Shown here: positions 1 through 64,000 of the stretch, one piece after another
How the letters are laid out: each line of letters starts with the position of its first letter
Position numbering within the stretch: position 1 is the first letter of the stretch
Origin: a virus
Lineage: Duplodnaviria > Heunggongvirae > Uroviricota > Caudoviricetes
Strand: one strand, 5' to 3'
DNA: 64,000 bases
Virus record (IMG/VR): IMGVR_UViG_2654587772_000002
Translations under genes and position numbers: made by a program
The notes under the pieces: model-generated
What the model was told of the DNA's origin: nothing
Seen by the model: only the letters and a program-made list of their open reading frames with translations
Databases searched by the model: none

Positions 1-320
1 ACATCCCCCGTTTTATCACTCCCCGCAGAGATTCCGGTACCATTCAGCTTCTGGTTCAATGCCCGGACAAATGCCTGCATGGTCCGGTGTAACTGCAAAC
101 GAGTAGAACTAATCGCCTCCAATAAATCCGTAGCACACCAGTGGATCGGCGTGTCATAGAAGAACGTTGCCTCGATTTCCTCCAGGGTGTTGGATTCCGT
201 CATCAGATAGCGGTCCTGACCAGCCATTAATGCGCGATATTCATCATCAGTCACCGGCGGGGGAAGCACGTCAAGCCCCGGCTTAATCGTCACCCCTTTA
301 TTGATATTGAACTGTTCCAT
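1..320 (-). CDS. Hypothetical protein, partial (start codon at 320-318, runs off window start)
   Basis: ATG at 320 on minus strand opens an uninterrupted frame to position 1 (MEQFNINKGVTIKPG...); absent from ORF track because no stop in window. Confidence 0.35.
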   Translation of the reverse strand, partial: MEQFNINKGVTIKPGLDVLPPPVTDDEYRALMAGQDRYLMTESNTLEEIEATFFYDTPIHWCATDLLEAISSTRLQLHRTMQAFVRALNQKLNGTGISAGSDKTGD

Positions 321-321
321 G

Positions 322-933
322 TTAATTTCCTGCTTTCAGTTGCTTAAGACGGCGTTTGAGTTCGCCATTCCGTGCCTTTTCGTTATTGAGTCGGCCCGTC
401 TCCTTATCCAACTTCGCCCGCAAATCTGTGATCTGCTGTTGATTGAAAGACACCGAATTCTGCGCGGACTTATAAGCGGCAACCACCTGAGCATTCCGCT
501 GTTTTGCTTCTTGCAGGCGCTGAAAGTTGGATTTAACTGCCGGTTTCTTGTCTACCGGATTGGCAACACGCTTCGCTTTGGCGATCAGTGATTTCTGGAA
601 TTTCGCAGAGTTTTTGCGGGCCGCTTGCCCCATGACGGTACCAAGCGTCTTGATATCTGGCGACTGTGCGTTAGGAATAGATTTTCCATTCAGTTTCACA
701 GCCGATATATCACCAGTATCGTTTACCTGTATGGCAAGAATTTGTCCGTCGTTAAGAACCAGTTTTGCGGTTTTAACTTTAACGCCATCTTTCGTTGTTG
801 CGCGGTTGCTGGAGTCAACCTCAATTACCGTAACACCGGTTTTATTGATCGCCGCGATAAGGGATTTCAGCCCCTTTTCATTAACCTGGTCAAAATCGAC
901 CGTTGCATACTTATTTTTCGTCATCTGACACAT
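322..933 (-). CDS. Hypothetical protein with lysine-rich C-terminal coiled-coil
   Basis: 203-aa ORF; C-terminal heptad-like K/Q/E-rich region; no family recognised. Confidence 0.45.
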   Translation of the reverse strand: MCQMTKNKYATVDFDQVNEKGLKSLIAAINKTGVTVIEVDSSNRATTKDGVKVKTAKLVLNDGQILAIQVNDTGDISAVKLNGKSIPNAQSPDIKTLGTVMGQAARKNSAKFQKSLIAKAKRVANPVDKKPAVKSNFQRLQEAKQRNAQVVAAYKSAQNSVSFNQQQITDLRAKLDKETGRLNNEKARNGELKRRLKQLKAGN

Positions 934-1354
934 CCTGTGCGAGATTTATTACGTAACTTCTGCGGATTTGCTGAGTAACAGGGAAAATCCGATACAACGG
1001 GTTAATGAACGAGTCGCCATGCGTAACCATGACGTTGAAATGCCACAGTCGCTCTCCTTTACCCATATATTCAGTGGGTATGTACAACCATTCACTGTTT
1101 TCGCCCTGTTCAGCCGACGTCAGACAACGTTGTTCGCCTTCAATCACTGTCGTCGGCTTCTGAACATCGCGGATCCAATATCTGACCGTTGCGCCGCGCA
1201 AAAACGGGAATTTAGACCGGTATTTGAACGGCACCCGAATGAAACCCGGTTTAATTTCCACATCACCAAGTTCTAAATGCGTGATGTCCTTGCGTTTTAG
1301 CAAATAGCGATCGGCTAAGGCTAACGCAAGAACGCATACACCCCAGCCAATCAT
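911..1354 (-). CDS. Hypothetical protein with N-terminal hydrophobic segment
   Basis: 147-aa ORF, N-terminal GVCVLALALA hydrophobic stretch; overlaps neighbours by a few nt (operon-like). Confidence 0.4.
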   Translation of the reverse strand: MIGWGVCVLALALADRYLLKRKDITHLELGDVEIKPGFIRVPFKYRSKFPFLRGATVRYWIRDVQKPTTVIEGEQRCLTSAEQGENSEWLYIPTEYMGKGERLWHFNVMVTHGDSFINPLYRIFPVTQQIRRSYVINLAQDVSDDEK

Positions 1355-1680
1355 TTCCCACCTCCCTTTTTCACCAAACTTGTAAGAACATTCAGAATGC
1401 TATCGATATTCACTCGTTTCATCCCTGAAATCACCTCATGACCGTTATTGCTGGCTATCGTTACCATTAAGTACGTAATTGATAACTCCCAGCCTTCGTG
1501 TTGCCCCAATAGGTACGCCACCGCGCCAGCTGTCACTGCAACAAAGATCTCCGTAACCAATCCCAACAAGTTGCCAGACTGGCGACCATCTCGGACATCC
1601 ATCAGGAACGTGCCTATCCCACCAATTACTGAAAGCAGGAGCGCAATAGCAACTGGAGCTAATTCCTGTGTGTCAAGCAC
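1351..1680 (-). CDS. Small membrane protein, holin-like
   Basis: 109 aa, two to three predicted TM helices (LLSVIGGIGTFLM, IFVAVTAGAVAYLLG), charged C-terminus; topology typical of holins but family not confirmed. Confidence 0.4.
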   Translation of the reverse strand: MLDTQELAPVAIALLLSVIGGIGTFLMDVRDGRQSGNLLGLVTEIFVAVTAGAVAYLLGQHEGWELSITYLMVTIASNNGHEVISGMKRVNIDSILNVLTSLVKKGGGK

Positions 1681-1752
1681 AAGTTCCCTCCTACGTTGTC
1701 AGGAGGTAATGGTATGCAAAGTAACTTCTCAACCGGTCATGTTACTTGACAT

Positions 1753-1778
1753 CCTCCACGTCCTTTAGAGCGTGGAGG
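1753..1778. other. Perfect 8-bp stem / 10-nt loop hairpin immediately 5' of intron-like GTGCG
   Basis: cctccacg-tcctttagag-cgtggagg; 4 nt upstream of GTGCGCCC at 1783. Confidence 0.5.
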
Positions 1779-1782
1779 ATGT

Positions 1783-2640
1783 GTGCGCCCAGCATGGGCG
1801 CGATCTTGGAGGTGAAAGCCCTCCCGCGAGCTGACCACAGCGAGCGAAAGGAAGTGCAACTGCGTGAGGGCGGCTAGGCGTGGGGAGGAAGCACGGAATG
1901 AACCCGTGAGCCGATGAACAAGAATCGGATATGAGGCGCGATGGAGCAAGGCGAGCAGGCACATCACTGCGAAGCTTTCGTGACAAAGTCGCGTAGATCC
2001 GACGGTTGTGCGGGGAAGGATCGCGTTCTTACCTGGGGAGTTCTCGCCTCATGCCTGAAAGGGCAACGTCGTAAGACGGAGCGAGAAGTCAGCAGAGGCC
2101 GTAGTAGTCAGGACTCCGACGAAGGGCCGAACGAGAAGGAAAGCCAAAAGATATGACTCTTGACAGGACATTGCGTCAGAAGCCGGGGAAGCCCGGTACG
2201 GACCCGCATGCCGGGTGGTGTGGCAGGGGCGCAGCCTTGTGCTCCCCCCTATGCCGATCAAGCAGAACATTGTGCTGGGCCTCTGACGCATCTCCTTGAT
2301 GGTCTTGGCATCGTGCTTAAGTGGATTGGTGTCGTCTCTGATAGGCTCATGGAGGCAGAATGAAACTCAAAAATCCGGGACAGCACGCAAAACAGGCTGC
2401 ACAAAAAGCGCAGGTTGCGTAGGAGTGGAATCCCGCTCCCAAAAAATGGTGCAGAAGTTGCGGCAGTGGTCATCCGACGCACTGGAAAATAACAAACCCG
2501 CCGTGACCAGAATCGGAGGCCTGAGGGAGTGACCGTAAAACCGGATAACCCAGGCAGCAAATACCCGCTGGATGAGGCATGGTTCCGGCAGATAATACCG
2601 AAAACCGCCAGACACACTGGATAATCAGTAGAAATAACCC
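1783..2640 (+). ncRNA. Group II intron 5' fragment (ribozyme domains I-III plus decayed start of the RT/maturase ORF), truncated at the 3' side
   Basis: Begins GTGCGCCCAG as group II introns do; GC-rich, no long ORF on either strand; short frames near 2430-2640 read like RT N-terminal remnants (..NKPAVTRIGG.., ..RQIIPKTARH..); ends abruptly at AT-rich DNA. Confidence 0.45.
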
Positions 2641-2651
2641 ATTAAAATCAT

Positions 2652-2657
2652 TATAAT
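2652..2657 (+). promoter_or_regulatory. Candidate -10 element (TATAAT) for the acetyltransferase moron
   Basis: tataat about 22 nt upstream of ATG at 2679 in AT-rich leader; -35 is weak. Confidence 0.3.
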
Positions 2658-2678
2658 AATTGGGCACATTATTATATT

Positions 2679-3242
2679 ATGCTGAATAATAGAGACATGA
2701 ATATTAATGAACTTAAAGACTGTATTCACTATGAAGTAATCGGTAGCGAGCGTCCTTTCTCCTGGCGAAAGGCAATTGTTCGCGCAATAAAACATAGAAG
2801 AGTTCGTTATTTATTTTGGTGGCGCATAGCCAAATACCTTTTTGATAAAGGCGGATACTGTCGGAAGATTGCGGGGAAAATGGAACGTTTCATTCTTGAT
2901 AAATATAGTGTAACAGTCCCTTTAACTGTAAATATAGGGAAAGGCTTTGATATTTCTTATCTCAACGGTGTTGTTATCGGTCACAAAGTAACCATTGGTG
3001 AAAATTGTTCAATAAAACCAGGGGTAACTATTGGGCTACGTGGTGATTTTAATGATATGGATATTGTTATAGGACATAATGTGACCATTGGTTGTAATGC
3101 CACCATTCTTGGTGGCAAAGTGCGTATAGGAAACAATGTCACAATAGGTGCTCATGCATTGGTATTGCATGATATTCCTGATGATTCAACATTCATCACT
3201 AAATTTCAGTCTGAAGTTATCTGCTCGTCCTCTTGCACATAA
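2679..3242 (+). CDS. Hexapeptide-repeat (left-handed beta-helix) acetyltransferase; candidate surface-polysaccharide O-acetyltransferase moron
   Basis: Tandem [LIV]-G-x-x-x-x hexapeptide repeats ([53 protein letters not shown]); AT-rich; convergent with tfa, 3' ends overlap 37 nt. Confidence 0.75.
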
Positions 3243-3823
3243 CCCTGATTCATCAGCTCTGGCCATACGATATCCGGAGCTGTACTGGTGTCAATTCGAC
3301 TCACTAATACTCTGTATTTTCTCCAGGAATCCAGTTGTGAATTTTCCTCGGTTGTTGCTATTTCAAGATTAACTGCATCCTGCAGAATTGCGATGTTATC
3401 TGTTGCCTCCTGAATCAACCTTGCCTTTTTCTCTTCCGCTTCCCGTATCCGAAACAGTTTTTCTGCTTCCTCATCCTTCACCCAGGATACGCCGTCCCAC
3501 TTCTGATACTCCCCTGCTGGCGACAACCAGGTGACATTCTCTGGTAACGGTCCGAGTTCAGAAATAAACAACGCGTCCCCCGATGCCACGTCATAGACCG
3601 TTTTACCACGATGGTCTTCAACAATAATCCATGATTCATTTTCACTGTTAAAAACTGCCACAAAGCCAGCAGGAATTTCCGGTGGGGCGATATCTGTAGA
3701 ATTAGCTGGTAGCCCTGTATGAGGTGGAATATATGCGTCACCTTCACCAATAAACTCATTAGTTCCGGCGAGCAGGTTATAAATTTTTACAGTACGTGAT
3801 TGTTCACTCATTCTGAATGCCAT
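3206..3823 (-). CDS. tfa: Tail fibre assembly protein (lambda Tfa-like)
   Basis: N-terminus [48 protein letters not shown] matches lambda Tfa as recalled. Confidence 0.85.
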
Positions 3824-4713
3824 TATGCAAGCCTCACAATATAATTAAATGCGATGTTTTTAACGGTGTTTTCCGAGTTACCAGCAGCGTTAACGGTGAT
3901 GGTGTGTCCATGTGAACCAATCGCAACAGAGTGCGTATGAGCGCCAATATCAACTGTATGTGCATGCGCCCCTGCACTTGCAGCGGTGCCTGATACTGAG
4001 TGGGTGTGTGCACCAGAAGAAGGCACAGTTCCATTCCCCACCACAGTGCCGCTTGATGAGCCATCAAGCCAGTCGAAATTCATACCGCCACCATCTGGTC
4101 TCCTTAATGGAACGGTATGAGTATGTGCGCCAGCACTATTTGCAGTACCAGATACATTGTGGGTATGTGCACCTGTGTTATTCGTTGATTTAGTACCGTA
4201 ATCAAACGAAGATGTGGTTTTCGTACCCAAATCCGTATTGGATGCGCTGGCGCTGTGGGTGTGCGATTTAATGCCATCCTGTTCCAGAGACAATACGTCC
4301 CGACCACTGGCGGGTTTGCCCTTGATTGTCCAGCCACGCATATCCGGGATCACGCCTGACGGATAAGCGGCTGCAAGTTTCGGGTATGCAGATTTGTCAA
4401 AAGTCTGTCCCTGCATCAGGGCGTAACCAGACGGCACAGTATCTGATGGCCACGGATGCGGAACACCAACAGGAAGGACCTCAATATCCCCGGAACCATC
4501 AAACGAAACGTTATTAATTTTACGGGCTGTTTTCAGCTTTGTAGCCGTTGAGGCATTGCCGGACAGCTCACCAGAAATGCCACCAACAACTGTTAGATCA
4601 CCAGTTATTGTGCCGCCTGAACTTTCCAGTTTTTTAGCAACATCACTCTTAATAGAGTCGATTTCTTTTTTCAGATTAGTTATATCTGCTGGTATCGTTG
4701 TCACTGTTGCCAT
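3823..4713 (-). CDS. stf: Side tail fibre C-terminal module (lambda Stf-like) with its own start
   Basis: [52 protein letters not shown] ... GAHTH repeats ... [31 protein letters not shown] match lambda Stf C-terminus. Confidence 0.8.
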
Positions 4714-4722
4714 ATTAATTCC

Positions 4723-5001
4723 TTACGCCCATTCCCGCAGCGGTTGTTCTAATTGAACTTCAAAACCATCAAACATTTGTTGTTTCAAACTGTTGTTTAA
4801 AATACGAACATTAACGAAGAAGCCATCATTTTTAATCACTGTTGGTTCTTCGTTCTCGCCGTTTGGTATTTCGGTATATGTAACACCTACAACATCAAGA
4901 AGAATGTTGTTTTGCAGCTCTTCATTATCGTGCCAGGATATACTCTCTAAAAAAGAGTCGTATTCTGCCCTGTCTCTGAATTTCAACGTGATATCTTTCA
5001 T
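4723..5001 (-). CDS. Hypothetical protein; possible chaperone for the upstream fibre
   Basis: 92-aa ORF immediately downstream of the large fibre gene (1-nt stop/start overlap); no family recognised. Confidence 0.3.
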   Translation of the reverse strand: MKDITLKFRDRAEYDSFLESISWHDNEELQNNILLDVVGVTYTEIPNGENEEPTVIKNDGFFVNVRILNNSLKQQMFDGFEVQLEQPLREWA

Positions 5002-7901
5002 TAAATAACCTCAGCCATTTGTTGGTCTGTTAATGCTTTATGCCATATTCTGAAATTTCTGATATGACCAAATAAATGACGTAACCCTGCTGTAGTCTGG
5101 CCTCCAATACGGATGGTTGCAGAGTTCTGAATATAGGACCATGTCGTCTTTGTTTCGCTGGATATGCGCCCGTTACTTACTGAGCACGTAGACTGATCTG
5201 ATTTTACACGCATCCCCATAACCATTTTTTCAAGCAATGCGTTTTCGTTTACCCGTCTGTTAGCTCCTCCAATATCGCAATAAGGAAATCCGTCGTAATC
5301 TGCTGAAGAACCGAAGCCAAGAATAATAGCCGCTCCGGTTTGATGACCGCCGGTATCAAAAACACGTGGCGCTGCATTTGGCGTTTTATACCAGTTCTTA
5401 TGTACCTCACAAAGAACCGTAAAAGGAAGATTATAAAGATTATTATTAATTGGAACTGTAACTATATCGCTTGCGCGGGTAGCCGCCGTCGTTCCCGAGA
5501 TAATAAAAGATGATGCACACGAACCATCCTCAACCTGAGGGGTGGACAGATAAATATAGTCTCCAGATATGGTTGCTCCGCCCTGCTTAGGAGAATACTG
5601 TATCTGAGATCCTATTTTTAACTCATCATCAATTGCCTGGATTGTTGCCTCTGCAAAAATCCATCCGGTAGCTTCGTCCTTTCTGACTCTCGCTGTAATC
5701 CTTGAGGCCGCGCCACCTGTCATATTAATTTCAAGCGTTTGTGTATCAATATATGCATCACCAAGAAAAGTTGTTGCACTACCGTCATATTTATCAAAGC
5801 GGATACGTAACCTTACCTGTCGTTCTGTTTTAAAACGACATGAGGTTGTCACGTACTTGTTATCGCCTGAAACATCAACTGACTTTGTAGCAGCAATTGA
5901 TGCCATATTAATGGCTGACGTTTGCCCAATCAGAGAATCGTTACAGACAAACTTTCCATAGGTAAAACCAAAACTATCCGTCCCGGTTTCGGGAACATCC
6001 ATATTTGACGAGCGCCCCCAACTGGCAGGGTTTTCCGAATTGAGCATGTAGTTTGTTCGTTGTCCCTCAATAAGCAGACCATCACGTTCAAATCGTGGCT
6101 CGTCAATGGCAGCCTCTGTCAGCACACCAGATTTATTTATATAGGTTGCTTTCGATGCGCGTTTAAACTTAACAACCTTGTCGCCAGGCATTGTTATTTC
6201 GTCGTCGCCAATAACAATCTTTTTATATGATGGAGAAAAGCCCGCAATCATATCCAGCGAATCGTTAAACGGTATCCACACATCTGGCAGCGGTTGAATA
6301 ATCTTCCTGGCATCCTCCAGTGACAATGCTTCGACATCCGAAGCTGTTAAAGAAATATCTGCCGAACCGTCAAATGAAACGTTGTTAATCATCCGTGCTG
6401 TTTTTAATTTCGTTGCGGTGTCGGCGTTCCCCATCAGTGCGCCGGTGATCCCGCCGTTGAAAGTCTGGCGTGCACTCCATGTGTTAGCCGTGCTCAACAG
6501 GGGGATCTTTTCACCGCTTGTGCCGAGTTCTCTTAAACCAAGGTATTGGATAACAGCAAGGACGCTTGTTTTGGACAGAATATCGCGACCGACTGACGTT
6601 AAGTCAGTCTGAGAAACAGTGTCTGTACCGGTAAAGTACGGCAGTTTATTTGCGCCTGTAGCAAGACCAGCAAGCGCGGTTAAAGTTGCATCCAGAGGCT
6701 GTTTGCCTGCCAGCGCATTTGTCATTGTTGTCGCAAAGTTCGGGTCATTACCAAGTGCTGCGGCAAGCTCATTCAGGGTATCAAGAGCTTCTGGTGATGA
6801 ACCAACCAATGCGGATATGGCAGCTCTTACATAAGCAGTCGTAGCAATCTGCGTATTATTTGTGCCCTGCGCAGCCGTAGGCGCAGTAGGGACTCCCGTT
6901 AATGCAGGGCTTGCCAAAGGCGCTTTGAGGGCTAGGGCATTGTTGATAGTTGTGCTGAAATTCGGGTCGTTATTGATCGCAGCAGCTATTTCTTTAAGCG
7001 TATCCAGTGTGCCAGGTGCACCGTTGATAAGTGCCGTTATAGCTGACTTAACAAAGGCTGTATTTGCGATCTGCGTGCTATTTGTACCTTGCGCTGCCGT
7101 CGGCGCGGTTGGCGTTCCTGTCAGACTCGGGCTTTCTATTGGCGCTTTGGTATCAGCAAGACCTTTTACAGACTTAACGGCTTTAGGGGTAGCCGCCATT
7201 GTTTCGCTGTCGCTGTTAGTTTCGCTACTGAGCTGAACTAATCCCTTTTGCGTTGTGCTTGCATCCTGTGCCGTATACTTGCTTTTCGCCAGATCGTAGG
7301 CTTTTTTAGCTGCCAGCGAACTTGCAGCAACATCACTTCTGCTACTGGTTACAGAGTCTGAAATATCAATGCCGATCGTGCGGTTAATACGCTCGGATGT
7401 ATCAATCATCTCCTGGGTAATGGCTGATACGCCAGCAGGGATATTCACCGTACAAACAAGCAGCTCTCCATCTCCTAACTGATATGAATCGGTATAGGTT
7501 CTGGCAACAAATTCAGCCGCATGAATATGTGACGCGGTATTAACCTGATAGGTATCCTCTCCAAGGAGGTATCTTCCCTTCAGCACAATTGCATATTTCT
7601 TGCCTTCACTAAGTGCAAGAGAAATATCCTTACGGTGCCGAATAGTTACCTGGTAGAATTCACCAATATCCACTGACGCAGCGCCAGCAGTTTTATCACC
7701 ATCCACTGAGGTGATTAACAGGTTCATACCACCGCCAGGCTTCGGCAGGAAACCGGCATAAAACCCAGGATCAACAATTCCCCTGAATTTTCGGTTTAGC
7801 GCGGCTGACAGATATGGTTCGTGGTATTGCACATCAGCCACCAGAGCCAGTGACTCGGGCGATGGGTAAGTAACTGATGTAACAACTGTAACGTCATTCA
7901 T
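5001..7901 (-). CDS. Tail fibre protein with Stf-type collagen-like repeats and a distinct C-terminal (lectin/LamG-like?) receptor-binding domain
   Basis: Repeated PL(A/D)SPxLTG(T/V)PTAPTAAQGTNxTQIA(N/T)TA(F/Y)V units and GLVQLSSETNSDSETMAATPKAVK as in lambda Stf; start set at internal ATG (MNDVTVV) just after the upstream stop; ORF-track start 7988 overlaps the previous gene. Confidence 0.8.
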   Translation of the reverse strand: MNDVTVVTSVTYPSPESLALVADVQYHEPYLSAALNRKFRGIVDPGFYAGFLPKPGGGMNLLITSVDGDKTAGAASVDIGEFYQVTIRHRKDISLALSEGKKYAIVLKGRYLLGEDTYQVNTASHIHAAEFVARTYTDSYQLGDGELLVCTVNIPAGVSAITQEMIDTSERINRTIGIDISDSVTSSRSDVAASSLAAKKAYDLAKSKYTAQDASTTQKGLVQLSSETNSDSETMAATPKAVKSVKGLADTKAPIESPSLTGTPTAPTAAQGTNSTQIANTAFVKSAITALINGAPGTLDTLKEIAAAINNDPNFSTTINNALALKAPLASPALTGVPTAPTAAQGTNNTQIATTAYVRAAISALVGSSPEALDTLNELAAALGNDPNFATTMTNALAGKQPLDATLTALAGLATGANKLPYFTGTDTVSQTDLTSVGRDILSKTSVLAVIQYLGLRELGTSGEKIPLLSTANTWSARQTFNGGITGALMGNADTATKLKTARMINNVSFDGSADISLTASDVEALSLEDARKIIQPLPDVWIPFNDSLDMIAGFSPSYKKIVIGDDEITMPGDKVVKFKRASKATYINKSGVLTEAAIDEPRFERDGLLIEGQRTNYMLNSENPASWGRSSNMDVPETGTDSFGFTYGKFVCNDSLIGQTSAINMASIAATKSVDVSGDNKYVTTSCRFKTERQVRLRIRFDKYDGSATTFLGDAYIDTQTLEINMTGGAASRITARVRKDEATGWIFAEATIQAIDDELKIGSQIQYSPKQGGATISGDYIYLSTPQVEDGSCASSFIISGTTAATRASDIVTVPINNNLYNLPFTVLCEVHKNWYKTPNAAPRVFDTGGHQTGAAIILGFGSSADYDGFPYCDIGGANRRVNENALLEKMVMGMRVKSDQSTCSVSNGRISSETKTTWSYIQNSATIRIGGQTTAGLRHLFGHIRNFRIWHKALTDQQMAEVI

Positions 7902-7912
7902 CAAGCATATCC

Positions 7913-8347
7913 TTATGCTATAGTCGTGTTGATGGCCATAACTGCGGTATATGTTTTTCCCACATACAGCGAGTCTTCCTGAACACAAATAATTGCGATG
8001 GGCTTATTCTCGTTATCCAGAACAACCAGAGTGTTGAATGGATAGTTTTTCCCTTCCTGCAACTGGCTTTGATCAAGGTCCATTCGGACAGTAATTATCC
8101 CGCCAGAGTAGGTTGGGACGAGGTTGATGGTGCAAAATTGACTGGTCAGTTCTGCCAACTCGAAAGTCTTTGGCAGTTCTCCAATGTCATAAGTACCATC
8201 TTCATTTTTGGTAACCAGCGAACTGGTGCCGAAAACGGCCTTGCTGATTAAAAATCGAGAGCCTTTGTTAATGGACGATTCAGCGCGTCGCTGATAGTAA
8301 TAATCCAACAACTGACTCTTATAGAGATTTGTTGAGACGTCAGACAT
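7913..8347 (-). CDS. Hypothetical virion-associated protein
   Basis: 144-aa ORF in co-directional operon immediately upstream of the tail fibre. Confidence 0.4.
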   Translation of the reverse strand: MSDVSTNLYKSQLLDYYYQRRAESSINKGSRFLISKAVFGTSSLVTKNEDGTYDIGELPKTFELAELTSQFCTINLVPTYSGGIITVRMDLDQSQLQEGKNYPFNTLVVLDNENKPIAIICVQEDSLYVGKTYTAVMAINTTIA

Positions 8348-8425
8348 GATTTTCCCTAATCAATGTTGTGAAGCCTCATTGTAAGAGAAGTAACTTGTCA
8401 CCCCGCCCTGCGGACGGGGTAATTG

Positions 8426-9265
8426 TCAGGCATCGCTATCCAGCAGCAAATCATCTGCGCGGGAGCGATCAAACGTAGGCGTTGCTTTCACAATAGTGCC
8501 GCCCGGCGTTGCAGTGATCGGGGCACTAATCGACGTAACTCCGGCAAGCGAAGTTGTATCCGAAGTTTCAAACCAGCAGTACGCTTTTTCGGTATCAGAA
8601 ATCTCGTTCAAAGTGATCATGTCGGCCTGTTCATTTACAACAACCGACAAATAGAGCGTAAGCCCATCAAACACTATATGCAGTGGCAGTAGAGGCTTTA
8701 CGAACTGATTAAACTTTCTGAGAATTTCTTCTGTAATTGCGGACTGATCTATCGTGCCAGTAATACCCATTGTCCTGGCCAGGTCGTTTATGGGAATACT
8801 GATCATCCCTCTGGAAGTCAGAAACATCTCGCCGAATGTGCCGCCAGTAGTCTCCAGTGTGCTTTCTGGTATTAGAACTGTGCCATAGGGATGACGCTCA
8901 AGGTCCACCGGTGCATATATCGGATCCCATAAAACAGAAATACCGTTAAATTCGCGGTAAATTGTCTGGTTTATAGGACGTTCAGTTCCCTTAAAGTGGA
9001 TCTCATCAAGCCGCTGTTGTAACAACATCGGAACGGAAGATGAGTTCGAGGTTCTGATAGTAAAGAACTGGCCAAGTTCATTTGTCCTGGTCTCCAGATC
9101 CTCCTTGCTCATGGAGAAAATAGACTTCCGGTTGGTAATTCGCTCCAACCATGGGTCAACAAAGGTGTCCATCATTGACTGAACCAAATCAGCCAATGAT
9201 TTATAGAGCAATGACTTTTGCTTAGCTGATGTAAGCCGGTTATTAAACCAGGAACGCTGCATCAC
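8426..9265 (-). CDS. Hypothetical virion-associated protein
   Basis: 279-aa ORF; 4-nt start/stop overlap with upstream gene. Confidence 0.4.
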   Translation of the reverse strand: MMQRSWFNNRLTSAKQKSLLYKSLADLVQSMMDTFVDPWLERITNRKSIFSMSKEDLETRTNELGQFFTIRTSNSSSVPMLLQQRLDEIHFKGTERPINQTIYREFNGISVLWDPIYAPVDLERHPYGTVLIPESTLETTGGTFGEMFLTSRGMISIPINDLARTMGITGTIDQSAITEEILRKFNQFVKPLLPLHIVFDGLTLYLSVVVNEQADMITLNEISDTEKAYCWFETSDTTSLAGVTSISAPITATPGGTIVKATPTFDRSRADDLLLDSDA

Positions 9266-10695
9266 TCCTCCTCATACGAAATATTAAAGGTGGAGCTTTC
9301 TGTATCCAGATAAACGAAATCGTAAAAGCCGTTGGACTCATTCCACTCGACAAATTCCAGATAAAAGTCGCGGAAATAACCCAGCGTTTCGATAAACGCC
9401 CAAACGTCTTTTTTCTTAATCAGGATGTACTTTCCGACGCGGTTCGGATCAAAGAAAGTTGAGTCGCGCCCAAATTTTGTTTCCAGTGCCGACTTCAGCT
9501 CATCGGTCACATTCTCAATGGTCAGGCTTGCCGATATCCGTCCGGTGATGGTTATCTTAAATGGTAGTTTTCTGACCTCTTTATAAGAGAATTTCTTGTT
9601 CAGTTCATTCGGTACCTTCTTAAAGGCAGTCAGGATCATTTCTTCAAGCTCTGACTGGCTTTTATTTGGATGCCATCCTGAAATAAATATCTTATTGATA
9701 TTCTGAACATTATAAGCACCATCTAATTTCTCTTGCTGGCCTTCGCCCCATGCCTTTACCCAGGACAGCCCCGGGATGTTACGAACCAGAAAATACGTAT
9801 AGTCCCCGCCCCATACGACCTGATCATCATAGGCAAGGTAATATTGTGCACGGTTACGTGTGATCTCCGTTGTTTCAGCATCGGTACCTGCGGTTATAGG
9901 TGTCGTTGTCTTAACTGAAATCAAATTAGCTAAATCAGCCGCAGAATCGACAGGCGTCAGGTTTTGGCCAGCAACCAGGGTTATATCGCCGTTGGTGCAC
10001 CATACCTTAAGCGTAATTGTCGAACCTTCTGGCGGTATTTGCCCAATTAGCCCATCGCCGAATCGAACCCCCAACTGCTCGGATGGTTTATAAAACTCAA
10101 CGTAGACCTGGCTTTTACTACCGGCTAACCGGAACATAGTGCTGGAAGACCACTGCGTGGTCTTCCCATCGGTTGTCACGAATACTTCCAGCTTATAGCA
10201 GACAGCAGTAAGAGCCTTTGATAACACGACTTCCAGAAATTCTTTGGCTGCCGTAACGGTATATGTCACCTCCTGGATTTCCAACTGTGCCACTTCTACC
10301 GTACCGGTGCCGTCAACCAACCTGCATACATCCATAGTCATGTAAGGGTACTGGTCGTCAGATATTAAAGGCATGTTTTTGGGGATTACCGCTGGGGCAT
10401 CTTCACTTGTGGCGGTGATCTCAATCATCCCCGATGACGGTGTTGGCTTGGTACCAACATAACTGTTCGTTTCTGCCGCAGCCAGGATAGAGGAACGCCG
10501 CGTCGCGGTCGATATAAAGCCTTCAGCCAGCGCCGCATCGGCATACTGAAAGCACCTGTAGACAATCTGGGTAATAAACAATGTCAGCATCGAGACAAAT
10601 TGAGAGCCGACAAACTTCGACCAGAATGAATCTTTCTCGACAAGCTCTTCAAACTCTGCACGAATACTGTCTTTAGTCGGTGTTGTTTTACTCAT
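9262..10695 (-). CDS. Hypothetical virion-associated protein (477 aa)
   Basis: Long clean ORF, 4-nt overlaps with both neighbours (translational coupling). Confidence 0.4.
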   Translation of the reverse strand: MSKTTPTKDSIRAEFEELVEKDSFWSKFVGSQFVSMLTLFITQIVYRCFQYADAALAEGFISTATRRSSILAAAETNSYVGTKPTPSSGMIEITATSEDAPAVIPKNMPLISDDQYPYMTMDVCRLVDGTGTVEVAQLEIQEVTYTVTAAKEFLEVVLSKALTAVCYKLEVFVTTDGKTTQWSSSTMFRLAGSKSQVYVEFYKPSEQLGVRFGDGLIGQIPPEGSTITLKVWCTNGDITLVAGQNLTPVDSAADLANLISVKTTTPITAGTDAETTEITRNRAQYYLAYDDQVVWGGDYTYFLVRNIPGLSWVKAWGEGQQEKLDGAYNVQNINKIFISGWHPNKSQSELEEMILTAFKKVPNELNKKFSYKEVRKLPFKITITGRISASLTIENVTDELKSALETKFGRDSTFFDPNRVGKYILIKKKDVWAFIETLGYFRDFYLEFVEWNESNGFYDFVYLDTESSTFNISYEEE

Positions 10696-11051
10696 AGCAC
10701 CACGTCCTGTGTGATAGTTATATCCCTGATACGAATGGATATTTTCAACTTATCAAAAGCATCTCCCTCGGCTACTGACAAGCCAGAAATCGGTATGTCA
10801 GGTAAATCTACCGTCAGTTTTTGCAACAGCATTGCCTCAACCGCAATTTGAACATGCGACAAGTTGGTCGGTTCGTGTTTAAACTGCGGTAAAACATTGC
10901 CCCATGACGGATCTCCGTATACCTCACCCTGATAAGTGTTTAGCCACTCATATAAACGAGCGCCCCAGGCCTCCTCCTGGGACTCATACGTTTTTACGCC
11001 GGATAACTCCAGCGTCAGCAAAGGATCAATTTCGTTATTGTTGGCCATCAA
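10692..11051 (-). CDS. Hypothetical small virion protein (119 aa); baseplate gp25/GpW-like is a weak possibility
   Basis: Size and loose pattern resemblance only; not confirmed. Confidence 0.35.
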   Translation of the reverse strand: MMANNNEIDPLLTLELSGVKTYESQEEAWGARLYEWLNTYQGEVYGDPSWGNVLPQFKHEPTNLSHVQIAVEAMLLQKLTVDLPDIPISGLSVAEGDAFDKLKISIRIRDITITQDVVL

Positions 11052-14000
11052 TCAACTCTCGCGTAGTCATTCATCAACGGATCATCAATTGACAGTGGCA
11101 CCGTGCGCATAACGCCCGGTTGAGGCGTGCTGACCTTTACGACAGTTCCCTGGCCTTTCGCCGAGTCTTTAGTGTGCTCTTCAATCCTGGCAAGCAATGA
11201 GGTCATCTGCGCAAACAGCCGCTTCGTTTCACCATCAAGTGAAACGGTATTATCAGCCAACTGCATTGTCGGCTTGGCACCAGAGCCGCCAAGGTCACTA
11301 ATAACCTGTCCGTCTATCTGCATACGACCGGTTGGTTGCTGCAAATCGTTGGCGGCAGTCGTCACCTGGGACGTGGAGGCTGGTTGAGGAGAGTTATTTG
11401 AGCGCATTCCCCGGGCATTAATGAGTTTGTCATACAGCCCATCAATCCCCATTTGTGCACCGAGTTGGTCAAAGTAACTTGAGTTGTTTGCTACCGGACG
11501 TGCCTCTTCAACTGGCATAGGTGTATCAACATACACATTGCCAGCAGCCGTTGCGGTTCCCCTTCCTCGTGCACGTTCTTCGAGGGTTCCCTGAACGACT
11601 TCCCGACGCATCCCCCGACCATTCATGAATTTGTTGACCAGATCGTTAACGCCAACAGCATTACCGATTTTGTCTACCAAACCGCCTTTCTCAAACGGGC
11701 TATCACCAGGGGTAAACGCCAGACCAGTAGACTGATCGATAACGGCGTTATCAGGCAGTGGTCCCCTCACTCCATATTGCGCCCCACCCTGTGCTCCTGC
11801 TCCAGGTGTATAGATTTCACCACCTAAATAGCGAGCACGATGAGTATTGACCTTGATCGCGTACTCACGGTTTTCTTTCGATAAGTCACCTGTGCCTTTT
11901 TTCCACTTATTGATAGTGCCAAACCCAGCATTATATGCAGTGATGGCCTCGTTTAAGTCTCCATTGGCTTGCTTCAGATACTTGCTCATGAGAAGAGCCG
12001 CAGCTTCTGCCGATTTCACAGGATCAAATGCATCCTGTTCCGATATCCCTGTCTCTTTACGAGCAATACTCGTGAACTGGAACATCCCGAGTGCGCCACC
12101 ACTTAACTTTCCATCTGGTGATCTTGTAAGCGGAGACTTTGCGTTAGGATCCCCTCCTGATTCAGTTGCCGCAATCGAGTAAAGAGTGCCTTCAGGAAGG
12201 CCATATTTATTCTCTAGTTCAGCAAAATACGGAGCCAGCTTATCCAGATTTGCCTTACCTTCAGCGCCAAGGCTTCCGACTTTTACATCTAAGTTGCCAT
12301 TGTTGTAGGTATCCGCAGCTTTCTGAATGTCATTCCTAGTGCCAGTAGTATTAAGCGACGATGATGATGAGCTATTTTGACCAATAGCATTATCAATTTT
12401 CTGCAACGCTCGATTGCCCGTTTCTACGGCATTTGCATTGATAATCTGATTGGCAGTTTCTTTAACTGTTTTATTGCTATCTTTCGCCGTCTCTAGGGAT
12501 GCATTTACAACACGAGTGACAATATTAGCCTTTTTAGGGGTATATTCAGTCTTAGGAGCATTGTCCTCCTGACTTTCTTTAGCTGGTGTTTTTAATTCAG
12601 GTGTAACCTCTTTCGCATCCGCTTTGTTGACTAGCTTTGATGCAACCCAGGCCACAGGGGTGCTCTGAACAGCGGCATCGGCAACCTTACCAGGAAGCTC
12701 TTTTGCGGCATTCCATAGATTACTACCAGCCTCTTTAATGTATTTTCCCGGGTTCTTAATGAAATCAATTGCACTATCAATTGCATCACTGAAAACCTTT
12801 TTCAGGTTATCGACAGTAAAGAAGTCTTTGATGGCGTCTAATTTTTCGTTCAGACTCTTGGTTGTGTCACTGAACCAGGCTGAAATAGCATCGCCAATCT
12901 TGGCTGTGTAATCGTTGAATGTTGTGGATATGGTGTCACCAAGGTTAGAAATATATGTTTCTAAATTGGTAATCCCACTATCAATGGCCTGGGCAATACT
13001 TTCCGTCGAAAATGATTGCAACATATTGCCGATATCCTCAAATCCAAGTGATTTGAGAACGCCACCAATGGCATTGCTAATACCAGATACCAGTCCTCCC
13101 ATATCGAGAACGTTAGCCAGTGTATAAGCCGCTTTTTGCTGAAAAGATGGATCTTCCCCATCCTTAAGCCCAAAGGTCCGACGTTGTGCTTCTGTATCAT
13201 TCCAACCGGTTACCGCATCATAGATACCTCCAGCCACCGTGCCGACTAGCGGAATTGCGCGTAAAGCCCCCTTTGCAAAAGCCTTAACACCTAGTTTCTC
13301 CAATCCCTTAGTTGCAAGTTTTCCGGCACCGCGAGTAGCCAATTCGCCAGCTTCTTTGGCAGCAGCTTTTTTCCCACCAAAGCCCAATAAGCTTGCAACT
13401 TTTTTTATACCTAAAGCGCCTAGTGCCATCGAGCCAACTTTCTTTAGTGCCCCACGGCAAAAAATAAGGGAAGCAATACCACCGGCCCCCTTCCCTAACA
13501 GGCTAAATAATTTGGACAGCAAGCCGCCCTTCTTTTTCCCGGTGTTTTTGGCTATCTGATCAAGGGCGCTGAGAATCTTGTCATTGCCCTCTTTAATTTC
13601 GCTGGTCTGATCCTGAAGTTCCTGAACCGTCCGTTTTTGGGTGTTAACCTGAACGACATCGGCACTACTTTGCGATTTACGCCTAAAAAAACCTTTTCTA
13701 CGGCTGTTATCGTCATTGCCACGAATCACATCGGCAATTGACTTTCTGGCACCATTAAGCGAACCGCCAACTTCTTTTGATATTCCGCCAAGCTCCTTTC
13801 CTGCTGCCCACAATGGACCAGCAACGGCATAACCTAAAGCATCGACGGCACGAGTCTCTGAAGGGTTACCTATGCCTTCAGCTACTTTTGACAGTTTTTT
13901 TAATAAACCCGATTCAGCATTTAGACGCTCATCATCCTCTTTGCGCCTAGCTTTTTCAGCACGTTCAGCACGGGCATCTTCCGCTGCGGCCTTACTCCCT

Positions 14001-14476
14001 GACTTCCCAATAAAACGACCACGCGCATCGCGTTGGTTTTGGCTTTTTTGCGCACCGCCTTTTTGACCGAACATTTCGCGAGCGTGTTCGGCTGCTTCGG
14101 TCCGTTGTGCCTTTACATCCTCTGGTATAGCCTTCCTGCGTCGTTTTTTACCCTTTGGTGTGGTTGATTTGGCCCGCTGTTCCTGTTGAGCAACATCTTC
14201 CTGAACTACACGAGAAACGTCCCCTAAGTTAAGCCGTTTCATTGCCTCAACAATAGGGTCCACTGATGGCGCATTGGCCACAAAGTCTGGCCGTGAATTT
14301 TCGATTGTGCGATTTAATGCCGACACACTGCGAGAGACAGGATCAACAGTTGCAACGCGCCCCCCTTTCAAATCTTCAACAGCTTCCCGGATACCTGCAA
14401 GCTCTTCCAGCTCTTTTGCGCTGGCGGTTTCAACTGTCCTTATAACATCGTCAATGTTGGCGTTTTTTCGTTCCAT
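11048..14476 (-). CDS. Large virion/ejection-type protein with internal lytic transglycosylase (SLT) domain
   Basis: 1142 aa; N-terminal charged coiled-coil, Gly-zipper hydrophobic stretch (GKGAGGIASLIF..GALGIKKVASLLGFGG), SLT motif region (ATESGGDP...GALGMFQFTSIARKETG...AYNAGFG), C-terminal repeated G(V/I)(N/D)xL(V/Y)xK(F/L)(M/I)N(G/A)RGMR motifs. Confidence 0.6.
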   Translation of the reverse strand: MERKNANIDDVIRTVETASAKELEELAGIREAVEDLKGGRVATVDPVSRSVSALNRTIENSRPDFVANAPSVDPIVEAMKRLNLGDVSRVVQEDVAQQEQRAKSTTPKGKKRRRKAIPEDVKAQRTEAAEHAREMFGQKGGAQKSQNQRDARGRFIGKSGSKAAAEDARAERAEKARRKEDDERLNAESGLLKKLSKVAEGIGNPSETRAVDALGYAVAGPLWAAGKELGGISKEVGGSLNGARKSIADVIRGNDDNSRRKGFFRRKSQSSADVVQVNTQKRTVQELQDQTSEIKEGNDKILSALDQIAKNTGKKKGGLLSKLFSLLGKGAGGIASLIFCRGALKKVGSMALGALGIKKVASLLGFGGKKAAAKEAGELATRGAGKLATKGLEKLGVKAFAKGALRAIPLVGTVAGGIYDAVTGWNDTEAQRRTFGLKDGEDPSFQQKAAYTLANVLDMGGLVSGISNAIGGVLKSLGFEDIGNMLQSFSTESIAQAIDSGITNLETYISNLGDTISTTFNDYTAKIGDAISAWFSDTTKSLNEKLDAIKDFFTVDNLKKVFSDAIDSAIDFIKNPGKYIKEAGSNLWNAAKELPGKVADAAVQSTPVAWVASKLVNKADAKEVTPELKTPAKESQEDNAPKTEYTPKKANIVTRVVNASLETAKDSNKTVKETANQIINANAVETGNRALQKIDNAIGQNSSSSSSLNTTGTRNDIQKAADTYNNGNLDVKVGSLGAEGKANLDKLAPYFAELENKYGLPEGTLYSIAATESGGDPNAKSPLTRSPDGKLSGGALGMFQFTSIARKETGISEQDAFDPVKSAEAAALLMSKYLKQANGDLNEAITAYNAGFGTINKWKKGTGDLSKENREYAIKVNTHRARYLGGEIYTPGAGAQGGAQYGVRGPLPDNAVIDQSTGLAFTPGDSPFEKGGLVDKIGNAVGVNDLVNKFMNGRGMRREVVQGTLEERARGRGTATAAGNVYVDTPMPVEEARPVANNSSYFDQLGAQMGIDGLYDKLINARGMRSNNSPQPASTSQVTTAANDLQQPTGRMQIDGQVISDLGGSGAKPTMQLADNTVSLDGETKRLFAQMTSLLARIEEHTKDSAKGQGTVVKVSTPQPGVMRTVPLSIDDPLMNDYARVD

Positions 14477-14557
14477 GATCTTATCGCCTACCGTTTCGGT
14501 TTAAGTTTTTCTTCCAGTTTCTCCAACAGGAAAAACGCATAGGATTCAGTAAGCCTT

Positions 14558-15439
14558 TCAGCGTCCTGAATCGGTATACCCCCATACAAAACCAGGTTGG
14601 ACACTAAGGTCTGATAGCTTTTCAATCCCCACCTGTGGAATGAAGTCGGTAGCCCGAAAGGGCACCCACAGACGGGTATATGCACCCTCTGTGGACTCCT
14701 TTTTATCCTGATTTGGGCATTTATGCGGCGGGAGACGAAGACGCATTTCACCTTTATCGATGTAGCACGGCAAACCATGTTCGAGCTTTTCATGAGCCAG
14801 TCGGATGTGTGCCGCCAGCTTCATAAATTCAGTATCAATGGCCATCCGTTTAATCGTTTCATAACGACGCTCAGCCTGATCTTCACGAGTACCGCTAACA
14901 TCGTTATAAAGCTCACACTGATAAGCGAATTCCCAAAAACGCAAATCAACGATCGCTTCTTTGAATTCCGCGTCGTCTTCAGGTGGCAATGCTGCACGGC
15001 GCATCTCCAGCATTTCCATTGCCCAACCATCAAGCGGCACGATACGCCATTGATAAGGCACTCCCTCTACAGACACCTCAATATCGTCAATGAACGGTTC
15101 CGCTTCCAGGACCTGGATATCTTCAGCCAGGGCATTCATATCGCAATCGTAATAATGCTCTTTACCGCAATGTTTACAGGTGTAGGTGAATGTCTCGACC
15201 GGTGTTTCACGGGAGCCGGTAAATATCCACCATAACGCGGTAATCCGGTCCTGCGCCGTCCATGTCAGGGGATCATGTTTCGCGGGTTCAGCCAGCAAGG
15301 CTTTTAAATACGCCGTTGTCTGTTGTTCTTGTTCCTCCGGTGTTATCGAGTTGAAACGCATCGCATCAGCAATATTTGGCTGACGGAACTGGATCAATTC
15401 AGTTGGCCGCGATGGTAGCGGGAAAAGAGGTAAAAGCAT
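14558..15439 (-). CDS. Hypothetical protein with Cys-rich motif (CKHCGKEHYYDCD)
   Basis: 293-aa ORF in same operon. Confidence 0.4.
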   Translation of the reverse strand: MLLPLFPLPSRPTELIQFRQPNIADAMRFNSITPEEQEQQTTAYLKALLAEPAKHDPLTWTAQDRITALWWIFTGSRETPVETFTYTCKHCGKEHYYDCDMNALAEDIQVLEAEPFIDDIEVSVEGVPYQWRIVPLDGWAMEMLEMRRAALPPEDDAEFKEAIVDLRFWEFAYQCELYNDVSGTREDQAERRYETIKRMAIDTEFMKLAAHIRLAHEKLEHGLPCYIDKGEMRLRLPPHKCPNQDKKESTEGAYTRLWVPFRATDFIPQVGIEKLSDLSVQPGFVWGYTDSGR

Positions 15440-15453
15440 CCTTGCTCCTTAAT

Positions 15454-16065
15454 TCAAAGAGAAAAGCTAAAGCCCAGAAGGGAAGCCAAAGAACTTGAGG
15501 ATTGGTTAAACGTGCTGTGCAATGCGAAGGTCATTGGGAATGACTTAAATTCCGTAACCTGATCCCGCGCATAGGTGACATCTCCGGTAGTGACCGGGAA
15601 TACCGTCATCTCATTTTCCAGTTTGGTTAAACCGGAGGACAGCAACCGATAAATACGCACATTGAGCAAATATTTAGATGGTATGTTCCCGGTGCCGTCA
15701 GGATTGATCACCCGACTTTTTGCCGTCTTAAACCAGTCCAAAACGAGGCCATCAACGGTATCCCTGACCATCATTGTTATCTGCCCTGGCGAACGCTCCG
15801 TTGGCTGAAGGATATTCCCTCCGCCGATTTTAATCGTTTCATATTCGATGCTGTAATCGTGGTAGGTAATGTCTTTAGCAAAGAAGTCTGCCCCCTCCAG
15901 ACCATCAACTTCGACAGAGAACTGCCATCCTTGCGCGAACAGCATTTTGTTCATGATGATTGACGTCAGCTTACCAACTTCCCGTTCACCAACGCCGGAG
16001 CCAAATAATGTCGTCGTTAATGCCGAAGATACATAAGACTTTACTGAAGCAACATTAAGCCCCAT
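15454..16065 (-). CDS. Hypothetical virion-associated protein (203 aa)
   Basis: Clean ORF in operon; no family recognised. Confidence 0.4.
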   Translation of the reverse strand: MGLNVASVKSYVSSALTTTLFGSGVGEREVGKLTSIIMNKMLFAQGWQFSVEVDGLEGADFFAKDITYHDYSIEYETIKIGGGNILQPTERSPGQITMMVRDTVDGLVLDWFKTAKSRVINPDGTGNIPSKYLLNVRIYRLLSSGLTKLENEMTVFPVTTGDVTYARDQVTEFKSFPMTFALHSTFNQSSSSLASLLGFSFSL

Positions 16066-16075
16066 ATCAGCCCCC

Positions 16076-16666
<591 letters not shown>

Positions 16667-17000
16667 TTAACCGATTCTACGAGTAGTCATTTGTTCATCG
16701 TGTAACAATATTGCCATTGGATAAAATAACTACAGCGCCCACAAACGGGCGCATTCTGTACATGACTTGAGATATATTATGTTGCATTAAAGCTTTTCAA
16801 ATGATAATCAGCCAAGCCTTTCGCAATTATCGGCATAGTATTTTGTTGCATTTACTATTATTGACTCATAATACGATTTGCATTCTTTCTTCCATGGAGT
16901 GCACGAATTTATTTTTTCCATATCGTTTTTATTTTTAGAAATACCAACAAGCATAATGTACCCGATAAATCTTGTTGTCAACGCGCCAATCGGTAGCGTT

Positions 17001-17288
17001 CTATTCTCGGCTACTGTCTTTTATTAAATTATCTTTATATTGAGGAATGAAATAGTTACCAACATATTCCAGATTTGCTTCAATAGGATTAAGATAGAAT
17101 GAGCAATACTGAAAAGTGGGAATTTGTCTAAATTTAACACCAGAACATAATGAATAAATTTCTTGTTCTTTTGTTAGTTCTTTTACTATGTGACTGTTGT
17201 CAGTCGTATCTTCTAATCTTATATAGTTCAAAGACGATTTTGCTTGTCCTGGGCTTACAAGCTCAATAACAGGATGCCCATTAGACAA
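17001..17288 (-). CDS. Hypothetical protein in AT-rich insert
   Basis: 95-aa ORF in low-GC DNA that interrupts lom. Confidence 0.3.
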   Translation of the reverse strand: MSNGHPVIELVSPGQAKSSLNYIRLEDTTDNSHIVKELTKEQEIYSLCSGVKFRQIPTFQYCSFYLNPIEANLEYVGNYFIPQYKDNLIKDSSRE

Positions 17289-17338
17289 TGTTATTCTTTC
17301 GATCTTACCCCGAATTCTAGAAGTTTGACTCCATTCAT

Positions 17339-17572
17339 CTAGGCTGCTATTTCATTTTTCTTGAATGAATCAACAATATCTGATGGCAAGCTAAAAACAG
17401 TAGCTTTCGTATTCATAGTATATGCAAGCGAAGCAGATACCATATAGTTTCTGACTAAATTATAGTCCTTCTCGGAAACAGAATACTCATTAGGAATAGC
17501 TATTGAATTTGCAAATGAATAGCTGCTAACAAAAGCAAACGGCAACAATAGTTTAAACATTAATTTTTTCAC
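17339..17572 (-). CDS. Small secreted protein (Sec signal peptide)
   Basis: MKKLMFKLLLPFAFVSSYSFA-NS: n-, h- and c-regions with AxA-like cleavage site; AT-rich. Confidence 0.35.
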   Translation of the reverse strand: MKKLMFKLLLPFAFVSSYSFANSIAIPNEYSVSEKDYNLVRNYMVSASLAYTMNTKATVFSLPSDIVDSFKKNEIAA

Positions 17573-17601
17573 TTATCACTATCCTTCGAATATCTTTACA
17601 T

Positions 17602-17787
17602 TTAAAGCCCGTCTTTGCAGAGACTAGTTGCTGTAGCGGTAAGTTGTGAAACAGGAATGTTAGGGCTGTCCCGTTTCTGAAGATACCCGGCGCTTAGTGT
17701 GGACTGATGCTCTGCTGCGCTCGCTGGCGTACCAGCGGCAACCAGCCAGACTACTGCGGACAGAATAACAGCACATAATTTACGCAT
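17602..17787 (-). pseudogene. lom: lom (outer membrane protein) N-terminal fragment, truncated at the AT-rich insert
   Basis: MRKLCAVILSAVVWLVAAGTPASAAEHQSTLSAGYLQ matches lambda Lom N-terminus; ORF ends after 61 codons where the sequence turns AT-rich. Confidence 0.7.
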
Positions 17788-17854
17788 AATTACCTCTCGC
17801 TTTTCTGCAATAAAAAAGGCGTCATTTCTGACGCCCGTATTGGGGTTATAAAAT

Positions 17855-20800
17855 TCAGCTGATACTGATGCCTGCGGTGGCTTTCTTCATCACCACAACC
17901 AGCAAATCGCTGATACTTGCTGTGGGATACCAGCCATTTACCCACCATGCTGATACCGAAAACTCCAGTGTCATTACGCCACTGCCTGCAGGCATATCAA
18001 TAACACCCGTGTAAATCAGAGTATTATCCAGAGCCGTTCGGTTATAAATTTCAGCCCCGTTTTTCTTCACTATCAGGCGGCATGACGAATAAGTATCGCT
18101 ATTCTCCCGTTCATGTCTGGCACCGCTGAAAGCCACCGCCGGGATAACAATTTGCCGGTCAAACGGCTGATCGTCATAAACCCTGACGGTAATGGTCCCT
18201 GATGGCCACCGTTCCGGTGCACGGGAGTCACGGGGGAAAGCTTTGCCCACTGTTTTAACGAGATCGCCTTCAATCTGGTTCGCGGACAGTTTTCCCAGAA
18301 CCCGGCAGTTCTCGTTAATCGTGACGTTGTTGAGCGTCCCGGAGTTCGCATTCACGTTACCGCTGATATCGGCATTTTTTGCCGTCAGCCGCCCGTCCGG
18401 TGTCAGGGAAAATGCCGGAGGATTACCGCCGCTGGTAATGGTGGGAGCCGTCAGATATTTCAGGAACACTTCATTCATAAATATCTGATCGCCCTGACCA
18501 ACAAACATCGGCTTTGTGTTGCCATTCGCAGGATTAATCATCGCAATCCTGTCCGCCGCCAGCAGCACCTGACTCTGCATACCGTCAGGGGTATTCTCAA
18601 TACCGGCACCAATACCCGCGATATAAAGGCGTCCGTCCTGCATCTGCTGCAGCTTCACAGCCCACATGCTGTTCAGGTTATTATTTGTATCAACCTGAAC
18701 CTTCTGTATCTGCTGAATTGCCGCACTCTGGTCTTCCAGTTTCTTATTGACGGTCTGCGTGATTTCATTGCTGACATCCGTAATGGACGTCCTGATTTCA
18801 GCCAGGTCAGGCGCAAGCTGACCGTTATCAATCTGCGTCCACAGCTCCTGAGCCAGATGGCTTTTCCCTATCTCTCCTTTGAAAAAATCCAGATAGCCGG
18901 ATGCATCATCACTCGGCTGGCCAACAGCCTCCACAAATGCCGATTTGCCAACGGTGTTCACACTGCGGATGTAAAAATAATAATCATGGCCCGGTTTGAT
19001 ATTGATACTGGCGGCTATCCAGTACAGCGCCGTGCCAAGATAGCGGGCTGTGGTTTCAACCTGCCTGATATCGGTAATCCGCTTTTCCGAGAACCAGAAC
19101 TCAAACTGTACCGTCGGGTCATAAATGGCAAGATGCGGCGTGGCGGTTATCTGAAAATAGCCCGGCGTCAGCTCAATCCTCGACGGTGCTGCCGGTGCGG
19201 CAATCCGGAACGATACCGACGCCGCATCGCCCTGCTGCCCCACGCATTTACCGCCCGGACTGTCAGCCTGTAGTTCCCCAGCGCCAGTTGCGTGAAGCGG
19301 TATGTGGTTTCCGTCGTCCGGGCCGTGCTGACCAGCCGCTCACTGCCGTCGTCCGCTGTTACGGTCAGACGGAGCAGGAAGCTCACGCCCTTCACCACCT
19401 TCGGTGTGTCCCATCGCGCCAGCACCTGATATTCCCCGCTGTCTGCAGTGACTTCTGCGGTCAGGTGCTGCACCGCTGGCGGCGTGACACCATTCACCGT
19501 GCCACTCTGTTCGCCGTCAAAGTGCGCCCCGTTATCCACGATGGCCTCTTTTTCCGGCACATGCTGCACGGCGGTGATGGCATACGTGCCGTCGTCGTTC
19601 TCACGGATACTCACGCAGCGGAACAGGCGCTGGCGCAGCGTCGGCAGCTTCAGCCCCCATACGCTGTATTCAGCAACACCCTCAGGAACACGGCTCACTT
19701 TTACCTTCACGCCGTCGTTGACGGACTGAACCTCCACGCTGACCGGATTGCCACTTCCGTCAACCAGGCTTATCAGCGTGGTACCGGAGGATGGCAGCGT
19801 GATTTCACGGTCGAGCGTCAGCGTCCGGGTCTGGCTGTTCACCGCCAGCACACGACCACCGGTGCTGATACCGGCATAGTCATCATCGCAGATTTCAATA
19901 ACATCGCCCGGTACATGGCGAAGCCCTTCTGCGCCGACGCTGAAATCCACGGTCTGCGTCTCCAGCAGCTCCGTTTTAATCAGCCACAGCCCGGCGCGGT
20001 GTGCCTGCCCCCGGCTGGTACAGCCAAAGGCATCCATCTTCGTAACATTACGACCGTAACGGGCAATGGCCTGCGTATCTTCAACAAGCTCTGTCGCCGT
20101 CTCCCAGCCGTTGTCCGGGTCAATCCAGTTCACCTCAACGGCATTATGGCGGTCTTTCAGGGCGCTGAAGCTGTAGCGGAACGGCGCGCCATCATCCGGC
20201 ATCACCACATTACTGCGGTTATAGGTCCACGCCTTATCCGACGGTCGGTCCTGCACGAACGTCAGCGTCTGCCCGTTCCATACCGGCATACAGCGCATCG
20301 CCGAGCAGAAATCACTGAGAACGTCCCACGCCTTGCGCTGTGTGGTCAGGTACGCATTACAGGTGATGCGCGGCTCCGTGCCGCCAAAGCCGTCCGGCAC
20401 TGACTGGTCGCAGTACTGGCCGATGACATACAGCGCCCATTTGTCCACATCCGCCGCACCAAGACGTTTCCCCATGCCGTAGCGCGGATGGGTCAGCATA
20501 TCCCACAGACACCAGGCCATGTTGTTGCTGTATGCTGGCTTAAACGTTCCGTCCCAGATACCGCTGTATTGTCGCGTCTGCGGGTTATAGTTCGACGGCA
20601 CCTGCAGAATGCGCCCGCGAAGATGATAATTACGACTCACCTGCTGGCTGCCGAACTGCTCCGAGTCCACCTGTACGCCGACCAGTGCCGTGTTCGGGTA
20701 GCACTGTTTCACATCGATGATTTCGGTGTATGACGACCAGAGCGTTTTGTTCTGCAGCTGGTCTGTGGTGCTGTCCGGCGTCATCCTGCGCATCCGGATA

Positions 20801-21333
20801 TTAAACGGGCGCGGCGGCAGGTTATCCACCACCACCGAGGCCAGATACTGCGAGGTGGTTTTGCCTTTAATGGTGATGTCTTTTTCCGTCACCCAGCCAC
20901 CGTTACGCTGTATCTGAACCAGCAGGCGGACTTCCGACGGATTCCGGTCCCCCTTTGAGGTGGTTTCCACCAGTGCCTGCACACCGAAGGTAAAGCGCAG
21001 ACGGTCGATGTTTGCAGACGTGATGGTCCGGGTAATCGGCGTGTCGTACTTCACTTCCGTACCCAGCACCGTCTCGGAGCCGGAGGATTCAAACCCCTCC
21101 GGCGGTGTCTGCTCCTGCTCACCGGCACGGAACACCACCGTGACACCGGAGATGTTGGTATTCCCCTCAGTGTCCAGCACCGGCGTACTGTTCAGCAGCA
21201 CGCTTTTTAATCCATCCACCGGACCTTCAACCGGCCCTTCGCTGATGGCATCGATCACACTCAGCAACTGCGTGGACTTCAGGTTGTCCTTCGCTTCGCG
21301 CGGGGTATGCCCCTTACTGCTTCCTTTACTCAT
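17855..21333 (-). pseudogene. J: Tail tip / host specificity protein J, split into two ORFs by a 1-nt frameshift in a GGGG tract (~19238-19241)
   Basis: N-part (19168..21333) and C-part (17855..19243) both match lambda J; junction ..NAWG|QQGD.. is continuous in lambda; here tggggcagcag lacks one nt. Confidence 0.8.
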
Positions 21334-21393
21334 TCCTCACGCTCCATAAATGACAAAACCGCCCGCAGGCGGTTTCACATAAAACATTTTGCA

Positions 21394-22065
21394 TCAGCGA
21401 CCAATCACCACAACCTGACCACCGTCCCCTTCGTCTGCCGTGCTGATCTCCTGAGAAACCACGCGTGACCCCACGCGCATTTCCCCGTACAGAACAGGCA
21501 GAACATTGCCCTGGGCAACCATGTTATCCAGTGAGGAGAAATAGGTGTTCTGCTTACCGTTATCCGTTGTCTGTGTACGGGGAGTTCTGGCTTTCGGTGC
21601 CAGCATCTGCGCCACACCACCGAGGACCATACTGGCACCGAGAGAAAACAGGATGCCGGTCATACCACCGGCCCCAATGGCTGCCCCCCATGCTGCAAGG
21701 GTGGCTCCGGCGGTAAAGAATGATCCGGCAATGGCGGCAGCCCCCAGGACAATCTGGAATACGCCACCTGACTTGGCCCCGGCGACTCTGGGAACAATAT
21801 GAATCACAGCGCCATCAGGCAGAGTCTCATGTAACTGCGCCGTTAACCCGGACGTGCTGACGTCCCGCCCGGCAATCCGTACCTGATACCAGCCGTCGCT
21901 CAGTTTCTGACGAAACGCCGGGAGCTGTGTGGCCAGTGCCCGGATGGCTTCAGCCCCCGTTTTCACACGAAGGTCGATGCGGCGACCAAATCGTTGTAAA
22001 TCCCCGTAAAGGCAGATGCGCGCCATGCCCGGTGACGCCAGAGGGAGTGTGTGCGTCGCTGCCAT
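21394..22065 (-). CDS. I: Tail assembly protein I
   Basis: Near-identical to lambda gpI as recalled (MAATHTLPLASPGMARICLYGDLQRFGRR...). Confidence 0.85.
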   Translation of the reverse strand: MAATHTLPLASPGMARICLYGDLQRFGRRIDLRVKTGAEAIRALATQLPAFRQKLSDGWYQVRIAGRDVSTSGLTAQLHETLPDGAVIHIVPRVAGAKSGGVFQIVLGAAAIAGSFFTAGATLAAWGAAIGAGGMTGILFSLGASMVLGGVAQMLAPKARTPRTQTTDNGKQNTYFSSLDNMVAQGNVLPVLYGEMRVGSRVVSQEISTADEGDGGQVVVIGR

Positions 22066-22706
22066 TTGTCGGTGTACCTCTCTCGTTTGCTCAGTTGTTC
22101 AGGAATATGGTGCAGCAGCTCACCGTCACCACAGTAAATGGCGGCATGATTCGGCACCGATGAACCAAAACAGCACAGCAGCACATCGCCCGGCTGCGCC
22201 GCTGACAACGGCACCTGATACAGCCCTGTGGCCTCCAGATTATCCAGATAGAGATTCTGACCGTGACGCCACCAGTCATCCCCGCGATGAAAATCCGGCA
22301 TCTCAATCCCCGCCAGATGATAAGCATCCCGGAACAGCGTGTAACAGTCCGTCACCCCGTGCTCAAAGCGCCGCCCGGTGAGATGCGGCACACAGCGGAA
22401 CTTATGAATCGCCCCCCGGCAGACCAGCCACCACGGCAAATCACTCTGCACCTGCAGCCGCCGGTCAGCCTCACTCAGCCAGGGCAGACCACCGGGGTGG
22501 CTGTGGACCAGCGCCACAATCTCACCCTGCATTTCTGCCTGCAGCCAGTCCTCCGGAGCCATCCGGAAATAATCCTCCGGCTCACCGGAAATATTCACGC
22601 CGGGAAAATATCTTTCCCCCTCCGGCGTGCTTACCACGAAGCCGCACGACTCCGCTGGCGCACATCGCCGGGCGTGCGCCAGAATCGCTGATTCTGTCTG
22701 TGTCAT
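21963..22706 (-). CDS. K: Tail assembly protein K (NlpC/P60 + JAB/MPN-type)
   Basis: HSHPGG motif; lambda gpK-like; overlaps I as in lambda. Confidence 0.85.
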   Translation of the reverse strand: MTQTESAILAHARRCAPAESCGFVVSTPEGERYFPGVNISGEPEDYFRMAPEDWLQAEMQGEIVALVHSHPGGLPWLSEADRRLQVQSDLPWWLVCRGAIHKFRCVPHLTGRRFEHGVTDCYTLFRDAYHLAGIEMPDFHRGDDWWRHGQNLYLDNLEATGLYQVPLSAAQPGDVLLCCFGSSVPNHAAIYCGDGELLHHIPEQLSKRERYTDKWQRRTHSLWRHRAWRASAFTGIYNDLVAASTFV

Positions 22707-22711
22707 GGGAT

Positions 22712-23410
22712 TTACTGCGAAAGTTTGTTAATGGAAAGGAAGCCGCCAAAGTTGCCGACGTTATTGCGAAACTTACAGCCACTCAGGCATTTGCTGCATT
22801 TATCCTTCGTGATATCGGACGTCGGCTGGTCATATTCATCCGCGACCGCCGGACCGCTATAACCGCACTCATCGCCGCGATAGGTCCAGGTGCAGGTGTT
22901 GGCCAGCATGATACGTCCCGGAAAAACAGCGCCATCCGTTTCAGTCGGCGTGGACAGTACAAAAGAGGCACTGACCGCGCTCAGTTCGCTGCACTGCTCG
23001 ATGCGCCAGCGGCTGATCACCTCCTGCTCCGGATCGGCTTCGCTGTTTCCGTTGACGAAGTTCACCGCATCCAGAAAGCGGGCGTAAACCTTACGCCGGA
23101 CCACCGTTCCGCCGACCAGACTCTGCAGATCTTCCGCCATCCCGGTGATCATGCCGTGCAGGTTAGAGACCGTCAGTGTCGGACGGGCAGCACTGCCCTT
23201 GCCGTTCATCTCAAATCCACTCCCCTGAATGGGATAGGCCTGATACTGCCGACTCTGCCAGGTGACAGACTCACCTTTTTCGTTCTGCTCATTACAGAAA
23301 AAGTAGCGATCCCCGTCTACCTCTGTCAGGTCGATTTCCCAGAGCACCACGCTGGCAGACTGCTCCGCACGAATGCATTCATTCAGCGTTTCCTGTTGTA
23401 TGTCCTGCAT
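22712..23410 (-). CDS. L: Minor tail protein L
   Basis: Lambda gpL-like, C-terminal Cys cluster (CSKCLSGC). Confidence 0.85.
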   Translation of the reverse strand: MQDIQQETLNECIRAEQSASVVLWEIDLTEVDGDRYFFCNEQNEKGESVTWQSRQYQAYPIQGSGFEMNGKGSAARPTLTVSNLHGMITGMAEDLQSLVGGTVVRRKVYARFLDAVNFVNGNSEADPEQEVISRWRIEQCSELSAVSASFVLSTPTETDGAVFPGRIMLANTCTWTYRGDECGYSGPAVADEYDQPTSDITKDKCSKCLSGCKFRNNVGNFGGFLSINKLSQ

Positions 23411-23748
23411 CAGATCACCACTTCGTCAAACTGACACGAAAAATCGGTATAGGTGATATGTTCTGTCGCTGACCACGTTCGACACACCACTCTGATTTTT
23501 CTGTTAATACCCGGCGGGCGCCAAAAAAAAGATTTATAGCCTTCATGCCGGGCTAAAAATTTTTCAAATGAATCACGTTCATTCGCCTCAACTTTGAAAT
23601 CACAGGTGAAAACGCGCAGAGAATGATTAAGTCCATTTGGACTTCGTTGCTCATAACCATCGCCAAATCTTACAGTTTTTATCGATGGTTTATTTTCTGT
23701 TTTCATTCCATCCTCTGGTAACCAGTGAAATTCTTCCGTATTAGCCAC
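23410..23748 (-). CDS. M: Minor tail protein M
   Basis: [16 protein letters not shown] motif as in lambda gpM. Confidence 0.85.
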
Positions 23749-26700
23749 TTAACATTCCCCCATCACGTCGCATATTTAACAGATTGCCCTGCACCCGCTG
23801 ATCAACCATCCCCATAAGTGCTTTTATTGCCTGAGGGCCAATCTCTCCATTCTGGCCGTCATTTTGAATAGTGATTTGGTATACAGGGGCATAGGTAATA
23901 TCTCCGCCTCCATTACCACTTTTACTATTAATAGCTCTGACACCAAGAGAACCATCGGAAGTTCGTGTTAATGGCATAATGGCTTCCGGACCAGCCTCAC
24001 CAAAAACACCAGCCCCTCTTGCAAAAGCAAAAAATTGCGGGGAATCATAAATACCGTTCGAATACGTGTTCAATGACGGAGACTCATAAACACCGCCCTT
24101 TGCATTCGGAATAAATTTACTAATAGCACTCCCGATAGTTCCTAAAATCCCCCCAGAAGAACTGTTACTAATGCTGTCGAAAATCCCAGTAATTGAAGCC
24201 TTTAATGCTATTCGACTAAGATCCGAAATCACGGAAGTAGCGAAAGAACGAAAATTTGCCTTGCCTGTCGTGACAAAATCACCCAGCGCATCGGTCATTC
24301 CATCAAACATCTGAGTCGTGGTTGATTTTATCTGCTCACTGATATCCTTAGTGTCATCCAGCCAGTTATTGAATCCCTGGGAGGCACCACTAACCCAGTC
24401 TCCTGCCTGAATATCGAGCTGCTCGTTTTTCTGTCTGACAATTTCTTTTTCTCGTTCCAGAGCATCATTCAGAGCCTGCATTTTCTCCTGAAAAACATGA
24501 TTTGACATCCCACGGGATTTATCTGCATAGTCACGTTCAAGTTGCAGACGCTGATTGTTATATTCACGTTCAATCCGCAGTAATTCCTGCTGGCGTTGCT
24601 GATTTTTATCGCCAACCCCATAACCAGCAATCTGAATATCATACCCCTGTTGACGATTATCAATCGAAGCCTGCAATGAATCACGCCATGCAGCTATTTC
24701 GGCGGATTCCTTGATTAGCCTGTTATTTTTTTCAATCGCAACATTTTTCTCCATCAACGCGGTTATTTCTTCCAGGTGTAAGAGAAGCGATTTCTGATCC
24801 TGGGTTAATTTCGATGACGGTCGTGACTCCAGGTCGGCAATCTGCTGACGCCACTTAACCAGTTCCTGTTCAGAGGAACTTAATTTAACGGTTAATTCAG
24901 TTTGTGAACTTAGTAACGCATTCTGTTGATTCAGATGATCAATCATTCGTTGGGCAGCATCATCCGAATAACCTTTCGCCTTTGGTTGCTTTGGATCTTT
25001 ATAACGCTCATTTATTTGAGCGATAAAATTATTATATTCTTCCTTTGAATACTGACTCTTTAGCTTTTCCAGTTTTGCAAGTTCACTAGCTCTCTGCTGC
25101 TCCCGGGTCTGATATTGTTTTGAAAAGGCATCTGCTCTCTGTCTGAGTTCAATTCCTTCCTGTTGTCGCTTGTTGTAATCGTTTATTGATGAATTTAGGA
25201 CGTCCTGAGCAATTTTTTCTGCTTGAAGTACGCCCAATTGCTGCTTTAATCGTGCCAGCCTTTTATTTTGAGCTCCGCCATCTCCAATGCCACCTAACCC
25301 GAAAACTCCGGGTCGGGTATTTTTTTCTATTTCATCAATTTGACGGAGAACATCTGAGATTTTTTGATCAAGGGAGGCCTCACGGCCAATGTCCAGCATG
25401 GAATCCCATGCCCATTTTGCGGAGTCTGCGACAGCTTTCCATGCAGTCTCAAGATAACCAAGATTTTCTTTAATCTGGTTGGTGCGCTGGATCATTGAGG
25501 ATGAGTATTCTTCTGTCGCAATGCGGGCGGCCTCCTGCTGGTTCCCTTCATCCTGTAGCGCCTTAATCTGGTTATAAGTCGCAAGTGTCAGAAAATGGTA
25601 CTGATCATTAAGTTTTGATATGGCACTGACAGGATCCTTTGCAATTTCATTGAAGTCATTAACCAGTTGTTCGGTTGATATTCCTGTTACTTCGCTCGTT
25701 TTTACTATCGCTGTCGTCACTTGCTCCAGCGAACTGCTCGCTACCTTTCCCGAACGCACAAGCTGATTTAATACTGCCGCCGCAGCACCAGTTGTCGAAT
25801 CAGCCGCATTCCCGGCACGTTGAGCTATATCGCCCAATTGCCCGCTGGTTGTCCCCAACTGATTTCCGGTAAGAATAAGAGATTTATTAAATTCGTCCTG
25901 CTCCTGAGAGCCTTTATAGTAAGCCAGTCCTAAGACCCCAACGGCTGCTGCGGCCAGGGTAAAAGGATTAATTAATCCCAGCACATAAGAACCTACACCT
26001 TTGATCGCCGGGCCAATCCCACCGAACATATCTTTTAGCTGGCCGCCCTGCTGCATTAACACCATAAATGGCGACTGACCAGTGGACAACCCAACAACAA
26101 TATCCGTCATTTGTGCAGGCAACATGCGCATAGCAAAAGCCGTTTGTTTTGCCGACATTCCGGTTTTGCTTAATTGTGATTGAGTAACCTCAAGCTCACT
26201 CCGCATAGCACGAAGTTTTCCAGAAAGCTCCTCATACATTTCAGGAGAAAGCATCCCCTTAGCTTTTGCTTCATTGAGCTGTTTCTGTTGTTCTACCAGA
26301 CGATTAAAAGCAGTTCCGACAGGATCAAGTTGAGCAATCAGACGTTGCAAAGCAACAACCTGTTCATCATGCGCTTTTGCTGCTTCTCGCTCTGCCTGAG
26401 CCTCTCCGGTAAGCTCTCGCCGTGTTTCCTGTATTTTTCGGCTATAATTCTCAAACTGAGAACCATTTATTTTCCCGGATGCAAACGCAGCATTAAGTTC
26501 ATCATGCTGTTGTTCAAGATTTCTTAGCGCCGCAGCCAGAGGGTCGATCTTGTCCAGCATTCTTTGAAAGGCCTGAGCCTGCGCTTCCTGCTGGGCGGCA
26601 GCAAGTTTTCCGGCCTTCTCGGCTTCTCTCTGCGCTTGCGCAACCCCGCTCAATTCCTCTGTGGTTTCATTAAGTTTACGGACAAGAAATTCATATTCTT

Positions 26701-26974
26701 CTTTATCAATAAGCCCTTTATCGAAAAATTTCTTTAATTCAGAATAGCGTCGACCGACAGTATCAATTGCGGCACCAACTGGATCAATAGCTGCTTTTAA
26801 TTTTGCGAGCGCGTTCTTCTCATCTTCTGTTGCCTTAGTCACTTTCCCTGCGCTATTTGCAGCAGTTTCCCCAGCCTGCGTCATTTTGACTAATGAGGAG
26901 GTCAGATTGTCAGCATTATTTTTCGCTCCAGTGCTATCAATAATTATTGCGAGACGCGAGGTTTGCTCTGCCAT
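23741..26974 (-). CDS. H: Tail tape measure protein (lambda H-like)
   Basis: 1077 aa, extended coiled-coil, hydrophobic central segment, C-terminus like lambda H. Confidence 0.85.
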
Positions 26975-27139
26975 TTATTAAAACTCCTGACAACAAAAAA
27001 CCCACCGCGAAGTGGGTTTCAGGCGACATAATAGTAGATATAGCGATTACGAGGCCACGCAATGCTTTTCTCCAGGAGCATCATCGATTTAATTAAAGAC
27101 ACCATCACATCTCTGTAACAGAGTGTACGTAATTAACAA

Positions 27140-27459
27140 CTACACACACTGCTCCTGAAAATACTGGTCATCCAGTGCAAAGATCACTGCTTCAAATTCA
27201 TCGCGCTCAATCAATACCGGATGAGTGGCTAAATATTCATTTATCTCTGTCAGAGATAAAGGCAAAGGCACCCCAGCCATTCCAGCATAACGTCGGGCAC
27301 GGGATATTACCGAATAGGCGTACAACAACTCCTTAAGCACCGGGTCTATTTCTGGTTCCGGTATCGGTGGCAACCTGAGTTTTTCTCGCTTCCATCTTGC
27401 CTTTTCCCCCCTTTCTCCCCCGAACTCCGATAACCACCGCTGGGCAGCTATGGCTTTTT
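27140..27459 (-). CDS. T: T extension of the GT frameshift product (-1 frame relative to G)
   Basis: -1 frame is open from the AAAAAAG heptamer at the end of G through to 27140; no canonical ATG (ORF track starts it at TTG). Confidence 0.55.
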
Positions 27460-27909
27460 TATCGTATCCTGCTTCTGCTGCTCTTTACCCTGGGCGATGC
27501 TGGCTGCTTCTGCAAGGATCTGCCAGTACAACTCTGGATTCTGCTTAAGCAGCGCGATCCCTCGTTCTGCCGTATATTCCAGTGCAACCTCAACACCATT
27601 AACCAGTTCACCAACCCCTTTCCAGTCTTTCAGCAGATAACGAGCGGCATTATCAATGAGTAAATCATCAACAGAATCCACCTCGGAAACCTTTGAAATA
27701 TCAAACTCCTTCGTTCCGACGTGCAAACTGGCATCCATTTTCTCAATGTGGCGACGGATTAATGCATTACGGGAGCGATACTGATCGTTATCGCTGCTTG
27801 CCACCAACAGTTTTAACCCGTCTACAGGTTTTAAGTCCTTCATTGGCGTAAACCAGCGTTCTCCACCAATGATAATTTTCTGATTAAGAATAAACATCCA
27901 TAACCTCAT
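27448..27909 (-). CDS. G: Tail assembly chaperone G
   Basis: 153-aa ORF between major tail protein and tape measure; ends just after an A-AAA-AAG heptamer. Confidence 0.7.
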   Translation of the reverse strand: MRLWMFILNQKIIIGGERWFTPMKDLKPVDGLKLLVASSDNDQYRSRNALIRRHIEKMDASLHVGTKEFDISKVSEVDSVDDLLIDNAARYLLKDWKGVGELVNGVEVALEYTAERGIALLKQNPELYWQILAEAASIAQGKEQQKQDTIKKP

Positions 27910-27957
27910 TCAATGCGTCCCCCTGTAGGGCAGTACCACAGGAGGAATAACGGAAAA

Positions 27958-28920
27958 TCAACTAATCGCCTCAGCACTGGCTTTTGCGATCACGGCAGCC
28001 GGGGAATTTTTTTTTCTGGTTATCGTAGGTGCTTCATCTGCTGCGGTAATGCTCAATTGAACCTGGATAATGTCGCTATTACCCCCATCAGGCCATTCAC
28101 CTGACACCTGAACCTTCGGGAAACTGAAAGTGTATGCCCCCTCTCCATTCGAAAGCGTGAAGCTGAACGGAACTGTTTCTCCAGTCAGTGTTTTACTCCA
28201 GATTTCCCACGCGGCTTTAGACCATGAAAGCGTCACCGTACCGGACGGTGTAAAAGTAGTCGGAATATTTGCTCCTGCATAAGGCGAGCCAGTCCCGATA
28301 CAACGCTGTGTCTGGAGTTTGTTATCGAACTGAATATCAAAACTGTCGATACAAAAACCGTTACCTCCGGCAACACCATTCAGGCTTACTGCTGAAACCT
28401 CCTTAAACGAATAACGTAGCTTTCCTGCACTATCCACAGGTTCGCCTTTGATAAAATTCGTATCATCGGCCTTTGATTCCCAGTCCAGTCCGGCAAAGGT
28501 TACGGTCGCTGTAATATCGCCGTCGTTAGGGATCTGCATTTTCCATGAGCCAACCTGCGCTCCTCTGACGACAGAGGCAATTCCGACATCGGACGCATAG
28601 GTCGCCAGAGAAAATGTTATTCGCTCATTCCCCATTGTCAGAGAATCGCCTGACCATTCCGCGCCGAAACAGGATGCAAGAAAATCATCATGTTGACCCC
28701 AGCGAAATTTGGTACCAACATCACCGCCGACATCCACAGTGCCAGGCGTCGCCCCCTGAGCCATCCGGGAGCCACCAATCTCATTATTTTCGCCTTTATT
28801 ATGGGTGGGTTTTACTCCCCAGCTTGTGCGTTTTAATAAACTCCAGTCACCACTTGCTGGCGTAGTGCCTGCAACCGTCTCCCGGATAAATGCCGAGATA
28901 ACCTTTGCACCTGAACTCAC
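27958..28920 (-). CDS. V: Major tail (tube) protein with probable C-terminal Ig-like domain
   Basis: 320 aa, position directly upstream of G/GT; Thr/Ser/Gly-rich beta-type composition. Confidence 0.7.
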   Translation of the reverse strand: MSSGAKVISAFIRETVAGTTPASGDWSLLKRTSWGVKPTHNKGENNEIGGSRMAQGATPGTVDVGGDVGTKFRWGQHDDFLASCFGAEWSGDSLTMGNERITFSLATYASDVGIASVVRGAQVGSWKMQIPNDGDITATVTFAGLDWESKADDTNFIKGEPVDSAGKLRYSFKEVSAVSLNGVAGGNGFCIDSFDIQFDNKLQTQRCIGTGSPYAGANIPTTFTPSGTVTLSWSKAAWEIWSKTLTGETVPFSFTLSNGEGAYTFSFPKVQVSGEWPDGGNSDIIQVQLSITAADEAPTITRKKNSPAAVIAKASAEAIS

Positions 28921-28946
28921 AGGAGCCTCCTATGTCATTAATTGCG

Positions 28947-29339
28947 CTAGAGCGCGCGATATGGAATTTGAAGATTAAGCTGGAACCAGCCATTCTTTTC
29001 GCCAACGGCTATTGAGGAAACAGCCTGGTAACTGAGACGATCGTCATCCTGAAACTCAAACAGTTCCCGCAATTTATCGGCTGTCTCAGTAATGAGTTTT
29101 GAACCAGAACCTGCGGGGACAAATAACTGAATAATGATTATCCCCGTGCGATAAACAATCGGCCCCGCGCCAATTTCATTAACTCCAGCCTGCCCGGGAA
29201 TATTACTTAACCGCGCCCAGATTAACTTACCGGAAGGATCGAACGTTGGCGCGTTCGGATACAATACGTCTTTTCCATCAATAATCGTCTGTGCCGTCAT
29301 TCTGGAAATAACCGTATTTCTGATTTCAGTAAACGTCAT
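28947..29339 (-). CDS. Tail terminator (lambda U-like position)
   Basis: 130-aa ORF immediately upstream of major tail gene (lambda U is about this size). Confidence 0.5.
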   Translation of the reverse strand: MTFTEIRNTVISRMTAQTIIDGKDVLYPNAPTFDPSGKLIWARLSNIPGQAGVNEIGAGPIVYRTGIIIIQLFVPAGSGSKLITETADKLRELFEFQDDDRLSYQAVSSIAVGEKNGWFQLNLQIPYRAL

Positions 29340-29716
29340 TTGTAAGCCTGTAAAACACCATGAAAAGCGTTGGCATACACGCCAGTTGGCGCTTGTTGTG
29401 AATGACCGTTTTCAAGAGCCTCTGCATAAGGAAGGTTATTCTGGATATAAATAACTCCGTAATTTGCAGCTTTCGAAATAACCCCGATCCCACGCTGAAC
29501 AGCAATCGTACCGTTCGGATCCACGTTATCAGATATACCAAAATCGGGATGCTGTAACGACACCAGGTTGTTATTTCTGAAACGTCCGGTATCAACCGGA
29601 GCAGCAATATCAATAGCAGTAAGAATCTGAATAGCGATGTAGCGAATCTTCAGCCCTACATCTTCCTCAATCATCCCGGCAAATATTGACGGTTCTATAT
29701 CCCATGCCTTTGCCAT
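29336..29716 (-). CDS. Tail completion / head-tail joining protein
   Basis: 126-aa ORF, synteny. Confidence 0.45.
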   Translation of the reverse strand: MAKAWDIEPSIFAGMIEEDVGLKIRYIAIQILTAIDIAAPVDTGRFRNNNLVSLQHPDFGISDNVDPNGTIAVQRGIGVISKAANYGVIYIQNNLPYAEALENGHSQQAPTGVYANAFHGVLQAYK

Positions 29717-30100
29717 TTACGCTCTCCTTAACTGGATAGAGTAAACTGATGCGGAAGGATCTACACTTGCTGTAATTACCTCGTATCGTTGTAACTGCCT
29801 TGATACAGGATCATAAATCTCAATAATATGGTCGACAGCTGGTTTATCCGTAACCTCGCATACCAGAGCGGTTAATTTAAGGTCACCATGCAAAATATTA
29901 ATCCCATCAATTCTGCCCAGCTTATAACGTGTCAACACGCCTCGCCCGGTATAGATTGCGGTGGATTCGCCGCCAGTTTCCGTCACAGGATCCCAGTGCC
30001 GGTGCGTAACGTAAGAACCAGAAAAATCACTCACGGCGTCCGCTAAATCCTCATCAAAAGCAGCGGCAACCTCTGACTGAATCTCTTCACGAAGCCCCAT
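29717..30100 (-). CDS. Head-tail connector protein
   Basis: 127-aa ORF, synteny between capsid and tail genes. Confidence 0.45.
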   Translation of the reverse strand: MGLREEIQSEVAAAFDEDLADAVSDFSGSYVTHRHWDPVTETGGESTAIYTGRGVLTRYKLGRIDGINILHGDLKLTALVCEVTDKPAVDHIIEIYDPVSRQLQRYEVITASVDPSASVYSIQLRRA

Positions 30101-30495
30101 TATCCCCCCCTCACAACCCTGACTTGTGAGCGACTAAGTCCGTACGGTTTCAGCAGTGCTATCGCAAGCTGTAAATCGGGTTCAAGCAATGCAGTGCTGT
30201 TTGCTGGCAACTCAGAAAATGATTTCGATACACTGACCCCGTCAGCCGACACGGCTTTACTGATAACAACGCCAGAATCATTTTTCTGCTGAAACAACTT
30301 ACCGAATGAGGCAATTCTGGCTGCATATGCTCCCGCAAGTTTTACCTCTTCCGGAATACGGGATGGGTTAATTTTCAGGTTGAAGCCATTAAGCCAGGCA
30401 TTAGCCATTAAAACAGCTTTATTTTTAGCGTTCTCACTCGTCCAGGCGTTCCCAAACGCATTATCAACGTCATCACAGGTCACGTAAGTGATCAT
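30100..30495 (-). CDS. Head-tail connector / head completion protein
   Basis: 131-aa ORF, synteny. Confidence 0.45.
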   Translation of the reverse strand: MITYVTCDDVDNAFGNAWTSENAKNKAVLMANAWLNGFNLKINPSRIPEEVKLAGAYAARIASFGKLFQQKNDSGVVISKAVSADGVSVSKSFSELPANSTALLEPDLQLAIALLKPYGLSRSQVRVVRGG

Positions 30496-30498
30496 GTG

Positions 30499-30675
30499 TT
30501 ACTCCTGAGTTTTCCAGCCCATAGCCTTCCAGTTGTCAACTTCATCAGGATGAACATTAGCGATAGTTGGTGCGCCGGGAAACATCTGATAATCGGTCAC
30601 CATAACCACTAACTCAATTTGCGTTTTTTGTGCGGCTTCACGCTGTGCTCTTTGCTCTTTAGTTAATCCGGCCAT
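30499..30675 (-). CDS. Small hypothetical head-region protein (~58 aa)
   Basis: Short ORF (MAGLTKEQRAQREAAQ...) filling the gap after the capsid gene; below ORF-track length cut-off. Confidence 0.3.
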   Translation of the reverse strand: MAGLTKEQRAQREAAQKTQIELVVMVTDYQMFPGAPTIANVHPDEVDNWKAMGWKTQE

Positions 30676-30717
30676 ATGCCCCCCATTAAAAATGGGGCCG
30701 AAGCCCCGTTTGAATGT

Positions 30718-31857
30718 TTAACCAAGAATCAGACAACCATGTGCCGGCTTCACTGATGAAACACCCCATGCCAGTCCAACTTCATAGCGCACCTGGCGAT
30801 ACTGACGATACAGTGCAATCTGGAACGTAATCCCTGAAATCGGGTCCGTAACATTCATTACATCATCAGCATTATCGCCACCTTCCGGCATTGCCGGAGT
30901 ACGGGATGCCAGCAGAAACGCGTTGCGATCAAACGCCATATTTGCCGTAAAGGCCCCAACAACTGTGATGGCAGTATCATCGGCCAGATCCTGACGCAGT
31001 CCGGGCGCTGCAAGAGTAATCAGATTGCTGGTCGCTGCTGCCACAACATACTGATTCGGATCACCAGCGAACGTAACAATCTGACCTGCAGAAATACTCC
31101 CCGAACCAGTATCAATGGAAATAAGAACATCGCCTTCTTTTTTCTCTCCATTCACGAGATAACCAGTTGCAGCAACCTTTGGCGCTCGTTTCACACCTGC
31201 CGAACTGTGAATATTGAATCCCTCCAGACGCCCCAACACGCCCTCACGCAGTAGCTGTTCAGTGCCGGATTCATTCACTTTAAACAATACAGACTGTTTT
31301 CCGCGCAAATTAGCAATGGCAGTGGAGCCAAGCACCATCTGCAGATCGGTTGTCGGTGCGCCGTTATCCTCCAGAACCTGACGAGCCAGAGCAGCATCAG
31401 AAAGATCATCTTTAACACCAAACGGCGTTGTCCCTGCGGTTCCCACGGCGCGGGAAGCACCGAAATACAACGCACCAAGATCAGCCTCAACCTCGTTTGC
31501 AAGGGCGCGAAAAGCCTGCTTGAACTGATCAGCCAGAATGGTGTTGTAAGTCCCTGAAGGGCCAAGAGCCAGTTGTTCTTCACCATTCCATTTAACCGGT
31601 GCCATTTTGGATTTAGTAATTTTTACATCAACAGTGCCAATATTTTGATCACCGGTATTCGGAGCTGACGGCCCCGGTACGATATCTTCGGTTTTCGCCT
31701 CAGGCGCAACTGGCGCGGTTACCGTCTGATCTTTTGCTGCGGCGTCAGCTTTTGCGTTTTTTGCTACCGCAGGGATAAAACCTACCTGCTCACGGGATAC
31801 AACATCCAGGGCGGTATAAATAGTCGGGATCAACCCGGTCAGGGTATTTCCAGCCAT
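30718..31857 (-). CDS. Major capsid protein
   Basis: Start at ATG (MAGNTLTG) preceded by AAGGAA RBS; 379 aa; position after scaffold. Confidence 0.7.
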   Translation of the reverse strand: MAGNTLTGLIPTIYTALDVVSREQVGFIPAVAKNAKADAAAKDQTVTAPVAPEAKTEDIVPGPSAPNTGDQNIGTVDVKITKSKMAPVKWNGEEQLALGPSGTYNTILADQFKQAFRALANEVEADLGALYFGASRAVGTAGTTPFGVKDDLSDAALARQVLEDNGAPTTDLQMVLGSTAIANLRGKQSVLFKVNESGTEQLLREGVLGRLEGFNIHSSAGVKRAPKVAATGYLVNGEKKEGDVLISIDTGSGSISAGQIVTFAGDPNQYVVAAATSNLITLAAPGLRQDLADDTAITVVGAFTANMAFDRNAFLLASRTPAMPEGGDNADDVMNVTDPISGITFQIALYRQYRQVRYEVGLAWGVSSVKPAHGCLILG

Positions 31858-31955
31858 AATTAAATATTCCTTAAAAATTTGCGTAATTGTGAATAGATGG
31901 AGTAATGAGCTATCCAGCCCTGACACCAGCTCCCATCCGGAAGCTGACAAATGTG

Positions 31956-32720
31956 TTAATCAACGATTGTGATACCGTCTTTCAATGCGTTTTGCTTACC
32001 TGCAACATCCAGTGCATCAAAAGCAGAGCGTTTCATCGTTTTCTGACCAATATCATGCTGTGTCGGACGGGAGCCGCCGCCATTGTTGCCACTGGCTTTC
32101 AGGATGTAGTCTTTCTGAGGGTAATTTTCGACAAGGAACTCCAGCGCCTCATCAAACTGCGCCAGTTCGCCAGGCTTCGCGCGGGAATAAATTTTGTTGC
32201 CGGAAGCGTCATAAGCAACGATCCTCCCTTCTTCCACTTTGAATGCCTGCCCGAAGCGGGCTTGTAATAAATCTGCCGGGATCGCAATTTTATCGGCAAT
32301 ATATTTTGAACCCGCAAAACTACCGCCAATCATAGAATCGTAAAGCTGCTTCTCCAGCATCTGAGAGCGTTGCTTTTCTTCATCTAATTGCTGCTGAAAA
32401 TTTTTCGTAATTTCTGCCTTAACCTGGTCAACCTGTCCCGCATCGAGCAGCTTTTTCTGGTCGATTTTTGACAGCATTTCCAGTGCCTCGATCGCCTTCT
32501 TCGGGTCTTCGATAGCGGCAAACTTAGCCAGTTTTTCCTCTGCAGCTTCTTTAGCCAGGCGATGATTTTTTGCCTCGCCATTAAGCTCTGTAATTTTTTT
32601 TGTCGCCAGCGGTGCATCGAAGCCAATTTCTTTACCATCGTCGTGCACATAAACTGGCAGGCCAGCAGTATCAATTTCTGCGTATTGTTTTCCGTTAATC
32701 TCGACCGTTTTCAGTTTCAT
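31956..32720 (-). CDS. Scaffolding protein
   Basis: Highly charged, coiled-coil-rich 254-aa product between head-morphogenesis and capsid genes; start at MKLKTVEING. Confidence 0.55.
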   Translation of the reverse strand: MKLKTVEINGKQYAEIDTAGLPVYVHDDGKEIGFDAPLATKKITELNGEAKNHRLAKEAAEEKLAKFAAIEDPKKAIEALEMLSKIDQKKLLDAGQVDQVKAEITKNFQQQLDEEKQRSQMLEKQLYDSMIGGSFAGSKYIADKIAIPADLLQARFGQAFKVEEGRIVAYDASGNKIYSRAKPGELAQFDEALEFLVENYPQKDYILKASGNNGGGSRPTQHDIGQKTMKRSAFDALDVAGKQNALKDGITIVD

Positions 32721-32824
32721 ATTAGTACCTGGTTTAAGTCTTCCGACAGTTACGCTGCTCACCATCCGGATCGCAGCAATAAAAAAGGCCACCCGAAGGT
32801 AGCCTGTTGTAATAAATGATTTAT

Positions 32825-33940
32825 TTAAATCCCTGCTTTTCTGAATACCTGTGCATCACGCTCACGGAGCTGCTTCAGCGTCAGCCATTCGCCTTTATCG
32901 GTGTAAAATTCATCTGGCGACATACCACCATCCCGAATCAGCTTTGCTCGGGTTTCCCCCACAATCTGTTTTTGTCTGGTGTAAGGCTGACGCAAAAACC
33001 ATTCCCTGTAGGTTGTATCTCCGGCCACCACGCCATCCATGCTGGCCCGCTCAGCCGGGGAAATATCGCGAACATCAATACCCAGTTCCTTCGCTGATTT
33101 CAGAATGAACGTTTCCGTTGAGCGGCAGCAGAAATGAATTTTTCCCGGCCCCTGCAAATAAGGCACGCTGTGACCTACAGGTTTATTATTCAGCGTATAT
33201 TTGAGGCGATCCCTGATTCGACATTGTGGCGTAGTACGATTATCAAGCGTTGATAACCATTGCTTACCCTTAATCAAATCATTATTCGCGCTGGCAAAAC
33301 TCTCACGGGCAGTAGCAGCAAGATGTCCAACCGCTGTTTTTGCAATGCTGGCCGCATTAGCCCGGCTCATCTGCAATGCACCATCCTGAAATCCCTTACT
33401 GACATGTCCCCGAATTTTTCTTGCGATCTGCTCATTGGTATCCCCCAGCAAAAAACCCTGACGCACTGTATTTGTTATGCGTCTGAGCCGATCCGCCTCA
33501 AGATCTGAGGCCCACTCACTGAGCAGTCGTCCCTGGAATGGTCGCGCCATTGCAGCGGCATAAAGTGCATCAGGAGAGATACCAACCAGAGGGTGAACAT
33601 CAGCAACAAAATCAGGTAGCATAGAATCAAACAGACTTAACTGATAACCAGCCTCATAAATTGCCAGCTCGTTCAGCTCTCCGGAGAGACTGGTAAACAT
33701 GCTGTTAATAGCAGTGCGGTTAACCTTTCTGACGCTCGCCAGAAGTGACTCCAGGCGCTTAACGGTAAAATTACCTGGATCGAGGCTGTCCAGTGCTATC
33801 AGCAGGCGAGCAGTAAGTTCCGCATCGCTGTCATTCAGTATTTTCACCATTCTGGCAGCCACGCCAGTGCTATAGCGGGATATCCAGACTGCATGAGCAA
33901 TTGATTCATCACGCAGCCGTTCATTCACGGTTTGCATCAT
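32825..33940 (-). CDS. Head morphogenesis protein (Mu F-like minor head protein)
   Basis: 371 aa following portal; TTPQCR motif region typical of this family. Confidence 0.6.
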   Translation of the reverse strand: MMQTVNERLRDESIAHAVWISRYSTGVAARMVKILNDSDAELTARLLIALDSLDPGNFTVKRLESLLASVRKVNRTAINSMFTSLSGELNELAIYEAGYQLSLFDSMLPDFVADVHPLVGISPDALYAAAMARPFQGRLLSEWASDLEADRLRRITNTVRQGFLLGDTNEQIARKIRGHVSKGFQDGALQMSRANAASIAKTAVGHLAATARESFASANNDLIKGKQWLSTLDNRTTPQCRIRDRLKYTLNNKPVGHSVPYLQGPGKIHFCCRSTETFILKSAKELGIDVRDISPAERASMDGVVAGDTTYREWFLRQPYTRQKQIVGETRAKLIRDGGMSPDEFYTDKGEWLTLKQLRERDAQVFRKAGI

Positions 33941-35327
33941 TGATTTCCATCAGCATTACACTCTGATTTTTTAATTCATCGATCACTTCCTCTGGACGGG
34001 AATCCTGATCGATAAATTTCAACGCCTGCAACACCCGAACCGCATCAATCTGACGTATATCACCGCCCTGACGCAATGACTGAACAGCCAGCGCGGAGGA
34101 TGAGTCAAACACCTGGGCAGATACATCCAGTTCAGTGCGCACATCCACATTGCCACCGCAACTCTCTCCGATCCATTCCGCCATTATCTGGAGAATATTA
34201 TCGAGGGCATCTTCGAGGGAGTTCGCCATTGTATAAAGCGGCGAGTTTTCCTGCATTCGCTCTTCATTAGTCTGATCAACAGATTTGGTGGATGTATTTT
34301 CAGCACGCAGAAGTTTAGCGCCGGCATGACGCATCTGATTTTCCAGCTTCTCAAGTGATGTTTCGCCAGATTCTATCGCTGCGCCACTATGTTCAACATA
34401 TTCGAGGCCATTTTTTGTTCTGTCCTCAAAAATCGTAGCGGTGGATGCACCAACCGTCAGTTCTTCATTCCTGTCCAGCCCGTAGGCCACCAGCAATGGA
34501 ACGCGGGTAACATGAAGAATATTGTCCTGCTCGCTCTGGCTTTGCCAGTGCTTGATATTCAGCAAGCCAAGATTAAGCAATGGCGGTGTACCACGCATAA
34601 ATCCTGTTTTCTTCGTGTACAGTGTTACCAGAGGAATATCATCACGGCTGGTATTCCATGACTCATGAAGCGTCCAGACAGATTCGCCATTAGTGCCTTC
34701 GCTACGTCGATAAATTTCAACTCGACGGGGCATAATATGGCGGATCTGCTCCACCTTCTTCTGCCCGAAATCATCACCATCAATAATGATGACCTCTTTT
34801 ATACGCAAATCAGTGAGAACAACTTTCCCTTTTTCAACTTTCGATTTCCATCCAATAACCTGGCGTGGATTCAGCATCGTAACGTACGGACGACCACCGG
34901 TCGCGTTTTCATCGGCTTTTGTACGAATCTCTTTCATATCCGTTCGTGGATAGTCCACCAGCGCATGTGCCACACCATACTGAAATGCGAGGCTGAAAAA
35001 TTGCTGGGCCCACACATCCAGTCGGCTCCCCTCCATGTCGATATTTTCTGCATATTCCCTGATTTTTGCCGGCGTTTCCTCACTCAATACTGTCGGCTCT
35101 GCAAATATGCGCCCAATATTTTGCTTGATGCTTTCTTCATACACAGGAAGTAGCGTAGCCACAGACAGGCGTTTTTTATAAGCGTCTTCATCTTCGTTAG
35201 GCCATTTTGGGAGATAATTTTCCCCCTGCCTGCGCATTTCAAGCGTACCGCCCATCAGTGCGTCGTTAATATCCCACGCCTCCAGCATATCGTTATAGTC
35301 GAGGTTGGGTGTTGATATATCAGCCAT
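33921..35327 (-). CDS. Portal protein
   Basis: 468 aa directly downstream of terminase large subunit. Confidence 0.7.
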   Translation of the reverse strand: MADISTPNLDYNDMLEAWDINDALMGGTLEMRRQGENYLPKWPNEDEDAYKKRLSVATLLPVYEESIKQNIGRIFAEPTVLSEETPAKIREYAENIDMEGSRLDVWAQQFFSLAFQYGVAHALVDYPRTDMKEIRTKADENATGGRPYVTMLNPRQVIGWKSKVEKGKVVLTDLRIKEVIIIDGDDFGQKKVEQIRHIMPRRVEIYRRSEGTNGESVWTLHESWNTSRDDIPLVTLYTKKTGFMRGTPPLLNLGLLNIKHWQSQSEQDNILHVTRVPLLVAYGLDRNEELTVGASTATIFEDRTKNGLEYVEHSGAAIESGETSLEKLENQMRHAGAKLLRAENTSTKSVDQTNEERMQENSPLYTMANSLEDALDNILQIMAEWIGESCGGNVDVRTELDVSAQVFDSSSALAVQSLRQGGDIRQIDAVRVLQALKFIDQDSRPEEVIDELKNQSVMLMEINDANRE

Positions 35328-35329
35328 AA

Positions 35330-36640
35330 TTAAATCCGAAGTGATGTGACTCTTCCGGTCGGTTTGACAATAGGGAATTGCTTAACGATGAAATAACCTC
35401 CTGCATCATTCGGGTGATCATTGCCAGATTTTTTATCAGGCTCCCCCTTCTCATCCCAGACCTGTTGCTCCAGAGATTCGGCATATAACGGGCAACGCTT
35501 CACATTAACTTTATAGCGACGCTCACCATTGGCATTGCAGAACATTGCATTCATTGAGTTAACGCGATCTTTTACTGGCGGGTTCGAGCTGTTCACCACA
35601 ACGTTAAAACCAGCCTGCTTAAGCTGGGCTATATCCGTCGTACTTGCGTTACTTGATTTTCTGGAATCCCCGGAAGCATCTGGATAAATATAAATTTCCC
35701 TCACTTTCCGGTAATCATTCCCATCATACAGCCAGAAGCGTTCTTTAATGATGCGGATCATATCCGGCGTATCGTAGGCATTGATGATTTCAGTTACCGC
35801 ACATGGAAGCCCCAAACGCAGCACATGGACGATTCCCGCCATCTTTCCAACGTTAAAATCCATCCCAATATAAATCGGCTCCCCTGGCTGCTCCACTTCT
35901 TCGCAATTATTCAGTTTCCGGTCAAACTGATGGTAAACAGTACCACTTGTCAGGTTAGTAAACTGTCCTCGAAGATAGGCTTTAATCAGCTCTGGAGGGT
36001 ATGATTCAAGAAGCGAAGGAATGTAATCTGCTGGCAGGTTCTTTTCATTATCGAAAGTAGATGCCTGCACCAGACCATACAGTGAGGCCAGCTCTGTTTT
36101 TTCACGCACGGCTTTAACAAACTGCTCGTAGACAAATTTGAATCCTTCCGGCGTGGTTGTAACGTCAATACCGTTGCGAAGTCCATCAATCTTATAACGC
36201 ATACGTGCAATTATCTTGCGCCACGCCGTTCTGGCTTTTTCCTTCGGCAAAATGTCCAGTTCATCCACCAACGCATTACCAATTTTGAAACCGACGATCG
36301 TTTGTGGCTTCTCCATCGATCTGCAGATAGTGGTTCCCCGATACTGGCGTCCGTAATAAAAGTGAACCTCTTTATTTCCCTCATTAATTTTTACGTTCAA
36401 TCCCCAGTCAGCAGCAACTTCTTCCACTGTAGGGTAAAAAATATCGCGAATTTGGGGATACGTTGGCGCAAAATATCCCTGATTTATACCTGGATGCTCC
36501 CAAATCCCCTTGCATATGCCGCCACACCCAACCCATGTTTTGCCCGAGCCAAAACCAGCAATATAGGCTTTAAATTTATGGGGCATTGAAAGAAATCGCG
36601 CCTGAGGCACATTAAGCGTCGGAGAGATCATCTTCATCAC
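35330..36640 (-). CDS. Terminase large subunit
   Basis: Walker A (AGFGSGKT), 436 aa, C-terminal nuclease-type region. Confidence 0.85.
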   Translation of the reverse strand: MMKMISPTLNVPQARFLSMPHKFKAYIAGFGSGKTWVGCGGICKGIWEHPGINQGYFAPTYPQIRDIFYPTVEEVAADWGLNVKINEGNKEVHFYYGRQYRGTTICRSMEKPQTIVGFKIGNALVDELDILPKEKARTAWRKIIARMRYKIDGLRNGIDVTTTPEGFKFVYEQFVKAVREKTELASLYGLVQASTFDNEKNLPADYIPSLLESYPPELIKAYLRGQFTNLTSGTVYHQFDRKLNNCEEVEQPGEPIYIGMDFNVGKMAGIVHVLRLGLPCAVTEIINAYDTPDMIRIIKERFWLYDGNDYRKVREIYIYPDASGDSRKSSNASTTDIAQLKQAGFNVVVNSSNPPVKDRVNSMNAMFCNANGERRYKVNVKRCPLYAESLEQQVWDEKGEPDKKSGNDHPNDAGGYFIVKQFPIVKPTGRVTSLRI

Positions 36641-37706
36641 TCCTTACTCTGGCATCAACCACATTAATATTGATCGCCACAGGCTGGGGATGTTCATTAT
36701 CTTCCACCGTTTCGATCTCTTTGCGCAGCTTCTGGTTTTCCATTCTGCGCCGTTCAATTTCCAGTTCCTGTAGCCGTTTATCTGCACATAAAGCCCCGCC
36801 AGCAGAAAACAAACGCAACAATTCACGCCGGGCGGCAGCCTTATCCTCCAGCAGGATCTCAACGCCGAATTTTCCGAATTTTGCCCCTGCATATAATTGC
36901 CGCGCATCCCCATCAAGCAGAGTGGTATCAGCCATATAAAGCTGTCCCGTTCCCTCACCGCAGCACTTCGGGCAGTCCGGATTGGGTATGGCGTTATCAA
37001 CAAAGCCGAGGCCTCCATATTCCGGTTCGGGTTTGCCATCTCTGGAAGCCTGCGCCGCTGCCTTGTCGAATTCTGCTATATCGCGCCACTGGTAGAGATG
37101 ATTCTCGCCCCAGCAATAACGGCAGTTAACACGGCGAAATTGTGCAAGCTGATTGGGGTCGGCCAGGACAATAGCCATCAACTGACTCACTAGTAAATCC
37201 AGGTCTGCGGTATAGCGTTTCTGGTACTGATTGCGGAAGTAGCTGATAGCGCGAAAAACCCTGGCATTTCTAAGCATACGACTGGCGTTGCTGTTAGCTG
37301 TCGCACCTTGCCCCTCATAACCGGCTAGTCGGTACGCCTCTGTCGGCTTTTTACCCTGAGCAACAAGCATCGCAAACTTAGCCTGCTGGTCAGAAATGCC
37401 GAATTCATCGGGACAGAACGAAAATTCCTCCGCGTCGCCCTCATTCAGGCCCGCATCGAATACTGGCTTTTTTTCCTGAGATTTTTCGTTCCGCTTTTGT
37501 GCAGTCTGCGCAGATTTTTTCTGCGCACTTTTTTGCGCAGTTTTGCACATTTCTGTCTGCGCATTTTTCGGAGTTTTTTTGATGTAACGACGGGCTGTTG
37601 CGTAATTCAGTCCCCTTGCTTCACACCATGCCACCGGAGATATACCGGAGCGGGTGTATTCAGCAATATACTCCTGCTGCAACGCCCCCCAGTCCGGTCT
37701 GCTCAT
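36612..37706 (-). CDS. Terminase small subunit / DNA-binding packaging protein
   Basis: 364 aa with N-terminal HTH-like segment, immediately upstream of and overlapping TerL. Confidence 0.55.
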   Translation of the reverse strand: MSRPDWGALQQEYIAEYTRSGISPVAWCEARGLNYATARRYIKKTPKNAQTEMCKTAQKSAQKKSAQTAQKRNEKSQEKKPVFDAGLNEGDAEEFSFCPDEFGISDQQAKFAMLVAQGKKPTEAYRLAGYEGQGATANSNASRMLRNARVFRAISYFRNQYQKRYTADLDLLVSQLMAIVLADPNQLAQFRRVNCRYCWGENHLYQWRDIAEFDKAAAQASRDGKPEPEYGGLGFVDNAIPNPDCPKCCGEGTGQLYMADTTLLDGDARQLYAGAKFGKFGVEILLEDKAAARRELLRLFSAGGALCADKRLQELEIERRRMENQKLRKEIETVEDNEHPQPVAININVVDARVRSDEDDLSDA

Positions 37707-37709
37707 CAG

Positions 37710-37961
37710 TTAGTCCTGATTTTTATCCACCCTGAGTAGTTCGCGCAGAGCAAAGGCATCCCCTTTTCTGGCAAGCTTAAACAATGCCGCTCGTAACTCG
37801 GCTTCACCTTTCGCTCTGCCCTTACGGATGGCCGCATAAAAATCTGTCATTGCTTCCCGATTTTCTTTCAGTCGGTTCAGATCAACATCCAGAACGTCAG
37901 CGATTTGTTGTGCAGTCATCCGGCACGCTGCCAGAGACTCGACTTTCGAATACGGAATCAT
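37710..37961 (-). CDS. Hypothetical small protein
   Basis: 83-aa ORF; true start may be internal (MTAQQIADVLD) because it overlaps the upstream gene. Confidence 0.3.
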   Translation of the reverse strand: MIPYSKVESLAACRMTAQQIADVLDVDLNRLKENREAMTDFYAAIRKGRAKGEAELRAALFKLARKGDAFALRELLRVDKNQD

Positions 37962-38829
37962 TTGTCACCCCCATTGATATGCAGGGTGTCTTCTTCCTGT
38001 ATTTTTCGTGAAGGATTTTTACTGCAGCGTTGTTCCAGGTGACCTGATGGTGAATGCGTTTATGGCTGGCACCCATCAGTGAGATTTTTACGCACGACGG
38101 CGCATACATGACGGAGTAAAAACTTTTAACGTAGGTTCCGGAATCCAGATACAGCTCGGTCATTCCGCCGCTGTTTTTCTGCGTCTGTTTCTGCCCTAAC
38201 TGGACAGCACCGATCGTCATAAACAATTCACCACAGCGACCGAGATTCGTGTACGTATTCACATCCTCGTTAATGCGCCCCATGAATGAGAACGGTCGAT
38301 CAACCGAACAGATAAAGCTGTTCATTGCCTTGCGTTTCACCCACGAAGCATGGCCGCCATTGTCACCAAGAAAATCCCCGCCCTGCGACATAGCGATGGA
38401 AAGAGCAGGTATTGATTCGTAGTACGCCAGCATTTCAGAAAGGATCGCATCCAGTTTCCTTATCGGAAAATAGGCCTGGTCATAGTTGCGATCCACCCGA
38501 AACTGGAACTCGTGATAATCATCATCGAGCTGAATGAAGTATTTACACCCGACCAGTTTTGCCAGGTCGAAACAGGCATTACGGGCGTAAAAAATTGAGC
38601 GGCGGTCACAGAAATTATCGGCTTCGTCAAAACGACTGGCGATATCGGCTTTGGAAAACACCAGCACCTGTTCACCAAATTCAGCCATGTACTGATTCCG
38701 TGTCTTATCTTCATCATCAACAACGATAAAAATTTTCCCGGTATAGCCAGCACGACGCAACGTCCGGTAAGTCAGAACTTTGTCCGGTCGCCCGTGAGTC
38801 AGAATAAAGGCGCAAAAATCATCACGCAT
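37897..38829 (-). CDS. GT-A fold glycosyltransferase-like protein (soluble)
   Basis: FILTHGRPDKV...IFIVVDDED and IQLDDDY resemble the family-2 glycosyltransferase N-terminal and DxD motifs; no TM segments. Confidence 0.5.
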   Translation of the reverse strand: MRDDFCAFILTHGRPDKVLTYRTLRRAGYTGKIFIVVDDEDKTRNQYMAEFGEQVLVFSKADIASRFDEADNFCDRRSIFYARNACFDLAKLVGCKYFIQLDDDYHEFQFRVDRNYDQAYFPIRKLDAILSEMLAYYESIPALSIAMSQGGDFLGDNGGHASWVKRKAMNSFICSVDRPFSFMGRINEDVNTYTNLGRCGELFMTIGAVQLGQKQTQKNSGGMTELYLDSGTYVKSFYSVMYAPSCVKISLMGASHKRIHHQVTWNNAAVKILHEKYRKKTPCISMGVTNDSVFESRVSGSVPDDCTTNR

Positions 38830-39613
38830 ATTCCTCCTCCTCACCACCATGCATGATCTCCACCATGCGCTGCGTCATCCGGACAAATCCATTTTCAATA
38901 GCCTGCTGATAATCAATGATCACCAGCGCCGACTCCTCGAAAAAACACTGAATTTCAGAGGGGGCGTGAGCGTAATAGTCCGCAATTCTGCTGAAATTAA
39001 ACACCGTGTGACGTTCTGCCGCACACAGGAGGAATTTCTCAATATCAGGCTCAAGGGACGCCGAACGTATCCGGCTGATCAGCTCCTGAGTTTTCGTATC
39101 GTCGTACAGTTCACTGATATCCGGTTTACCGCCCGACGGCTCATAAACAGGCGTATCAATTTTCGTCGCATACGGCTCCTCCTCATTTCCTGTACCGGGC
39201 AAAACATCCGTCAACAGTTCATCAATTTCTGTCGGGATGAAGCCTGTCAGGGAGACATCAAAATCAGCATTGATTAGGTCCGACAGCTCCATCCGCAACA
39301 GATCTTCATCCCAGCCAGCATTCATCGGCAGGCGATTATCTGCCAGGCGGTACGCCTTTTTCTGCTCATCCGTCAGGCCAGACAGAACAATGACCGGAAC
39401 AGAATCCATTTTGAGCATTTCAGCCGCCATAACACGACCGTGACCCGCAATAATTTCGCCCTTTTCGTCAATCAGCACCGGATTAGTCCAGCCGAATTGC
39501 TTAATACTTTCTACCAGTTGTGCCACCTGCTCAGGGCTGTGCGTCCTGGCGTTGTGCGCATACGGTGACAATTCTTGTAATGGGCGATAGACTATCTTTA
39601 ATTTCTCGCTCAT
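38822..39613 (-). CDS. ynaK: ParB-like nuclease domain protein
   Basis: N-terminal ParB/Srx-type motif (..VLIDEKGEIIAGHGRVMAA..); position as in Rac. Confidence 0.7.
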   Translation of the reverse strand: MSEKLKIVYRPLQELSPYAHNARTHSPEQVAQLVESIKQFGWTNPVLIDEKGEIIAGHGRVMAAEMLKMDSVPVIVLSGLTDEQKKAYRLADNRLPMNAGWDEDLLRMELSDLINADFDVSLTGFIPTEIDELLTDVLPGTGNEEEPYATKIDTPVYEPSGGKPDISELYDDTKTQELISRIRSASLEPDIEKFLLCAAERHTVFNFSRIADYYAHAPSEIQCFFEESALVIIDYQQAIENGFVRMTQRMVEIMHGGEEEEYA

Positions 39614-39750
39614 ACAGCCTTGCTTTATGAATAAAACGCACCCCAGCAGCCAGTGCTACTGGGGACGGAGGGGTTGCTGGTAAAGTTAGGTATTGGATCA
39701 ATGAGTGAGTCAACATAATATTAAACTCACAATTATAAATCAGCCATATA

Positions 39751-41208
39751 TTAGGAGCGCCAAAAAAAACCTGAAAACAATATAATAACAGGATAAATTT
39801 CAAGGCGACCAAGAATCATAGCTATGCACATTAAACATTTTGCAATGTCATTAAGCACTCCGAATGACGATGCAGTAGCCCCAAAACCTAATCCCATATT
39901 ATTAATACATGCAGCCACTGTTGCAAATGATGTAAGAAAATCATATCCCATACCATTTAACACCAGTATAAAAAACACCGTGAAGAGAGTATAAAGAAAA
40001 AAGAAACTCCATACAGACCTCATTACACGATCTGTAACTATCTTCCCTCCTACATTTACACTCAACAACGCTCTGGGATGAGAAAGCTGATTTATCTCGT
40101 GTTTGCTTTGTTTGAAAAGTATAAGAAATCGAAGTGACTTAATTCCACCACAAGTTGAACCTATACATCCCCCAAAGAAACTTGACAACAGCAAAAACAC
40201 TATCGTGTGCGTGGGCCAACTTGCATAATCCTGCGTAGCTAAACCATTATCAGTGAGCATGGAGCTGGCAAGAAAAAACGAATGAATAAAACTTCCATGC
40301 AAGTCATACATACCTATATGCCAGACCTGGAAAGAGGTAACAATGATCACCCCTAAGGCTATTAACAGAAAGAAACGAAGTTCAATATCTCTGATTAAAG
40401 GTTTTATCGTTTTCCTGCTAATAACAATATACCAAAGAGTGAAGTTGAAAGCCGATAGCAGGGAAAAAGAACCAGCCACCAGCTCAACCAAATAGTTATT
40501 AAAATATCCGATACTCTCGCTATGAGTTGAGAAACCACCAAGCGAAACTGTGGAAATCCCGTGACAAATAGCATCAAACAAAGGCATTCCTGCAAGTCTA
40601 TAACAGACAATACAAGCAATACCTAATAAAGAATAAGTTATCCACAGTGTCCGTGACGTATCGGCCAGGCGGGGAGTGAGTTTGTCATCCTTAAATGGCC
40701 CCGGCATTTCTGACTGATAAAGCTTTGCACCACCAATACCCAATAATGGCAATACAGCAACCGCCAGAACAATAACTCCTAAACCACCTATAAAATTTAA
40801 CTGTGACCGATAGTACAAATATGCCCGAGGTAATGAACTAACATCATCAATTACAGTTGCTCCTGTTGTTGTTATTCCAGAAACCCCTTCAAACAGAGCA
40901 TCAATGAACGTTAAATTAAGTTCTGAGTCAATCCATAAAGGGAATGCACTAATAACAGAAAACAAAATCCAAAACATTACAATTATAATAAACCCATCAC
41001 GGGTACGTAATTGAATGCCAGATTTCTTAGTTGTATACCACGCTCCGCCACCAATGCAAAAAAATATAACGAAAGTTATAAAGAAAACGAACAGGCTTTT
41101 TTCTTTATAAAACAATGCTACAACCATTGGTGGCAACATTGAAAGACTATAGAGCCAAACCAGGAACCCACACATATGAGTAACAACTCTTACATGAGAT
41201 GTATTCAT
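39751..41208 (-). CDS. trkG: Trk system potassium uptake protein TrkG (prophage cargo)
   Basis: 485-aa polytopic membrane protein starting MNTSHVRVVTHMCGFLVW; AT-rich relative to flanks; known Rac cargo gene. Confidence 0.85.
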   Translation of the reverse strand: MNTSHVRVVTHMCGFLVWLYSLSMLPPMVVALFYKEKSLFVFFITFVIFFCIGGGAWYTTKKSGIQLRTRDGFIIIVMFWILFSVISAFPLWIDSELNLTFIDALFEGVSGITTTGATVIDDVSSLPRAYLYYRSQLNFIGGLGVIVLAVAVLPLLGIGGAKLYQSEMPGPFKDDKLTPRLADTSRTLWITYSLLGIACIVCYRLAGMPLFDAICHGISTVSLGGFSTHSESIGYFNNYLVELVAGSFSLLSAFNFTLWYIVISRKTIKPLIRDIELRFFLLIALGVIIVTSFQVWHIGMYDLHGSFIHSFFLASSMLTDNGLATQDYASWPTHTIVFLLLSSFFGGCIGSTCGGIKSLRFLILFKQSKHEINQLSHPRALLSVNVGGKIVTDRVMRSVWSFFFLYTLFTVFFILVLNGMGYDFLTSFATVAACINNMGLGFGATASSFGVLNDIAKCLMCIAMILGRLEIYPVIILFSGFFWRS

Positions 41209-41345
41209 ATCTAAATATTCTTTCAATTATAACCACCTTGCTGCAATATTATGATTATACTGTATAAAATTTAACTCCTCTTAGATCTTACTTCACTGTT
41301 CCTTATGAAACAATCATCAAAATGAATCATATTGTAGTTAAGATT

Positions 41346-41810
41346 TTACTTTAAACACTGCTCGGTTATGTATTGCTGAGCACCTTCAAGTTGGGCCTGC
41401 ATCATTACCAGTCGTTCCCGGAGGGTGAAATAATCCCGTTCAGCGGTGTCTGCCAGTCGGGGGGAGGCTGCATTATCCACGCCGGAGGCGGTGGTGGCTT
41501 CACGCACTGACTGACAGACTGCTTTGATGTGCAACCGACGACGACCAGCGGCAACATCATCACGCAGAACATCATTTTCAGCTTTCGCATCAGCTAACTC
41601 CTTCGTGTATTTTGCATCGAGCGCAGCAACATCACGCTGACGCATCTGCATGTCAGTAATTGCCGCGTTCGCCAGCTTCAGTTCTCTGGCATTTTTGTCG
41701 CGCTGTTCTTTGTAGGCGATGGCGTTATCACGGTAATGATTAACACCCCATGACAGGCAGACGACGATGCAGATAACCAGAGCGGAGATAATCGCGGTTA
41801 CTCTGTTCAT
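41346..41810 (-). CDS. Rz: Spanin inner-membrane subunit Rz
   Basis: N-terminal TM anchor followed by coiled-coil periplasmic region; downstream of endolysin. Confidence 0.8.
41405..41590 (-). CDS. Rz1: Spanin outer-membrane lipoprotein Rz1, embedded in Rz in the +1 frame
   Basis: [20 protein letters not shown] lipobox then proline-rich (PPPPPAW..PPPDW) periplasmic tail; entirely inside Rz. Confidence 0.75.
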
Positions 41811-42304
41811 TGCTGACCCCACAAACAGATTTCACGCTCAATCTCACGACGAGTCATGAGACCTTTCCATTGCTTACCGCCAGCATATGTCCAGCGACGT
41901 AGCTGATCACATGCGCCTTTGATATCGCCCTGGTTTATTTTGCGAAGAAGCGTCGATGTTCTGAAATTGCCAGCACCCACGTTGTAAACGAATGAGTAAA
42001 GAGCGCCGCGCGTTGTTTCCGGTATATCGACTTTGATGTACGGGTTAATTTGTCTGGCGACCGTGGCAAGGTCTTTATTCAAGAGTGTTTTGCATTCTGC
42101 TTTGGTATACGTTTTACCGAGCATGATGTCTTTTCCTGTATGCCCGTGACATACAGTCCATACACCAACAATATCTTTGTATGGTATGTAGCTGACACCT
42201 TCCAGACCATCGTTACCACTTGGGCCAGTGATTAACACTGATGCTATAGCAATTGCTCCGCCACCAATAGCAGCAGCAACGACTTTTCGTAATGATGGAG
42301 GCAT
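41807..42304 (-). CDS. R: SAR endolysin (lysozyme with N-terminal signal-anchor-release domain)
   Basis: Gly/Ala-rich N-terminal SAR helix ([18 protein letters not shown]) followed by lysozyme-type domain; phage 21 R-like. Confidence 0.85.
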
Positions 42305-42519
42305 TATTCACCTCTCGCAGCCTTGCGCTTATCTTCTTTAATCTTGAAATAAAGGTTTGTCAGGTACGTCAGCAGGCCAAATACCAGACTACCCAGCACA
42401 CCGATTGCAGCCCACTGTGACGGAGTTACTCTATCGAGCAACTGTAAAAACCAGTAGCCAGCACTGCCTGCGGAGGTGCCGTAGGCAATGCCTGTTGAAA
42501 TTTTGTCCATGGATTTCAT
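42304..42519 (-). CDS. S: Pinholin (phage 21 S-like) with dual-start MKSMDK motif
   Basis: [26 protein letters not shown]...[13 protein letters not shown] matches S21 as recalled; upstream in-frame extension to 42576 probably not translated. Confidence 0.85.
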
Positions 42520-42619
42520 AGCCTCACCTCCGCACGGAACGGATGGCATAGTTATTATGTGTAGGCTTTCAGACACATCAATCAGAGCCTTAATTGATAT
42601 ATATGCTGGAGACGATGCA

Positions 42620-42645
42620 ATATAAAAAGCTCGCCGTAGCGAGCT
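42620..42645 (-). terminator. Rho-independent terminator after lipoprotein moron
   Basis: agctcgc-cgta-gcgagct stem-loop followed by U-run in the minus-strand sense. Confidence 0.4.
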
Positions 42646-42770
42646 AATAAAATGTATTTCTCTGATATTATGTTTATTTGTATTAGCTCAGACTTGACAT
42701 CACAGGTTTCGTATATAGAACATCATCAAATCTGTCAGTTTGCTATGAATGAGATATAGTAACTGAAGAG

Positions 42771-43166
42771 CTAACCTCGCATGTCAAAGCCAGATTTCTG
42801 AAAATCTCTGTAGACTTCCGGATTGTTGAAGGCCGGAAATTTGGCTTTATGAGCTGCGGACTTTATCGCTTCGCAATAGGCTTTATCACCGTTACTGGTA
42901 GATATTTTTAACGCCGTACCATCCTGAGAGAATTCCATATGCAACCTGCATTTTTTCCCTTTCCAGTTATGCGGCTCATCAAGTTTGGCATTAATTGCAG
43001 CTCTGATTCCCCGCGCTTGCGCCCCCCATTCATCCTGATCATCCCAGCGTCCTGAACTGCAACTACCTGTAGCAGTAGTTTTGTGGCAATCTGAAGGGTG
43101 TAAAGGTGTGCATCCCGCAACAAAACCGACCCAAAAAGTCAACATAACGATTTTCTTTAATCCCAC
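42771..43166 (-). CDS. Lipoprotein (moron), paralog of 43317..43745
   Basis: Signal peptide with lipobox VAGC; shared C-terminal domain (GKKC.L.M....G..L.....GD...C.A...A..KA.FPA...PEVY..FQ). Confidence 0.6.
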   Translation of the reverse strand: MGLKKIVMLTFWVGFVAGCTPLHPSDCHKTTATGSCSSGRWDDQDEWGAQARGIRAAINAKLDEPHNWKGKKCRLHMEFSQDGTALKISTSNGDKAYCEAIKSAAHKAKFPAFNNPEVYRDFQKSGFDMRG

Positions 43167-43316
43167 TTCTTGCTCCTCAATCCATTAAAATCTCAGCAAT
43201 AGTAGTTGTTACGTCCGCCACTGGCTCAGAGCTGACTATCCGCTAAATTTAGCTCAGTGCCGTAGCTGTGTCAGAACAAACCTAAGCCGAAACCGTTTAT
43301 TACAAAACAATAAATA

Positions 43317-43745
43317 TCAGGGTTTAAAATCCAGCACCCCATTTTGAAATACTTTATATACTTCCGGCGAAGGGGGGGCAGGTATATCAGCATTCTTTAT
43401 CGCATTCATCGCTTCACGACATAAATCGAGGTCTCCACTTTCTCTTTTAACCTCCAGTAGAAGGCCATTCGGGGCCATATGCATTCTCAGTGTACACTCT
43501 TTTCCTGAATACTTACTCGCATCCCCGAACTGTTTTTCGATGGCGCTCTTGATTTGATGGGCATACAGACGGATATCCTCACTAACATCAGAAGTACGTT
43601 CAGATGAACTCACATACTGTGTCTCTATTGCTTTATCGGAGTAATATGATGTACGGTCATGATAATTTGTCGATACAGCATCAGTGCACCCGATAATAAT
43701 CCCACTAATAATCAACGTAAGAATTGATGCGCTACGAAAACCCAT
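43317..43745 (-). CDS. Lipoprotein (moron), paralog of 42771..43166
   Basis: Signal peptide with lipobox IIGC; same C-terminal domain as the neighbour. Confidence 0.6.
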   Translation of the reverse strand: MGFRSASILTLIISGIIIGCTDAVSTNYHDRTSYYSDKAIETQYVSSSERTSDVSEDIRLYAHQIKSAIEKQFGDASKYSGKECTLRMHMAPNGLLLEVKRESGDLDLCREAMNAIKNADIPAPPSPEVYKVFQNGVLDFKP

Positions 43746-44332
43746 TTTTCCTCACATATGTCATATAGTAAAGGATTATATATACCGTTGTTTTGGACGC
43801 TCAAACAGCGAATCAGATCAAATAAAACGCACATTTGTTAACATTTACACAAAGTCTGCGTGGGATATTCTGAAAGAATATCCATAATGTGGAGAGAATC
43901 TATTGAAGTGCATGGTGCCGGGTGCCTCCCGGTGAACAAAATGTTCGTGATACCTGTCGGCGACAGAAAAGGTTAATGGTATCACCCCACCGCACAGGGG
44001 GATTCACCATGCAGGAGTTTTCTTAGCAAACTCACTGCGCGCCCGGCAACTCCCAACCACATAAAATGCGGAGTTTGTGGTATTTATGCATATAACTCGC
44101 AGGAATTATCTTAAAAAACTGATGTCGATCCGGATTAAAAAGAAGCAGGTCATCATCAGATGACTGGAAAAAAGGAAAACAAAAAATACTCATCATACAG
44201 TTTTGATTGCAGGGATGAGCCTGCTATGCACAATATGCAGAATATAAGCAAGATAAAAATATGCAGGCATATTATTTCGGATTTTGTTATTAACACAACC
44301 TTTTTAATAATCATTTGGCATACAATAAACCA

Positions 44333-44362
44333 GCCCAAAAAGAACCGCCTAAACAGGCGGTT
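44333..44362 (-). terminator. Rho-independent terminator (candidate late-operon tR')
   Basis: aaccgcc-taaaca-ggcggtt stem-loop followed by CTTTTTGGG on the minus strand. Confidence 0.45.
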
Positions 44363-44682
44363 GGTCAATACAAAGGATGCTTCGTCTTTATTATAGTAAT
44401 CTGAGGCGTCGAGTGTCTTGTATCAGACAACATATTGTCCCGCTAAACAGCGAATTACAAACCACCCTGCAATGATCTCTCATCTCATTTTATATGAGTT
44501 GACGACATCAGGATAACGCATCATCAGCCCCTGCCAAGAAATATCAAAACTCCCGCCAGCAATGTGTTATCACAATATTGTAAAAAAAACACAGCACCGA
44601 AACTATAACTGGTCTCTGTTATAATTTGGAGCAGAAAGACCAGTTGCCCAACTAGCAGCATTCTCCCCTGCTTTCCTGACGT

Positions 44683-44710
44683 AAAAAAACCGCATTGAGC
44701 GGTTTTTTTA
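44683..44710. terminator. Bidirectional stem-loop terminator about 100 nt downstream of Q
   Basis: aaaaaaaccgc-attga-gcggttttttt: 7-bp stem with A-run and T-run on either side. Confidence 0.45.
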
Positions 44711-44789
44711 CGATGTCCATGTCTGCAATCCGCCTCGCGATACAGCTTTACGAAGCATAGCAAAATTGAAGCAGTTTATACGTAAGAAA

Positions 44790-45332
44790 TCAAGCCATTT
44801 TCTCAGCAAATGATTCACGCATGGGAATATATAGGGCATACTCAGCAACAGCTAACCAATTAGCAATCCGTTTTTCGCATGTGCTAAAACACCACTCTGG
44901 GTGTGCATCATTTAGCAATTCAGCCATTTTGCGCTTAGTCATCCCCCGCCCTTCATAGCGTTGCCGGAGAATGCAAATCAATCCTGGATGCTCTGCCAGC
45001 ACCTCACTTATGACTCGATCAATACATAACGCCTCTGCATCAGTACAATGCGCCAGCCAGCTCTTTTGCTTGCCGTTGATCATCTCTCGCAAAAACGCTT
45101 CCAGCTCAGCTTTCTCTATTCCCGCTTTTTTCATTCTGCGCAGGGCTTCATTAATGGCTGTTTTCGTCAGTTTTTTGGATGCCAACAACTGATTGAACAT
45201 ATTCCCTGACCTGCCACCGCCAATATACGACCAGCGCCCCCACATACGTAGTTTTCCCTGAATCCAGACACTTTCCAGCGTGGTGAGGCGAAGGTGTTCT
45301 CCGCTTTTTCCTGTATTCGTTGGGTAAATCAT
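44790..45332 (-). CDS. Q: Late-gene antiterminator Q
   Basis: 180-aa protein in the Q position (after nin-like genes, before terminators and lysis cassette); resembles phage 82/21-type Q as recalled. Confidence 0.7.
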   Translation of the reverse strand: MIYPTNTGKSGEHLRLTTLESVWIQGKLRMWGRWSYIGGGRSGNMFNQLLASKKLTKTAINEALRRMKKAGIEKAELEAFLREMINGKQKSWLAHCTDAEALCIDRVISEVLAEHPGLICILRQRYEGRGMTKRKMAELLNDAHPEWCFSTCEKRIANWLAVAEYALYIPMRESFAEKMA

Positions 45333-45619
45333 AAATGACCTTTCTTTCTCCAGATTTCTTGTGTGCGAAAAACCCCTTCAGCATGCATCAGGCGCAATTC
45401 TTCTTTGGTGTAATCGCTGGTTTTTACCCGCCCGTCGATTAGATCGTGGCATGAGCTACAGGCTATCGCCGCCTGCATATCGTGTGGTTTTGTCGCTGTT
45501 CCGCACGTCCCCGCCAGCCTGTAATGCGCCAGCACAGAGGTTTCGGGATTGTGATTGCAGTAGCCAGGGATTCTGATCTGGCATATCTGGCCTTTAGCCG
45601 CTTTACGTAAATTCACCAT
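45329..45619 (-). CDS. Nin-region Cys-rich protein (DUF1364/YbcO-like)
   Basis: 96 aa with CxxxxxxC...CSSCH Cys/His pattern; 4-nt overlap with Q start. Confidence 0.5.
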   Translation of the reverse strand: MVNLRKAAKGQICQIRIPGYCNHNPETSVLAHYRLAGTCGTATKPHDMQAAIACSSCHDLIDGRVKTSDYTKEELRLMHAEGVFRTQEIWRKKGHL

Positions 45620-46218
45620 TACGCAAACTCCAGTAGTTGTGCGGCCACATTTTCAACTTCCTCCTGAGAGGAGAATTTACGGAACAGAATCCAGTTCCAC
45701 AGCACATTCAGTACAGATTTATAAACCTGCTGAAACTCGACTTCGTCCATATTCGCAAAAGCGATGGATTTTGCCCGACGCCCACGGCTACCGTCCGGAT
45801 AAATATGCTCGGTGTAAAATCCGGCCTGAATGGTTACCCACTCGCGGAAAGCCTCAAACGACTTTAGCAACGCCGTATCCCGGGTTCTACGAGTCGCAAC
45901 GGTGTTAAGGTATTGCTCTGCGGCATCACTCAGGGCTGGCGTGTGTTCCCGACCAACTGATTCGCACAGGTAATCAACGAAACCAGACAGCAGTTCTCGT
46001 TCGCGAGGCGTGATCGCCCCACCGACCGGAGTCCAGTAATCGAATCCCAGTTGCAGGAGTTTGAAAAAACGCTTGTGGAATGCGTAGTTACGCACACGCT
46101 TAAAATCTGCGTGTATCCACTCACCTATTTTGATTTGATGCAGAAAATCGCAACTCTCCGGCGTCGCCGGGAGAAGTAAACCAGAAGAAGTTTGTTTGAC
46201 CAGTTGTATATGCGCCAT
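45619..46218 (-). CDS. Nin-region protein (DUF1367-like)
   Basis: 199-aa ORF, 1-nt overlap with downstream gene; family assignment from memory only. Confidence 0.4.
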   Translation of the reverse strand: MAHIQLVKQTSSGLLLPATPESCDFLHQIKIGEWIHADFKRVRNYAFHKRFFKLLQLGFDYWTPVGGAITPRERELLSGFVDYLCESVGREHTPALSDAAEQYLNTVATRRTRDTALLKSFEAFREWVTIQAGFYTEHIYPDGSRGRRAKSIAFANMDEVEFQQVYKSVLNVLWNWILFRKFSSQEEVENVAAQLLEFA

Positions 46219-46636
46219 TTCTCAATCTCTCGATGGCGCAGTGCAGCAGATGCCAGTTGTTCAAGCTAGCACGCAAATTGTAAACCAGAATGCCAGGAAA
46301 AAACAAAACCCGCCGAAGCTGGTTGTGTGCGGTTGCGTTGAAGTCTCCTAGCCAAAGAGTAGCGGTGACCACTCCCCGCCGATAATCTTAGTTGTTTAAT
46401 TTCGTAAGCTAACTAGGCTAAAAGCTCTCTGTTGTCTGCCTGTTGTACAATTAACAAAATGAACAACGAACTAGATATACCAACGCCAGAATGGTGCAAC
46501 AAATCCCAAACAACACAGCAATGCAACAATAACATATGTTATTTTCCTCTCACGGGATTCAGTCCTGAATTCTCATAAAGCTAATCTTTTTTTAAAAACA
46601 TACTGTTAGATCACATGCACTTTCTTTCTTAACATC

Positions 46637-46664
46637 GTTGACTTCGCATGCGAAGCGTTTAAAA
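46637..46664 (+). promoter_or_regulatory. Sigma70-type promoter for the ATPase operon with palindrome TTCGCATGCGAA in the spacer
   Basis: TTGACT (46637-46642), 16-nt spacer, TAAAAT (46659-46664); perfect 12-bp palindrome 46642-46653. Confidence 0.45.
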
Positions 46665-46717
46665 TCAACAATTTGCACTTAAGGTATTTATTTTCCCAAA
46701 CACATAGAGAGTAAATT

Positions 46718-48109
46718 ATGACTGAGAACACGACTCCAACAGCAGACTTTAGTCCTAGTAAAAGATTTTTTGTGAGTATGCTAACTCGAGATATCGACTT
46801 AAACGATGCCATACTTGATCTGCTTGATAACTGCGTCGATGGGGCTTTACGTACAATAAAAGACACAAAAAAAACTTCAAAACCATATGAAGGATTTTAT
46901 GCGAAACTTACGATTAATAAAGATGTCTTTATTATAGAAGACAATTGCGGAGGTATCCCTAAAAGCTTCCGAGAATATGCTTTTAAAATGGGACGACCCC
47001 ATCAAAAAGAAGAAGAAAATGAAGGCACCGTTGGCGTCTATGGTATTGGTATGAAAAGAGCCATTTTTAAAATGGGTAGAGATTGCTCAATACAATCGAA
47101 TAATCCCGATGGCGCATTCACTGTAGATATAACACCTGATTGGATCGATGGTGATGGTTGGAAAATACCGATGCACGAGAGTGACTATGATAACAAAAAT
47201 CCAACAGGCACAACTATAGAGATAAAAAAACTCCATTCTAATGTGGCACAAAAATTTAATGAGAGCACATATCTTACTGATCTCTTTTTACAGATAAAAC
47301 ACTCATTGTCATTTATTATTCAAAAAGGATTTAAAATAGAATTAAATGGAGTTGTTGTTGAACATAATCCGATTAACATCATAACTGATCATTCTAAAAT
47401 AGAACCATACATATATAAAGCTAAAATAGACGATGTTGATATCGATTTAGTTGTTGGCTTCTATAAAAATTTAGAAGATGACAATGATGATGTTTTAGAA
47501 AAAAGGAGTTCTGATGATGCTGGATGGACTGTCATTTGCAATGACCGCGTTGTTCTATATTGTGATAAGACACATCTCACAGGTTGGGGCTTTGCTAATG
47601 TACCAAGGTTTCATACCCAATTTATAGCAATTTCTGGGGTTGTTCGCTTTACCAGTAAAAACCCAGAAAAATTACCAATAACAACAACGAAACGAGGTGT
47701 CGATCTTAGTTCTACATTGTACAATGATGTACGAAATAAAATGATTGAAGGGATGATGCATTTTATTCGATTCACCAATCAGTGGAAAGGTGAGCATCTT
47801 GAAGAAGGGAAAAAATTACTTAAGTCAGCTCAGTCACATGAAGCTCAATCTTTATTTGAAATTACCCCACAATCAACTCCAGAAGATAAAAAAAATAACT
47901 GGTCCAACCCTAATAGAAACAAAAATGAGTGGCGATATACACCTAAGCTGCCTACCCCAGTAAAAAAAAGCTCTACTGTACGAATAATCTTCACCAGAGA
48001 GAAAGAAGATGTTAAAATTTTATCTAAATATTTCTTTGGACATGAAGATGCTAGCGCTTCTGATGTGGGGATGCAATGCTTTGATACGGTGATTGAAGAG
48101 GTGAAGTGA
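46718..48109 (+). CDS. GHKL-family (MutL/MORC/histidine-kinase-like) ATPase with about 330-aa C-terminal domain of unknown function
   Basis: Bergerat-fold motifs: N box LLDNCVDGA, G1 box IEDNCGGIP, G2 box GVYGIGMKRAIFKMG in the first ~120 residues. Confidence 0.8.
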   Translation: MTENTTPTADFSPSKRFFVSMLTRDIDLNDAILDLLDNCVDGALRTIKDTKKTSKPYEGFYAKLTINKDVFIIEDNCGGIPKSFREYAFKMGRPHQKEEENEGTVGVYGIGMKRAIFKMGRDCSIQSNNPDGAFTVDITPDWIDGDGWKIPMHESDYDNKNPTGTTIEIKKLHSNVAQKFNESTYLTDLFLQIKHSLSFIIQKGFKIELNGVVVEHNPINIITDHSKIEPYIYKAKIDDVDIDLVVGFYKNLEDDNDDVLEKRSSDDAGWTVICNDRVVLYCDKTHLTGWGFANVPRFHTQFIAISGVVRFTSKNPEKLPITTTKRGVDLSSTLYNDVRNKMIEGMMHFIRFTNQWKGEHLEEGKKLLKSAQSHEAQSLFEITPQSTPEDKKNNWSNPNRNKNEWRYTPKLPTPVKKSSTVRIIFTREKEDVKILSKYFFGHEDASASDVGMQCFDTVIEEVK

Positions 48110-49098
48110 TGTCTGGACAATACATTCCCTATCACTTAAGGCATAATAAGTCTATTGATAGAGAGATTTTTCTCGAAAGCCTAAACCTCTTAAGCAAAAG
48201 ACTAAATATTCAAGAATATACATATATAGGTTTTGGTGGTCCGATGCTTGAAGATTTTAGAATCATGCATAATCGTATCGCTCTTTCTGATATGATTTCT
48301 CTCGAAGAACAAGAGTCTACTCACATCAGACAAAAATATAATTTGCCTTATAATTGTATTGATTGTAAGCTAATATCAGCTCATGACTTTATTCTTGATT
48401 ATAGTTTTTCTAAACCATCAATAACATGGTTAGACTATGCCTCCCCGAAAAAAATACAAACGGATCTAGATGATATACACTTACTAAGTACTAAAGTAAG
48501 CTCTTTTGATATTTTGAAGGTCACCTTCCCCATAAATCCTAGTTCTTATTACCAACGTAGAGTTGGAGAAAGTTTAGATATTTTTAAAGAAGCTTTTATT
48601 AATTCATTAAAATCATTGCTTGGGAAAAAGTATCTTGATTTTAATCTTCAGATATCAAATGCAGATCTTTCAGATCGTAAGATTAAAGCTCTTTTAATAC
48701 GAATTATTACAAACGCTTTTAGATCAGCAATAGAACGTGGTCTTTCAGGACGTAAGGATAAGATTCAGTATTACCCATTATCTTTAAATCAATATAATGA
48801 TGGCAGTCATACCATGTTGACAATATCAGGTTTTTTCTCCTCAGAACAAGAATATATAGAGTTATCTAAGGCATGCGACCTTTCTAACTGGCAATTTTAT
48901 TCAACAAATTGGGAAGACGTGCAAGAAATAGCAATACCAACACTAACAATTAAAGAAAAGATAAATTTAGATAGTAAACTGCCTGATAAAGAAGCATATC
49001 AGGCAGCCGCTGAAGAGTTCTCTTTAAACGAAAATGAACGGGATAACTATTATAAATACTATAGGTTATACCCTAACTTCCAAAGAATTATGGTTTAA
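48106..49098 (+). CDS. Unknown 330-aa protein translationally coupled to the GHKL ATPase (candidate effector/specificity subunit)
   Basis: Stop/start overlap (GTGATG) with upstream gene; AT-rich; no recognisable motif. Confidence 0.6.
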   Translation: MMSGQYIPYHLRHNKSIDREIFLESLNLLSKRLNIQEYTYIGFGGPMLEDFRIMHNRIALSDMISLEEQESTHIRQKYNLPYNCIDCKLISAHDFILDYSFSKPSITWLDYASPKKIQTDLDDIHLLSTKVSSFDILKVTFPINPSSYYQRRVGESLDIFKEAFINSLKSLLGKKYLDFNLQISNADLSDRKIKALLIRIITNAFRSAIERGLSGRKDKIQYYPLSLNQYNDGSHTMLTISGFFSSEQEYIELSKACDLSNWQFYSTNWEDVQEIAIPTLTIKEKINLDSKLPDKEAYQAAAEEFSLNENERDNYYKYYRLYPNFQRIMV

Positions 49099-50217
49099 AT
49101 ATTCGGGCTGTACTCTTTTATTTAATAAATTGTACAGCCCCTTTAATATATATTCAGCAACTATTGGTGACACGCTATTTCCTATTTGTCTGAAACTATG
49201 CCATTTAGTTACATGAAAGCGAAACCAATCAGGGAAGCCTTGTAATCTAGCAGCTTCTCTTGGTGTAATCACTCTTGGATGATAAGGGTGGATCGGCCTG
49301 ACGGCTTGAAAGCTTCCTTTATCTCTAGCGGTTCCCGCCCTTAAAGTCGGGCAAAAACCATTTGGATCTAATCTTGTAGATCTTGAAATTTTATCAGTTT
49401 CCCCAAAAGATAAGGAAGCATAACGCTCTTGGACGATTTTGCTATGTAATGTTCCGGTACATCCAGATATGATATTATTTTTTAACTTAGCGATCGATTC
49501 TGTATCACCAACATTCCGAGGGATCTGCCCCCATAATTTTTCATAAAATCCCCCTTTTCGATCTTTTTTAATTGTTCGCCAACTCTCAGAGTCTGATTGC
49601 CAATTGGCATCGATAATATCTGGTAATCCATACAAAGCATCTTTTACAGTAACCGGATCAATCATTTTAGGCATAAATACTTCATCTGAAATATCAAGCT
49701 TCAATGATTTTTTTACACCGATAAAAAAATATCTAGTTCGAATAGTTGGAGCACCATAATCAGATGCTTTTACCTTGATGGGATCAAGAATATCATAATC
49801 ACCGCTAACCAAATTAAATGCTTTATTTCTAATGCCAGAATATTTCTCTTGCATAATACCTGGAACATTTTCTGCCAAAAAGAATAATGGCTGTAATTCT
49901 GATACTAAACGGTAGAAATGCATGTAAAGCTGATTCCTGCTATCATCAGGATTCCCCTTGCCTATTGAACTAAATCCTTGGCACGGAGGACCGCCAATAA
50001 TACCATCTATGGGCATATCGTTTTTAAAAAAACCCTTAATTATTTCTGCATTTAGTAAAGAAACATCTTCTTGGACGTGCAAACTTCTTGGAAAATTAAT
50101 TGCGTGAGTATTAATAGCATGTTGATCAATTTCAACTGCCATTTTAACATCAAATCCAGCACGTGCAGCACCAAGACTTAGACCTCCAACGCCAGAAAAC
50201 AAATCTATTACATTCAT
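49066..50217 (-). CDS. DNA (cytosine-5)-methyltransferase
   Basis: Motif I DLFSGVGG, motif IV GGPPCQGFS, motif VI ENV (FLAENVPG), motif X GNSVSP; about 150-aa variable target-recognition region; convergent with partner gene, 3' ends overlap 33 nt. Confidence 0.9.
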   Translation of the reverse strand: MNVIDLFSGVGGLSLGAARAGFDVKMAVEIDQHAINTHAINFPRSLHVQEDVSLLNAEIIKGFFKNDMPIDGIIGGPPCQGFSSIGKGNPDDSRNQLYMHFYRLVSELQPLFFLAENVPGIMQEKYSGIRNKAFNLVSGDYDILDPIKVKASDYGAPTIRTRYFFIGVKKSLKLDISDEVFMPKMIDPVTVKDALYGLPDIIDANWQSDSESWRTIKKDRKGGFYEKLWGQIPRNVGDTESIAKLKNNIISGCTGTLHSKIVQERYASLSFGETDKISRSTRLDPNGFCPTLRAGTARDKGSFQAVRPIHPYHPRVITPREAARLQGFPDWFRFHVTKWHSFRQIGNSVSPIVAEYILKGLYNLLNKRVQPEYLNHNSLEVRV

Positions 50218-50479
50218 ATAGTTGCAACGTCTCTTATTAGTTTCTATGTATTATAACACAACTGTTCTTGATGTTTTAACCCCATAAGATAACCTCATAA
50301 AGGCTATCCCTTGAAAATACCGGATCGCATAAATTTAATCTTTCAAAACTACTTGTCTATTAATCGAGCAATTTAAGGTTTTTTTAGTCATGTCGATACC
50401 GACATAGTTAACTAAACCCATTTCATCGTCCAACAAATGGGGGTAATACACTTTGATTTATAGTCGGGTGGGTTTTTCT

Positions 50480-50515
50480 CTATCTGCCTTTGGTGTTCAT
50501 GCCCAAGGCAGATAG
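50480..50515. repeat. Perfect 11-bp inverted repeat with 14-nt spacer
   Basis: ctatctgcctt ... aaggcagatag in the intergenic region upstream of the methyltransferase. Confidence 0.6.
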
Positions 50516-50568
50516 CCTCAAGCACCCGCAGCAATTCTACTTAACTATCCTTTTCCCGCAAATCGTTT

Positions 50569-50652
50569 TTATCCCCAGCGGCAAATCGAATACACAACCA
50601 GCGCCACCGCCATCGCAATTCCTACCGTTGTGAATGCTTCAGTCCAGGTCAT
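50569..50652 (-). CDS. Small hydrophobic peptide (27 aa), translationally coupled (ATGA) to upstream ORF
   Basis: MTWTEAFTTVGIAMAVALVVYSICRWG: single predicted TM helix; start overlaps stop of 50649..50906. Confidence 0.35.
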   Translation of the reverse strand: MTWTEAFTTVGIAMAVALVVYSICRWG

Positions 50653-51152
50653 CGTGAAACATCCTCCACGCTTATAAGTCCGCTTCGCTCCAGGTAGTCC
50701 ATCACTTTATCCGGCAATTTGCAGCCCGGTTTCGCTTTCTTCAGTTGACTAACCAATTGTTTAACCAGCATTGTCAATTCGCGAACTTGTTTCCCGGGCT
50801 CCCCTTTGCCCTGAAGCAGGGCAGCGCGGCAAGCGTTCCATCCCTCAGCATATGTTTCAGTTACACCATCGAGATGGCATGTAAGCAAATCCATTTCTTC
50901 CGGCACTACTGGCGCTGGAAAAACGGCATAGGGTGGCGTCCATTTTGGCGCTTTATCTCCAGCCGAACGCTGCTACCAGTCATCCGGTTTGTATTCATAA
51001 AAATCACCAACTGGCTCTGCTTCCAGCGATGCCAGAGCAATTTTGAATAATTCGCCCTCTACCCGTGCCATCCCTGAATTGGGGTGGCATTTCTCAATCG
51101 CTATTTTTAATTTAGCTTCTTCGATTAATTGCTTTTTGGTTAATTCAGTCAT
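50649..51152 (-). pseudogene. Early-region ORF interrupted by an in-frame TAG at 50973-50975
   Basis: ATG at 51152 and the 85-aa ORF are in the same frame, separated only by one TAG (..YKPDDW*QRSAGDKAPKW..PEEMDLL..). Confidence 0.45.
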
Positions 51153-51312
51153 TTTTCATTACCGCCCTTTCGGGCCGCCTCCTAATATTTTGAGGGTGCA
51201 GCCCCCCCTCCGGTTAAGGATTAAATTTTATTTACAGTGCTAAATTTAATTATTCAGATTTGGATTATGATTTCTCTTTCAGTTCACGCAGTTCCCTGAT
51301 TGTTAATTTGGC

Positions 51313-51750
51313 TCACAACAGCACATCCTGAAAATTACCCTGATAGAACGCCAGTACACGCTGCATGACTTCGCTCTTCCGGCACTCGCGACAGATTATA
51401 TTCAGACGCCTGTCATAGCGGCGTATTTCTCCGTCTGGTAATGACCAGATAAGGTCCGGATCAACTACAGCAGGTTTCTTCACCTTTGCCCTCGATAGTT
51501 TTTTGCGGGCGTTTTGCCAGTCTTTACGCGCCTGTTCAGACGGGAATAACCCGTAACCAGAGTTGTATACATCGCCACTGGCAACCAGCTCACTGGCGAG
51601 AACACTCATCAGATATCTTGTCGCACCTGTCTTGGCTTCCAGTTGCCGTAACGTCTCGCGACCGCTCAGACGTACAAGTTCAACAACCTGCCCTTTAATT
51701 TTTTCCCGCTCTTCTGGTGTAAATACTTTTGCCATAAGCGCCTCCGGCAA
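51313..51750 (-). CDS. Hypothetical early-region protein
   Basis: 145-aa ORF abutting the upstream gene. Confidence 0.45.
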   Translation of the reverse strand: MPEALMAKVFTPEEREKIKGQVVELVRLSGRETLRQLEAKTGATRYLMSVLASELVASGDVYNSGYGLFPSEQARKDWQNARKKLSRAKVKKPAVVDPDLIWSLPDGEIRRYDRRLNIICRECRKSEVMQRVLAFYQGNFQDVLL

Positions 51751-52563
51751 TCACTTTTCCGATGCAACACAGCGAGAAGAATCAGTAATCTGTCGAACAA
51801 TATCCCGGTGCTTGTTCAGCTCCCGCAGCGCGGCGCAGACACGCTCCCACTTCTGGACATGATTTTTCGCCCGACGCAGTTCGCGGTTTGCCATATGCAG
51901 CGATGGCAGAACGAGGTCATCCGCTCGCGTTTCGGTAAACGATGGCAACGACTGCACAATGTCCGCCACAGTTTCTGTTTTAATATCTTCCTGTGTTGCA
52001 GCTTCCTGTCCCGGTAACGCAACACCTGCTGGTTGAGGAAAGGCTTTACCATCAGTTTCCGTTACCGATGCAGCTTTCGGCTCTGCTGGTAAATTATCGC
52101 CCGGCATGCAGTAACGAAATTTACCGTTCTGATTAACGCGAATCAGACGACCTTTACTGATTGCCATTGCCAGCGTTGAAGCCACTTTGCGTGATGTGAT
52201 GCCGAAAAACGTAGCCAGTTCATCCGCCGTTTGTGGGCCACGTTGTTCAATCGTCGCAGTTAAATCGCACTCCGAAATTTTTGCGACTGTTGCCGTGGTG
52301 GTTTCTTCCGGCAGTTCTGCCTGCTCTGGCTGTTCCTGCTGAACGTTGTTATCAGCCACGCGCCAGGTGTATACGCTTTTATCAACGAAGCCAGCCTTTT
52401 TCAGTTCCCACAGCTCGTTCAGCACTTCTTCACGACTGATATCAAGTCGCGCAGCCAGTTCTACCGACGTAGCTTTCCCCATTGCTTTCAGTGCGTCAAA
52501 AACAGTCTCCATTAAATTTTTCTCCCGGTAAAAACTACTTCGCAATTCCTGGCTGGACGACAT
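51751..52563 (-). CDS. Hypothetical early-region protein with putative winged-helix segment
   Basis: 270-aa ORF downstream of the DnaC-like gene; acidic/Gln-rich linker. Confidence 0.45.
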
Positions 52564-53281
52564 TCGGACGCCAGCTCTCCCAGTTAAAATTCACCCATCG
52601 CCCGCCGTTCATGGTCATGCGATCCATAATCCGCTCGCCGAGCAATGTTTTCATGGCCTCATAGTTCAGGTTTGTCAGCATTCCCACGCTACGCATCGAC
52701 GCTGTCCGTCGATCAATAATCTGGTGCAGTACCACCTGCTCGTTTTTCGTCTCGCGCTGAATGCCAATTTCATCAAGAACCAGCAGATCCACTTCGCACA
52801 GTTCCCGCAAAAATTTTTCGCCTGACTGCCCGTCGTCATAGCTGGCGTGGAGGGCACTCATAACATCAGCCACGGTAACCACAATCACTGTCTGACCGTC
52901 TTTCAGCAGGCGATTCCCGATAGCTGCCGCTAAGTGATTCTTCCCGGTACCAGGTTTTCCGCTGAACGCAAAATTTGTACACCCGGTCATCAGTTCATCA
53001 GCGATGGATTTCGCCTGACTCAACGCGTATCGCTGCCCTTCGTTCTGCACCTGGTAATTCGAAAACGAGCATTTGCGGTGCAATGGCTGGATGCCAGAGC
53101 GATTCAGAATTTTTTCCACCCGCAACTGACGATTCTGACGGTTGATCTCCTCACAACGTTTCTGGCCTTCGGAAAGTTGCCACTCGCGCCACTCCGCTAC
53201 CGTCTTGAATGGCGCGGTTACATGTGACGGGGCCAGTCTGCGGATACGTTCAAGAACGTCGCCTGTCGCAATATTTTTCAT
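52535..53281 (-). CDS. ydaV: DnaC-like replicative helicase loader (AAA+)
   Basis: Walker [16 protein letters not shown], Walker B LLVLDEIG; 248 aa. Confidence 0.8.
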
Positions 53282-53287
53282 GGTCAG

Positions 53288-54076
53288 TTACCCCCTGAAG
53301 CCTGGCGGGATCGCACTATCCGGTAACGAGACGGTGTTAACCTGTCGGAGTAACGTCTCAGGTCGAACACCTTTCGGCGCGAACAAGCCCTGGTATTCGT
53401 TGGCGATGCTGTGTCGAATCACCTGCTCAGGTGAAAAACCCTGCTGGCGGAATTTTTCCAGCTCCCGTATCGCCCCGTTAGCGCCCTGCTCCGTTCGAAT
53501 CGGTTTTCGCAATGCCTGCCTGAACTGAACCCACTCATGCCAGAGTGTTTCCGGCAACCAGTCAGGCAGCTCGATAGCCTCCGGTTCGAATTTTTTAGAC
53601 GCTCGTTTTTGGCGAGGGGGATTTAGGGGGAGATAAGTATTTATATCTTCCTCTTTCTCTTCCTCTGGTAACGCTTTTTGATCCGTTTTTGTAACGCTGG
53701 CAGCGTTACCTTTTCGTTTCAGTTCTCGTATTTTTGTTACTCTCTCGTTTGTAACCGCCCGTTTTTTAGAGCTTTTCCCGTTATGGCGCTCAAAGTTAGG
53801 AAGCGACAACACACCATTAGTTTCGACCAGCCATCCAACCTGAATTAACGCATCAGCAAAACCAGCCATAAAAGTGATGCGATCTATTGCACTTTTTGTA
53901 ACGCCGCGAGCGTTACACTCTGCGTTACCGTCTATCATTTGTTGATCCGCCCATGCCCAGAAGCGAATGACTTTCCCTAATGCGGCATCTGGATCAATAT
54001 TCAGAATCTCAGCAAGCCTGAATATTTCCGGCTTATCCGGCGTAATAACTTCGAGCTTTATCCAGTTTGAAGCCAT
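53288..54076 (-). CDS. ydaU: Replication initiation (O-like) protein
   Basis: 262 aa, position between ydaT-like and DnaC-like genes; Lys/Glu-rich linker. Confidence 0.65.
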   Translation of the reverse strand: MASNWIKLEVITPDKPEIFRLAEILNIDPDAALGKVIRFWAWADQQMIDGNAECNARGVTKSAIDRITFMAGFADALIQVGWLVETNGVLSLPNFERHNGKSSKKRAVTNERVTKIRELKRKGNAASVTKTDQKALPEEEKEEDINTYLPLNPPRQKRASKKFEPEAIELPDWLPETLWHEWVQFRQALRKPIRTEQGANGAIRELEKFRQQGFSPEQVIRHSIANEYQGLFAPKGVRPETLLRQVNTVSLPDSAIPPGFRG

Positions 54077-54153
54077 TTGTTTTCACCTTGTAACGCTCGC
54101 AGCGTTACATTTAACTGATACCGAACAAAACAGTTCGGTACGATTAATTTCAA

Positions 54154-54576
54154 TCAATGCACTACGACAGAATCGCTAGGAGAACCGCCGCCGCTGAAAT
54201 GCGCTTTCCGGTAAACGGCTTGGACTGCATCATCATGCGCATCAATTGCCGTACTTAACGCTTCCTGCGCCGCCAGTAATGCACGGCGTTCCAGGGTATC
54301 GAAGATGCAGAGTCGGTGACGCAGCTCGCGCGGAAGGATTGCCAGAATTGCTGGGATCAGCTTCTGAATTTTTTCCCTTTGCGCATTCGTTTCACCTTTC
54401 AACCAACGGTGATAGATATTCTGCTGATTGTTCCAGTCCTTGCCTGGAACCAGGGGCAATTCGCCGCCCCCCTGGCGCAGATATTCTTCAGTAATTGCAT
54501 TGGCTACCCATGCCTGCCTTTTTTCGGCTGCCAGGGCAAACAACACCGATTCGATGTGCTCATGCTTGATTTTCAT
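54154..54576 (-). CDS. ydaT: YdaT-like regulatory protein
   Basis: 140 aa, immediately downstream of the Cro-like gene, as in Rac. Confidence 0.65.
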   Translation of the reverse strand: MKIKHEHIESVLFALAAEKRQAWVANAITEEYLRQGGGELPLVPGKDWNNQQNIYHRWLKGETNAQREKIQKLIPAILAILPRELRHRLCIFDTLERRALLAAQEALSTAIDAHDDAVQAVYRKAHFSGGGSPSDSVVVH

Positions 54577-54598
54577 GAATCATTTGCCTCTTGATGTT

Positions 54599-54895
54599 TC
54601 AGGTATGATCAAATGAGGATTTGTTACTGTCATTTAGTTGCTTCACTGACATATTCTGCGAACAACATGCCGAACGTCGTAAATATGACCAGTCAATATC
54701 AGGACGAAGTTCTTCGCACAGCACCTCACCTCTTGTTGCACGTTCAATTGCTGGACATCTCTCGGCAGGCAATTGACGTACCCCTTTGATCCATTGATTT
54801 ACGCTTGGAGGTGATACACCTAAAAGCCTAGCCATTGCTGTTTGCCCACCGACAACAGCACAAGCTTGCTTGAATGAATAGTTCTCTTTTTTCAT
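54599..54895 (-). CDS. ydaS: Cro-like HTH regulator
   Basis: 98 aa, HTH (QTAMARLLGVSPPSVNQWIKG), divergent from the repressor gene. Confidence 0.75.
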   Translation of the reverse strand: MKKENYSFKQACAVVGGQTAMARLLGVSPPSVNQWIKGVRQLPAERCPAIERATRGEVLCEELRPDIDWSYLRRSACCSQNMSVKQLNDSNKSSFDHT

Positions 54896-54924
54896 CGAAT
54901 GAACTCCAAAAACACACAGAGATA

Positions 54925-54990
54925 TTAGGCGACGCCTAATACAAATGTCAATAGGCTATGCCTAATACAATGAGAGTAGGGATTGCCTAA
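54925..54990. promoter_or_regulatory. OR-like operator array: three TTAGGC-N3-GCCTAA-type palindromes between ydaS and racR
   Basis: ttaggcgacgcctaa (54925-54939), ataggctatgcctaa (54951-54965), gtagggattgcctaa (54976-54990); about 25-bp spacing. Confidence 0.6.
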
Positions 54991-55018
54991 TGCAATGAGC
55001 ATAGGAGAATATTAAGCA

Positions 55019-55495
55019 ATGCTTAGTGGTAAAGACTTAGGCCGAGCGATAGAGCAGGCCATTAACAAAAAAATCGCATCGGGATCCGTCAAATCAAAGG
55101 CGGAGGTCGCACGCCACTTCAAAGTCCAACCACCATCAATCTATGACTGGATTAAGAAAGGCTCCATAAGTAAAGATAAACTTCCAGAATTATGGCGTTT
55201 CTTTGCTGATGTTGTTGGTCCAGAGCATTGGGGGCTTAACGAATACCCCATACCAACCCCCACCAATCCAGATACAAAAAGTGAACTTTTAGATATAAAC
55301 AACCTTTATCAAGCAGCCTCTGATGAAATAAGAGCGATTGTAGCTTTCCTGTTATCTGGAAATGCTACAGAACCAGATTGGGTTGACCACGATGTTCGCG
55401 CCTACATAGCAGCGATGGAAATGAAAGTGGGTAAGTATCTGAAAGCTCTAGAATCTGAACGGAAAAGCCAGAACATCACAAAAACTGGAACTTAA
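55019..55495 (+). CDS. racR: Prophage repressor (CI-like)
   Basis: 158 aa, N-terminal HTH, divergent from the Cro-like gene and flanked by operator arrays. Confidence 0.75.
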   Translation: MLSGKDLGRAIEQAINKKIASGSVKSKAEVARHFKVQPPSIYDWIKKGSISKDKLPELWRFFADVVGPEHWGLNEYPIPTPTNPDTKSELLDINNLYQAASDEIRAIVAFLLSGNATEPDWVDHDVRAYIAAMEMKVGKYLKALESERKSQNITKTGT

Positions 55496-55572
55496 ACTTA
55501 TATGGTCTGACGGAAAACTCCTGGATTCCGTTATTTAACCCCCCCATCACTTTCTCCAGTCGCCATCACCTA

Positions 55573-55631
55573 TTAGGTTACGCTTAAAACATTAGGCATA
55601 GCCTATTGACAATCAATTAGGCATTACCTAT
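55573..55631. promoter_or_regulatory. OL-like operator array: three copies of the same palindrome downstream of racR
   Basis: ttaggttacgcttaa (55573-55587), ttaggcatagcctat (55592-55606), ttaggcattacctat (55617-55631). Confidence 0.55.
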
Positions 55632-55803
55632 AGTTCCAGCATACCACCCACCCCGCCCCACAGAACGCCAGGCAATACTTCGAGTTACCAGGTAGTGGTC
55701 AGGGGTTAAGTAGCCAGCCCGAGGCGTATGAACATGACGGCGGGATTCAAATTTTGCAGTGCAGCAGTTAGTTCCGCCACCCGGCGTTAAGGGGATAGAT
55801 AAG

Positions 55804-55938
55804 ATGGTGCATTACGAAGTAGTTCAGTATTTGATGGATTGTTGCGGTATCACTTACAACCAGGCTGTGCAGGCTTTACGCAGCAACGACTGGGATCTCT
55901 GGCAGGCAGAAGTCGCTATACGTAGCAACAAGATGTGA
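55804..55938 (+). CDS. ydaG: Small early-left protein (44 aa)
   Basis: MVHYEVVQYLMDCCGITYNQAVQALRSNDWDLWQAEVAIRSNKM; symbol from recalled Rac order and size. Confidence 0.45.
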   Translation: MVHYEVVQYLMDCCGITYNQAVQALRSNDWDLWQAEVAIRSNKM

Positions 55939-55948
55939 GATTCGCAAA

Positions 55949-56104
55949 ATGCAAAAAATCGACCTCGGCAACAACGAATCCCTGGTGTGCGGCGTGTTCC
56001 CCAACCAGGATGGAACGTTCACTGCCATGACGTATACCAAAAGCAAAACATTTAAAACCGAAACTGGTGCGCGCCGATGGTTGGAGAAGCACACAGTAAG
56101 CTAA
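55949..56104 (+). CDS. ydaF: Small early-left protein (51 aa)
   Basis: MQKIDLGNNESLVCGVFPNQDGTFTAMTYTKSKTFKTETGARRWLEKHTVS; overlaps sieB 3' end by 4 nt. Confidence 0.45.
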   Translation: MQKIDLGNNESLVCGVFPNQDGTFTAMTYTKSKTFKTETGARRWLEKHTVS

Positions 56105-56589
56105 CGATTAAAACGTCTACTCCTGCTGTTCCAGAATAACTTCATAAAATGGGAGTATTTTTCGGTGACGAGATAATAAGAACAGTTTGCGCTATCACTC
56201 TGATGTTGAATGATGCCCTTCCGTTCTAATTTTTTCATAACCGGGTTACGGCAAGGAGAAGTGATAATAAGATTTCCTGTTTTAAGGAAATCTTTAAATA
56301 CAGCGATTTCTTTCTCAGATAAACGAAGCAATACTCGTTGCTCTGGTAGTAATGAATAATGCTTTTGAATATGTGCTCGCAATCTTGAGAAGGAAATGGC
56401 GACCACGAAAGAAAAGGCAAAAACGATAATCTGAAAGAGCCAAGGTATTTCAGTATAAGCATTGAATGCGACAGTAAACTCTTTCGGTATCAGCCAGAGA
56501 GTGAGACCAAAAATGATAATCGTATACATAAGTCTTTCGAGTGGCTCGTTAGCAAAAAGTTTCAACAATGGAGTAAATACATCCAACAT
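56101..56589 (-). CDS. sieB: Superinfection exclusion protein B
   Basis: 162-aa product from internal start MLDVFTPLLKLFANEPLERLMYTIIIFGLTLWLIP with TM segments; antisense to the early-left operon. Confidence 0.8.
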   Translation of the reverse strand: MLDVFTPLLKLFANEPLERLMYTIIIFGLTLWLIPKEFTVAFNAYTEIPWLFQIIVFAFSFVVAISFSRLRAHIQKHYSLLPEQRVLLRLSEKEIAVFKDFLKTGNLIITSPCRNPVMKKLERKGIIQHQSDSANCSYYLVTEKYSHFMKLFWNSRSRRFNR

Positions 56590-57030
56590 ATCAATAACTC
56601 TCAACTGTAAGGGTATTGAAATGTTAACACAAGCTCTCGCTGTAGGGGTATAGCCGAGACCACCGAAGCCCGGAGGTGGTGAAATAAAACCGGGCACAAC
56701 ACGAAGGCGCATTTCCGATATCCATAAAGAGTCGGTCTTGTCTGTTAAATTTAAATGGTGGGAGTGCGCCTCCGGTTGTAAATAACGACATTGCTGTGTG
56801 TAGTCCTGGCGGCATCAGTTTTTTTCTTGAAGTTCGGCTGATGTCCGCCCTTTTTAAAGTGAATTTTGTGATGCGGTGAATGCGGCTAAGCGCACGTGGC
56901 ACAGTTAAAAGTCATGTTTGTCCTTATTGGTTTGGGTGGGAAAGCCGACTGTAATTGTTAACTGGTTGCAGTCACCTGGAGGCACCAGGCACCGCATCAA
57001 CAAAGTTCATTTGTAAAAATGGAGATAATT

Positions 57031-57252
57031 ATGATTGCACATCACTTCGGAACTGATGAAATACCACGTCAGTGTGTGACTCCTGGCGATTATGTTCTTC
57101 ATGAAGGCCGGACATATATTGCCTCGGCAAACAATATTAAAAAGCGAAAACTATATATTCGTAACCTGACCACAAAAACATGCATTACTGACCGCATGAT
57201 TAAAGTCTTCCTCGGTCGTGATGGTTTACCTGTAAAGGCGGAGTCATGGTGA
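57031..57252 (+). CDS. kilR: Cell-division inhibitor KilR
   Basis: 73-aa product [46 protein letters not shown]... as recalled for Rac KilR; ORF-track start 57019 adds 4 residues. Confidence 0.7.
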
Positions 57253-57422
57253 TGACTAAGAAAATAAAATGTGCTTACCACCTTTGCAAAAAAGACGTTG
57301 AAGAAAGCAAAGCTATTGAAAGAATGCTTCACTTCATGCACGGGATTTTATCAAAAGACGAACCGAGAAAATATTGCAGTGAAGCTTGTGCCGAAAAAGA
57401 CCAGATGGCACATGAACTTTAA
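57252..57422 (+). CDS. ydaE: Small Cys/His-rich protein YdaE-like
   Basis: 56 aa, start overlaps kilR stop (TGATG); C..H..C pattern. Confidence 0.55.
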   Translation: MTKKIKCAYHLCKKDVEESKAIERMLHFMHGILSKDEPRKYCSEACAEKDQMAHEL

Positions 57423-57496
57423 TTAATTGACTATTCGAAACTGAATTTATGCCAGAAATGGCAGGTATTCGCTCAACCTTAATTAAGGAGAAAAAC

Positions 57497-57772
57497 ATGA
57501 TTACCAATTATGAAGCCACTGTTGTAACTACCGATGACATTGTTCACGAGGTGAATCTGGAAGGAAAGCGCATTGGCTACGTAATTAAAACAGAAAATAA
57601 AGAAACCCCATTCACTGTGGTTGATATCGATGGTCCATCAGGCAACGTAAAAACACTTGATGAAGGTGTCAAAAAAATGTGCCTGGTGCATATCGGAAAG
57701 AATCTGCCCACAGAAAAAAAAGCCGAATTTCTGGCAACTCTAATTGCAATGAAATTAAAAGGTGAAATCTGA
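57497..57772 (+). CDS. racC: RacC-like protein
   Basis: 91-aa product from ATG at 57497 (MITNYEATVV...), between ydaE and recE. Confidence 0.55.
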   Translation: MITNYEATVVTTDDIVHEVNLEGKRIGYVIKTENKETPFTVVDIDGPSGNVKTLDEGVKKMCLVHIGKNLPTEKKAEFLATLIAMKLKGEI

Positions 57773-57873
57773 AAGAAATAGCCTGCGTATGGCGCAGGCT
57801 ATGAACAGTGTGTATCCGGCAAGATCATTCACTGAACAAAACGAATTTTAATCTGAGTTGAGGTTAAAAAACA

Positions 57874-60800
57874 ATGAGCACAAAACCACTCTTCCTGTTA
57901 CGGAAAGCGAAAAAATCATCCGGTGAACCTGACGTCGTCCTGTGGGCAAGCAACGATTTTGAATCGACCTGTGCCACTCTGGACTACCTGATCGTTAAGT
58001 CAGGTAAAAAACTGAGCAGCTATTTTAAAGCTGTTGCCACGAATTTTCCTGTCGTTAATGACCTGCCCGCTGAAGGTGAGATCGATTTTACCTGGAGTGA
58101 ACGCTATCAACTCAGCAAAGACTCCATGACATGGGAACTAAAACCGGGAGCAGCACCAGACAACGCTCACTATCAAGGCAATACCAACGTCAACGGCGAA
58201 GACATGACTGAGATTGAGGAGAATATGCTACTCCCAATTTCTGGCCAGGAACTGCCCATTCGTTGGCTTGCTCAACACGGTAGCGAAAAACCGGTAACGC
58301 ACGTTTCACGCGACGGACTCCAGGCATTACACATTGCTCGGGCTGAAGAACTACCGGCTGTTACTGCCCTGGCTGTTTCCCACAAAACCAGCCTGCTCGA
58401 CCCGCTGGAAATTCGCGAACTCCACAAACTGGTTCGTGACACTGACAAAGTTTTCCCTAATCCTGGTAATTCAAACCTGGGACTGATAACTGCTTTTTTC
58501 GAAGCATACCTGAACGCTGACTACACCGATCGAGGACTGCTGACAAAAGAGTGGATGAAGGGTAATCGTGTTTCACACATCACTCGCACGGCTTCCGGTG
58601 CTAATGCTGGCGGCGGAAACCTCACCGATCGCGGCGAAGGTTTCGTACACGATCTGACGTCACTGGCGCGCGACGTAGCCACTGGCGTACTGGCCCGTTC
58701 AATGGATCTGGACATCTATAACCTTCATCCGGCACACGCTAAACGCATTGAGGAAATTATCGCTGAAAATAAACCGCCCTTTTCTGTTTTCCGCGACAAA
58801 TTCATCACCATGCCTGGCGGGCTGGATTATTCCCGCGCCATCGTGGTTGCGTCCGTAAAAGAAGCACCAATTGGGATCGAGGTCATCCCCGCGCACGTCA
58901 CTGAATATCTGAACAAAGTACTGACTGAAACCGATCATGCCAACCCTGATCCGGAAATCGTGGATATTGCCTGCGGTCGCTCCTCTGCCCCGATGCCGCA
59001 GCGAGTAACAGAAGAAGGAAAACAGGATGATGAAGAAAAACCGCAACCATCTGGAACAACGGCAGTTGAACAGGGAGAGGCTGAAACAATGGAACCGGAC
59101 GCAACTGAACATCATCAGGACACGCAGCCGCTGGATGCTCAGTCACAGGTAAATTCTGTTGATGCGAAATATCAGGAACTGCGGGCAGAACTCCATGAAG
59201 CCCGGAAAAACATTCCATCAAAAAATCCTGTCGATGCCGATAAATTGCTTGCTGCATCACGTGGTGAATTTGTTGACGGAATTAGCGACCCAGACGATCC
59301 GAAATGGGTAAAGGGGATCCAGACTCGCGATTGTGTGTACCAGAACCAGCCAGAAACGGAAAAAACCAGCCCGGATATGAATCAACCTGAGCCAGTAGTG
59401 CAACAGGAACCGGAAATAGCCTGCAATGCCTGCGGCCAGACTGGCGGGGATAACTGCCCTGACTGTGGTGCGGTGATGGGCGACGCAACATACCAGGAAA
59501 CATTCGATGAAGAGAGTCAGGTTGAAGCTAAGGAAAATGATCCGGAGGAAATGGAAGGCGCTGAACATCCGCACAATGAGAATGCTGGCAGCGATCCGCA
59601 TCGTGATTGCAGTGATGAAACTGGTGAAGCGTCAGCTCCTGTAGCAACTGAAATCATGTGGCCGTCATATTTCGAGCCTGGCCGCTATGAAAACCTCCCG
59701 AACGAGGTTTATCACTCCGCCAACGGAATAAGCAGCACGATGCTGAAGGATGCCCGTATCAGCCTGATGTATTACCATGGACGGCACATTGCCGGAACTA
59801 TTCCGAACGAGGAAAGTGATGCACTGCTGCGTGGGCGGATCATTCACAGCTATGTTCTGGAAACGGATAAATTCGCTGATGAATATGCCATTCCGGTACC
59901 GGTTCCTGAATATGTGGTTACTACTTCTAACGAACTGATCGCCATCATTAAAAAACACAATGCCAGTCTGCCAGCACTGATGACACCAGAGCAGATGAAA
60001 GAGTGGATCGAAAGCTACAACAGCACTCTTATACAGCCACTGTCTGTAAGTGCCGGGGCCGAAGAAACAGGCATCCTTTACGGTTCGCTTCCGGTGGAAT
60101 TTCGGCGTATTCCTGAGGGGGAAAAACACACAGCATCAGCAATGAAAGCCTGTATTAAAGAATACAACGCAAGCCTCCCTCCTCTGTTGAAAACCAGTGG
60201 AGCACGGGAGCAGCTTCTGGATCAAATTGAAACTGTAGCCCCAGAACTAGCAAAAAAAGAACGTGCTAAATCTTTGCCTTACAACATCAGTGGCACAAAA
60301 GAGCAATTAACCGAAATCGCACGGCAAATTCGCCCGGAACTGGTGACTCTGGAGGACTGGCAAAAACGCCAGCAAGAAGAAAACGCCGGGAAAACGTTTA
60401 TCAGTCCGGATATGTATGAACAGGCAAAAAATATTCACGCGGCACTACAAAACAATACCGATGCAGCAAGGTTACTCAACCACCCGGATCGCAAATCTGA
60501 AATCAGCTATTTCGGGTTTGATGAAGAAACCGGGCTGGAAATCAGGGTCCGTCCTGATATCGAAATCCGGCTGCCATACGAAAGCATTTGCGCTGACGTG
60601 AAGTCAGTCAGCCTCGGTTATGTGCGACAGGAACGACTTAAAGATCGCCTGCACCGTGAAATTATTGAACGTGATTATCATCTCAGCGCCGCAATGTATT
60701 GCGATGTGGCAAACCTGGACAAATTTTTCTGGATCTTCGTCAACAAAGATGCTGGCTATCACTGGGTGGCAGTCGTGGAAGCCTCGCAGGAACTCCTGGA

Positions 60801-60945
60801 ACTTGGTCGACAGGAATATCGCCGGACGCTACGCCAGATAAACGAAGCCCTGGAGACAAACAACTGGCCAGCACCGATTACCGAAAGTTATACCGACGAA
60901 TTAAACGACTTTGATCTTCGTCGTCTTGAAGCACTGAGCATCTGA
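57874..60945 (+). CDS. recE: RecE-family 5'-3' exonuclease (exonuclease VIII-like), 1023 aa
   Basis: N-terminus [36 protein letters not shown] as recalled for RecE; acidic linker; C-terminal PD-(D/E)xK-like region (..[20 protein letters not shown]..). Confidence 0.8.
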
Positions 60946-60956
60946 GGAAGGACACA

Positions 60957-62009
60957 ATGAACGAATTAACTCAACAAGAAAATATTAACTCTAATGTTGC
61001 GGTTTTCAGCCCTCAGTCCCTGGCTGCAATTCAGACATTTTCCCAGGTAATGGCTTCCGGCATGGCTACTGTACCGGAACACCTCCGGGGAAATCCATCA
61101 GACTGCATGGCCATCACCATGCAGGCGATGCAGTGGCAAATGAACCCTTACGCAGTAGCTCAGAAAACTTTCGTTGTGAATGGTGTGCTCGGATATGAAG
61201 CGCAACTGGTTAATGCCGTAATCAGTACTCGTGGGCCGCTAACCGGGCGTATTGAATATGACTGGTTCGGGCCGTGGGAAAAAATTATCGGGAAATTTGA
61301 AATCAGGAAGAGCGACAAAGGGAAAGAATATCGTGTACCTGGCTGGAAGCTGGCCGATGAAAACGGGATCGGTGTTCGTGTCCAGGCAACACTACGCGGC
61401 GAAAGTAAACCACGCGTACTGGAATTACTTCTGGCGCAGGCCAGAACACGTAACTCAACGCTATGGGCCGACGATCCTCGCCAGCAGCTTGCCTATCTGG
61501 CGCTGAAACGCTGGGCGCGCCTTTATTGCCCCGAAGTGATTCTTGGAGTGTACACCAGGGACGAACTGGACGAGCCACAGGAAAAAATCATTAATCCGGT
61601 TCAGGAACATAAAAACACTTCCGCTTGCCGCGCTGAACGTGAAACAACAATTATTGAGCAGGATGCCGGGGAAAACTGGATCGATGCTTTCCGTGAACGT
61701 ATTGAGCAGGCACAAAGCACCGGGGAAACAACAGCACTTCGCCAGGAAGTGGAAGATCATAAAAATACACTTGGCGCTCTCTATACGGAACTTAAAGGAA
61801 AAGTGGTTCAGCGTCATCACCGTCTCAATGCTATTGCCCGTATCGAGAAGATGATAAATGACCTACCTTCTTCAGGTGATCCAGAAGCAGAACAAAAATT
61901 TACTGCTCTGGAAAATACGCTGAATGCTGCCCGGCCACATCTGGGTGAATTATATGAGGCGTATAAAACGACACTGACAGATATGAAACCAGAATATATC
62001 GGCTCCTGA
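60957..62009 (+). CDS. recT: RecT/Red-beta-family single-strand annealing protein
   Basis: Position directly after exonuclease gene; conserved C-terminal pattern (..NSTLWADDPRQQLAYLALKRWARLYCPEV..). Confidence 0.7.
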   Translation: MNELTQQENINSNVAVFSPQSLAAIQTFSQVMASGMATVPEHLRGNPSDCMAITMQAMQWQMNPYAVAQKTFVVNGVLGYEAQLVNAVISTRGPLTGRIEYDWFGPWEKIIGKFEIRKSDKGKEYRVPGWKLADENGIGVRVQATLRGESKPRVLELLLAQARTRNSTLWADDPRQQLAYLALKRWARLYCPEVILGVYTRDELDEPQEKIINPVQEHKNTSACRAERETTIIEQDAGENWIDAFRERIEQAQSTGETTALRQEVEDHKNTLGALYTELKGKVVQRHHRLNAIARIEKMINDLPSSGDPEAEQKFTALENTLNAARPHLGELYEAYKTTLTDMKPEYIGS

Positions 62010-62072
62010 TATTGACTTTGGCGGTGTAGCCTCACCGCCATCACAAAATTTTATTTTATGAGAGAAAAGACA

Positions 62073-62267
62073 ATGCGGTATGAAAAAGTCAAACCATGCC
62101 CTTTTTGTGGTTGTCTATCAGTAACGGTAAAAGCCATTTCAGGATATTACCGCGCGAAGTGTAACGGATGCGAATCCCGAACCGGCTATGGTGGAAGTGA
62201 AAAAGAAGCACTCGAACGATGGAATAAACGAACCACTGGAAATAATAATGGAGGTGTTCATGTATAA
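62073..62267 (+). CDS. ralR: Restriction alleviation protein Lar/RalR
   Basis: 64 aa, MRY..VKPCPFCGC.SVTVKAISGYYRAKCNGCESRTGYGGSEKEALERWNKRT Cys4 motif. Confidence 0.8.
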   Translation: MRYEKVKPCPFCGCLSVTVKAISGYYRAKCNGCESRTGYGGSEKEALERWNKRTTGNNNGGVHV

Positions 62268-62448
62268 AATTACCGCCACTATTGAAAAGGAAGGTGGCAC
62301 TCCTACTAACTGGACAAGGTACTCAAAAACAAAATTAACCAAATCAGAATGCGAAAAAATGCTCTCAGGTAAAAAAGAAGCAGGCGGTTCCAGAGAGCAG
62401 AAAGTAAAACTGATAAATTTTAATTGCGAGAAACTTCAGTCGTCGTGA
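62260..62448 (+). CDS. ydaC: YdaC-like small protein
   Basis: 62-aa ORF from ATG at 62260 overlapping ralR 3' end. Confidence 0.45.
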   Translation: MYKITATIEKEGGTPTNWTRYSKTKLTKSECEKMLSGKKEAGGSREQKVKLINFNCEKLQSS

Positions 62449-62547
62449 ATTGCATTGTATTCAAATTAAAACTTCATAGCTGATTATTAATAATCAACAT
62501 CGGGCGTCAATTTCAGTCTAACATTGGCGCCTGCCAGAGGTGATGCG

Positions 62548-62763
62548 ATGGCACAAGTAATCTTTAATGAAGAGTGGATGGTTGAATACGGCCTGATGCT
62601 TCGCACTGGTCTGGGGGCCAGACAAATTGAAGCATACCGCCAGAACTGTTGGGTGGAAGGCTTCCACTTCAAACGAGTATCTCCTTTAGGGAAGCCAGAC
62701 AGTAAGCGAGGGATTATCTGGTACAACTATCCAAAGATAAATCAGTTTATCAAAGACTCATGA
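62548..62763 (+). CDS. xisR: Excisionase
   Basis: 71-aa basic protein immediately upstream of and abutting the integrase gene. Confidence 0.65.
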
Positions 62764-62764
62764 T

Positions 62765-64000
62765 ATGTCTAAATTACCAACAGGTGTCGAGATTCGAGGT
62801 AAATACATTCGCATCTGGTTCATGTTTCGAGGAAAACGATGTCGGGAAACATTGAAAGGCTGGGAGGTTACTAACAGTAACATTAAAAAGGCCGGGAATT
62901 TAAGAGCGTTGATAGTTCATGAAATCAACTCCGGTGAATTTGAGTATTTAAGACGTTTTCCCCAGTCCAGCACTGGGGCAAAAATGGTGACAACGAGGGT
63001 CATAAAAACGTTCGGGGAGCTTTGTGATATCTGGACAAAAATTAAAGAGACAGAGTTAACAACAAACACAATGAAGAAAACGAAATCACAATTAAAAACA
63101 CTCAGGATAATAATTTGTGAGAGTACACCTATATCACATATTCGTTATAGCGATATCTTAAACTACCGGAATGAACTGCTGCATGGAGAAACGCTTTACC
63201 TGGATAATCCAAGATCCAACAAAAAAGGAAGAACCGTGCGCACAGTTGATAACTATATCGCCCTGCTCTGTTCGTTGTTACGTTTTGCGTATCAGTCGGG
63301 ATTTATATCAACCAAACCATTTGAAGGAGTAAAAAAATTACAGCGAAACAGAATAAAGCCTGATCCGTTATCTAAAACAGAATTCAATGCATTAATGGAA
63401 AGTGAAAAAGGACAGAGCCAGAACTTGTGGAAATTTGCCGTTTACTCCGGGCTTCGTCACGGGGAACTGGCTGCTCTGGCGTGGGAGGATGTGGATTTCG
63501 AGAAGGGAATTGTGAATGTCAGAAGAAACCTGACGATACTTGATATGTTCGGTCCCCCAAAAACAAATGCCGGGATCCGGACGGTAACATTACTACAGCC
63601 AGCTCTTGAAGCACTGAAGGAGCAATACAAACTGACCGGGCATCATCGCAAAAGCGAAATCACTTTTTATCATCGGGAGTACGGCAGAACCGAAAAGCAA
63701 AAACTGCATTTTGTTTTCATGCCCAGGATGTGTAACGGAAAACAGAAACCTTATTACTCGGTAAGCAGTTTGGGTGCGAGATGGAATGCAGCAGTAAAAC
63801 GTGCTGGTATTCGCCGCCGTAATCCGTACCATACGCGACATACTTTTGCCTGCTGGCTGTTGACGGCAGGAGCGAACCCGGCATTTATAGCCAGCCAGAT
63901 GGGGCATGAAACTGCGCAGATGGTGTATGAAATTTACGGTATGTGGATTGATGACATGAACGACGAACAGGTAGCTATGTTGAATGCGCGGTTATCGTAG
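62765..64000 (+). CDS. intR: Tyrosine-type site-specific integrase
   Basis: 411 aa, C-terminal catalytic region (..RHGELAALAWEDVDF..YHTRHTFACWLLTAGANPAFIASQMGHE..); stop codon is the last triplet of the window. Confidence 0.85.
   Translation: MSKLPTGVEIRGKYIRIWFMFRGKRCRETLKGWEVTNSNIKKAGNLRALIVHEINSGEFEYLRRFPQSSTGAKMVTTRVIKTFGELCDIWTKIKETELTTNTMKKTKSQLKTLRIIICESTPISHIRYSDILNYRNELLHGETLYLDNPRSNKKGRTVRTVDNYIALLCSLLRFAYQSGFISTKPFEGVKKLQRNRIKPDPLSKTEFNALMESEKGQSQNLWKFAVYSGLRHGELAALAWEDVDFEKGIVNVRRNLTILDMFGPPKTNAGIRTVTLLQPALEALKEQYKLTGHHRKSEITFYHREYGRTEKQKLHFVFMPRMCNGKQKPYYSVSSLGARWNAAVKRAGIRRRNPYHTRHTFACWLLTAGANPAFIASQMGHETAQMVYEIYGMWIDDMNDEQVAMLNARLS

What the first reader, a model, noticed from the sequence alone, without database searches (positions are those of the whole stretch)
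37897..39613. ParB-like nuclease gene paired with a soluble GT-A glycosyltransferase-like gene upstream of the terminase
Downstream of the ParB/Srx-fold gene (ynaK-like) lies a 311-aa protein whose N-terminus and DxD-type motifs (IVVDDED, LDDDY) resemble family-2 glycosyltransferases but which has no membrane segments, unlike O-antigen-modifying GtrB. A soluble nucleotide-sugar transferase next to a DNA-binding ParB-like protein and directly before the packaging genes could represent a DNA or virion modification (anti-restriction) module. In K-12 Rac the corresponding gene is, as I recall, a pseudogene.
Basis: inference. Interest (0 to 1): 0.5.

Follow-up and report, generated by a model that had tools for sequence, protein, structure and literature searches.

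The report
ParB-partnered phage glycosyltransferase, acceptor unknown
A Rac-type E. coli prophage carries, just ahead of its DNA-packaging genes, a sugar-transferring enzyme of the family that decorates phage DNA, coupled to a ParB-like partner; the pair recurs in phages of many phyla but has no known way to make the base such enzymes normally glycosylate.

Summary
On the minus strand, 38822-39613 encodes a full-length YnaK, a 263-aa ParB/Srx protein. 37897-38829 encodes a soluble 310-aa GT-A glycosyltransferase. The two genes overlap by 8 nt and lie upstream of a small ORF, TerS, TerL and portal.

The glycosyltransferase belongs to Pfam PF20691 (TAGT, "TET-associated glycosyltransferase"; 121 bits) and has the R…DDD…ED catalytic motif of the DNA glycosyltransferases.

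In 78 of 80 species-level loci from many phyla, and in an archaeal virus, the gene immediately upstream encodes the same partner. The constant part of that partner is not the ParB domain. It is an acidic C-terminal domain of about 110 aa with no Pfam match, and it often stands alone.

The pair sits either before terminases of at least five families or inside replication clusters. No TET/JBP dioxygenase or hydroxymethylase was found in the annotated part of this prophage, in the complete phage c5 genome, or as a recurrent neighbour.

My best reading is a two-component, ParB-assisted DNA glycosylation module, the sugar counterpart of phage ParB-DNA-methyltransferase fusions, with an unknown acceptor (confidence about 0.45). 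Protein glycosylation is the main rival.

I rate this a new variant of a known kind, interest 0.55.

The parts
38822..39613 (-). Full-length ynaK: 263-aa ParB/Srx-type protein, the partner subunit of the glycosyltransferase
   Evidence: ORF. PF02195 28.9 bits and phrog_620 E = 8.5e-91. RefSeq calls it 'ParB/Srx family N-terminal domain-containing protein'. A homologue lies immediately upstream of the GT in 78/80 loci.
39209..39613 (-). N-terminal ParB NTP-binding-type domain (residues 1-135), with N21-x-R23, S36, G57-H-G-R60 and D92-N93
   Evidence: AF2 pLDDT is about 90 over this part. A profile search hits the NBDs of Noc, Spo0J and ParB in the PDB, E about 1e-5. PADLOC MTase_II profile, N-terminal positions 13-151, E = 2.3e-38. 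Up to 50% identity to the N-domains of phage DNA methylases. Invariant residues are listed.
39134..39178 (-). Predicted-disordered linker (residues 146-160) carrying the conserved motif Y-[TA]-x-K-I-x-x-P-x-Y-E-P. P155 and Y157 are nearly invariant across phyla. Function unknown: it could be a docking peptide or an acceptor tyrosine.
   Evidence: pLDDT below 50 over residues 136-169. Conservation; P17 and Y19 of alignment A4 are at least 90% conserved.
38849..39121 (-). Acidic helical C-terminal domain (residues 165-255). This is the obligatory partner domain of this TAGT clade and is not in Pfam.
   Evidence: Present in 78/80 loci, against 62/80 for the NBD, and stand-alone in several phages. 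Median identity 43%, against 31% for the NBD. No Pfam or PDB match. Stand-alone proteins of about 130 aa dominate a 1783-hit search. pI 4.3-4.7.
37897..38829 (-). 310-aa soluble GT-A glycosyltransferase of the TAGT family (PF20691). RefSeq labels it 'hypothetical protein' WP_001204037.1.
38518..38526 (-). Codons for the invariant D102-D103-D104, the metal/nucleotide-sugar-binding 'DDD' of the R…DDD…ED motif. The partner positions are G13-R14 and N187-E188-D189-V190.
   Evidence: Invariant columns of the 38-sequence alignment A1. Codon positions read. The motif is defined for phage GT-A DNA glycosyltransferases and JGT in bioRxiv 10.1101/2023.12.21.572611.
37975..38139 (-). Conserved basic C-terminal extension of the GT (residues 231-285, beyond the Pfam model). 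It is poorly modelled in the monomer and is a candidate surface for the acidic partner or for DNA.
   Evidence: Invariant G231, T232, Y233, K235, F237, Y238, P244, R258, H260, H261, W265, K279. pLDDT below 50. pI 9.5 for residues 231-310.
38822..38840 (-). Translational-coupling junction: Shine-Dalgarno GGAGGAGGAA (38831-38840), GT start ATG (38827-38829) and ynaK stop TGA (38822-38824), an 8-nt overlap
   Evidence: Sequence read. Start/stop overlaps of 4 to 35 nt are the rule in the related loci.
37710..37961 (-). Small basic ORF (83 aa from the first ATG; RefSeq model 69 aa, 37710-37919) between the GT and TerS. It resembles part of TerS proteins. Membership in the module is uncertain.
   Evidence: phrog_309 'terminase small subunit' positions 145-218, E = 8e-23. 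No Pfam family. Conserved only in the enterobacterial loci.
36612..37706 (-). Terminase small subunit (context: start of the packaging genes)
   Evidence: PF03592 34.5 bits and phrog_51 E = 1.7e-75.
35330..36640 (-). Terminase large subunit (context)
   Evidence: Terminase_6N and Terminase_6C.
39641..39664 (-). Terminator-like hairpin with a T-run after the trkG moron, 27 nt before the ynaK start. It marks the upstream boundary of the module.
   Evidence: with the sequence.

Best explanation
The region encodes a two-subunit modification enzyme, made together with the packaging proteins.

- Subunit 1 (310 aa) is a soluble, metal-dependent GT-A glycosyltransferase of the TAGT family. It takes a sugar from a nucleotide-sugar.
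- Subunit 2 (YnaK, 263 aa) has an N-terminal ParB-type NTP-binding domain, of the kind that phages otherwise fuse to DNA methyltransferases. It also has an acidic C-terminal domain that is the specific, obligatory partner of this TAGT clade.

I propose that the pair glycosylates replicated phage DNA shortly before or during packaging. YnaK would act as the activating or DNA-engaging subunit, by analogy with the ParB proteins that switch on phage thymine dioxygenases on double-stranded DNA. The sugar mark would shield virion DNA from host nucleases.

Shown here: the fold, the family, the catalytic motif, translational coupling, near-universal co-occurrence with the partner domain, placement next to packaging or replication genes, and the absence of any recognisable precursor-making enzyme.

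Inferred: that DNA is the acceptor, that YnaK activates or targets the enzyme, and that the benefit is anti-restriction.

Unknown: the acceptor atom and the sugar.
For: 1. Family and fold.
- PF20691 at 121 bits and phrog_842 E = 1e-103.
- The nearest viral structures are TAGT proteins, including a T4-like beta-glucosyl-HMC-alpha-glucosyltransferase.
- T6 ggt, a proven DNA glycosyltransferase, falls in the same Pfam and PHROG families.
- Invariant G-R, DDD and NED-V match the R…DDD…ED[Y/F] motif of phage 5hmC glycosyltransferases and the base-J glucosyltransferase.

2. Partner.
- A homologue lies immediately upstream on the same strand in 78/80 loci from Proteobacteria, Bacteroidota, Firmicutes, Negativicutes, Planctomycetota, CPR and archaeal MAGs, mostly with overlapping start and stop. 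The two exceptions are contig ends.
- The pair is also present in haloarchaeal virus HHTV-2 and in Lactobacillus phage c5.

3. DNA-linked context.
- The pair precedes TerS/TerL of at least five unrelated terminase families.
- In larger phages the CTD-only form sits inside replication clusters with DnaB, primase, PolA, RecA, clamp loader or beta clamp, SSB and exonuclease.

4. The NBD.
- It is up to 50% identical to the N-domain of phage 'DNA modification methylases'.
- Those methylases occupy the same slot just before the terminase.

5. Precedent.
- ParB proteins with an NBD and CTD but no DNA-binding domain are required for phage thymine dioxygenases to act on dsDNA (PMC13229309).

6. Accessory genes and fusions fit glycan building.
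- A second TAGT, class-I methyltransferase, sulfotransferase and P-loop kinase fusions.
- Neighbouring epimerase, NTP-transferase, GDP-mannose dehydratase, cytidylyltransferase and UDP-galactopyranose mutase genes.

7. Selection and prevalence.
- dN is 0.14-0.31 with saturated dS.
- The 2.2-kb region is at least 80% covered in 865 of 5426 complete E. coli genomes.
Against: - Every characterised enzyme of this family or of its close structural relatives adds sugar to a hydroxymethyl-pyrimidine or to a sugar already on one (PMC13216743; PMC7968844). No TET/JBP dioxygenase, dNMP hydroxymethylase or thymidylate-synthase-like gene is annotated in the prophage as covered (window about 17600-59800). 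None turned up in my Pfam scan of ten of its proteins or in the complete 31.8-kb genome of phage c5.
- No TET/JBP family was among the 25 commonest neighbour families listed in either census.
- YnaK has no recognisable DNA-binding domain and is very acidic: pI 4.5, net charge about -25.
- The animal relative GREB1 glycosylates a protein.
- There is no pairwise or profile similarity to T6 ggt itself.
- There are no experimental data for any member of this clade.
Confidence: 0.45

Rival explanations
1. Protein glycosylation. The GT glycosylates a protein rather than DNA. The acceptor would be either its own partner, on the nearly invariant Pro-x-Tyr of the disordered linker (glycogenin-like), or a packaging or virion protein made from the same operon (TerS, portal, head proteins).
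For: - GREB1, the animal member of the TAGT-related group, O-GlcNAcylates a protein (PMC7968844).
- No DNA acceptor-generating enzyme is present.
- The universally co-occurring partner carries a conserved, disordered Y-x-x-K-I-x-x-P-x-Y-E-P motif.
- In temperate phages the pair heads the structural-gene operon.
Against: - In larger phages the pair lies among replication genes, far from structural genes.
- The partner's N-domain is the one fused to DNA methyltransferases.
- Terminase and head proteins downstream belong to unrelated families, so no common virion acceptor exists apart from the partner itself.
- The Y148/K151 half of the motif is missing in many stand-alone CTD proteins.
Confidence: 0.22
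2. Literal T2/T6-type function, as the PHROG and RefSeq-phage label says: a second glucose is added to glucosyl-hydroxymethylcytosine.
For: Same PHROG (842) and Pfam family as T6 ggt. Several phage records carry this product name.
Against: - No dCMP hydroxymethylase, alpha-GT or beta-GT is annotated or found in the prophage or in phage c5.
- No detectable pairwise or profile similarity to T6 ggt.
- T6 ggt has no ParB/CTD partner next to it; its neighbours are uvsX and gene 42.
- The name is a propagated family label.
Confidence: 0.02
3. Lysogenic conversion. The GT modifies a host envelope polymer (O-antigen, teichoic acid), as GtrB or TarP do, to block superinfection.
For: - Prophage glycosyltransferases commonly serve seroconversion (general knowledge; also noted in PMC12373910).
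Against: - No membrane segment.
- The gene is in the late operon, not a moron with its own promoter.
- The same pair occurs in virulent phage c5, in jumbo-type lytic phages and in an archaeal virus, whose hosts have unrelated envelopes.
- The obligatory ParB/CTD partner has no role in envelope chemistry.
Confidence: 0.03
4. The two genes are functionally separate. YnaK is a ParB-like nuclease or packaging accessory that helps the terminase recognise or cut pac DNA, and the GT is an unrelated accessory gene that happens to sit beside it.
For: - ParB-like 'nuclease' genes are commonly annotated next to terminases.
- The module is adjacent to TerS, which contains CTGCGCA repeats that could be a pac site.
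Against: - Adjacency with overlapping stop and start in 78/80 loci across phyla, with at least five terminase families and also away from any terminase.
- The conserved part is the non-ParB C-terminal domain, which often occurs without the ParB domain but always with the GT.
Confidence: 0.06

Closest known systems
TAGT family (Pfam PF20691): T2/T6 beta-glucosyl-HMC-alpha-glucosyltransferase and the GT-A glycosyltransferases of phage TET/5mYOX gene clusters; distantly, kinetoplastid base-J glucosyltransferase and GREB1
   Same: Same Pfam and PHROG families, GT-A fold, R…DDD…ED catalytic motif, soluble, phage-encoded.
   Different: - No TET/5mYOX, C5-methyltransferase-plus-TET pair or dNMP hydroxymethylase accompanies it.
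- It always has a ParB/CTD partner, which T6 ggt lacks.
- No direct sequence similarity to T6 ggt.
- The acceptor is therefore unknown.
- 'Solitary' TAGTs have been noted as functionally undefined: 288 of 753 phages in PMC13216743.
ParB-dependent phage thymine dioxygenases (5mYOX176/ParB176; O'Toole et al., PNAS 2026, PMC13229309)
   Same: - A ParB-like protein with an NTP-binding domain and a C-terminal domain but no DNA-binding domain, encoded next to a post-replicative DNA-modifying enzyme, often near terminase genes.
- The residues they mutated (N14, R16, S29, R56) have counterparts here: N21, R23, S36, R60.
   Different: - The enzyme partner here is a glycosyltransferase, not a dioxygenase.
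- In that study the ParB-dependent class is linked to amino-acid/kinase-type thymidine hypermodification genes, and it is the ParB-independent class that is linked to GTs.
- Whether their CTD is homologous to this one could not be tested, because their sequences are not held.
Phage ParB-N6/N4 DNA methyltransferase fusions ('DNA modification methylase' upstream of terminase)
   Same: - The N-terminal ParB domain is the closest relative of YnaK's: PADLOC MTase_II N-terminus E = 2e-38, and up to 50% identity.
- Same genomic slot immediately before TerS/TerL.
   Different: The catalytic module is a methyltransferase fused in cis. Here it is a separate glycosyltransferase recruited through a dedicated C-terminal domain.
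Chromosomal/plasmid ParB (Spo0J, Noc, KorB) CTP-dependent DNA clamps
   Same: Homologous N-terminal NTP-binding fold with Box I/II/III-type residues.
   Different: No HTH/parS-binding domain, no ParA partner in the RefSeq annotation of the prophage, strongly acidic protein. It is not a partition system.

Membership tests
Pfam PF20691 TAGT (TET-associated glycosyltransferase) | Match to the family profile above the curated threshold | tested here: met
   121 bits against a gathering score of 27.5, E = 8.4e-35, profile positions 4-205 of 205. phrog_842 at 347.6 bits.
Pfam PF20691 TAGT (TET-associated glycosyltransferase) | GT-A (nucleotide-diphospho-sugar transferase) fold | tested here: met
Pfam PF20691 TAGT (TET-associated glycosyltransferase) | Catalytic motif R…DDD…ED[Y/F] of DNA-modifying GT-A enzymes and JGT | tested here: met
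   G13-R14, D102-D103-D104 and N187-E188-D189 are invariant in 38 sequences. The last position is V190 rather than Y/F (motif as quoted).
Pfam PF20691 TAGT (TET-associated glycosyltransferase) | Genomic association with a TET/JBP (5mYOX) dioxygenase or another source of hydroxymethyl-pyrimidine | tested here: not met
   None in the RefSeq annotation of the prophage, in my Pfam scan of ten of its proteins, or in the complete phage c5 genome. None among the 25 commonest families listed for the flanking genes of the 80 loci or in three metagenomic contexts.
Pfam PF20691 TAGT (TET-associated glycosyltransferase) | Transfer of a sugar to 5hmC/5hmU, or to a sugar on them, in DNA | not testable with these tools
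   Needs enzymology or LC-MS of DNA.
T2/T6 beta-glucosyl-HMC-alpha-glucosyltransferase (functional equivalence) | Direct sequence similarity to the characterised enzyme, and presence of its substrate pathway (gene 42 hydroxymethylase plus alpha-GT) | tested here: not met
   BLASTP E = 1.0 and hhalign probability 0.1%. T6 ggt lies between uvsX and gene 42 with a-gt nearby; nothing comparable is in the window.
ParB/Srx NTP-binding fold (PF02195) | Profile match and conserved Box I/II/III residues | tested here: met
   28.9 bits against 26.3. PDB profile hits to Noc, Spo0J and ParB NBDs. N21, R23 (90% or more), G57, G59, R60, D92 and N93 invariant.
Partition ParB (ParABS) | HTH parS-binding domain, ParA partner, parS repeats | tested here: not met
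   No HTH family hit. TIGR00180 scores 38.5 bits against a cut-off of 58.45. No ParA in the annotation. No convincing repeat set near the genes. The protein has pI 4.5.
ParB/Srx NTP-binding fold (PF02195) | NTP binding or hydrolysis | not testable with these tools
   Needs biochemistry. Related phage ParB folds bind CTP, ATP or GTP (PMC12704722).
5mYOX-associated ParB activators (PMC13229309) | NBD plus CTD architecture without a DNA-binding domain | tested here: met
   compared with the description.
5mYOX-associated ParB activators (PMC13229309) | Adjacent cognate 5mYOX; homology of the CTD to ParB176-type CTDs | tested here: not met
   No 5mYOX is adjacent. CTD homology was not tested because the published sequences are not held.
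GT2 O-antigen-modifying GtrB-type enzymes | GT2 profile match and C-terminal membrane segments | tested here: not met
   Only PF20691 is matched in Pfam. Maximum 19-residue hydropathy is 1.08.

The most novel reading that the evidence does not exclude
Because neither this prophage (as far as annotated) nor small complete phages such as c5 can make 5hmC or 5hmU, the CTD/ParB-TAGT pair may install a sugar directly on an unmodified DNA constituent. Candidates are an exocyclic amine of a canonical base, the backbone, or a DNA end. That would be a DNA modification chemistry not yet described, carried by about one in six complete E. coli genomes and by phages of many bacterial phyla and of haloarchaea. 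Its specificity subunit would be a previously undescribed acidic domain of about 110 aa. A second unconventional reading is that the partner's invariant tyrosine is itself glycosylated.
Probability: 0.2. Interest if true: 0.85.

Novelty: new variant of a known kind. Interest (0 to 1): 0.55.

Why it matters
"Solitary" TAGT glycosyltransferases were recently flagged as common in phages (288 of 753) and functionally undefined. ParB-like proteins have only just been shown to activate a DNA-modifying enzyme.

This locus places a member of that unexplained class in an ordinary, genetically tractable E. coli prophage. The analysis also shows three things:

- The glycosyltransferase has an obligatory partner.
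- The partner's conserved part is an uncharacterised domain, not the ParB fold.
- No known precursor pathway is present.

If the pair does glycosylate DNA, it implies either a new acceptor chemistry or a new anti-restriction strategy in lambdoid phages. It would also affect how such prophage DNA behaves in sequencing, restriction and defence-system assays. If the pair glycosylates protein, it would be a widespread phage protein-glycosylation system tied to DNA transactions. Either way, RefSeq's 'hypothetical protein' and the propagated 'beta-glucosyl-HMC-alpha-glucosyltransferase' label are both inadequate.

Tried and rejected
- Literal T6 ggt function. Rejected: no similarity and no hmC pathway.
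- Search for a hidden dioxygenase. A Pfam scan of ten further prophage proteins found replication, regulatory, SieB, Q-like and scaffold families, plus a cargo island with a C5 methyltransferase, but no oxygenase. A census of the three genes upstream and two genes downstream in the 80 loci listed no TET/JBP family. Only the 25 commonest families are listed, so single occurrences cannot be excluded.
- Solved structures. No TAGT-family or CTD relative is in the PDB by sequence.
- Structure of YnaK. The NBD is confident but the CTD is not, so I ran no fold search on it.
- The afdb50 fold library was unavailable, so similarity to the base-J glucosyltransferase or GREB1 models could not be checked directly.
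- Iyer et al. 2013, the paper that defined TAGT and, as I recall, discussed ParB linkage, is not held. The supplements of the ParB-5mYOX paper are not held.
- A literature search for 'ynaK' returned noise. No paper found describes the ParB-TAGT pair without a dioxygenase.
- parS-like repeats. Only short repeats at chance level near the genes; the one notable set lies inside TerS.
- dN/dS. Synonymous sites are saturated, so only dN could be reported.
- The IMG/VR scan returned mostly near-identical enterobacterial prophages and added little.
- The CTD-TAGT fusion P0081 is a single short contig and may be a gene-calling artefact, so it is not used as evidence.
Full report
**What is there**

All genes in this part of the window are on the minus strand. 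They belong to a Rac-type lambdoid prophage of E. coli. The 2.2-kb stretch around the finding is 100% identical to several complete genomes, including strains ST2747 and SE11, and 865 of 5426 complete E. coli genomes cover at least 80% of it.

The gene order is as follows:
- holin, lysozyme and Rz;
- trkG, a low-GC moron (GC about 0.37);
- a ParB-like gene, 38822-39613;
- the glycosyltransferase-like gene, 37897-38829;
- a small ORF, 37710-37961;
- TerS (36612-37706), TerL (35330-36640), portal, and the head and tail genes.

A terminator-like hairpin (39641-39664) follows trkG, 27 nt before the ParB start. The GT start is the ATG at 38829, preceded by GGAGGAGGAA. It overlaps the ParB stop codon by 8 nt, which is a classic translational-coupling junction.

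**The glycosyltransferase**

- It matches Pfam PF20691, 'TET-associated glycosyltransferase' (TAGT), at 121 bits (cut-off 27.5), and PHROG 842 at E = 1e-103. NCBIfam has nothing for it, and RefSeq calls it a hypothetical protein.
- In the viral structure library the best matches are TAGT-domain phage proteins, and a T4-like beta-glucosyl-HMC-alpha-glucosyltransferase also appears.
- The invariant residues of the clade are G13-R14, D102-D103-D104 and N187-E188-D189-V190. They reproduce the R…DDD…ED[Y/F] motif reported for phage 5hmC glycosyltransferases and the trypanosome base-J glucosyltransferase.
- The characterised T6 enzyme ggt falls in the same Pfam family (35.8 bits) and the same PHROG. 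It shows no pairwise or profile-profile similarity to the Rac protein. The product name 'beta-glucosyl-HMC-alpha-glucosyltransferase' seen on relatives in phage records is therefore a family label, not a functional assignment.
- A conserved, basic C-terminal extension (residues 231-285, pI 9.5 for 231-310) lies beyond the Pfam model and is poorly modelled in the monomer.

**The partner**

The 263-aa protein is the full-length form of K-12 YnaK. It has three parts.

- *N-terminal domain, residues 1-135.* This is a ParB/Srx NTP-binding-type domain (PF02195; PDB profile hits to the Noc, Spo0J and ParB N-domains). N21, G57-H-G-R60 and D92-N93 are conserved. Its closest relatives are not partition proteins. 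They are the N-terminal domains of phage DNA methyltransferases (PADLOC MTase_II E = 2e-38; up to 50% identity to 'DNA modification methylases'). Those methylase genes occupy the same slot just before TerS/TerL.
- *Linker.* It is predicted to be disordered and carries the conserved motif Y-[TA]-x-K-I-x-x-P-x-Y-E-P.
- *C-terminal domain, residues 165-255.* It is helical and acidic, with no Pfam or PDB match.

There is no HTH domain and no ParA partner, and the protein has a net charge of about -25. It is not a partition ParB.

**The linkage is the main result**

A scan of one genome per species returned 80 loci encoding relatives 43-100% identical to the Rac GT. They come from Proteobacteria, Bacteroidota, Firmicutes, Negativicutes, Planctomycetota, Verrucomicrobiota, CPR bacteria and archaeal MAGs. 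In 78 of them a homologue of YnaK lies immediately upstream on the same strand, usually with overlapping stop and start codons. The two exceptions are loci cut off by a contig end.

Domain-level mapping changes the picture. The C-terminal domain is present in 78 of 80 loci, the ParB domain in only 62. In several phages, including a 191-kb Vibrio phage, the upstream gene is a stand-alone C-terminal domain of about 130-150 aa. Across phyla the C-terminal domain is also the better conserved part, at a median 43% identity against 31% for the ParB domain. A profile search with it finds 1783 proteins, and the top hits are dominated by stand-alone forms of about 130 aa with no Pfam annotation.

The constant unit is therefore [acidic C-terminal domain] + [TAGT]. 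The ParB domain is a frequent N-terminal addition.

**Context**

Downstream of the pair lie TerS and TerL proteins of at least five unrelated terminase families, so the pair travels as a cassette. Two complete viral genomes illustrate this:
- In the 31.8-kb virulent Lactobacillus phage c5, the pair is ORF1-ORF2, right after the cos end and before the terminase.
- In haloarchaeal virus HHTV-2, it is gp21-gp22, 3 kb upstream of TerL.

Where the partner lacks the ParB domain, the pair sits in replication clusters, next to DnaB-primase, family-A polymerase, RecA, clamp loader or beta clamp, SSB and exonuclease. Both settings are DNA transactions.

Accessory genes and fusions point to glycan building and tailoring:
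- a second, divergent TAGT;
- class-I SAM methyltransferase, sulfotransferase and P-loop-kinase fusions;
- neighbouring epimerase, GDP-mannose dehydratase, nucleotidyltransferase, cytidylyltransferase and UDP-galactopyranose mutase genes.

**What is missing**

Characterised TAGT-type enzymes and their structural relatives glycosylate 5hmC or 5hmU, or a sugar already attached to them. I found no TET/JBP dioxygenase, dNMP hydroxymethylase or comparable enzyme in any of the following:
- the RefSeq annotation of this prophage type, which covers window positions about 17600-59800;
- my Pfam scan of ten further prophage proteins;
- the complete c5 genome;
- three metagenomic contexts;
- the commonest families flanking the 80 loci. 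Only the 25 commonest families are listed in those censuses, so isolated cases cannot be excluded.

The window does contain a C5 DNA methyltransferase (49066-50217). It belongs to a variable cargo island that SE11 replaces with other genes, and on its own it cannot supply a hydroxyl acceptor.

**Interpretation**

The best-supported reading is a two-component DNA glycosylation module. The GT is the catalytic subunit. YnaK is the partner that activates it or engages it with DNA. On this reading the module is the glycosyltransferase counterpart of the ParB-methyltransferase fusions found at the same genomic position. It would also be mechanistically akin to the ParB proteins (NBD plus CTD, no DNA-binding domain) that a 2026 study showed to be required for a class of phage thymine dioxygenases to act on double-stranded DNA (PMC13229309).

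The charge complementarity between the acidic partner and the basic, unmodelled C-terminus of the GT suggests where the two proteins meet. That is inference only.

Against this reading stand the absence of any known acceptor-generating step, the acidity of YnaK and its lack of a DNA-binding domain, and the fact that GREB1, the animal relative, glycosylates a protein. I therefore put DNA glycosylation at about 0.45 and protein glycosylation at about 0.22. For the latter, the acceptor could be the partner's nearly invariant tyrosine or a packaging or virion protein. The literal T6-type function, envelope seroconversion and a coincidental juxtaposition are each unlikely, for the reasons listed under the rivals.

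**Comparison with what is known, and novelty**

Family membership in TAGT is met on profile, fold and motif. The feature that names the family, association with TET/JBP, is not met. Recent papers note that 'solitary' TAGTs are frequent and undefined (288 of 753 phages, PMC13216743). They also note that most GT-A contigs lack a neighbouring 5mYOX or thymidylate-synthase gene. ParB linkage to TET/JBP clusters was proposed long ago, and I recall it from Iyer et al. 2013, which I could not read.

I found no description of three points:
- that this TAGT clade has an obligatory partner;
- that the partner's constant part is an uncharacterised acidic domain rather than the ParB fold;
- that the pair is self-contained in complete small phage genomes.

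I rate the finding a new variant of a known kind.

**The K-12 statement**

K-12 Rac matches the window through trkG and the first ~85 codons of ynaK, up to position 39360. It then resumes at 27799, inside the gene RefSeq names ydaY, which lies next to the tape-measure gene. The GT gene is therefore deleted in K-12, not pseudogenised, and K-12 YnaK is an 87-aa stub.

**Verdict**

The finding is moderately interesting (0.55). It is not a new kind of system. It does put an open question, what solitary TAGTs and their ParB-like partners do, into a tractable E. coli prophage, and it defines the partner domain that any experiment must include.

Noticed in passing
window 37504-37572 (inside the TerS gene, minus-strand coding): Four to five closely spaced copies of a CTGCGCA-containing repeat, some forming hairpins. 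They encode an AQK-rich repeated peptide. They could be the pac recognition site of this headful-type terminase.
   Followed up: no
window 46718-50217: Variable cargo island: a GHKL-type ATPase (HATPase_c_3, 463 aa) and a PF20553 'putative O-methyltransferase' (330 aa) on the plus strand, convergent with a C5 DNA cytosine methyltransferase (383 aa). It looks like a restriction-modification or defence cassette. E. coli SE11 carries a DUF262 (GmrSD-like) gene plus a TPR gene at the same slot.
   Followed up: partly
window 39751-41226, with hairpin at 39641-39664: trkG potassium transporter moron with GC about 0.37 against about 0.49 in the flanks. It is inserted between the lysis cassette and the packaging module and is followed by a strong terminator-like hairpin just before ynaK.
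   Followed up: partly
window 27799 / 39360 (K-12 NC_000913.3 about 1425630): The K-12 Rac deletion joins these two points and removes about 11.56 kb. Many E. coli database proteins are chimeras of the ParB N-terminus with Lom, TerL, NlpC/P60 or tail-fibre fragments, which suggests recurrent independent deletions starting inside ynaK.
   Followed up: partly
L168 8001-9265; L169 7105-9387; L170 8001-9237; L165 6459-7888: Stand-alone acidic C-terminal-domain proteins (about 130-180 aa, no Pfam family) paired with TAGT inside phage replication clusters. L169 and L060 have a second, divergent TAGT just upstream, which suggests a disaccharide product.
   Followed up: partly
L068 2095-3084, L053, L054, L056, L074 (gene +1); L170 12638-13705: A radical SAM enzyme sits immediately downstream of the TAGT in several Clostridia-type loci. 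It could tailor the sugar or, speculatively, create an acceptor anaerobically where an O2-dependent dioxygenase cannot work.
   Followed up: no
P0151, P0186, P0199 (N-terminal about 180 aa); P0128, P0130, P0167; P0164; L033 189-1739: Fusions of this TAGT clade with a P-loop (GxxxxGKS) kinase-like domain, class-I SAM methyltransferases and a sulfotransferase. One partner protein has a class-I methyltransferase fused in front of its ParB domain. This probably accounts for some of the 'ParB-Methyltransf_23' phage fusions reported in PMC12704722.
   Followed up: partly
window 42771-43745: Two ORFs (131 and 142 aa) between the Q-like antiterminator region and the lysis genes that RefSeq annotates as TolA C-terminal-domain proteins. 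They may be moron or superinfection-related genes.
   Followed up: no

Follow-up and report, generated by a model that had tools for sequence, protein, structure and literature searches.

Why does a prophage carry, between its antiterminator and its holin, two small lipoproteins that both end in a domain of TolA, the protein of the periplasm to which colicins and filamentous phages have to bind if they are to enter E. coli? The locus in question is part of a Rac-like prophage within a window of 64,000 nucleotides, the whole stretch of DNA analysed (Caudoviricetes; IMG/VR record IMGVR_UViG_2654587772_000002), and its two lipoprotein genes are referred to here as geneA and geneB. A preliminary description of the locus took them for two paralogous morons and named superinfection exclusion and serum resistance as candidate functions. 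The answer that we favor, and that we consider evenly poised between right and wrong, is that both proteins act as competitive decoys of TolA domain III (TolA-III), giving tolerance to Tol-dependent bacteriocins and phages.

The Q-to-holin slot and its travelling block

Both lipoprotein genes were confirmed as open reading frames on the minus strand, with the lipoboxes IIGC in geneA and VAGC in geneB, and their position between Q and holin is likewise confirmed, with a Q-like antiterminator upstream and the holin, endolysin and Rz/Rz1 genes downstream (Table 1). The gene for the STnc100 sRNA upstream of geneA is matched by the Rfam model at full length, at 86.6 bits (gathering score 47; E 3e-18). 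From this gene to the holin, the DNA is 96.8% identical over 1740 bases to phage mEp460_ev081, but the two have different Q and lysis genes on either side. Among the best 80 IMG/VR loci, which are only 99%-identical copies and thus informative on linkage, not on diversity, geneB is accompanied by geneA and the holin in 79, and the block of STnc100, geneA, geneB and holin travels as a unit. STnc100 is also found upstream of geneA in the loci L002 and L022. Alleles of geneA are found only in lambdoid Q-to-holin slots, where they sit behind two families of Q (DUF1133-type and Pfam Antiterm-type), geneB being missing in each case, and this distribution, along with the exchange of the block as a unit, bears out the earlier reading of the locus as a cargo slot. 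The known cargo of this slot (stx, nanS-p esterases, tRNAs, Pas/STnc100 sRNAs) shares the position and the modular exchange, but the kind of product differs. The neighbors of other geneA alleles include a nanS-p-type esterase, tRNAs and DUF826; in this window, the slot is free of tRNA genes, and there is no marked deviation in GC content.

Table 1. Positions of genes, domains and transcription signals of the locus, numbered from the first letter of the window.
Feature	Position	Strand	Details and basis
Rz/Rz1	41346..41822		PHROG spanin match
Endolysin	41807..42304		PHROG match
Mobile block STnc100-geneA-geneB-terminator-holin	42303..44033	-	Common to phage mEp460_ev081
Holin, essD-like, lysis cassette gene 1	42304..42519	-	PHROG match
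Intrinsic terminator between geneB and holin	42618..42645	-	7-bp GC-rich stem, tetraloop, T-run
geneB, 131-aa lipoprotein: signal peptide, conserved Cys-loop/Trp-acidic module, TolA domain III	42771..43166	-	ORF; PGAP 'TolA C-terminal domain-containing protein', WP_001348108.1, start called 7 codons late
geneB TolA-III domain (residues 45-131)	42774..43034	-	Last strand SGFDMRG; Cys73-Cys98
geneB N-terminal module (residues 20-44, TPLHPSDCHKTTATGSCSSGRWDDQ)	43035..43109	-	Cluster conservation
geneB signal peptide and lipobox (MGLKKIVMLTFWVGFVAGC; GTG start)	43110..43166	-	Sequence
geneA, 142-aa lipoprotein: signal peptide, tether, TolA domain III	43317..43745	-	ORF; PGAP 'tolA', WP_000506936.1
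geneA TolA-III domain (residues 55-142)	43320..43583	-	Last strand GVLDFKP versus TolA APLDFKP
geneA tether (residues 21-54), Ser/Thr/Tyr-rich, predicted disordered	43584..43685	-	AF2, dN/dS
geneA signal peptide and lipobox IIGC (residues 1-20; +2 Thr, +3 Asp)	43686..43745	-	Sequence
Predicted sigma-70 promoter upstream of geneA	43775..43804	-	TTGAGC-18-TATAAT, 10/12 consensus
STnc100 (PasD-related) prophage sRNA gene, upstream edge of the mobile block	43856..44042	-	Rfam RF02076
Candidate late promoter (44419..44390), then terminator (44362..44343)	44343..44419	-	AAGACA-18-TATAAT; consensus scan only
Q-like antiterminator	44790..45332	-	DUF1133, phrog_753, E 2e-79

As to transcription, the candidate late promoter and the terminator that follows it resemble pR'/tR'. 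The promoter predicted upstream of geneA is a consensus match, and its -10 element differs across geneA alleles, reading TGTAAT, a weaker form, in the 91% alleles. The terminator hairpins once described after each gene are real in the case of geneB, where AGCTCGC-TACG-GCGAGCT followed by TTTTAT (42645..42628) appears in the MFE fold, but not in the case of geneA, where the 150-nt spacer downstream is no more stably folded than its shuffled versions (z -0.44) and contains no GC stem with a T-run. On the designation of moron, the signs are mixed: presence/absence polymorphism, modular exchange and the geneB terminator speak for it, whereas the promoter is a predicted one and a second terminator is missing. 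Good Shine-Dalgarno sequences precede both genes; that of geneB, GAGGAG at 43173-43178, lies 6 nt upstream of GTG 43166, and plasmid homologues of geneB have an ATG at the equivalent codon. We place the start of geneB at this GTG, and the later ATG called by PGAP is unlikely.

The TolA-type domain and the lipoprotein signals

The likeness to TolA/TonB C-terminal domains, originally perceived as a loose one, has turned out to be real and specific. The Pfam model TolA_C (PF06519) matches geneA with E 2.4e-23 (82.6 bits) and geneB with E 1.3e-14 (54.6 bits), the threshold being 25, and ungapped identity to residues 334-421 of E. coli TolA (PDB TolA-III) amounts to 59% for geneA and to 31% for geneB, whose best PDB matches stand at E 5e-09. 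The AF2 models of both domains have pLDDT > 90 and the topology H-H-E-E-H-H-E; the geneB model superposes on 3QDP with a TM of 0.92 and an rmsd of 1.1 A, and its top Foldseek matches are all TolA-III (E 2.6e-08 for TolA versus 2e-2 or worse for TonB). Both proteins stop at the final residue of TolA, and the pairs Cys84-Cys109 of geneA and Cys73-Cys98 of geneB align with the C363-C388 disulfide of TolA; these cysteines and the motif PEVY(K/R)xFQ, both singled out in the preliminary description, show little or no variation in either family. The identity of the domain and its predicted fold are thereby established, the fold, the Pfam family, the disulfide and the C-terminal end all being those of E. 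coli TolA-III (residues ~334-421; 1S62, 1TOL, 3QDP/3QDR, 2X9A).

The remainder of TolA is a different matter. The TolA-I transmembrane anchor is absent from both proteins, their N-terminus being a predicted cleavable lipoprotein signal peptide, and the long Ala/Lys/Glu-rich helical domain II, which in TolA spans the periplasm, is absent as well, with 25-35 residues separating the lipid Cys from the domain. Likewise, the genes lie outside the tol-pal operon that carries TolA, in prophages, plasmids and genomic islets. The NCBIfam models for the complete protein are matched only at their C-terminal ends, TIGR02794 at model positions 265-362 of 362 and NF007065 at 293-386 of 387. Both proteins fall below the NF007065 cut-off of 213 bits (107.8 for geneA, 53.7 for geneB), but geneA, with 75.6 bits from its C-terminal domain alone, passes the TIGR02794 cut-off of 59.45, while geneB (47.2) does not. 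This explains why PGAP labels geneA 'tolA', which is an over-annotation.

The N-termini end in ...IISGIIIGC (geneA) and ...WVGFVAGC (geneB), and in both MGFRSASILTLIISGIIIGC, followed by TD, and MGLKKIVMLTFWVGFVAGC, followed by TP, a positively charged n-region, a hydrophobic h-region, a tetrapeptide of the form [LVI][ASTVI][GAS]C and a +2 residue other than Asp can be recognized from sequence only. A lipobox is present in every full-length geneA homologue, including the alleles at 65-74% identity, with IVGC, TTGC and TAGC as divergent forms; one 67% allele (P0026) reads TNGC, which is outside the pattern used and hence was left unscored. Among the geneB clusters listed, all 120 possess a lipobox-like tetrapeptide, and the +2 residue is T, S, A or G across both families. 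As lipoproteins with no Asp at +2 are sorted to the outer membrane in E. coli, both proteins are predicted to be sorted by Lol to the inner face of this membrane. The segments that follow the lipid Cys are dissimilar. Residues 13-52 of geneA have AF2 pLDDT < 50, and its tether evolves at dN/dS 0.3-0.6, looser than its domain. The N-terminal module of geneB, modelled with low confidence by AF2, is the most conserved segment of this protein, 15 of the 29 positions in residues 19-47 being invariant across 111 cluster representatives. The SSGRWDDQDEWG of geneB bears a loose likeness to the TolB box of colicin E9; as a candidate for such a box it was rejected, a PDB sequence search with residues 19-53 returning no colicin at E up to 10.

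Over their whole length, geneA and geneB share 29% identity (BLASTP, E 2e-18), and a chance origin of the shared domain can be dismissed on this ground; its length is, however, about 88 residues and not the approximately 70 given before. The notion of paralogy needs a similar correction: the genes are homologous, but a local tandem duplication is ruled out, as geneA resembles the TolA of the host more closely than it does geneB, which has an independent lineage on plasmids and chromosomes. The two also differ in the faces that matter for ligands. In TolA-III, strand beta3 is the strand-addition site for the TolB N-terminus, colicin N and g3p-N1, the backbone of D418 and K420 being bonded by g3p, colicin N and TolB (PMC4339652; PMC7391070), and colicin A binds on beta2, at a site comprising L375-P380, K368, K379 and K396 (PMC3365938). 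Neither protein has a proline at the positions of D418 and K420 in beta3 (TolA 415-421), which correspond to D139 and K141 of geneA and to D128 and R130 of geneB. The ligand strand of geneA, LDFKP, is identical to that of TolA; geneB has FDMRG, and the character of the beta3 strand is preserved in it. On the colicin-A face, geneA reads LLEVKR, with K379 and K396 retained and K368 changed to H, whereas geneB reads ALKIST and has lost all three lysines. Judged by these residues, geneA would be a close mimic of E. coli TolA-III with both faces kept, the colicin-A face in part. With geneB lacking the colicin-A lysines and possessing an additional N-terminal module, the two are probably not redundant.

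Distribution and selection

The geneA-geneB cassette is present in 772 of the 5426 complete E. coli genomes (about 14%), and its copies in 784 E. coli records hardly differ, with identities of 99% or more, the cassette being close to clonal; strain ST2747 is an example of a natural lysogen, whereas E. coli K-12 lacks the genes. A search at both DNA and protein level through 50,697 phage genomes in public records found them in mEp460_ev081 alone. The geneB lineage extends to about 600 plasmids, for example in the leading region of pO157 and, in IncK/I plasmids, adjoining nikB, and relatives of geneB stand alone on the chromosomes of Enterobacter, Citrobacter and Serratia, where the gene of Serratia adjoins GmrSD/HEPN. 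For all these plasmid and chromosomal relatives, homology to the prophage locus is limited to the ORF. Among short representatives (105-170 aa) from a search of 1.84 billion proteins, 54 of 70 combine a lipobox with a C-terminal TolA-III, and the named members of the family come from several genera of Enterobacterales.

The geneB lineage is under strong purifying selection, with dN/dS of 0.04-0.12 at dS of 0.5-1.1 across genera, and the geneA domain has dN/dS of 0.09-0.34, values that argue for a real function; geneA alleles as distant as 65-91% identity retain the ORF, the lipobox and the domain. Our search of open-access papers brought up no work on TolA-III lipoproteins encoded by phages or plasmids, and a study of Pas/STnc100 synteny (bioRxiv 10.64898/2026.05.13.724894) does not mention 'TolA'. 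The 'tolA' of a paper on soil survival of O157 is the chromosomal gene.

Proposed decoys of an import hub and the competing readings

Having neither the membrane anchor nor domain II, geneA and geneB should have no means of coupling to TolQR and the proton-motive force. They would thus be unenergised copies of TolA-III, tethered just beneath the outer membrane, that may catch the TolA-binding epitopes of group A colicins and of g3p before the energised TolA does, and that would to some extent bind TolB as well. The outcome would be a tolerant lysogen or, for geneB, a tolerant carrier of the plasmid or the chromosomal gene. The outer-membrane location, the ligand binding and the protective phenotype are what we infer here; the presence of geneB on some 600 plasmids and as a solo chromosomal gene is a pattern of host benefit and favors such decoys. 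As the protein copied is an import hub, the predicted spectrum is one of Tol-dependent colicins and filamentous phages. In cells infected by filamentous phages, the periplasmic N-terminal domains of g3p occupy TolA, resulting in colicin tolerance and superinfection resistance; the same contact between TolA-III and its ligands is blocked there in mirror image: in those cells the ligand saturates the hub, while in the present case the ligands would be absorbed by a duplicate of it. An isolated TolA-III in a tolA+ cell is likewise what was engineered by Levengood-Freyermuth, Click and Webster in 1993 (J Bacteriol 175:222), who reportedly obtained tolerance to colicins E1, E2, E3 and A along with leaky wild-type cells, and by Wan and Baneyx in 1998, whose exported TolA-III is also said to have made cells leaky. 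Nature appears to have repeated this experiment, with the difference that the natural proteins are predicted to be lipid-anchored, have diverged from the host TolA and are under selection, and that geneB has the additional conserved N-terminal module.

Small outer-membrane lipoproteins of mobile elements that change the susceptibility of the cell to outside agents are represented by Cor (phi80/HK022/N15), Llp (T5), TraT (F) and Bor (lambda), the last resembling the genes described here in that these, too, adjoin lysis genes. However, Cor, Llp and TraT target outer-membrane receptors, while geneA and geneB copy a periplasmic import hub, and no family relationship was found: searches of Pfam and PHROGs returned only TolA/TonB-type domains and phrog_5772, annotated as 'unknown function', with no sign of a relationship to Bor, Iss, TraT, Cor or Llp, which leaves the earlier suggestion of serum resistance unsupported. 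The PADLOC defence models gave no match to either protein at E up to 1. Superinfection exclusion, likewise suggested earlier, or protection from colicins would be a plausible function. Several considerations, the lack of a PADLOC match among them, count against the decoy reading. The promoter of the genes' own is a consensus match, with a weaker -10 element in the 91% alleles. A free periplasmic TolA-III damages the outer membrane, and a constitutive decoy should therefore be costly; with the genes in a Q-dependent late transcript, their main expression may be lytic, when protection of the cell would be of little value; the restriction of geneA to the Q-to-holin slot fits a role in the phage cycle as well as one in conversion; and the conservation of geneB peaks in the N-terminal module and not in the ligand faces of TolA-III, so its key activity may lie elsewhere.

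One such role in the phage cycle, which we regard as unlikely, would be a sabotage of Tol-Pal, whereby TolA-III made in bulk from the late transcript titrates the TolB N-terminus and other TolA partners, switching off the mobilisation of Pal and leaving the outer membrane loosened or vesiculated, for easier spanin lysis, easier progeny release or decoy vesicles. The genes do lie immediately after the Q/late-promoter region and immediately before the holin, in one travelling block with the latter, geneA alleles are exclusive to this slot, and the TolB-binding strand of geneA is identical to that of TolA; further, TolA beta3 mutants that lose TolB binding show a full tol phenotype (PMC4339652), and exported TolA-III has been used as a tool to make cells leaky (PMC6195910). 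However, TolA binds TolB weakly (Kd 40-200 uM; PMC7391070), a complete set of holin, endolysin and Rz/Rz1 is already there, geneB is strongly constrained in settings that have no lysis programme, namely on plasmids and where it stands alone on a chromosome, and the single phage genome with these genes among those deposited argues against a general lysis accessory.

The tethered module might also add its strand to a periplasm-exposed 'box' of an outer-membrane protein (FhuA or BtuB with their TonB box, a porin or a TolC partner, for instance) and lock this protein against superinfecting tailed phages or TonB-dependent colicins, a possibility that we find quite improbable. Receptor-blocking small outer-membrane lipoproteins of phages, such as Cor and Llp, are an established class, geneA is above the cut-off of Pfam TonB_2 (23.6 versus 22 bits), TonB C-terminal domains are the next structural neighbors of the geneB model, the invariant N-terminal module of geneB suggests a second, specific partner, and the complex of TolA-III with TolB looks like TonB bound to a TonB box (PMC7391070). 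Yet the domain is far nearer to TolA than to TonB, by identity, by the last strand of geneA and by Foldseek, mimicry of a degree that points to the ligands of TolA, and the gene context indicates no partner. To the view of geneA and geneB as inert passengers, that is, captured 3' fragments of tolA hitch-hiking in prophages, or annotation artefacts, we give hardly any credence. PGAP does call geneA simply 'tolA', and the near-clonality of the cassette is as expected of a recent prophage sweep, but both genes have gained and kept a signal peptide and a lipobox that TolA does not have, geneB has stayed constrained across genera at near-saturated dS, divergent geneA alleles remain intact, and the Shine-Dalgarno sequences are good.

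Returning to the decoys, a broader proposal can be made, tentatively and with our own judgement leaning somewhat against it, that copies of the TolA hub, tethered to the outer membrane, form a large and so far undescribed family on the mobile elements of Enterobacterales, acting as broad-spectrum 'receptor-mimic' decoys against entire classes of Tol-dependent bacteriocins and of pilus-specific filamentous phages. At the present locus, two diverged decoys would be stacked, geneA copying both ligand faces of TolA and geneB having an altered colicin-A face along with the invariant N-terminal module, through which it may reach a second target, while on F- or I-type plasmids geneB would shield cells whose pili attract filamentous phages. 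The principle of such immunity would differ from that of cognate immunity proteins and of receptor-blocking exclusion proteins. The cassette is in about one in seven complete E. coli genomes, and plasmids with geneB number in the hundreds, the virulence plasmid pO157 of EHEC being one of them. In thousands of genomes geneA is misleadingly labelled 'tolA', and geneB is annotated with a start that cuts it short. If these proteins are natural TolA-III decoys, Tol-Pal research would gain in them a dominant-negative probe of how TolA and TolB interact, one shaped by natural evolution, and, for the bacteria that carry them, a horizontally transferable tolerance to bacteriocins and phages, bound to no particular colicin, that would matter for antimicrobials built on colicins or phages, for the use of phage display in wild strains and for competition among gut bacteria.

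Identity of the two lipoproteins

As to the tentative resemblance to TolA in the preliminary description, it proved both correct and strong. The products of geneA and geneB, the two adjacent lipoprotein genes, pass the Pfam TolA_C model at 82.6 and 54.6 bits, respectively (gathering score, 25), and their matches to the NCBIfam TolA models are limited to the final ~95 model positions. In a PDB search, geneA residues 55-142 align ungapped with residues 334-421 of E. coli TolA, its C-terminal domain III (TolA-III; E 5e-28), and geneB aligns likewise, if more weakly (E 5e-09). Identities in this ungapped register are 59% (geneA-TolA), 31% (geneB-TolA), and 28% (geneA-geneB); both proteins end at the last residue of TolA, and both keep its C363-C388 disulfide. 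The domain is modeled by AlphaFold2 with pLDDT above 90 in either protein, the N-terminal segment being disordered in geneA and of low confidence in geneB, and the nine top Foldseek matches of the geneB model are TolA-III structures, led by 3QDP (TM 0.92, rmsd 1.1 A), with TonB C-terminal domains coming next. The membrane anchor and the helical domain II, defining for TolA, are missing from both. The two proteins are therefore stand-alone copies of TolA domain III carried by a predicted lipid anchor, and not TolA.

Other features proposed earlier also hold. The two sequences are related over their full lengths (29% identity, E 2e-18), the Cys pair and the PEVYxxFQ motif show little or no variation in both families, and the lipoboxes, IIGC in geneA and VAGC in geneB, were read correctly. 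Divergent geneA alleles keep the lipobox as IVGC, TTGC, or TAGC, and a lipobox-like tetrapeptide was scored in all 120 listed geneB clusters (90% identity). The residue following the lipid Cys is Thr, Ser, Ala, or Gly, and never Asp, which by the E. coli +2 rule predicts sorting to the outer membrane.

Two problems are apparent in the RefSeq annotation. One is the naming of geneA as 'tolA / cell envelope integrity protein TolA' (window 43317-43745; L001 9156-9584), a label it receives because the C-terminal domain alone clears the TIGR02794 cut-off. Another is the start of geneB (window 42771-43166; L001 9756-10130), which PGAP places at a later internal ATG (124 aa), so that the signal peptide loses its charged beginning with the Lys-Lys n-region. 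Both open reading frames have good ribosome-binding sites, GAGGA ahead of the geneA ATG and, for geneB, GAGGAG 6 nt upstream of the GTG, and we take the longer form of geneB as correct because its plasmid homologues carry ATG at the exact codon where the window has GTG.

Layout of the locus

The prophage is of the Rac-type lambdoid kind. Its minus strand carries, in order, genes for a NinB-like protein, an HNH protein, and a Q-like antiterminator, a gap of ~1 kb without long open reading frames, geneA, geneB, a terminator, and genes for holin, endolysin, and Rz/Rz1, followed by trkG, bearing out the proposed slot between Q and the holin. In E. coli ST2747 this locus bears the annotations ydaV ... 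DUF1367, DUF1364, DUF1133, 'tolA', 'TolA C-terminal domain-containing protein', essD, rrrD, lysis protein, trkG, and terminase.

Features of the geneA/geneB locus
Feature	Coordinates	Strand	Remarks
Q-like antiterminator	45332..44790	minus	phrog_753, E 2e-79
Predicted promoter-like site, then terminator	44419..44343	minus	resembles pR'/tR' pair
STnc100 (RF02076) sRNA gene	44042..43856	minus	full-length Rfam match, 86.6 bits
Mobile block	44033..42303	minus	1.7 kb; STnc100 sRNA gene, geneA, geneB, terminator, holin
Predicted promoter-like site ahead of geneA	43804..43775	minus	10/12 match
geneA	43745..43317	minus	142 aa
geneA-geneB spacer		minus	150 nt
geneB	43166..42771	minus	131 aa
geneB N-terminal module, residues 19-47	43026-43112	minus	CxPLxPxxCHKxxAxxxCxSGxWxDxDxW
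Intrinsic terminator after geneB	42645..42628	minus	sole strong terminator of the block
Holin	42519..42304	minus	then endolysin, Rz/Rz1, trkG

A terminator hairpin had been proposed after each gene; the one after geneB stands, the one after geneA does not. The -10 element of the promoter-like site before geneA is weaker in other geneA alleles. The layout of the two genes, with all elements predicted, fits a moron read through by Q-modified polymerase. Directly upstream of geneA lies the STnc100 gene, which starts where the mobile block has its upstream edge; further matches occur in phage mEp460_ev081 (L002 5855-6045) and in a locus (L022 4704-4877, 5599-5803, 5854-6061) in which three STnc100 copies flank the 91% geneA allele. 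STnc100, a prophage sRNA already described and related to PasD, is typical of the Q-to-holin slot (bioRxiv 10.64898/2026.05.13.724894). A separate hairpin, AAAAAAACCGCTCAATGCGGTTTTTTT, flanked by A- and T-runs (44682-44708, minus strand, ~80 nt past the stop of the Q-like gene), looks like a bidirectional terminator and is absent from the consensus-scan list.

Elsewhere in the prophage, the early-right region contains a block (window 46718-50217) whose genes, as annotated in the identical ST2747 locus, encode an ATP-binding protein, an O-methyltransferase, and a DNA cytosine methyltransferase; this block may represent a further module for cargo or defence. The trkG gene comes after the lysis cassette (window 39751-41226 and 41050-41350), as in Rac; its region is strongly AT-rich (GC 0.30-0.40, the lysis genes being at about 0.50), which would fit a separate acquisition.

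Distribution and history

The two genes, described earlier as paralogous, are indeed homologous but are no local duplication; geneA and geneB belong to separate lineages: geneA alleles occur without geneB, and geneB has a plasmid and chromosome lineage of its own. Lambdoid prophages are the sole carriers of the geneA alleles (65-91% identity), which always lie between the holin and a Q gene of the DUF1133 or the Pfam Antiterm type, and there without geneB. Copies of geneB, about 87% identical in nucleotides, are present on about 600 plasmids. One example is pO157 (pEDL933-1; L003 5995-6426), where the homologue follows psiB-psiA-hok and precedes toxB in the leading region; another is the IncK/I plasmids (IncK2/Z plasmid, L004 5995-6426), where it is bordered by the nikB relaxase gene and by trbC. 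The PLSDB GO term 'bacteriocin transport' on the plasmid homologue is an electronic inference only. Solo chromosomal copies, 80-84% identical, occur at unrelated positions in Enterobacter, Citrobacter, and Serratia, and in both plasmid and chromosomal copies homology is limited to the reading frame plus about 30 bases. In Serratia marcescens a GmrSD_N gene and a HEPN gene come immediately after the solo homologue (L009/L010 6001-8736), a defence-island-like neighbourhood.

The complete pair is found in 772 of the 5426 complete E. coli genomes, and geneB is accompanied by geneA and the window's holin in 79 of the 80 best IMG/VR loci. Among 50,697 deposited phage genomes, a single one, mEp460_ev081 (LR597641.1), carries the pair; its mobile block is 96.8% identical to that of the window, and its Q and endolysin genes differ. 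The 'ev' in the name hints at a laboratory-evolved recombinant, which may have taken the block from a resident prophage. A protein search of 1.84 billion representatives returned 130 relatives, 70 of them of 105-170 aa, and the named ones, from Erwinia, Klebsiella, Enterobacter, Citrobacter, and Dryocola, all bear generic names. As 54 of the 70 short relatives possess a lipobox, and several genera are represented, short TolA-III lipoproteins form a sizeable, uncharacterised family in Enterobacterales.

Ligand faces, selection, and possible role

TolA-III binds the TolB N-terminus, colicin N, and phage g3p-N1 via strand addition to beta3 and cannot do so without the backbone amides of D418 and K420; a proline at either results in a full tol phenotype (PMC4339652; PMC7391070). 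In ungapped alignment, the beta3 strand of geneA, LDFKP, is identical to that of TolA; that of geneB is FDMRG, with the Asp kept, strand-forming residues, and no proline. Colicin A uses the opposite face (beta2, L375-P380) and engages K368, K379, and K396 by cation-pi contacts (PMC3365938). This face reads LLEVKR in geneA, with K379 and K396 retained, and ALKIST in geneB, with none of the three lysines. Thus, judged by these residues, geneA is probably a faithful two-faced mimic of host TolA-III, whereas geneB is probably a remodelled one.

Unexpectedly, conservation in geneB is highest not in the TolA-III domain but in the segment between that domain and the lipid Cys. In this N-terminal module, 15 of 29 positions are invariant among 111 cluster representatives; AlphaFold2 confidence for the module is low, and a sequence search of PDB found no similarity. 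For mature geneB compared between hosts, dN/dS is 0.04-0.12 at dS 0.5-1.1, and for geneA it is 0.09-0.34 in the domain and 0.3-0.6 in the tether, values of purifying selection that mark both as functional genes; inert carriage seems to us highly improbable.

Both proteins combine a lipoprotein signal with the complete TolA-III fold and an intact ligand strand, and both are under purifying selection; they have no means of energisation, and their carriers are elements that profit from host survival. Located, as predicted, beneath the outer membrane, they would compete against TolA for its ligands. Levengood-Freyermuth et al., in 1993, reportedly observed that wild-type cells became tolerant to colicins E1, E2, E3, and A, but leaky as well, when TolA-III was exported to their periplasm. 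Exported TolA-III is itself in use as a leakiness tool (PMC6195910). On the strength of these features and that experiment we rank a protective decoy first, giving it an even chance. That plasmids and chromosomes carry geneB speaks for an advantage to growing cells, and the pili of F- and I-type plasmids attract TolA-dependent filamentous phages. The strict Q-to-holin location of geneA fits the main rival, rather unlikely in our estimate, by which the proteins, made in bulk late in the cycle, would titrate TolB and so weaken the outer membrane for lysis, the same molecular act serving another end. Receptor blocking, with some outer-membrane protein as the partner in strand addition, is a still less probable role.

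The TolA-III domain is well known, and geneA and geneB are generically annotated in thousands of genomes. We found no family-level function for them in PHROG (5772, 'unknown function'), no PADLOC model, and no paper on proteins of this type in the open-access library searched. Mobile-element lipoproteins that alter susceptibility are a known kind, represented by Cor, Llp, TraT, and Bor. The decoy candidates are like these in being lipoproteins of mobile elements, but they differ as predicted copies, tethered by lipid, of a periplasmic import hub, and such a copy would be new among the mobile-element lipoproteins that change susceptibility.

Follow-up and report, generated by a model that had tools for sequence, protein, structure and literature searches.

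A short AT-rich island in a Rac-like prophage of E. coli ST2747 (100% identity) carries three genes, here called A, B and C, and the question arises what this cargo is for. From our point of view, it is best read as a variant of the MORC-associated restriction-modification (R-M) systems predicted in 2008 (Iyer, Abhiman & Aravind 2008, PMC2292703). We give even chances to the proposal that the island, a moron of the prophage, represents a defence module which is self-contained, moves horizontally and is coupled to methylation. The relevant features of the window, i.e., the whole stretch of 64,000 nucleotides that was analysed, are as follows:

45619-46218, minus strand: neighbouring DUF1367 gene, which borders the island
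about 46250-50450, no strand: AT-rich cargo island (moron), recognised by its GC drop
46638-46665, plus strand: sigma-70-like candidate promoter of the A-B operon (TTGACT-16-TAAAAT; consensus scan, 10/12 matches)
46718-48109, plus strand: gene A, 463-aa MORC-family GHKL ATPase (Pfam, motifs, structural matches), with an approximate layout of GHKL aa 25-175, S5 transducer aa 200-330 and helical C-terminal domain aa 333-463
48109-49098, plus strand: gene B, 329-aa SAM-methyltransferase-fold partner (PF20553), with an alternative GTG start at 48106
49066-50217, minus strand: gene C, 383-aa C5-cytosine DNA methyltransferase, convergent with B
50250-50279, minus strand: sigma-70-like candidate promoter of gene C (TTAAAA-18-TGtTATAAT, extended -10; consensus scan, 10/12 plus TG)

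Within the island the GC content is 0.31-0.38, compared to 0.46-0.52 (about 0.50) on both flanks, in agreement with the sharp drop described in the original prediction, and all three predicted open reading frames are present and intact. The island lies between the DUF1367 gene and a sok-like/Stx-phage-like segment, with the replication genes ydaV, DUF1627 and DUF977 on one flank and DUF1367/DUF1364/DUF1133 and lysis genes on the other. Among 5426 complete E. coli genomes, 172 contain the whole 4.4 kb with an identity of 99% or more, O157:H7, O111 and O103 strains being among them; A-B is found in 173 of the 5426 and C in 172, and in the sole genome that has A-B but lacks C, B is truncated too. 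In the prophage, A-B runs antisense to early-right transcription from a promoter of its own, while C runs in the sense direction. Both the -35 and -10 hexamers of the A-B promoter are retained in the closest relative (L100); a 14-bp perfect palindrome within the spacer (CTTCGCATGCGAAG, 46642-46655) is not conserved.

Gene A encodes a MORC-type GHKL+S5 ATPase with all ATP-binding and hydrolysis motifs conserved. The GHKL/Bergerat motifs noticed earlier are present in its translation (LLDNCVDGA, IEDNCGGIP and GVYGIGMKRAIFKMG), and Pfam HATPase_c_3 matches with an E value of 3e-9. All four ATP-binding motifs (N box, G1, G2 and motif IV) are invariant in 54 homologues, namely as D34xxDN38xxD41G, D75NCGG79, G106xYGIGMK113 and G164T165, with an invariant Asp (D34) at the position of the usual catalytic Glu. 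The C-terminal ~330 aa, which had been regarded as unassignable, can be divided into an S5-fold transducer domain with a conserved basic residue and a helical C-terminal domain. The MORC-specific S5 motif GhXhhpXXRhl is fitted by G269-W-T-V-I-C-N-D-R277-V-V, judged by the pattern given in PMC2292703 and not by alignment to the figure of that paper, and the residues G269, W270, T271, C274, N275, D276, R277 and V279 are invariant. MORC3, SMCHD1 and MORC2 are the top structural matches, MORC proteins rank above MutL, Topo and Hsp90, and this structural ranking suggests that A may belong with the MORCs rather than with paraMORC1-5. Relatives of A turn up in 352 species genomes out of about 100,000.

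Gene B had been thought to lack any recognisable motif, a view that can no longer be held, as Pfam PF20553 (Methyltransf_35) matches it over the full length (residues 2-329 of 330; E 2e-89, 300 bits vs a cut-off of 27). B is a SAM-methyltransferase-fold protein with conserved and intact SAM-binding motifs: its Rossmann fold includes motif I, which is rich in glycine, motif II, which is acidic, and the catalytic loop of motif IV. Its nearest solved folds are RNA (rRNA, tRNA) and not DNA methyltransferases, and neither Pfam nor a profile comparison with HsdM revealed similarity to DNA methyltransferase families. At 50% identity, B falls into 2,272 clusters. The GTG at 48106 was originally taken as its start; the ATG at 48109 is most likely the correct one because of the TGATG stop/start overlap, the RefSeq start and the homologues, which begin with MSG.

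Judged from its sequence, gene C is a complete C5-cytosine methylase, as had been proposed on the basis of its Dcm-type motifs. DLFSGVGG, GGPPCQGFS, ENV and GNSV are present in the translation, PF00145 (DNA_methylase) matches residues 1-361 (E 3e-61) and TIGR00675 matches as well, PADLOC MTase_II gives an E value of 2e-98, and residues 1-367 are essentially identical to residues 3-369 of PDB 3G7U. The predicted 33-nt overlap between the convergent 3' ends of B and C is real (49066-49098).

How tightly are the three genes linked elsewhere? B is the next gene after A in 78 of 80 species-level loci, where the two usually overlap by 4 nt, and they are translationally coupled almost everywhere. A C5-methylase is located within 200 bp of A-B in 61/80 genomic loci and within 3 kb in 68/80, so that the expected co-occurrence with methylases in other genomes was indeed found, and A, B and C stand together in 63 of 65 viral contigs. 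The methylase occurs in three different arrangements while the A-then-B order is constant, a kind of shuffling typically seen between M and R units in R-M systems. All linked methylases belong to one clade (mean identity 46%) with a common conserved TRD block, and their divergence correlates with that of A (r 0.53) and B (r 0.47; Mantel, 0/2000 permutations). The triad is distributed over many bacterial phyla, across which A and B have moved and diverged in company with a single dedicated methylase clade, and the A family occurs sporadically, archaea included. A-B without a methylase within 10 kb was found at 12 of the 80 loci, mostly in cyanobacteria, where the pair looks stably chromosomal. 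As such, A-B is not obligatorily lethal without an adjacent C, and these orphan cyanobacterial pairs complicate a simple methylase-as-antidote model.

A fourth partner, Vsr, accompanies the genes in 31 of about 75 genomic loci (about 40%) and in 8 of 65 viral loci, in some cases between C and A in one operon (e.g., L138, L139), and HhH-GPD occurs in 3 genomic loci. In E. coli, MutL, which has the GHKL+S5 architecture in common with A, stimulates Vsr. One could hence speculate that A is a MutL-like helper in very-short-patch repair of T:G arising from deaminated m5C, and the cassette a methylation-plus-repair module and not immunity; the 2008 study leaves room for repair roles of some MORCs (PMC2292703). 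However, Vsr is missing in most loci, the window included, the invariably coupled SAM-binding B would be left without a role, A-B pairs in DISARM and in cyanobacteria have no C5-methylase, and a defence-island and prophage-moron setting is unexpected for a repair gene, which makes this explanation highly doubtful to us.

The cassette occurs in defence neighbourhoods as well as in prophages. The triad is embedded between hsdS and hsdR in type I R-M operons, adjoins a type ISP enzyme and is also found in a Pf inovirus, and one A-B pair lies in a class 1 DISARM operon, directly after the DISARM methylase and without a C5-methylase. Between hsdS and hsdR is also where prrC lies in type I operons, and the triad thus fills a slot in which Abi genes such as prrC sit. 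Under a PrrC-like abortive-infection scheme, the MORC ATPase would hold B latent until a phage signal, such as SAM depletion or a disturbance of the methylase or of an adjacent R-M system, causes B to methylate a cellular RNA or some other essential target and to arrest growth, with C being a guarded or partner component and not a simple antidote. The rRNA and tRNA methyltransferases among the best structural neighbours of B and the pair within DISARM would suit such a scheme, as would close relatives of C (56-59% identity) that are instead paired with a long GHKL protein whose apparently HEPN-like helical C-terminus resembles PD-Lambda-5_A; fusions of paraMORC and HEPN have been suggested to be analogous to PrrC (PMC3710099), and PD-lambda-5 has been described as a compact prophage RM+Abi system (PMC9519451). 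We nevertheless consider a guard of this kind rather unlikely, as toxin-like behaviour is undocumented and a function in the reading of DNA methylation would better suit both the link to Vsr and the tight co-evolution with a single methylase clade.

In line with the original prediction, in which no canonical nuclease motif was visible, profile and structural comparisons detected no nuclease fold (PD-(D/E)xK, HNH, GIY-YIG or PLD) in A or B. There is also no conserved nuclease neighbour (HNH_2 in only 3 of 138 flanking genes), and a cognate endonuclease with a nuclease fold, as in type II R-M, was not found. Given two methyltransferase-fold proteins, zero nucleases and a gene C that is co-directional with phage early transcription, it is conceivable that A-B does not restrict at all and loads C on DNA or adds a second methyl mark via B, shielding prophage or host DNA from other restriction systems; eukaryotic MORCs help establish DNA methylation (PMC8277788). 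We give this idea little credence, however, since most loci are chromosomal and several lie in host type I R-M or DISARM operons and not in phages, since a modification-only module would not need an ATPase at one-to-one coupled stoichiometry, and since B does not resemble DNA methyltransferases.

A search of PADLOC-DB v2.0.0 (including Mza, Tiamat, Shedu, DISARM, BREX and PD-Lambda-5) gave no match for A or B at E <= 0.1, nor for their archaeal and Paenibacillus homologues; an NCBIfam MzaB match (E 0.037, 12 bits) is noise. A and B belong to phrog_20521 and phrog_19983, neither of which has an assigned function, and to no phage structural or metabolic family, and no paper on the A-B-C triad was found in the searchable literature. 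The earlier view of a candidate R-M-like system outside the named defence systems, consisting of a MutL/MORC-like ATPase, a partner and a C5-methylase, is consequently supported by the homology, co-occurrence and PADLOC checks.

With the prokaryotic MORC/paraMORC ATPases predicted in R-M systems with Dcm and Vsr, the cassette shares the GHKL+S5 architecture with the MORC motif, the links to a Dcm-type methylase and Vsr, and the sporadic distribution over phyla including archaea (PMC2292703). However, those systems have helicase or nuclease partners (Rad25, SNF2, HNH, RE-fold), with a minority of MORC neighbourhoods containing a methylase and no helicase, whereas the only invariant partner in the cassette is the PF20553 protein, and neither a helicase nor a nuclease accompanies it. 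The paraMORC3/Shedu protein VcSduA (Shedu type I-D) likewise has a GHKL ATPase, proposed to clamp DNA and control the effector, and is experimentally antiphage (PMC12137116). Yet VcSduA combines ATPase and DUF4263 PD-(D/E)xK nuclease in one fused polypeptide and lacks a methylase, whereas A has neither a nuclease nor a PADLOC Shedu match and is accompanied by a separate partner and a dedicated methylase. Classical type II R-M systems resemble the cassette in their complete C5-methylase, the Vsr companion, the linked but shuffled M and R units, the convergent 3'-overlapping genes and their mobility, but the R half would here consist of an ATPase and a SAM-binding protein, in which no endonuclease fold can be recognised, and the need for ATP and probably SAM is nearer to type I/III systems or BREX. 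BREX and DISARM also combine a self-marking methylase with ATPases, BREX restricts without an obligatory, obvious nuclease, and an A-B pair even sits physically inside a DISARM operon; the cassette, however, has only three genes, A and B match no BREX or DISARM model, and PglZ, BrxC, DrmA and DrmB are absent from the window. Lastly, PD-lambda-5 and the paraMORC-HEPN two-gene systems are similarly compact and prophage-borne, with a methylase and a putative Abi or ATPase effector, and the long GHKL protein that is paired with close homologues of C matches PD-Lambda-5_A models at its C-terminal end. A differs in lacking such a C-terminal domain and any PD-Lambda-5 match, the separate B taking the place of the fused domain.

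Within the R-M reading that we prefer, C would place an m5C mark on host and prophage DNA, and the Vsr or HhH-GPD glycosylase of many loci would probably repair m5C deamination. A and B may form a complex that acts as the ATP- and SAM-dependent restriction half, in which B would probe nucleic acid through a base-flipping, amino-methyltransferase-like pocket (D110-Y111, Y230) and the ATP-driven dimer of A would clamp DNA that lacks the mark. With no nuclease fold in either protein, the last step could be non-nucleolytic, by entrapment or compaction of the invader or aberrant methylation by B, or could recruit a host nuclease. Since A-B is antisense and C sense to early-right transcription, lytic read-through would favour methylation over restriction. 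In its boldest form, a true bacterial MORC, steered by a SAM-binding, methyltransferase-like reader, would restrict without any nuclease, by ATP-driven clamping and compaction or silencing of m5C-less DNA, which we regard as unlikely; in a variant of this, B may inactivate the invader or the cell by aberrant methylation.

How eukaryotic MORC ATPases silence transposons together with DNA methylation is a matter of debate. Bacterial ancestors of these proteins in R-M contexts were predicted computationally in 2008 (PMC2292703), and neither an experimental model nor an experimental test for the A family was found in the searchable literature. The cassette offers a minimal, widespread three-gene model; reference strains of E. 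coli O157:H7 carry it, and a crystal structure of its methylase is available. If phage or plasmid DNA proves to be restricted by it, the cassette would represent a defence family without a recognisable nuclease and a direct route to how a MORC reads DNA methylation. The labels "O-methyltransferase" and "ATP-binding protein" in hundreds of genomes would need revision. Should nuclease-free restriction by a MORC prove true, the cassette would represent a prokaryotic ancestor of the methylation-linked silencing of transposons by eukaryotic MORCs.

The AT-rich island at 46220-50650 carries the three open reading frames given in the original prediction, all of them intact, and together they make up a genuine, widely distributed and uncharacterised system. 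The cassette consists of A, a GHKL ATPase of the MORC family, B, its partner with a SAM-methyltransferase fold, and C, a C5-cytosine methylase. The GC content is 0.31-0.38 over ~46250-50450 versus 0.46-0.52 on both flanks. The features are as follows:

46718-48109, plus strand: gene A, 463 aa
48106/48109-49098, plus strand: gene B, 330/329 aa
49066-50217, minus strand: gene C, 383 aa
46638-46665, plus strand: consensus promoter-like site upstream of A
50279-50250, minus strand: consensus promoter-like site upstream of C

A and B are translationally coupled by a TGATG overlap of the A stop and the B start, and since RefSeq and the homologues also use this ATG, the start of B was corrected from 48106 to 48109, the most likely position. 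The predicted convergent arrangement of B and C with a 33-nt overlap was found as described. A Rac-like lambdoid prophage of E. coli ST2747 matches the window at 100% identity, and in it the island is flanked by replication genes (ydaV, DUF1627, DUF977) on one side and by DUF1367/DUF1364/DUF1133 and lysis genes on the other. In this region the early-right operon of the phage lies on the minus strand, which makes C co-directional with that operon and A-B antisense to it. The spacer of the promoter-like site 5' of A is filled by CTTCGCATGCGAAG (46642-46655, plus strand), a perfect palindrome of 14 bp, and GCATGC also precedes A in two further enterobacterial loci (L053/L108 and L104). We rejected the palindrome as a conserved operator or methylase site, because it is not conserved in relatives and the presence of GCATGC in three upstream regions carries too little weight. 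No plausible ORF for a controller (C-protein) gene was found in the intergenic regions.

The right edge of the island shows a match to the sok antitoxin-like RNA (RF01794; 50403-50527, minus strand; 50.2 bits, short of the gathering score of 59, E 4e-9). The 180 bp beside it (50470-50650) share 91-95% identity with Stx phages, where the 933W annotation reads sokW/L0139, and the segment is possibly a hok/sok-type remnant at the insertion border. An adjoining 27-aa hydrophobic ORF, MTWTEAFTTVGIAMAVALVVYSICRWG (50569-50652, minus strand), could encode a small membrane toxin or be without meaning. In the annotated locus matching the window (L001), ~34000-64000 is a Rac-type prophage with trkG, recE/recT, kilR, sieB, the ralR toxin, racR/ydaS/ydaT and TolA-like genes, so that several further accessory or exclusion genes lie within the same window.

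The motifs originally quoted for A and C are present in the translations. The part of A following the GHKL motifs, which had been regarded as unassignable, comprises an S5 domain with a MORC signature and a conserved helical domain (residues 333-463). The ATP site is conserved: all GHKL motifs and the S5-domain lysine K325 are invariant, and the N box carries an invariant Asp (D34) in place of the usual catalytic Glu. Likewise invariant is the stretch G269-WTVICNDRVV, which matches GhXhhpXXRhl, the signature that joins prokaryotic and eukaryotic MORCs (Iyer et al., 2008; PMC2292703). For the helical domain, neither Pfam scans of 25 homologous segments nor a PDB profile search detected relatives, and a ribbon-helix-helix in the last 45 residues, considered from a beta-alpha-alpha pattern, was dismissed as the same searches gave only noise.

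B, thought to lack any recognisable motif, belongs to Pfam PF20553 (Methyltransf_35). Its SAM site is conserved, with motif I (G42-F-G44-G45), the acidic E67 of motif II and a D110-Y111 pair at the end of strand 4, and the N-terminal segment is conserved, basic and aromatic. These positions are consistent with a predicted working SAM pocket and with a catalytic loop of the amino-methyltransferase type; nothing testable here supported the "O-" in the Pfam name. A relationship to DNA N6-methylases was rejected (hhalign against an HsdM, probability 0.6%), and neither A nor B matches the Pfam families of the HEF_HK/Response_reg_2 GHKL systems (PMC8011034). In agreement with the original prediction, no nuclease family or fold was found in A or B. 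C, a complete C5-cytosine methylase (PF00145, E 3e-61; TIGR00675; PADLOC MTase_II), is essentially identical over residues 1-367 to 3G7U, a structure from structural genomics; the solved relative that ranks next is M.HaeIII, in the catalytic half only.

When one genome per species (GTDB) was scanned, 352 species had relatives of A, and the 80 best loci come from Proteobacteria, Firmicutes, Chloroflexi, Planctomycetes, Nitrospirae, cyanobacteria, several candidate phyla and a Methanoregulaceae archaeon. When the called ORFs of these 80 loci were searched with HMMs from our own alignments, B directly followed A in 78, usually with a 4-nt overlap. The proposed co-occurrence with a methylase was likewise observed: a C5-methylase is located <200 bp away in 61 of the 80, either upstream and co-directional (32), downstream and convergent as in the window (24) or downstream and co-directional (5), and within 3 kb in 7 further loci. 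Of 65 IMG/VR viral contigs, 63 hold the complete triad. The linked methylases form one clade (mean identity 46%) with a partly conserved target-recognition region (GxCPTLRAGT..GSxQAVRPxH), and their pairwise divergence tracks that of A (r 0.53) and B (r 0.47; A versus B, r 0.83), which none of 2000 Mantel permutations reproduced. A-B pairs with no methylase within 10 kb (12 of the 80, mostly cyanobacterial) count against a simple antidote model.

Vsr is a fourth conserved gene (31 genomic and 8 viral loci), and an HhH-GPD glycosylase occurs in 3 loci, which implies that the host genome does bear an m5C load. That the cassette is a MutL-like helper of Vsr repair we consider quite improbable. 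Among the 138 nearest flanking genes no further family occurred more than 4 times; the mixture includes integrases, HNH_2, UvrD/GajB-like helicases, type I S subunits, MADS and DRT components and housekeeping genes.

The cassette also resides within known defence operons. In several unrelated metagenomic lineages (metagenomic or MAG loci L156, L157, L158, L160 and L006), C-A-B separates hsdS from hsdR in type I R-M operons, often accompanied by DUF2283, a RelB-like gene and an AAA_21 ATPase, and in another locus (L159) the triad adjoins a type ISP enzyme. On the Microvirga terrae plasmid pR24_2 (L155, 6001-8415), an A-B pair without C5-methylase lies inside a class 1 DISARM operon, directly 3' of the MmeI-like N6-methylase and before drmA, its A being 38% identical to that of the window. 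A modification-helper or counter-defence role for the cassette is hardly probable in our view. The Pf-type filamentous inovirus PfAC20 of Pseudomonas (L154, 280-3711) has co-directional A, B and C5-methylase genes at its left end; this phage has an additional short cytosine methylase. In the S. meliloti pSymA KH46 locus (L161, 7926-17270), A is followed 3 kb downstream by a partial B-like ORF and 3 kb beyond by a C-clade methylase, and this scattered locus is probably disrupted.

All E. coli copies of the island belong to one allele (at least 99% identity), which 172-173 of 5426 complete genomes carry. Only O157:H7 F6294 (L088, 5392-5760) has A without C, as a deletion or replacement took C together with the distal two-thirds of B, annotated as a partial pseudogene. 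This joint loss, a single event, is in the direction expected if C cannot go while A-B is intact.

Linkage to A-B holds for 57 of the 80 viral homologues closest to C; ~11 pair with a 570-630-aa GHKL protein without B, and the rest are orphans with or without Vsr. This second GHKL family adjoins or replaces A-B beside C-clade methylases:

10672-12498 of homologous locus L004: second-family GHKL gene
13609-15327 of homologous locus L044: second-family GHKL gene
homologous loci L206-L211, L219, L224-L226 and L230: second-family GHKL genes

These proteins contain a low-complexity linker, and their C-terminal domain is helical, looks HEPN-like and gives matches to PD-Lambda-5_A models (E down to 2e-23). 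A distant variant (L153/L221, 7965-9686) encodes C, a 573-aa A-like protein with a C-terminal extension, and Vsr, with no B.

Prokaryotic MORCs and paraMORCs were predicted in R-M systems with Dcm methylases, Vsr, helicases and nucleases, where neighbourhoods with a methylase and no helicase were a minority (Iyer, Abhiman and Aravind, 2008; PMC2292703). Later, paraMORC-HEPN fusions were put forward as PrrC analogues (PMC3710099), antiphage activity was demonstrated for a paraMORC3/Shedu protein (PMC12137116), and PD-lambda-5 was described as a compact prophage RM+Abi system (PMC9519451). The PF20553 partner is absent from all four descriptions, no PADLOC v2 model matched A or B, in line with the predicted position outside named defence systems, and PHROGs lists the function of both families as unknown; the cassette is hence a variant of a computationally predicted kind. 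Existing annotation is generic ("ATP-binding protein", "O-methyltransferase"). GHKL and MORC proteins go unmentioned in a 2025 review of host-dependent R-M, and literature searches (PF20553, RefSeq accessions, 3G7U/CP-933R, GHKL with antiphage, bacterial MORC) returned nothing on the triad, with PF20553, the accessions and 3G7U absent from searchable papers. A PrrC-like abortive-infection guard, in which B would modify RNA, seems unlikely to us.

The restriction-modification-like reading of the original prediction is thus supported as a candidate, and we hold with moderate confidence that the cassette may be a methylation-gated defence module. C methylation would label self DNA, and a putative A-B complex would act as an ATP- and SAM-dependent restriction half on unmarked DNA. 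Given that A and B contain no nuclease, the terminal step might proceed via DNA entrapment or compaction by a MORC clamp, aberrant methylation catalysed by B, or recruitment of a host nuclease. The cassette is amenable to direct testing in E. coli, and it bears on how MORC ATPases arose and how they work.

Follow-up and report, generated by a model that had tools for sequence, protein, structure and literature searches.

A conserved, predicted sigma-70 promoter at the left edge of a MORC-like ATPase cassette in a Rac-type prophage, and the probably fortuitous palindrome in its E. coli spacer

Prophage context and genes of the cassette

The window, by which we mean the whole stretch of 64,000 nucleotides that was analysed, represents a Rac-type lambdoid prophage of E. 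coli, the phage genes of which are located on the minus strand. Its nin region contains an AT-rich island of 30–38% GC between flanks of 45–52% GC, and the same 4 kb are present with at least 99% identity in 172 of 5,426 complete E. coli genomes, including those of O157:H7 EDL933 and of O111:H8 strains. Three genes and two predicted promoters are found in the island, and the genes are listed here together with the promoter assigned to the methylase gene.

46342–50470, no strand: AT-rich island in the nin region
46718–48109, plus strand: ATPase with GHKL and S5 domains (MORC/Hsp90-like), 463 amino acids (Pfam PF13589 and AF2 model)
48109–49098, plus strand: PF20553 protein, annotated as 'O-methyltransferase', 329 amino acids
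49066–50217, minus strand: C5 DNA cytosine methyltransferase (Dcm-type; Pfam PF00145 over residues 1–361)
50250–50279, minus strand: predicted dcm promoter from a consensus scan, with a weak −35 element TTAAAA (50279–50274) and an extended −10 element TGTTATAAT (50258–50250)

In other lambdoid phages, the position of the island is taken by hokW/sokW. The sequences at the island borders (46243–46341 and 50403–50696) share homology with the hokW/sokW region of Stx phages and other lambdoid phages, and a sok-like remnant on the minus strand (50403–50527) was recognised by Rfam with 50.2 bits, which is below the gathering score of 59. It appears that the cassette either replaced or split a hok/sok module at this position. 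The unit of the ATPase and PF20553 genes runs against the early rightward transcription of the phage and converges on dcm.

The AF2 model of the ATPase (pLDDT 82.8) matched Hsp90/TRAP1, SMCHD1, MORC2/3 and ParE over about 400 columns, and no nuclease domain was found in it. The stop codon of the ATPase gene overlaps the start codon of the following gene (TGATG), and the ATPase and PF20553 genes probably constitute a translationally coupled bicistron. A fold search with the model of the PF20553 protein yielded a Rossmann methyltransferase fold resembling RsmD and Trm1, and its annotation as an 'O-methyltransferase' seems doubtful. The predicted catalytic positions include the invariant N38 among the Mg/ATP-binding GHKL residues of the ATPase, and the FGGP and WLDY motifs of the PF20553 protein. 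The Dcm protein is near-identical to the one deposited as PDB 3g7u, and its matches with M.HaeIII and M.HhaI cover the N-terminal catalytic half only (query residues 1–200). PADLOC contained no model for the PF20553 protein or the ATPase; Dcm matched only the generic methylase models of type II, Druantia and DISARM systems.

The dcm and PF20553 genes converge, and their 3' ends overlap by 33 bp (49066–49098). This overlap has been kept in nine orthologous cassettes (L083–L087 and L104–L107) and is not present in L089, and its conservation suggests either constrained convergent transcription or an antisense coupling of the two units. The cassette was further compared among loci L002–L081 and L122–L171. 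The linkage of the ATPase, PF20553 and dcm genes was found in about 70 of 80 distant loci, which come from many bacterial phyla and one archaeon, and a Dcm gene adjoins the ATPase gene in about 75 of these 80 loci and in all close loci with sufficient flanking sequence. About 50 viral contigs likewise encode ATPase relatives. The cassette resembles a DNA-modification or defence-like module that is as yet uncharacterised.

The predicted promoter of the ATPase operon and its conservation

Scanning for consensus elements upstream of the ATPase gene and aligning the orthologous cassettes gave the following features.

46638–46643, plus strand: −35 hexamer TTGACT (consensus scan), with TTGAC invariant in eight cassette lineages
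46642–46655, no strand: perfect 14-bp palindrome CTTCGCATGCGAAG, present in the E. coli lineage only
46643–46654, no strand: 12-mer TTCGCATGCGAA inside the 14-mer
46644–46659, plus strand: 16-nt spacer TCGCATGCGAAGCGTT, the length of which is kept across lineages and the sequence is not
46660–46665, plus strand: −10 hexamer TAAAAT (consensus scan), with TA..AT invariant in eight lineages
46666–46667, plus strand: invariant CA directly after the −10 hexamer (lineage alignment)
46670–46672, plus strand: predicted transcription start, from the position of the −10 hexamer
46707–46711, plus strand: Shine-Dalgarno sequence GAGAG before the ATPase ATG

The arrangement TTGACT-(16 nt)-TAAAAT, which the original prediction had placed one base too low, is indeed present upstream of the ATPase gene. 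It agrees with the consensus at 10 of 12 positions and reaches the joint top score of the consensus scan within positions 45500–51500. The ATPase start codon had been expected at a distance of about 55 nt; we measured 52 nt from the −10 hexamer to the ATG at 46718, and the 5' UTR of the operon would comprise about 46–48 nt if transcription begins at the predicted start. In the genome of strain EDL933, the locus corresponds to positions 2,157,827–2,157,854 of NZ_CP008957.1 with an identical promoter sequence, and the ATPase gene is EDL933_RS11260 (2157907–2159298), the methylase gene EDL933_RS11270. The predicted start falls at about 2,157,859–2,157,861 on the plus strand of this record. A Cappable-seq data set exists for this strain (PMC10469882). 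Searching Rfam revealed no RNA element at the ATPase promoter.

The conservation of the promoter was analysed in eight lineages, consisting of the window and seven others, which were represented by cassettes whose ATPases are 75–87% identical to that of the window. Scans of IMG/VR contributed just three further non-identical close loci to this set, and a scan of genome contigs returned only ATPase relatives of 42–47% identity. The bases TTGAC, the ungapped spacing of 16 nt, the TA..AT of the −10 hexamer and the following CA were invariant in all eight lineages, at a mean column identity of 59%. Within the spacer, A46654 is the only invariant base of the eight lineages, and a (G/C)AAG motif is frequent; as exemplified by the sequences TCCCTATCGAAGCGCT, TCACATTGCAAGTGCA, TAGCTGGTGAAGCATT and ATCAATCAGAAGTGCT, the spacers of other lineages have nothing but this (G/C)AAG in common with that of the window. 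In E. coli genomes, the promoter occurs solely as a version of at least 99% identity, and megablast searches with two of the variant promoter lineages gave no match in this species.

The homology between the lineages starts about 25 bp 5' of the −35 hexamer, near position 46613. The genes located upstream vary by lineage and comprise DUF1367, Rem, unrelated small ORFs and, in one case, a chromosomal purB neighbourhood. Because these upstream contexts differ between the lineages, the promoter belongs to the cassette. It sits at the left border of the cassette and accompanies the cassette into a variety of phage and chromosomal surroundings. The conservation footprint is that expected for a functional sigma-70 promoter owned by the cassette, and its use in vivo appears probable on these grounds. 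The assignment as the promoter of the ATPase operon is very probably correct, with hexamers, spacing and the bases after the −10 hexamer invariant in eight diverged lineages.

In all these respects, the element resembles ordinary sigma-70 promoters of mobile gene cassettes, which share its near-consensus hexamers, its 16-nt spacer and a 5' UTR containing a Shine-Dalgarno sequence, and in which hexamers and spacing are likewise kept among orthologues while the spacer sequence drifts. We see no essential difference from such promoters; the spacer of the E. coli version merely happens to hold a 14-bp palindrome.

The methylase gene has a promoter of its own. The pattern TG.TA.A.TA was invariant in an alignment of nine lineages, and no palindrome was detected within this promoter. 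By this conservation, dcm is predicted to be driven by its own extended −10 promoter on the opposite strand. In most of the distant relatives, dcm is instead located on the same strand as the ATPase gene, either tens of bases 5' of it or directly abutting. With the ATPase gene positioned immediately 3' of dcm in this way, a separate ATPase promoter is unlikely in these relatives.

Extent, distribution and chance expectation of the palindrome

The palindrome had originally been described as a perfect 12-bp sequence at 46642–46653 within the spacer. Its perfect symmetry was verified, but the 12-mer is located at 46643–46654 and the true extent of the palindrome is 14 bp, which includes an overlap with the final two bases of the −35 hexamer. 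The 14-mer contains the shorter palindromic sites GCATGC (46646–46651), CGCATGCG and CATG. It is restricted to E. coli loci whose ATPase is 100% identical to that of the window, and the spacers of the seven other lineages contain no palindrome of at least 8 bp. The best dyad scores of these seven lineages were reached by 508–1929 of 2000 shuffled sequences (25–96%), which is chance level.

For the window itself, shuffling the 44-bp promoter core 2000 times gave a dyad with seven of seven matching pairs in 35 cases (1.75%). Locally, the palindrome is somewhat unusual by this measure, and its G+C-rich core stands out within an island of 35% G+C. The picture is different when the entire window is considered. 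It contains 12 perfect palindromes of 12 bp versus 15.6 expected, 4 palindromes of at least 14 bp versus 3.9 expected, and 81 promoter-like sites. A promoter-like site enclosing a palindrome was found in 47% of the block-shuffled windows for palindromes of at least 12 bp and in 13% for those of at least 14 bp. After this look-elsewhere correction (0.13–0.47), a palindrome in a promoter spacer is not unusual.

Part of the symmetry is incidental, namely that of the outer three of the seven pairs (CTT/AAG), which consist of the end of the −35 hexamer and the commonly retained AAG. The inner CGCA/TGCG differs from the sequences of the other lineages. A reading of the palindrome as a terminator or hairpin was ruled out, as it is loop-less, lacks a T-run and lies where the terminator scan was negative. 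It is located 5' of the predicted transcription start and is thus not contained in the transcript of the operon.

Another perfect palindrome of 16 bp, AATAACATATGTTATT, was observed at 46528–46543, where it overlaps the start of a hydrophobic ORF of 40 amino acids on the minus strand (46413–46535). This ORF is preceded by a Shine-Dalgarno sequence GAGG, as noticed by reading the sequence, and had no Pfam match. Both the 16-bp palindrome and the ORF are situated in about 280 bp of E. coli-specific DNA between the phage flank and the cassette.

Interpretation and comparison with known systems

We consider it likely that a constitutive sigma-70 promoter carried by the cassette drives the translationally coupled ATPase-PF20553 bicistron, and that the spacer of its E. 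coli version has drifted into a palindrome. RNA polymerase holoenzyme would recognise TTGAC, the 16-nt spacing and TA..AT and initiate near 46670–46672, and the ATPase and PF20553 genes would be translated as a coupled bicistron, the transcription unit of which would meet that of dcm head-on. The palindrome would arise as a by-product of drift in an unconstrained spacer and have at most a slight effect on promoter strength. In E. coli, H-NS frequently silences AT-rich islands of this type, and the term 'constitutive' may therefore fail in vivo.

The original prediction had considered the palindrome as a possible operator of a repressor or controller protein. This was not borne out, since the dyad is absent from the seven other lineages and neither a partner site nor a C-box nor an HTH gene accompanies it. 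An operator serving a protein of the island should persist or co-vary in orthologous cassettes; because no dyad does so, the operator reading is unsupported. A search of the 64-kb window, which also covers the immunity region of the prophage, revealed no second copy of the 14-mer anywhere relevant at up to three mismatches. Likewise, there was no half-site of the palindrome near the convergent dcm promoter, and a comparison of 14 further loci in which dcm is convergent showed no recurrent dyad 5' of the ATPase gene. The C-box pattern GACT-N3-AGTC, searched with at most one mismatch, had no match at the promoter, and its 11 matches in the window compare with 15.6 expected. That the island contains no small HTH gene, as had been noted before, was confirmed by the small ORFs of the flanks, which lacked significant Pfam matches and, in particular, any match with an HTH family. 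The models of the ATPase and the PF20553 protein did not yield HTH-type matches either and retrieved only GHKL/S5 and Rossmann methyltransferase folds. The palindrome is probably not a dedicated operator and probably represents a lineage-specific, fortuitous feature.

It is improbable that a functional dyad evolved in the E. coli copy of the cassette (that of the O157/O111-type Rac prophage), be it as the operator of some host or prophage regulator or as a site methylated by the cassette's own C5 methylase. With such a dyad, the expression of the MORC-like ATPase operon would depend on whether another factor is present or active, which would represent a regulatory solution for an R-M-like module without a C protein. 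As an operator acquired in the E. coli lineage, it would be bound between the −35 and −10 hexamers by a dimeric transcription factor of the host or the prophage, which would repress the ATPase operon. The perfect 14-bp dyad is placed exactly where repressors occlude RNA polymerase, and its local improbability (35 of 2000 shuffles) is consistent with this. The dyad is also invariant in all E. coli copies examined, but this is uninformative, as these copies are more than 99% identical overall and the entire region shares at least 99% identity. With no dyad in the seven orthologous promoters, neither a second nor a related site anywhere in the 64-kb window (immunity region included), no HTH gene in the island and a look-elsewhere probability of 0.13–0.47, we regard an acquired operator as unlikely.

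Still less probable is a methylation-sensitive promoter, in which the C5 methylase of the cassette would recognise GCATGC, or a motif overlapping it, within the palindrome, and spacer m5C would tune transcription of the ATPase operon. Target sites within promoters regulate some R-M systems, the cassette itself includes a C5 methylase gene, and GCATGC, CGCATGCG and CATG are available as sub-sites; the modification and ATPase arms would then be linked by feedback. However, GCATGC is absent from the promoters of all other lineages, and these share no palindromic spacer site despite Dcm orthologues that are 68–83% identical in the close lineages, a degree at which the same specificity would be expected. 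The sources reached (the table of PDB 3g7u, the generic names of homologues and the literature on the O157 m5C methylome, PF20553 and CP-933R) name no recognition specificity for Dcm, and the numbers of GCATGC sites (2 in the cassette and 6 in the window) are uninformative.

Autoregulation of the operon by the ATPase or the PF20553 protein binding to the dyad, which had also been envisaged originally, is hardly credible: residues 246–325 at the C-terminus of the PF20553 protein are helical, which lends no direct support, but a conserved cassette protein acting in this way predicts a kept or co-varying dyad and none exists among the orthologous cassettes, a separate ATPase promoter is unlikely in most of the distant relatives, whose ATPase gene lies 3' of dcm, and the fold searches yielded GHKL/S5 and Rossmann methyltransferase folds only.

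Known controller operators differ from the locus in several aspects. The C-boxes of the PvuII, AhdI and Esp1396I systems consist of two tandem dyads (GACT-N3-AGTC-N4-GACT-N3-AGTC) and are located in the promoter of a small Xre-type HTH gene for the C protein, which is co-transcribed with the endonuclease gene (PMC2175313). The locus in the window is similar in that a dyad overlaps a promoter in a gene cluster containing a DNA methylase, but it has a single dyad of unrelated sequence, which is not conserved among orthologues, and contains neither a C gene nor a recognisable endonuclease gene. C5 methylases of the SsoII/Ecl18kI/MspI type autoregulate via an N-terminal HTH region. These systems are alike in combining a C5 methylase and divergent or convergent partners with an inverted repeat in the promoter region; here, however, the dyad is not conserved and belongs to the promoter of the partner operon, 3.5 kb away from the start of dcm. 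Moreover, the Dcm protein of the cassette lacks the N-terminal extension: its sequence begins with MNVIDLFSGVGG, which represents motif I starting at about residue 5, and because the PF00145 match also extends from residue 1, there is no SsoII-type N-terminal DNA-binding region.

A closer resemblance exists to the predicted R-M-like operons with GHKL ATPases of the MORC and paraMORC families (Iyer, Abhiman and Aravind 2008, PMC2292703). As in these, a GHKL plus S5 ATPase gene occurs in linkage with a gene for a DNA cytosine methylase, at times together with vsr, and the distribution across phyla is sporadic and mobile. The difference lies in the fixed partner, which is the PF20553 protein with its Rossmann methyltransferase fold and not a helicase or a recognisable nuclease.

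The palindrome should not be read as pointing to regulation of the controller type or to an SphI-like specificity, at which its GCATGC core had been said to hint. A promoter has been identified for an uncharacterised operon, and the palindrome itself is of little consequence. For this widespread prophage-borne cassette, which is present in E. coli O157:H7 and O111, the analysis defines two conserved promoters that can guide the design of expression constructs. The cassette, which combines Dcm with a MORC-like ATPase and a protein of RsmD/Trm1-like methyltransferase fold, is more interesting than the palindrome, and because it contains no recognisable nuclease and had no match in the defence catalogue, it is also the better experimental target.

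Two variations of the cassette were noticed in other loci. In a Serratia relative (L088, 6672–9398), the ATPase-PF20553 pair converges with the gene of a second, longer HATPase_c_3 protein (608 amino acids), which is followed by a more distant Dcm (46% identity), resulting in a variant architecture with two GHKL ATPases. In L017 (about 4350–4460) and L071 (about 5880–5970), the DNA 5' of the ATPase gene, when read by eye, gives a peptide similar to ...VLVIWQCEL. This peptide seems to resemble the C-terminus of Vsr endonucleases. A Vsr-like protein at this position would fit the association with Dcm and Vsr noted for MORC-type operons (PMC2292703).
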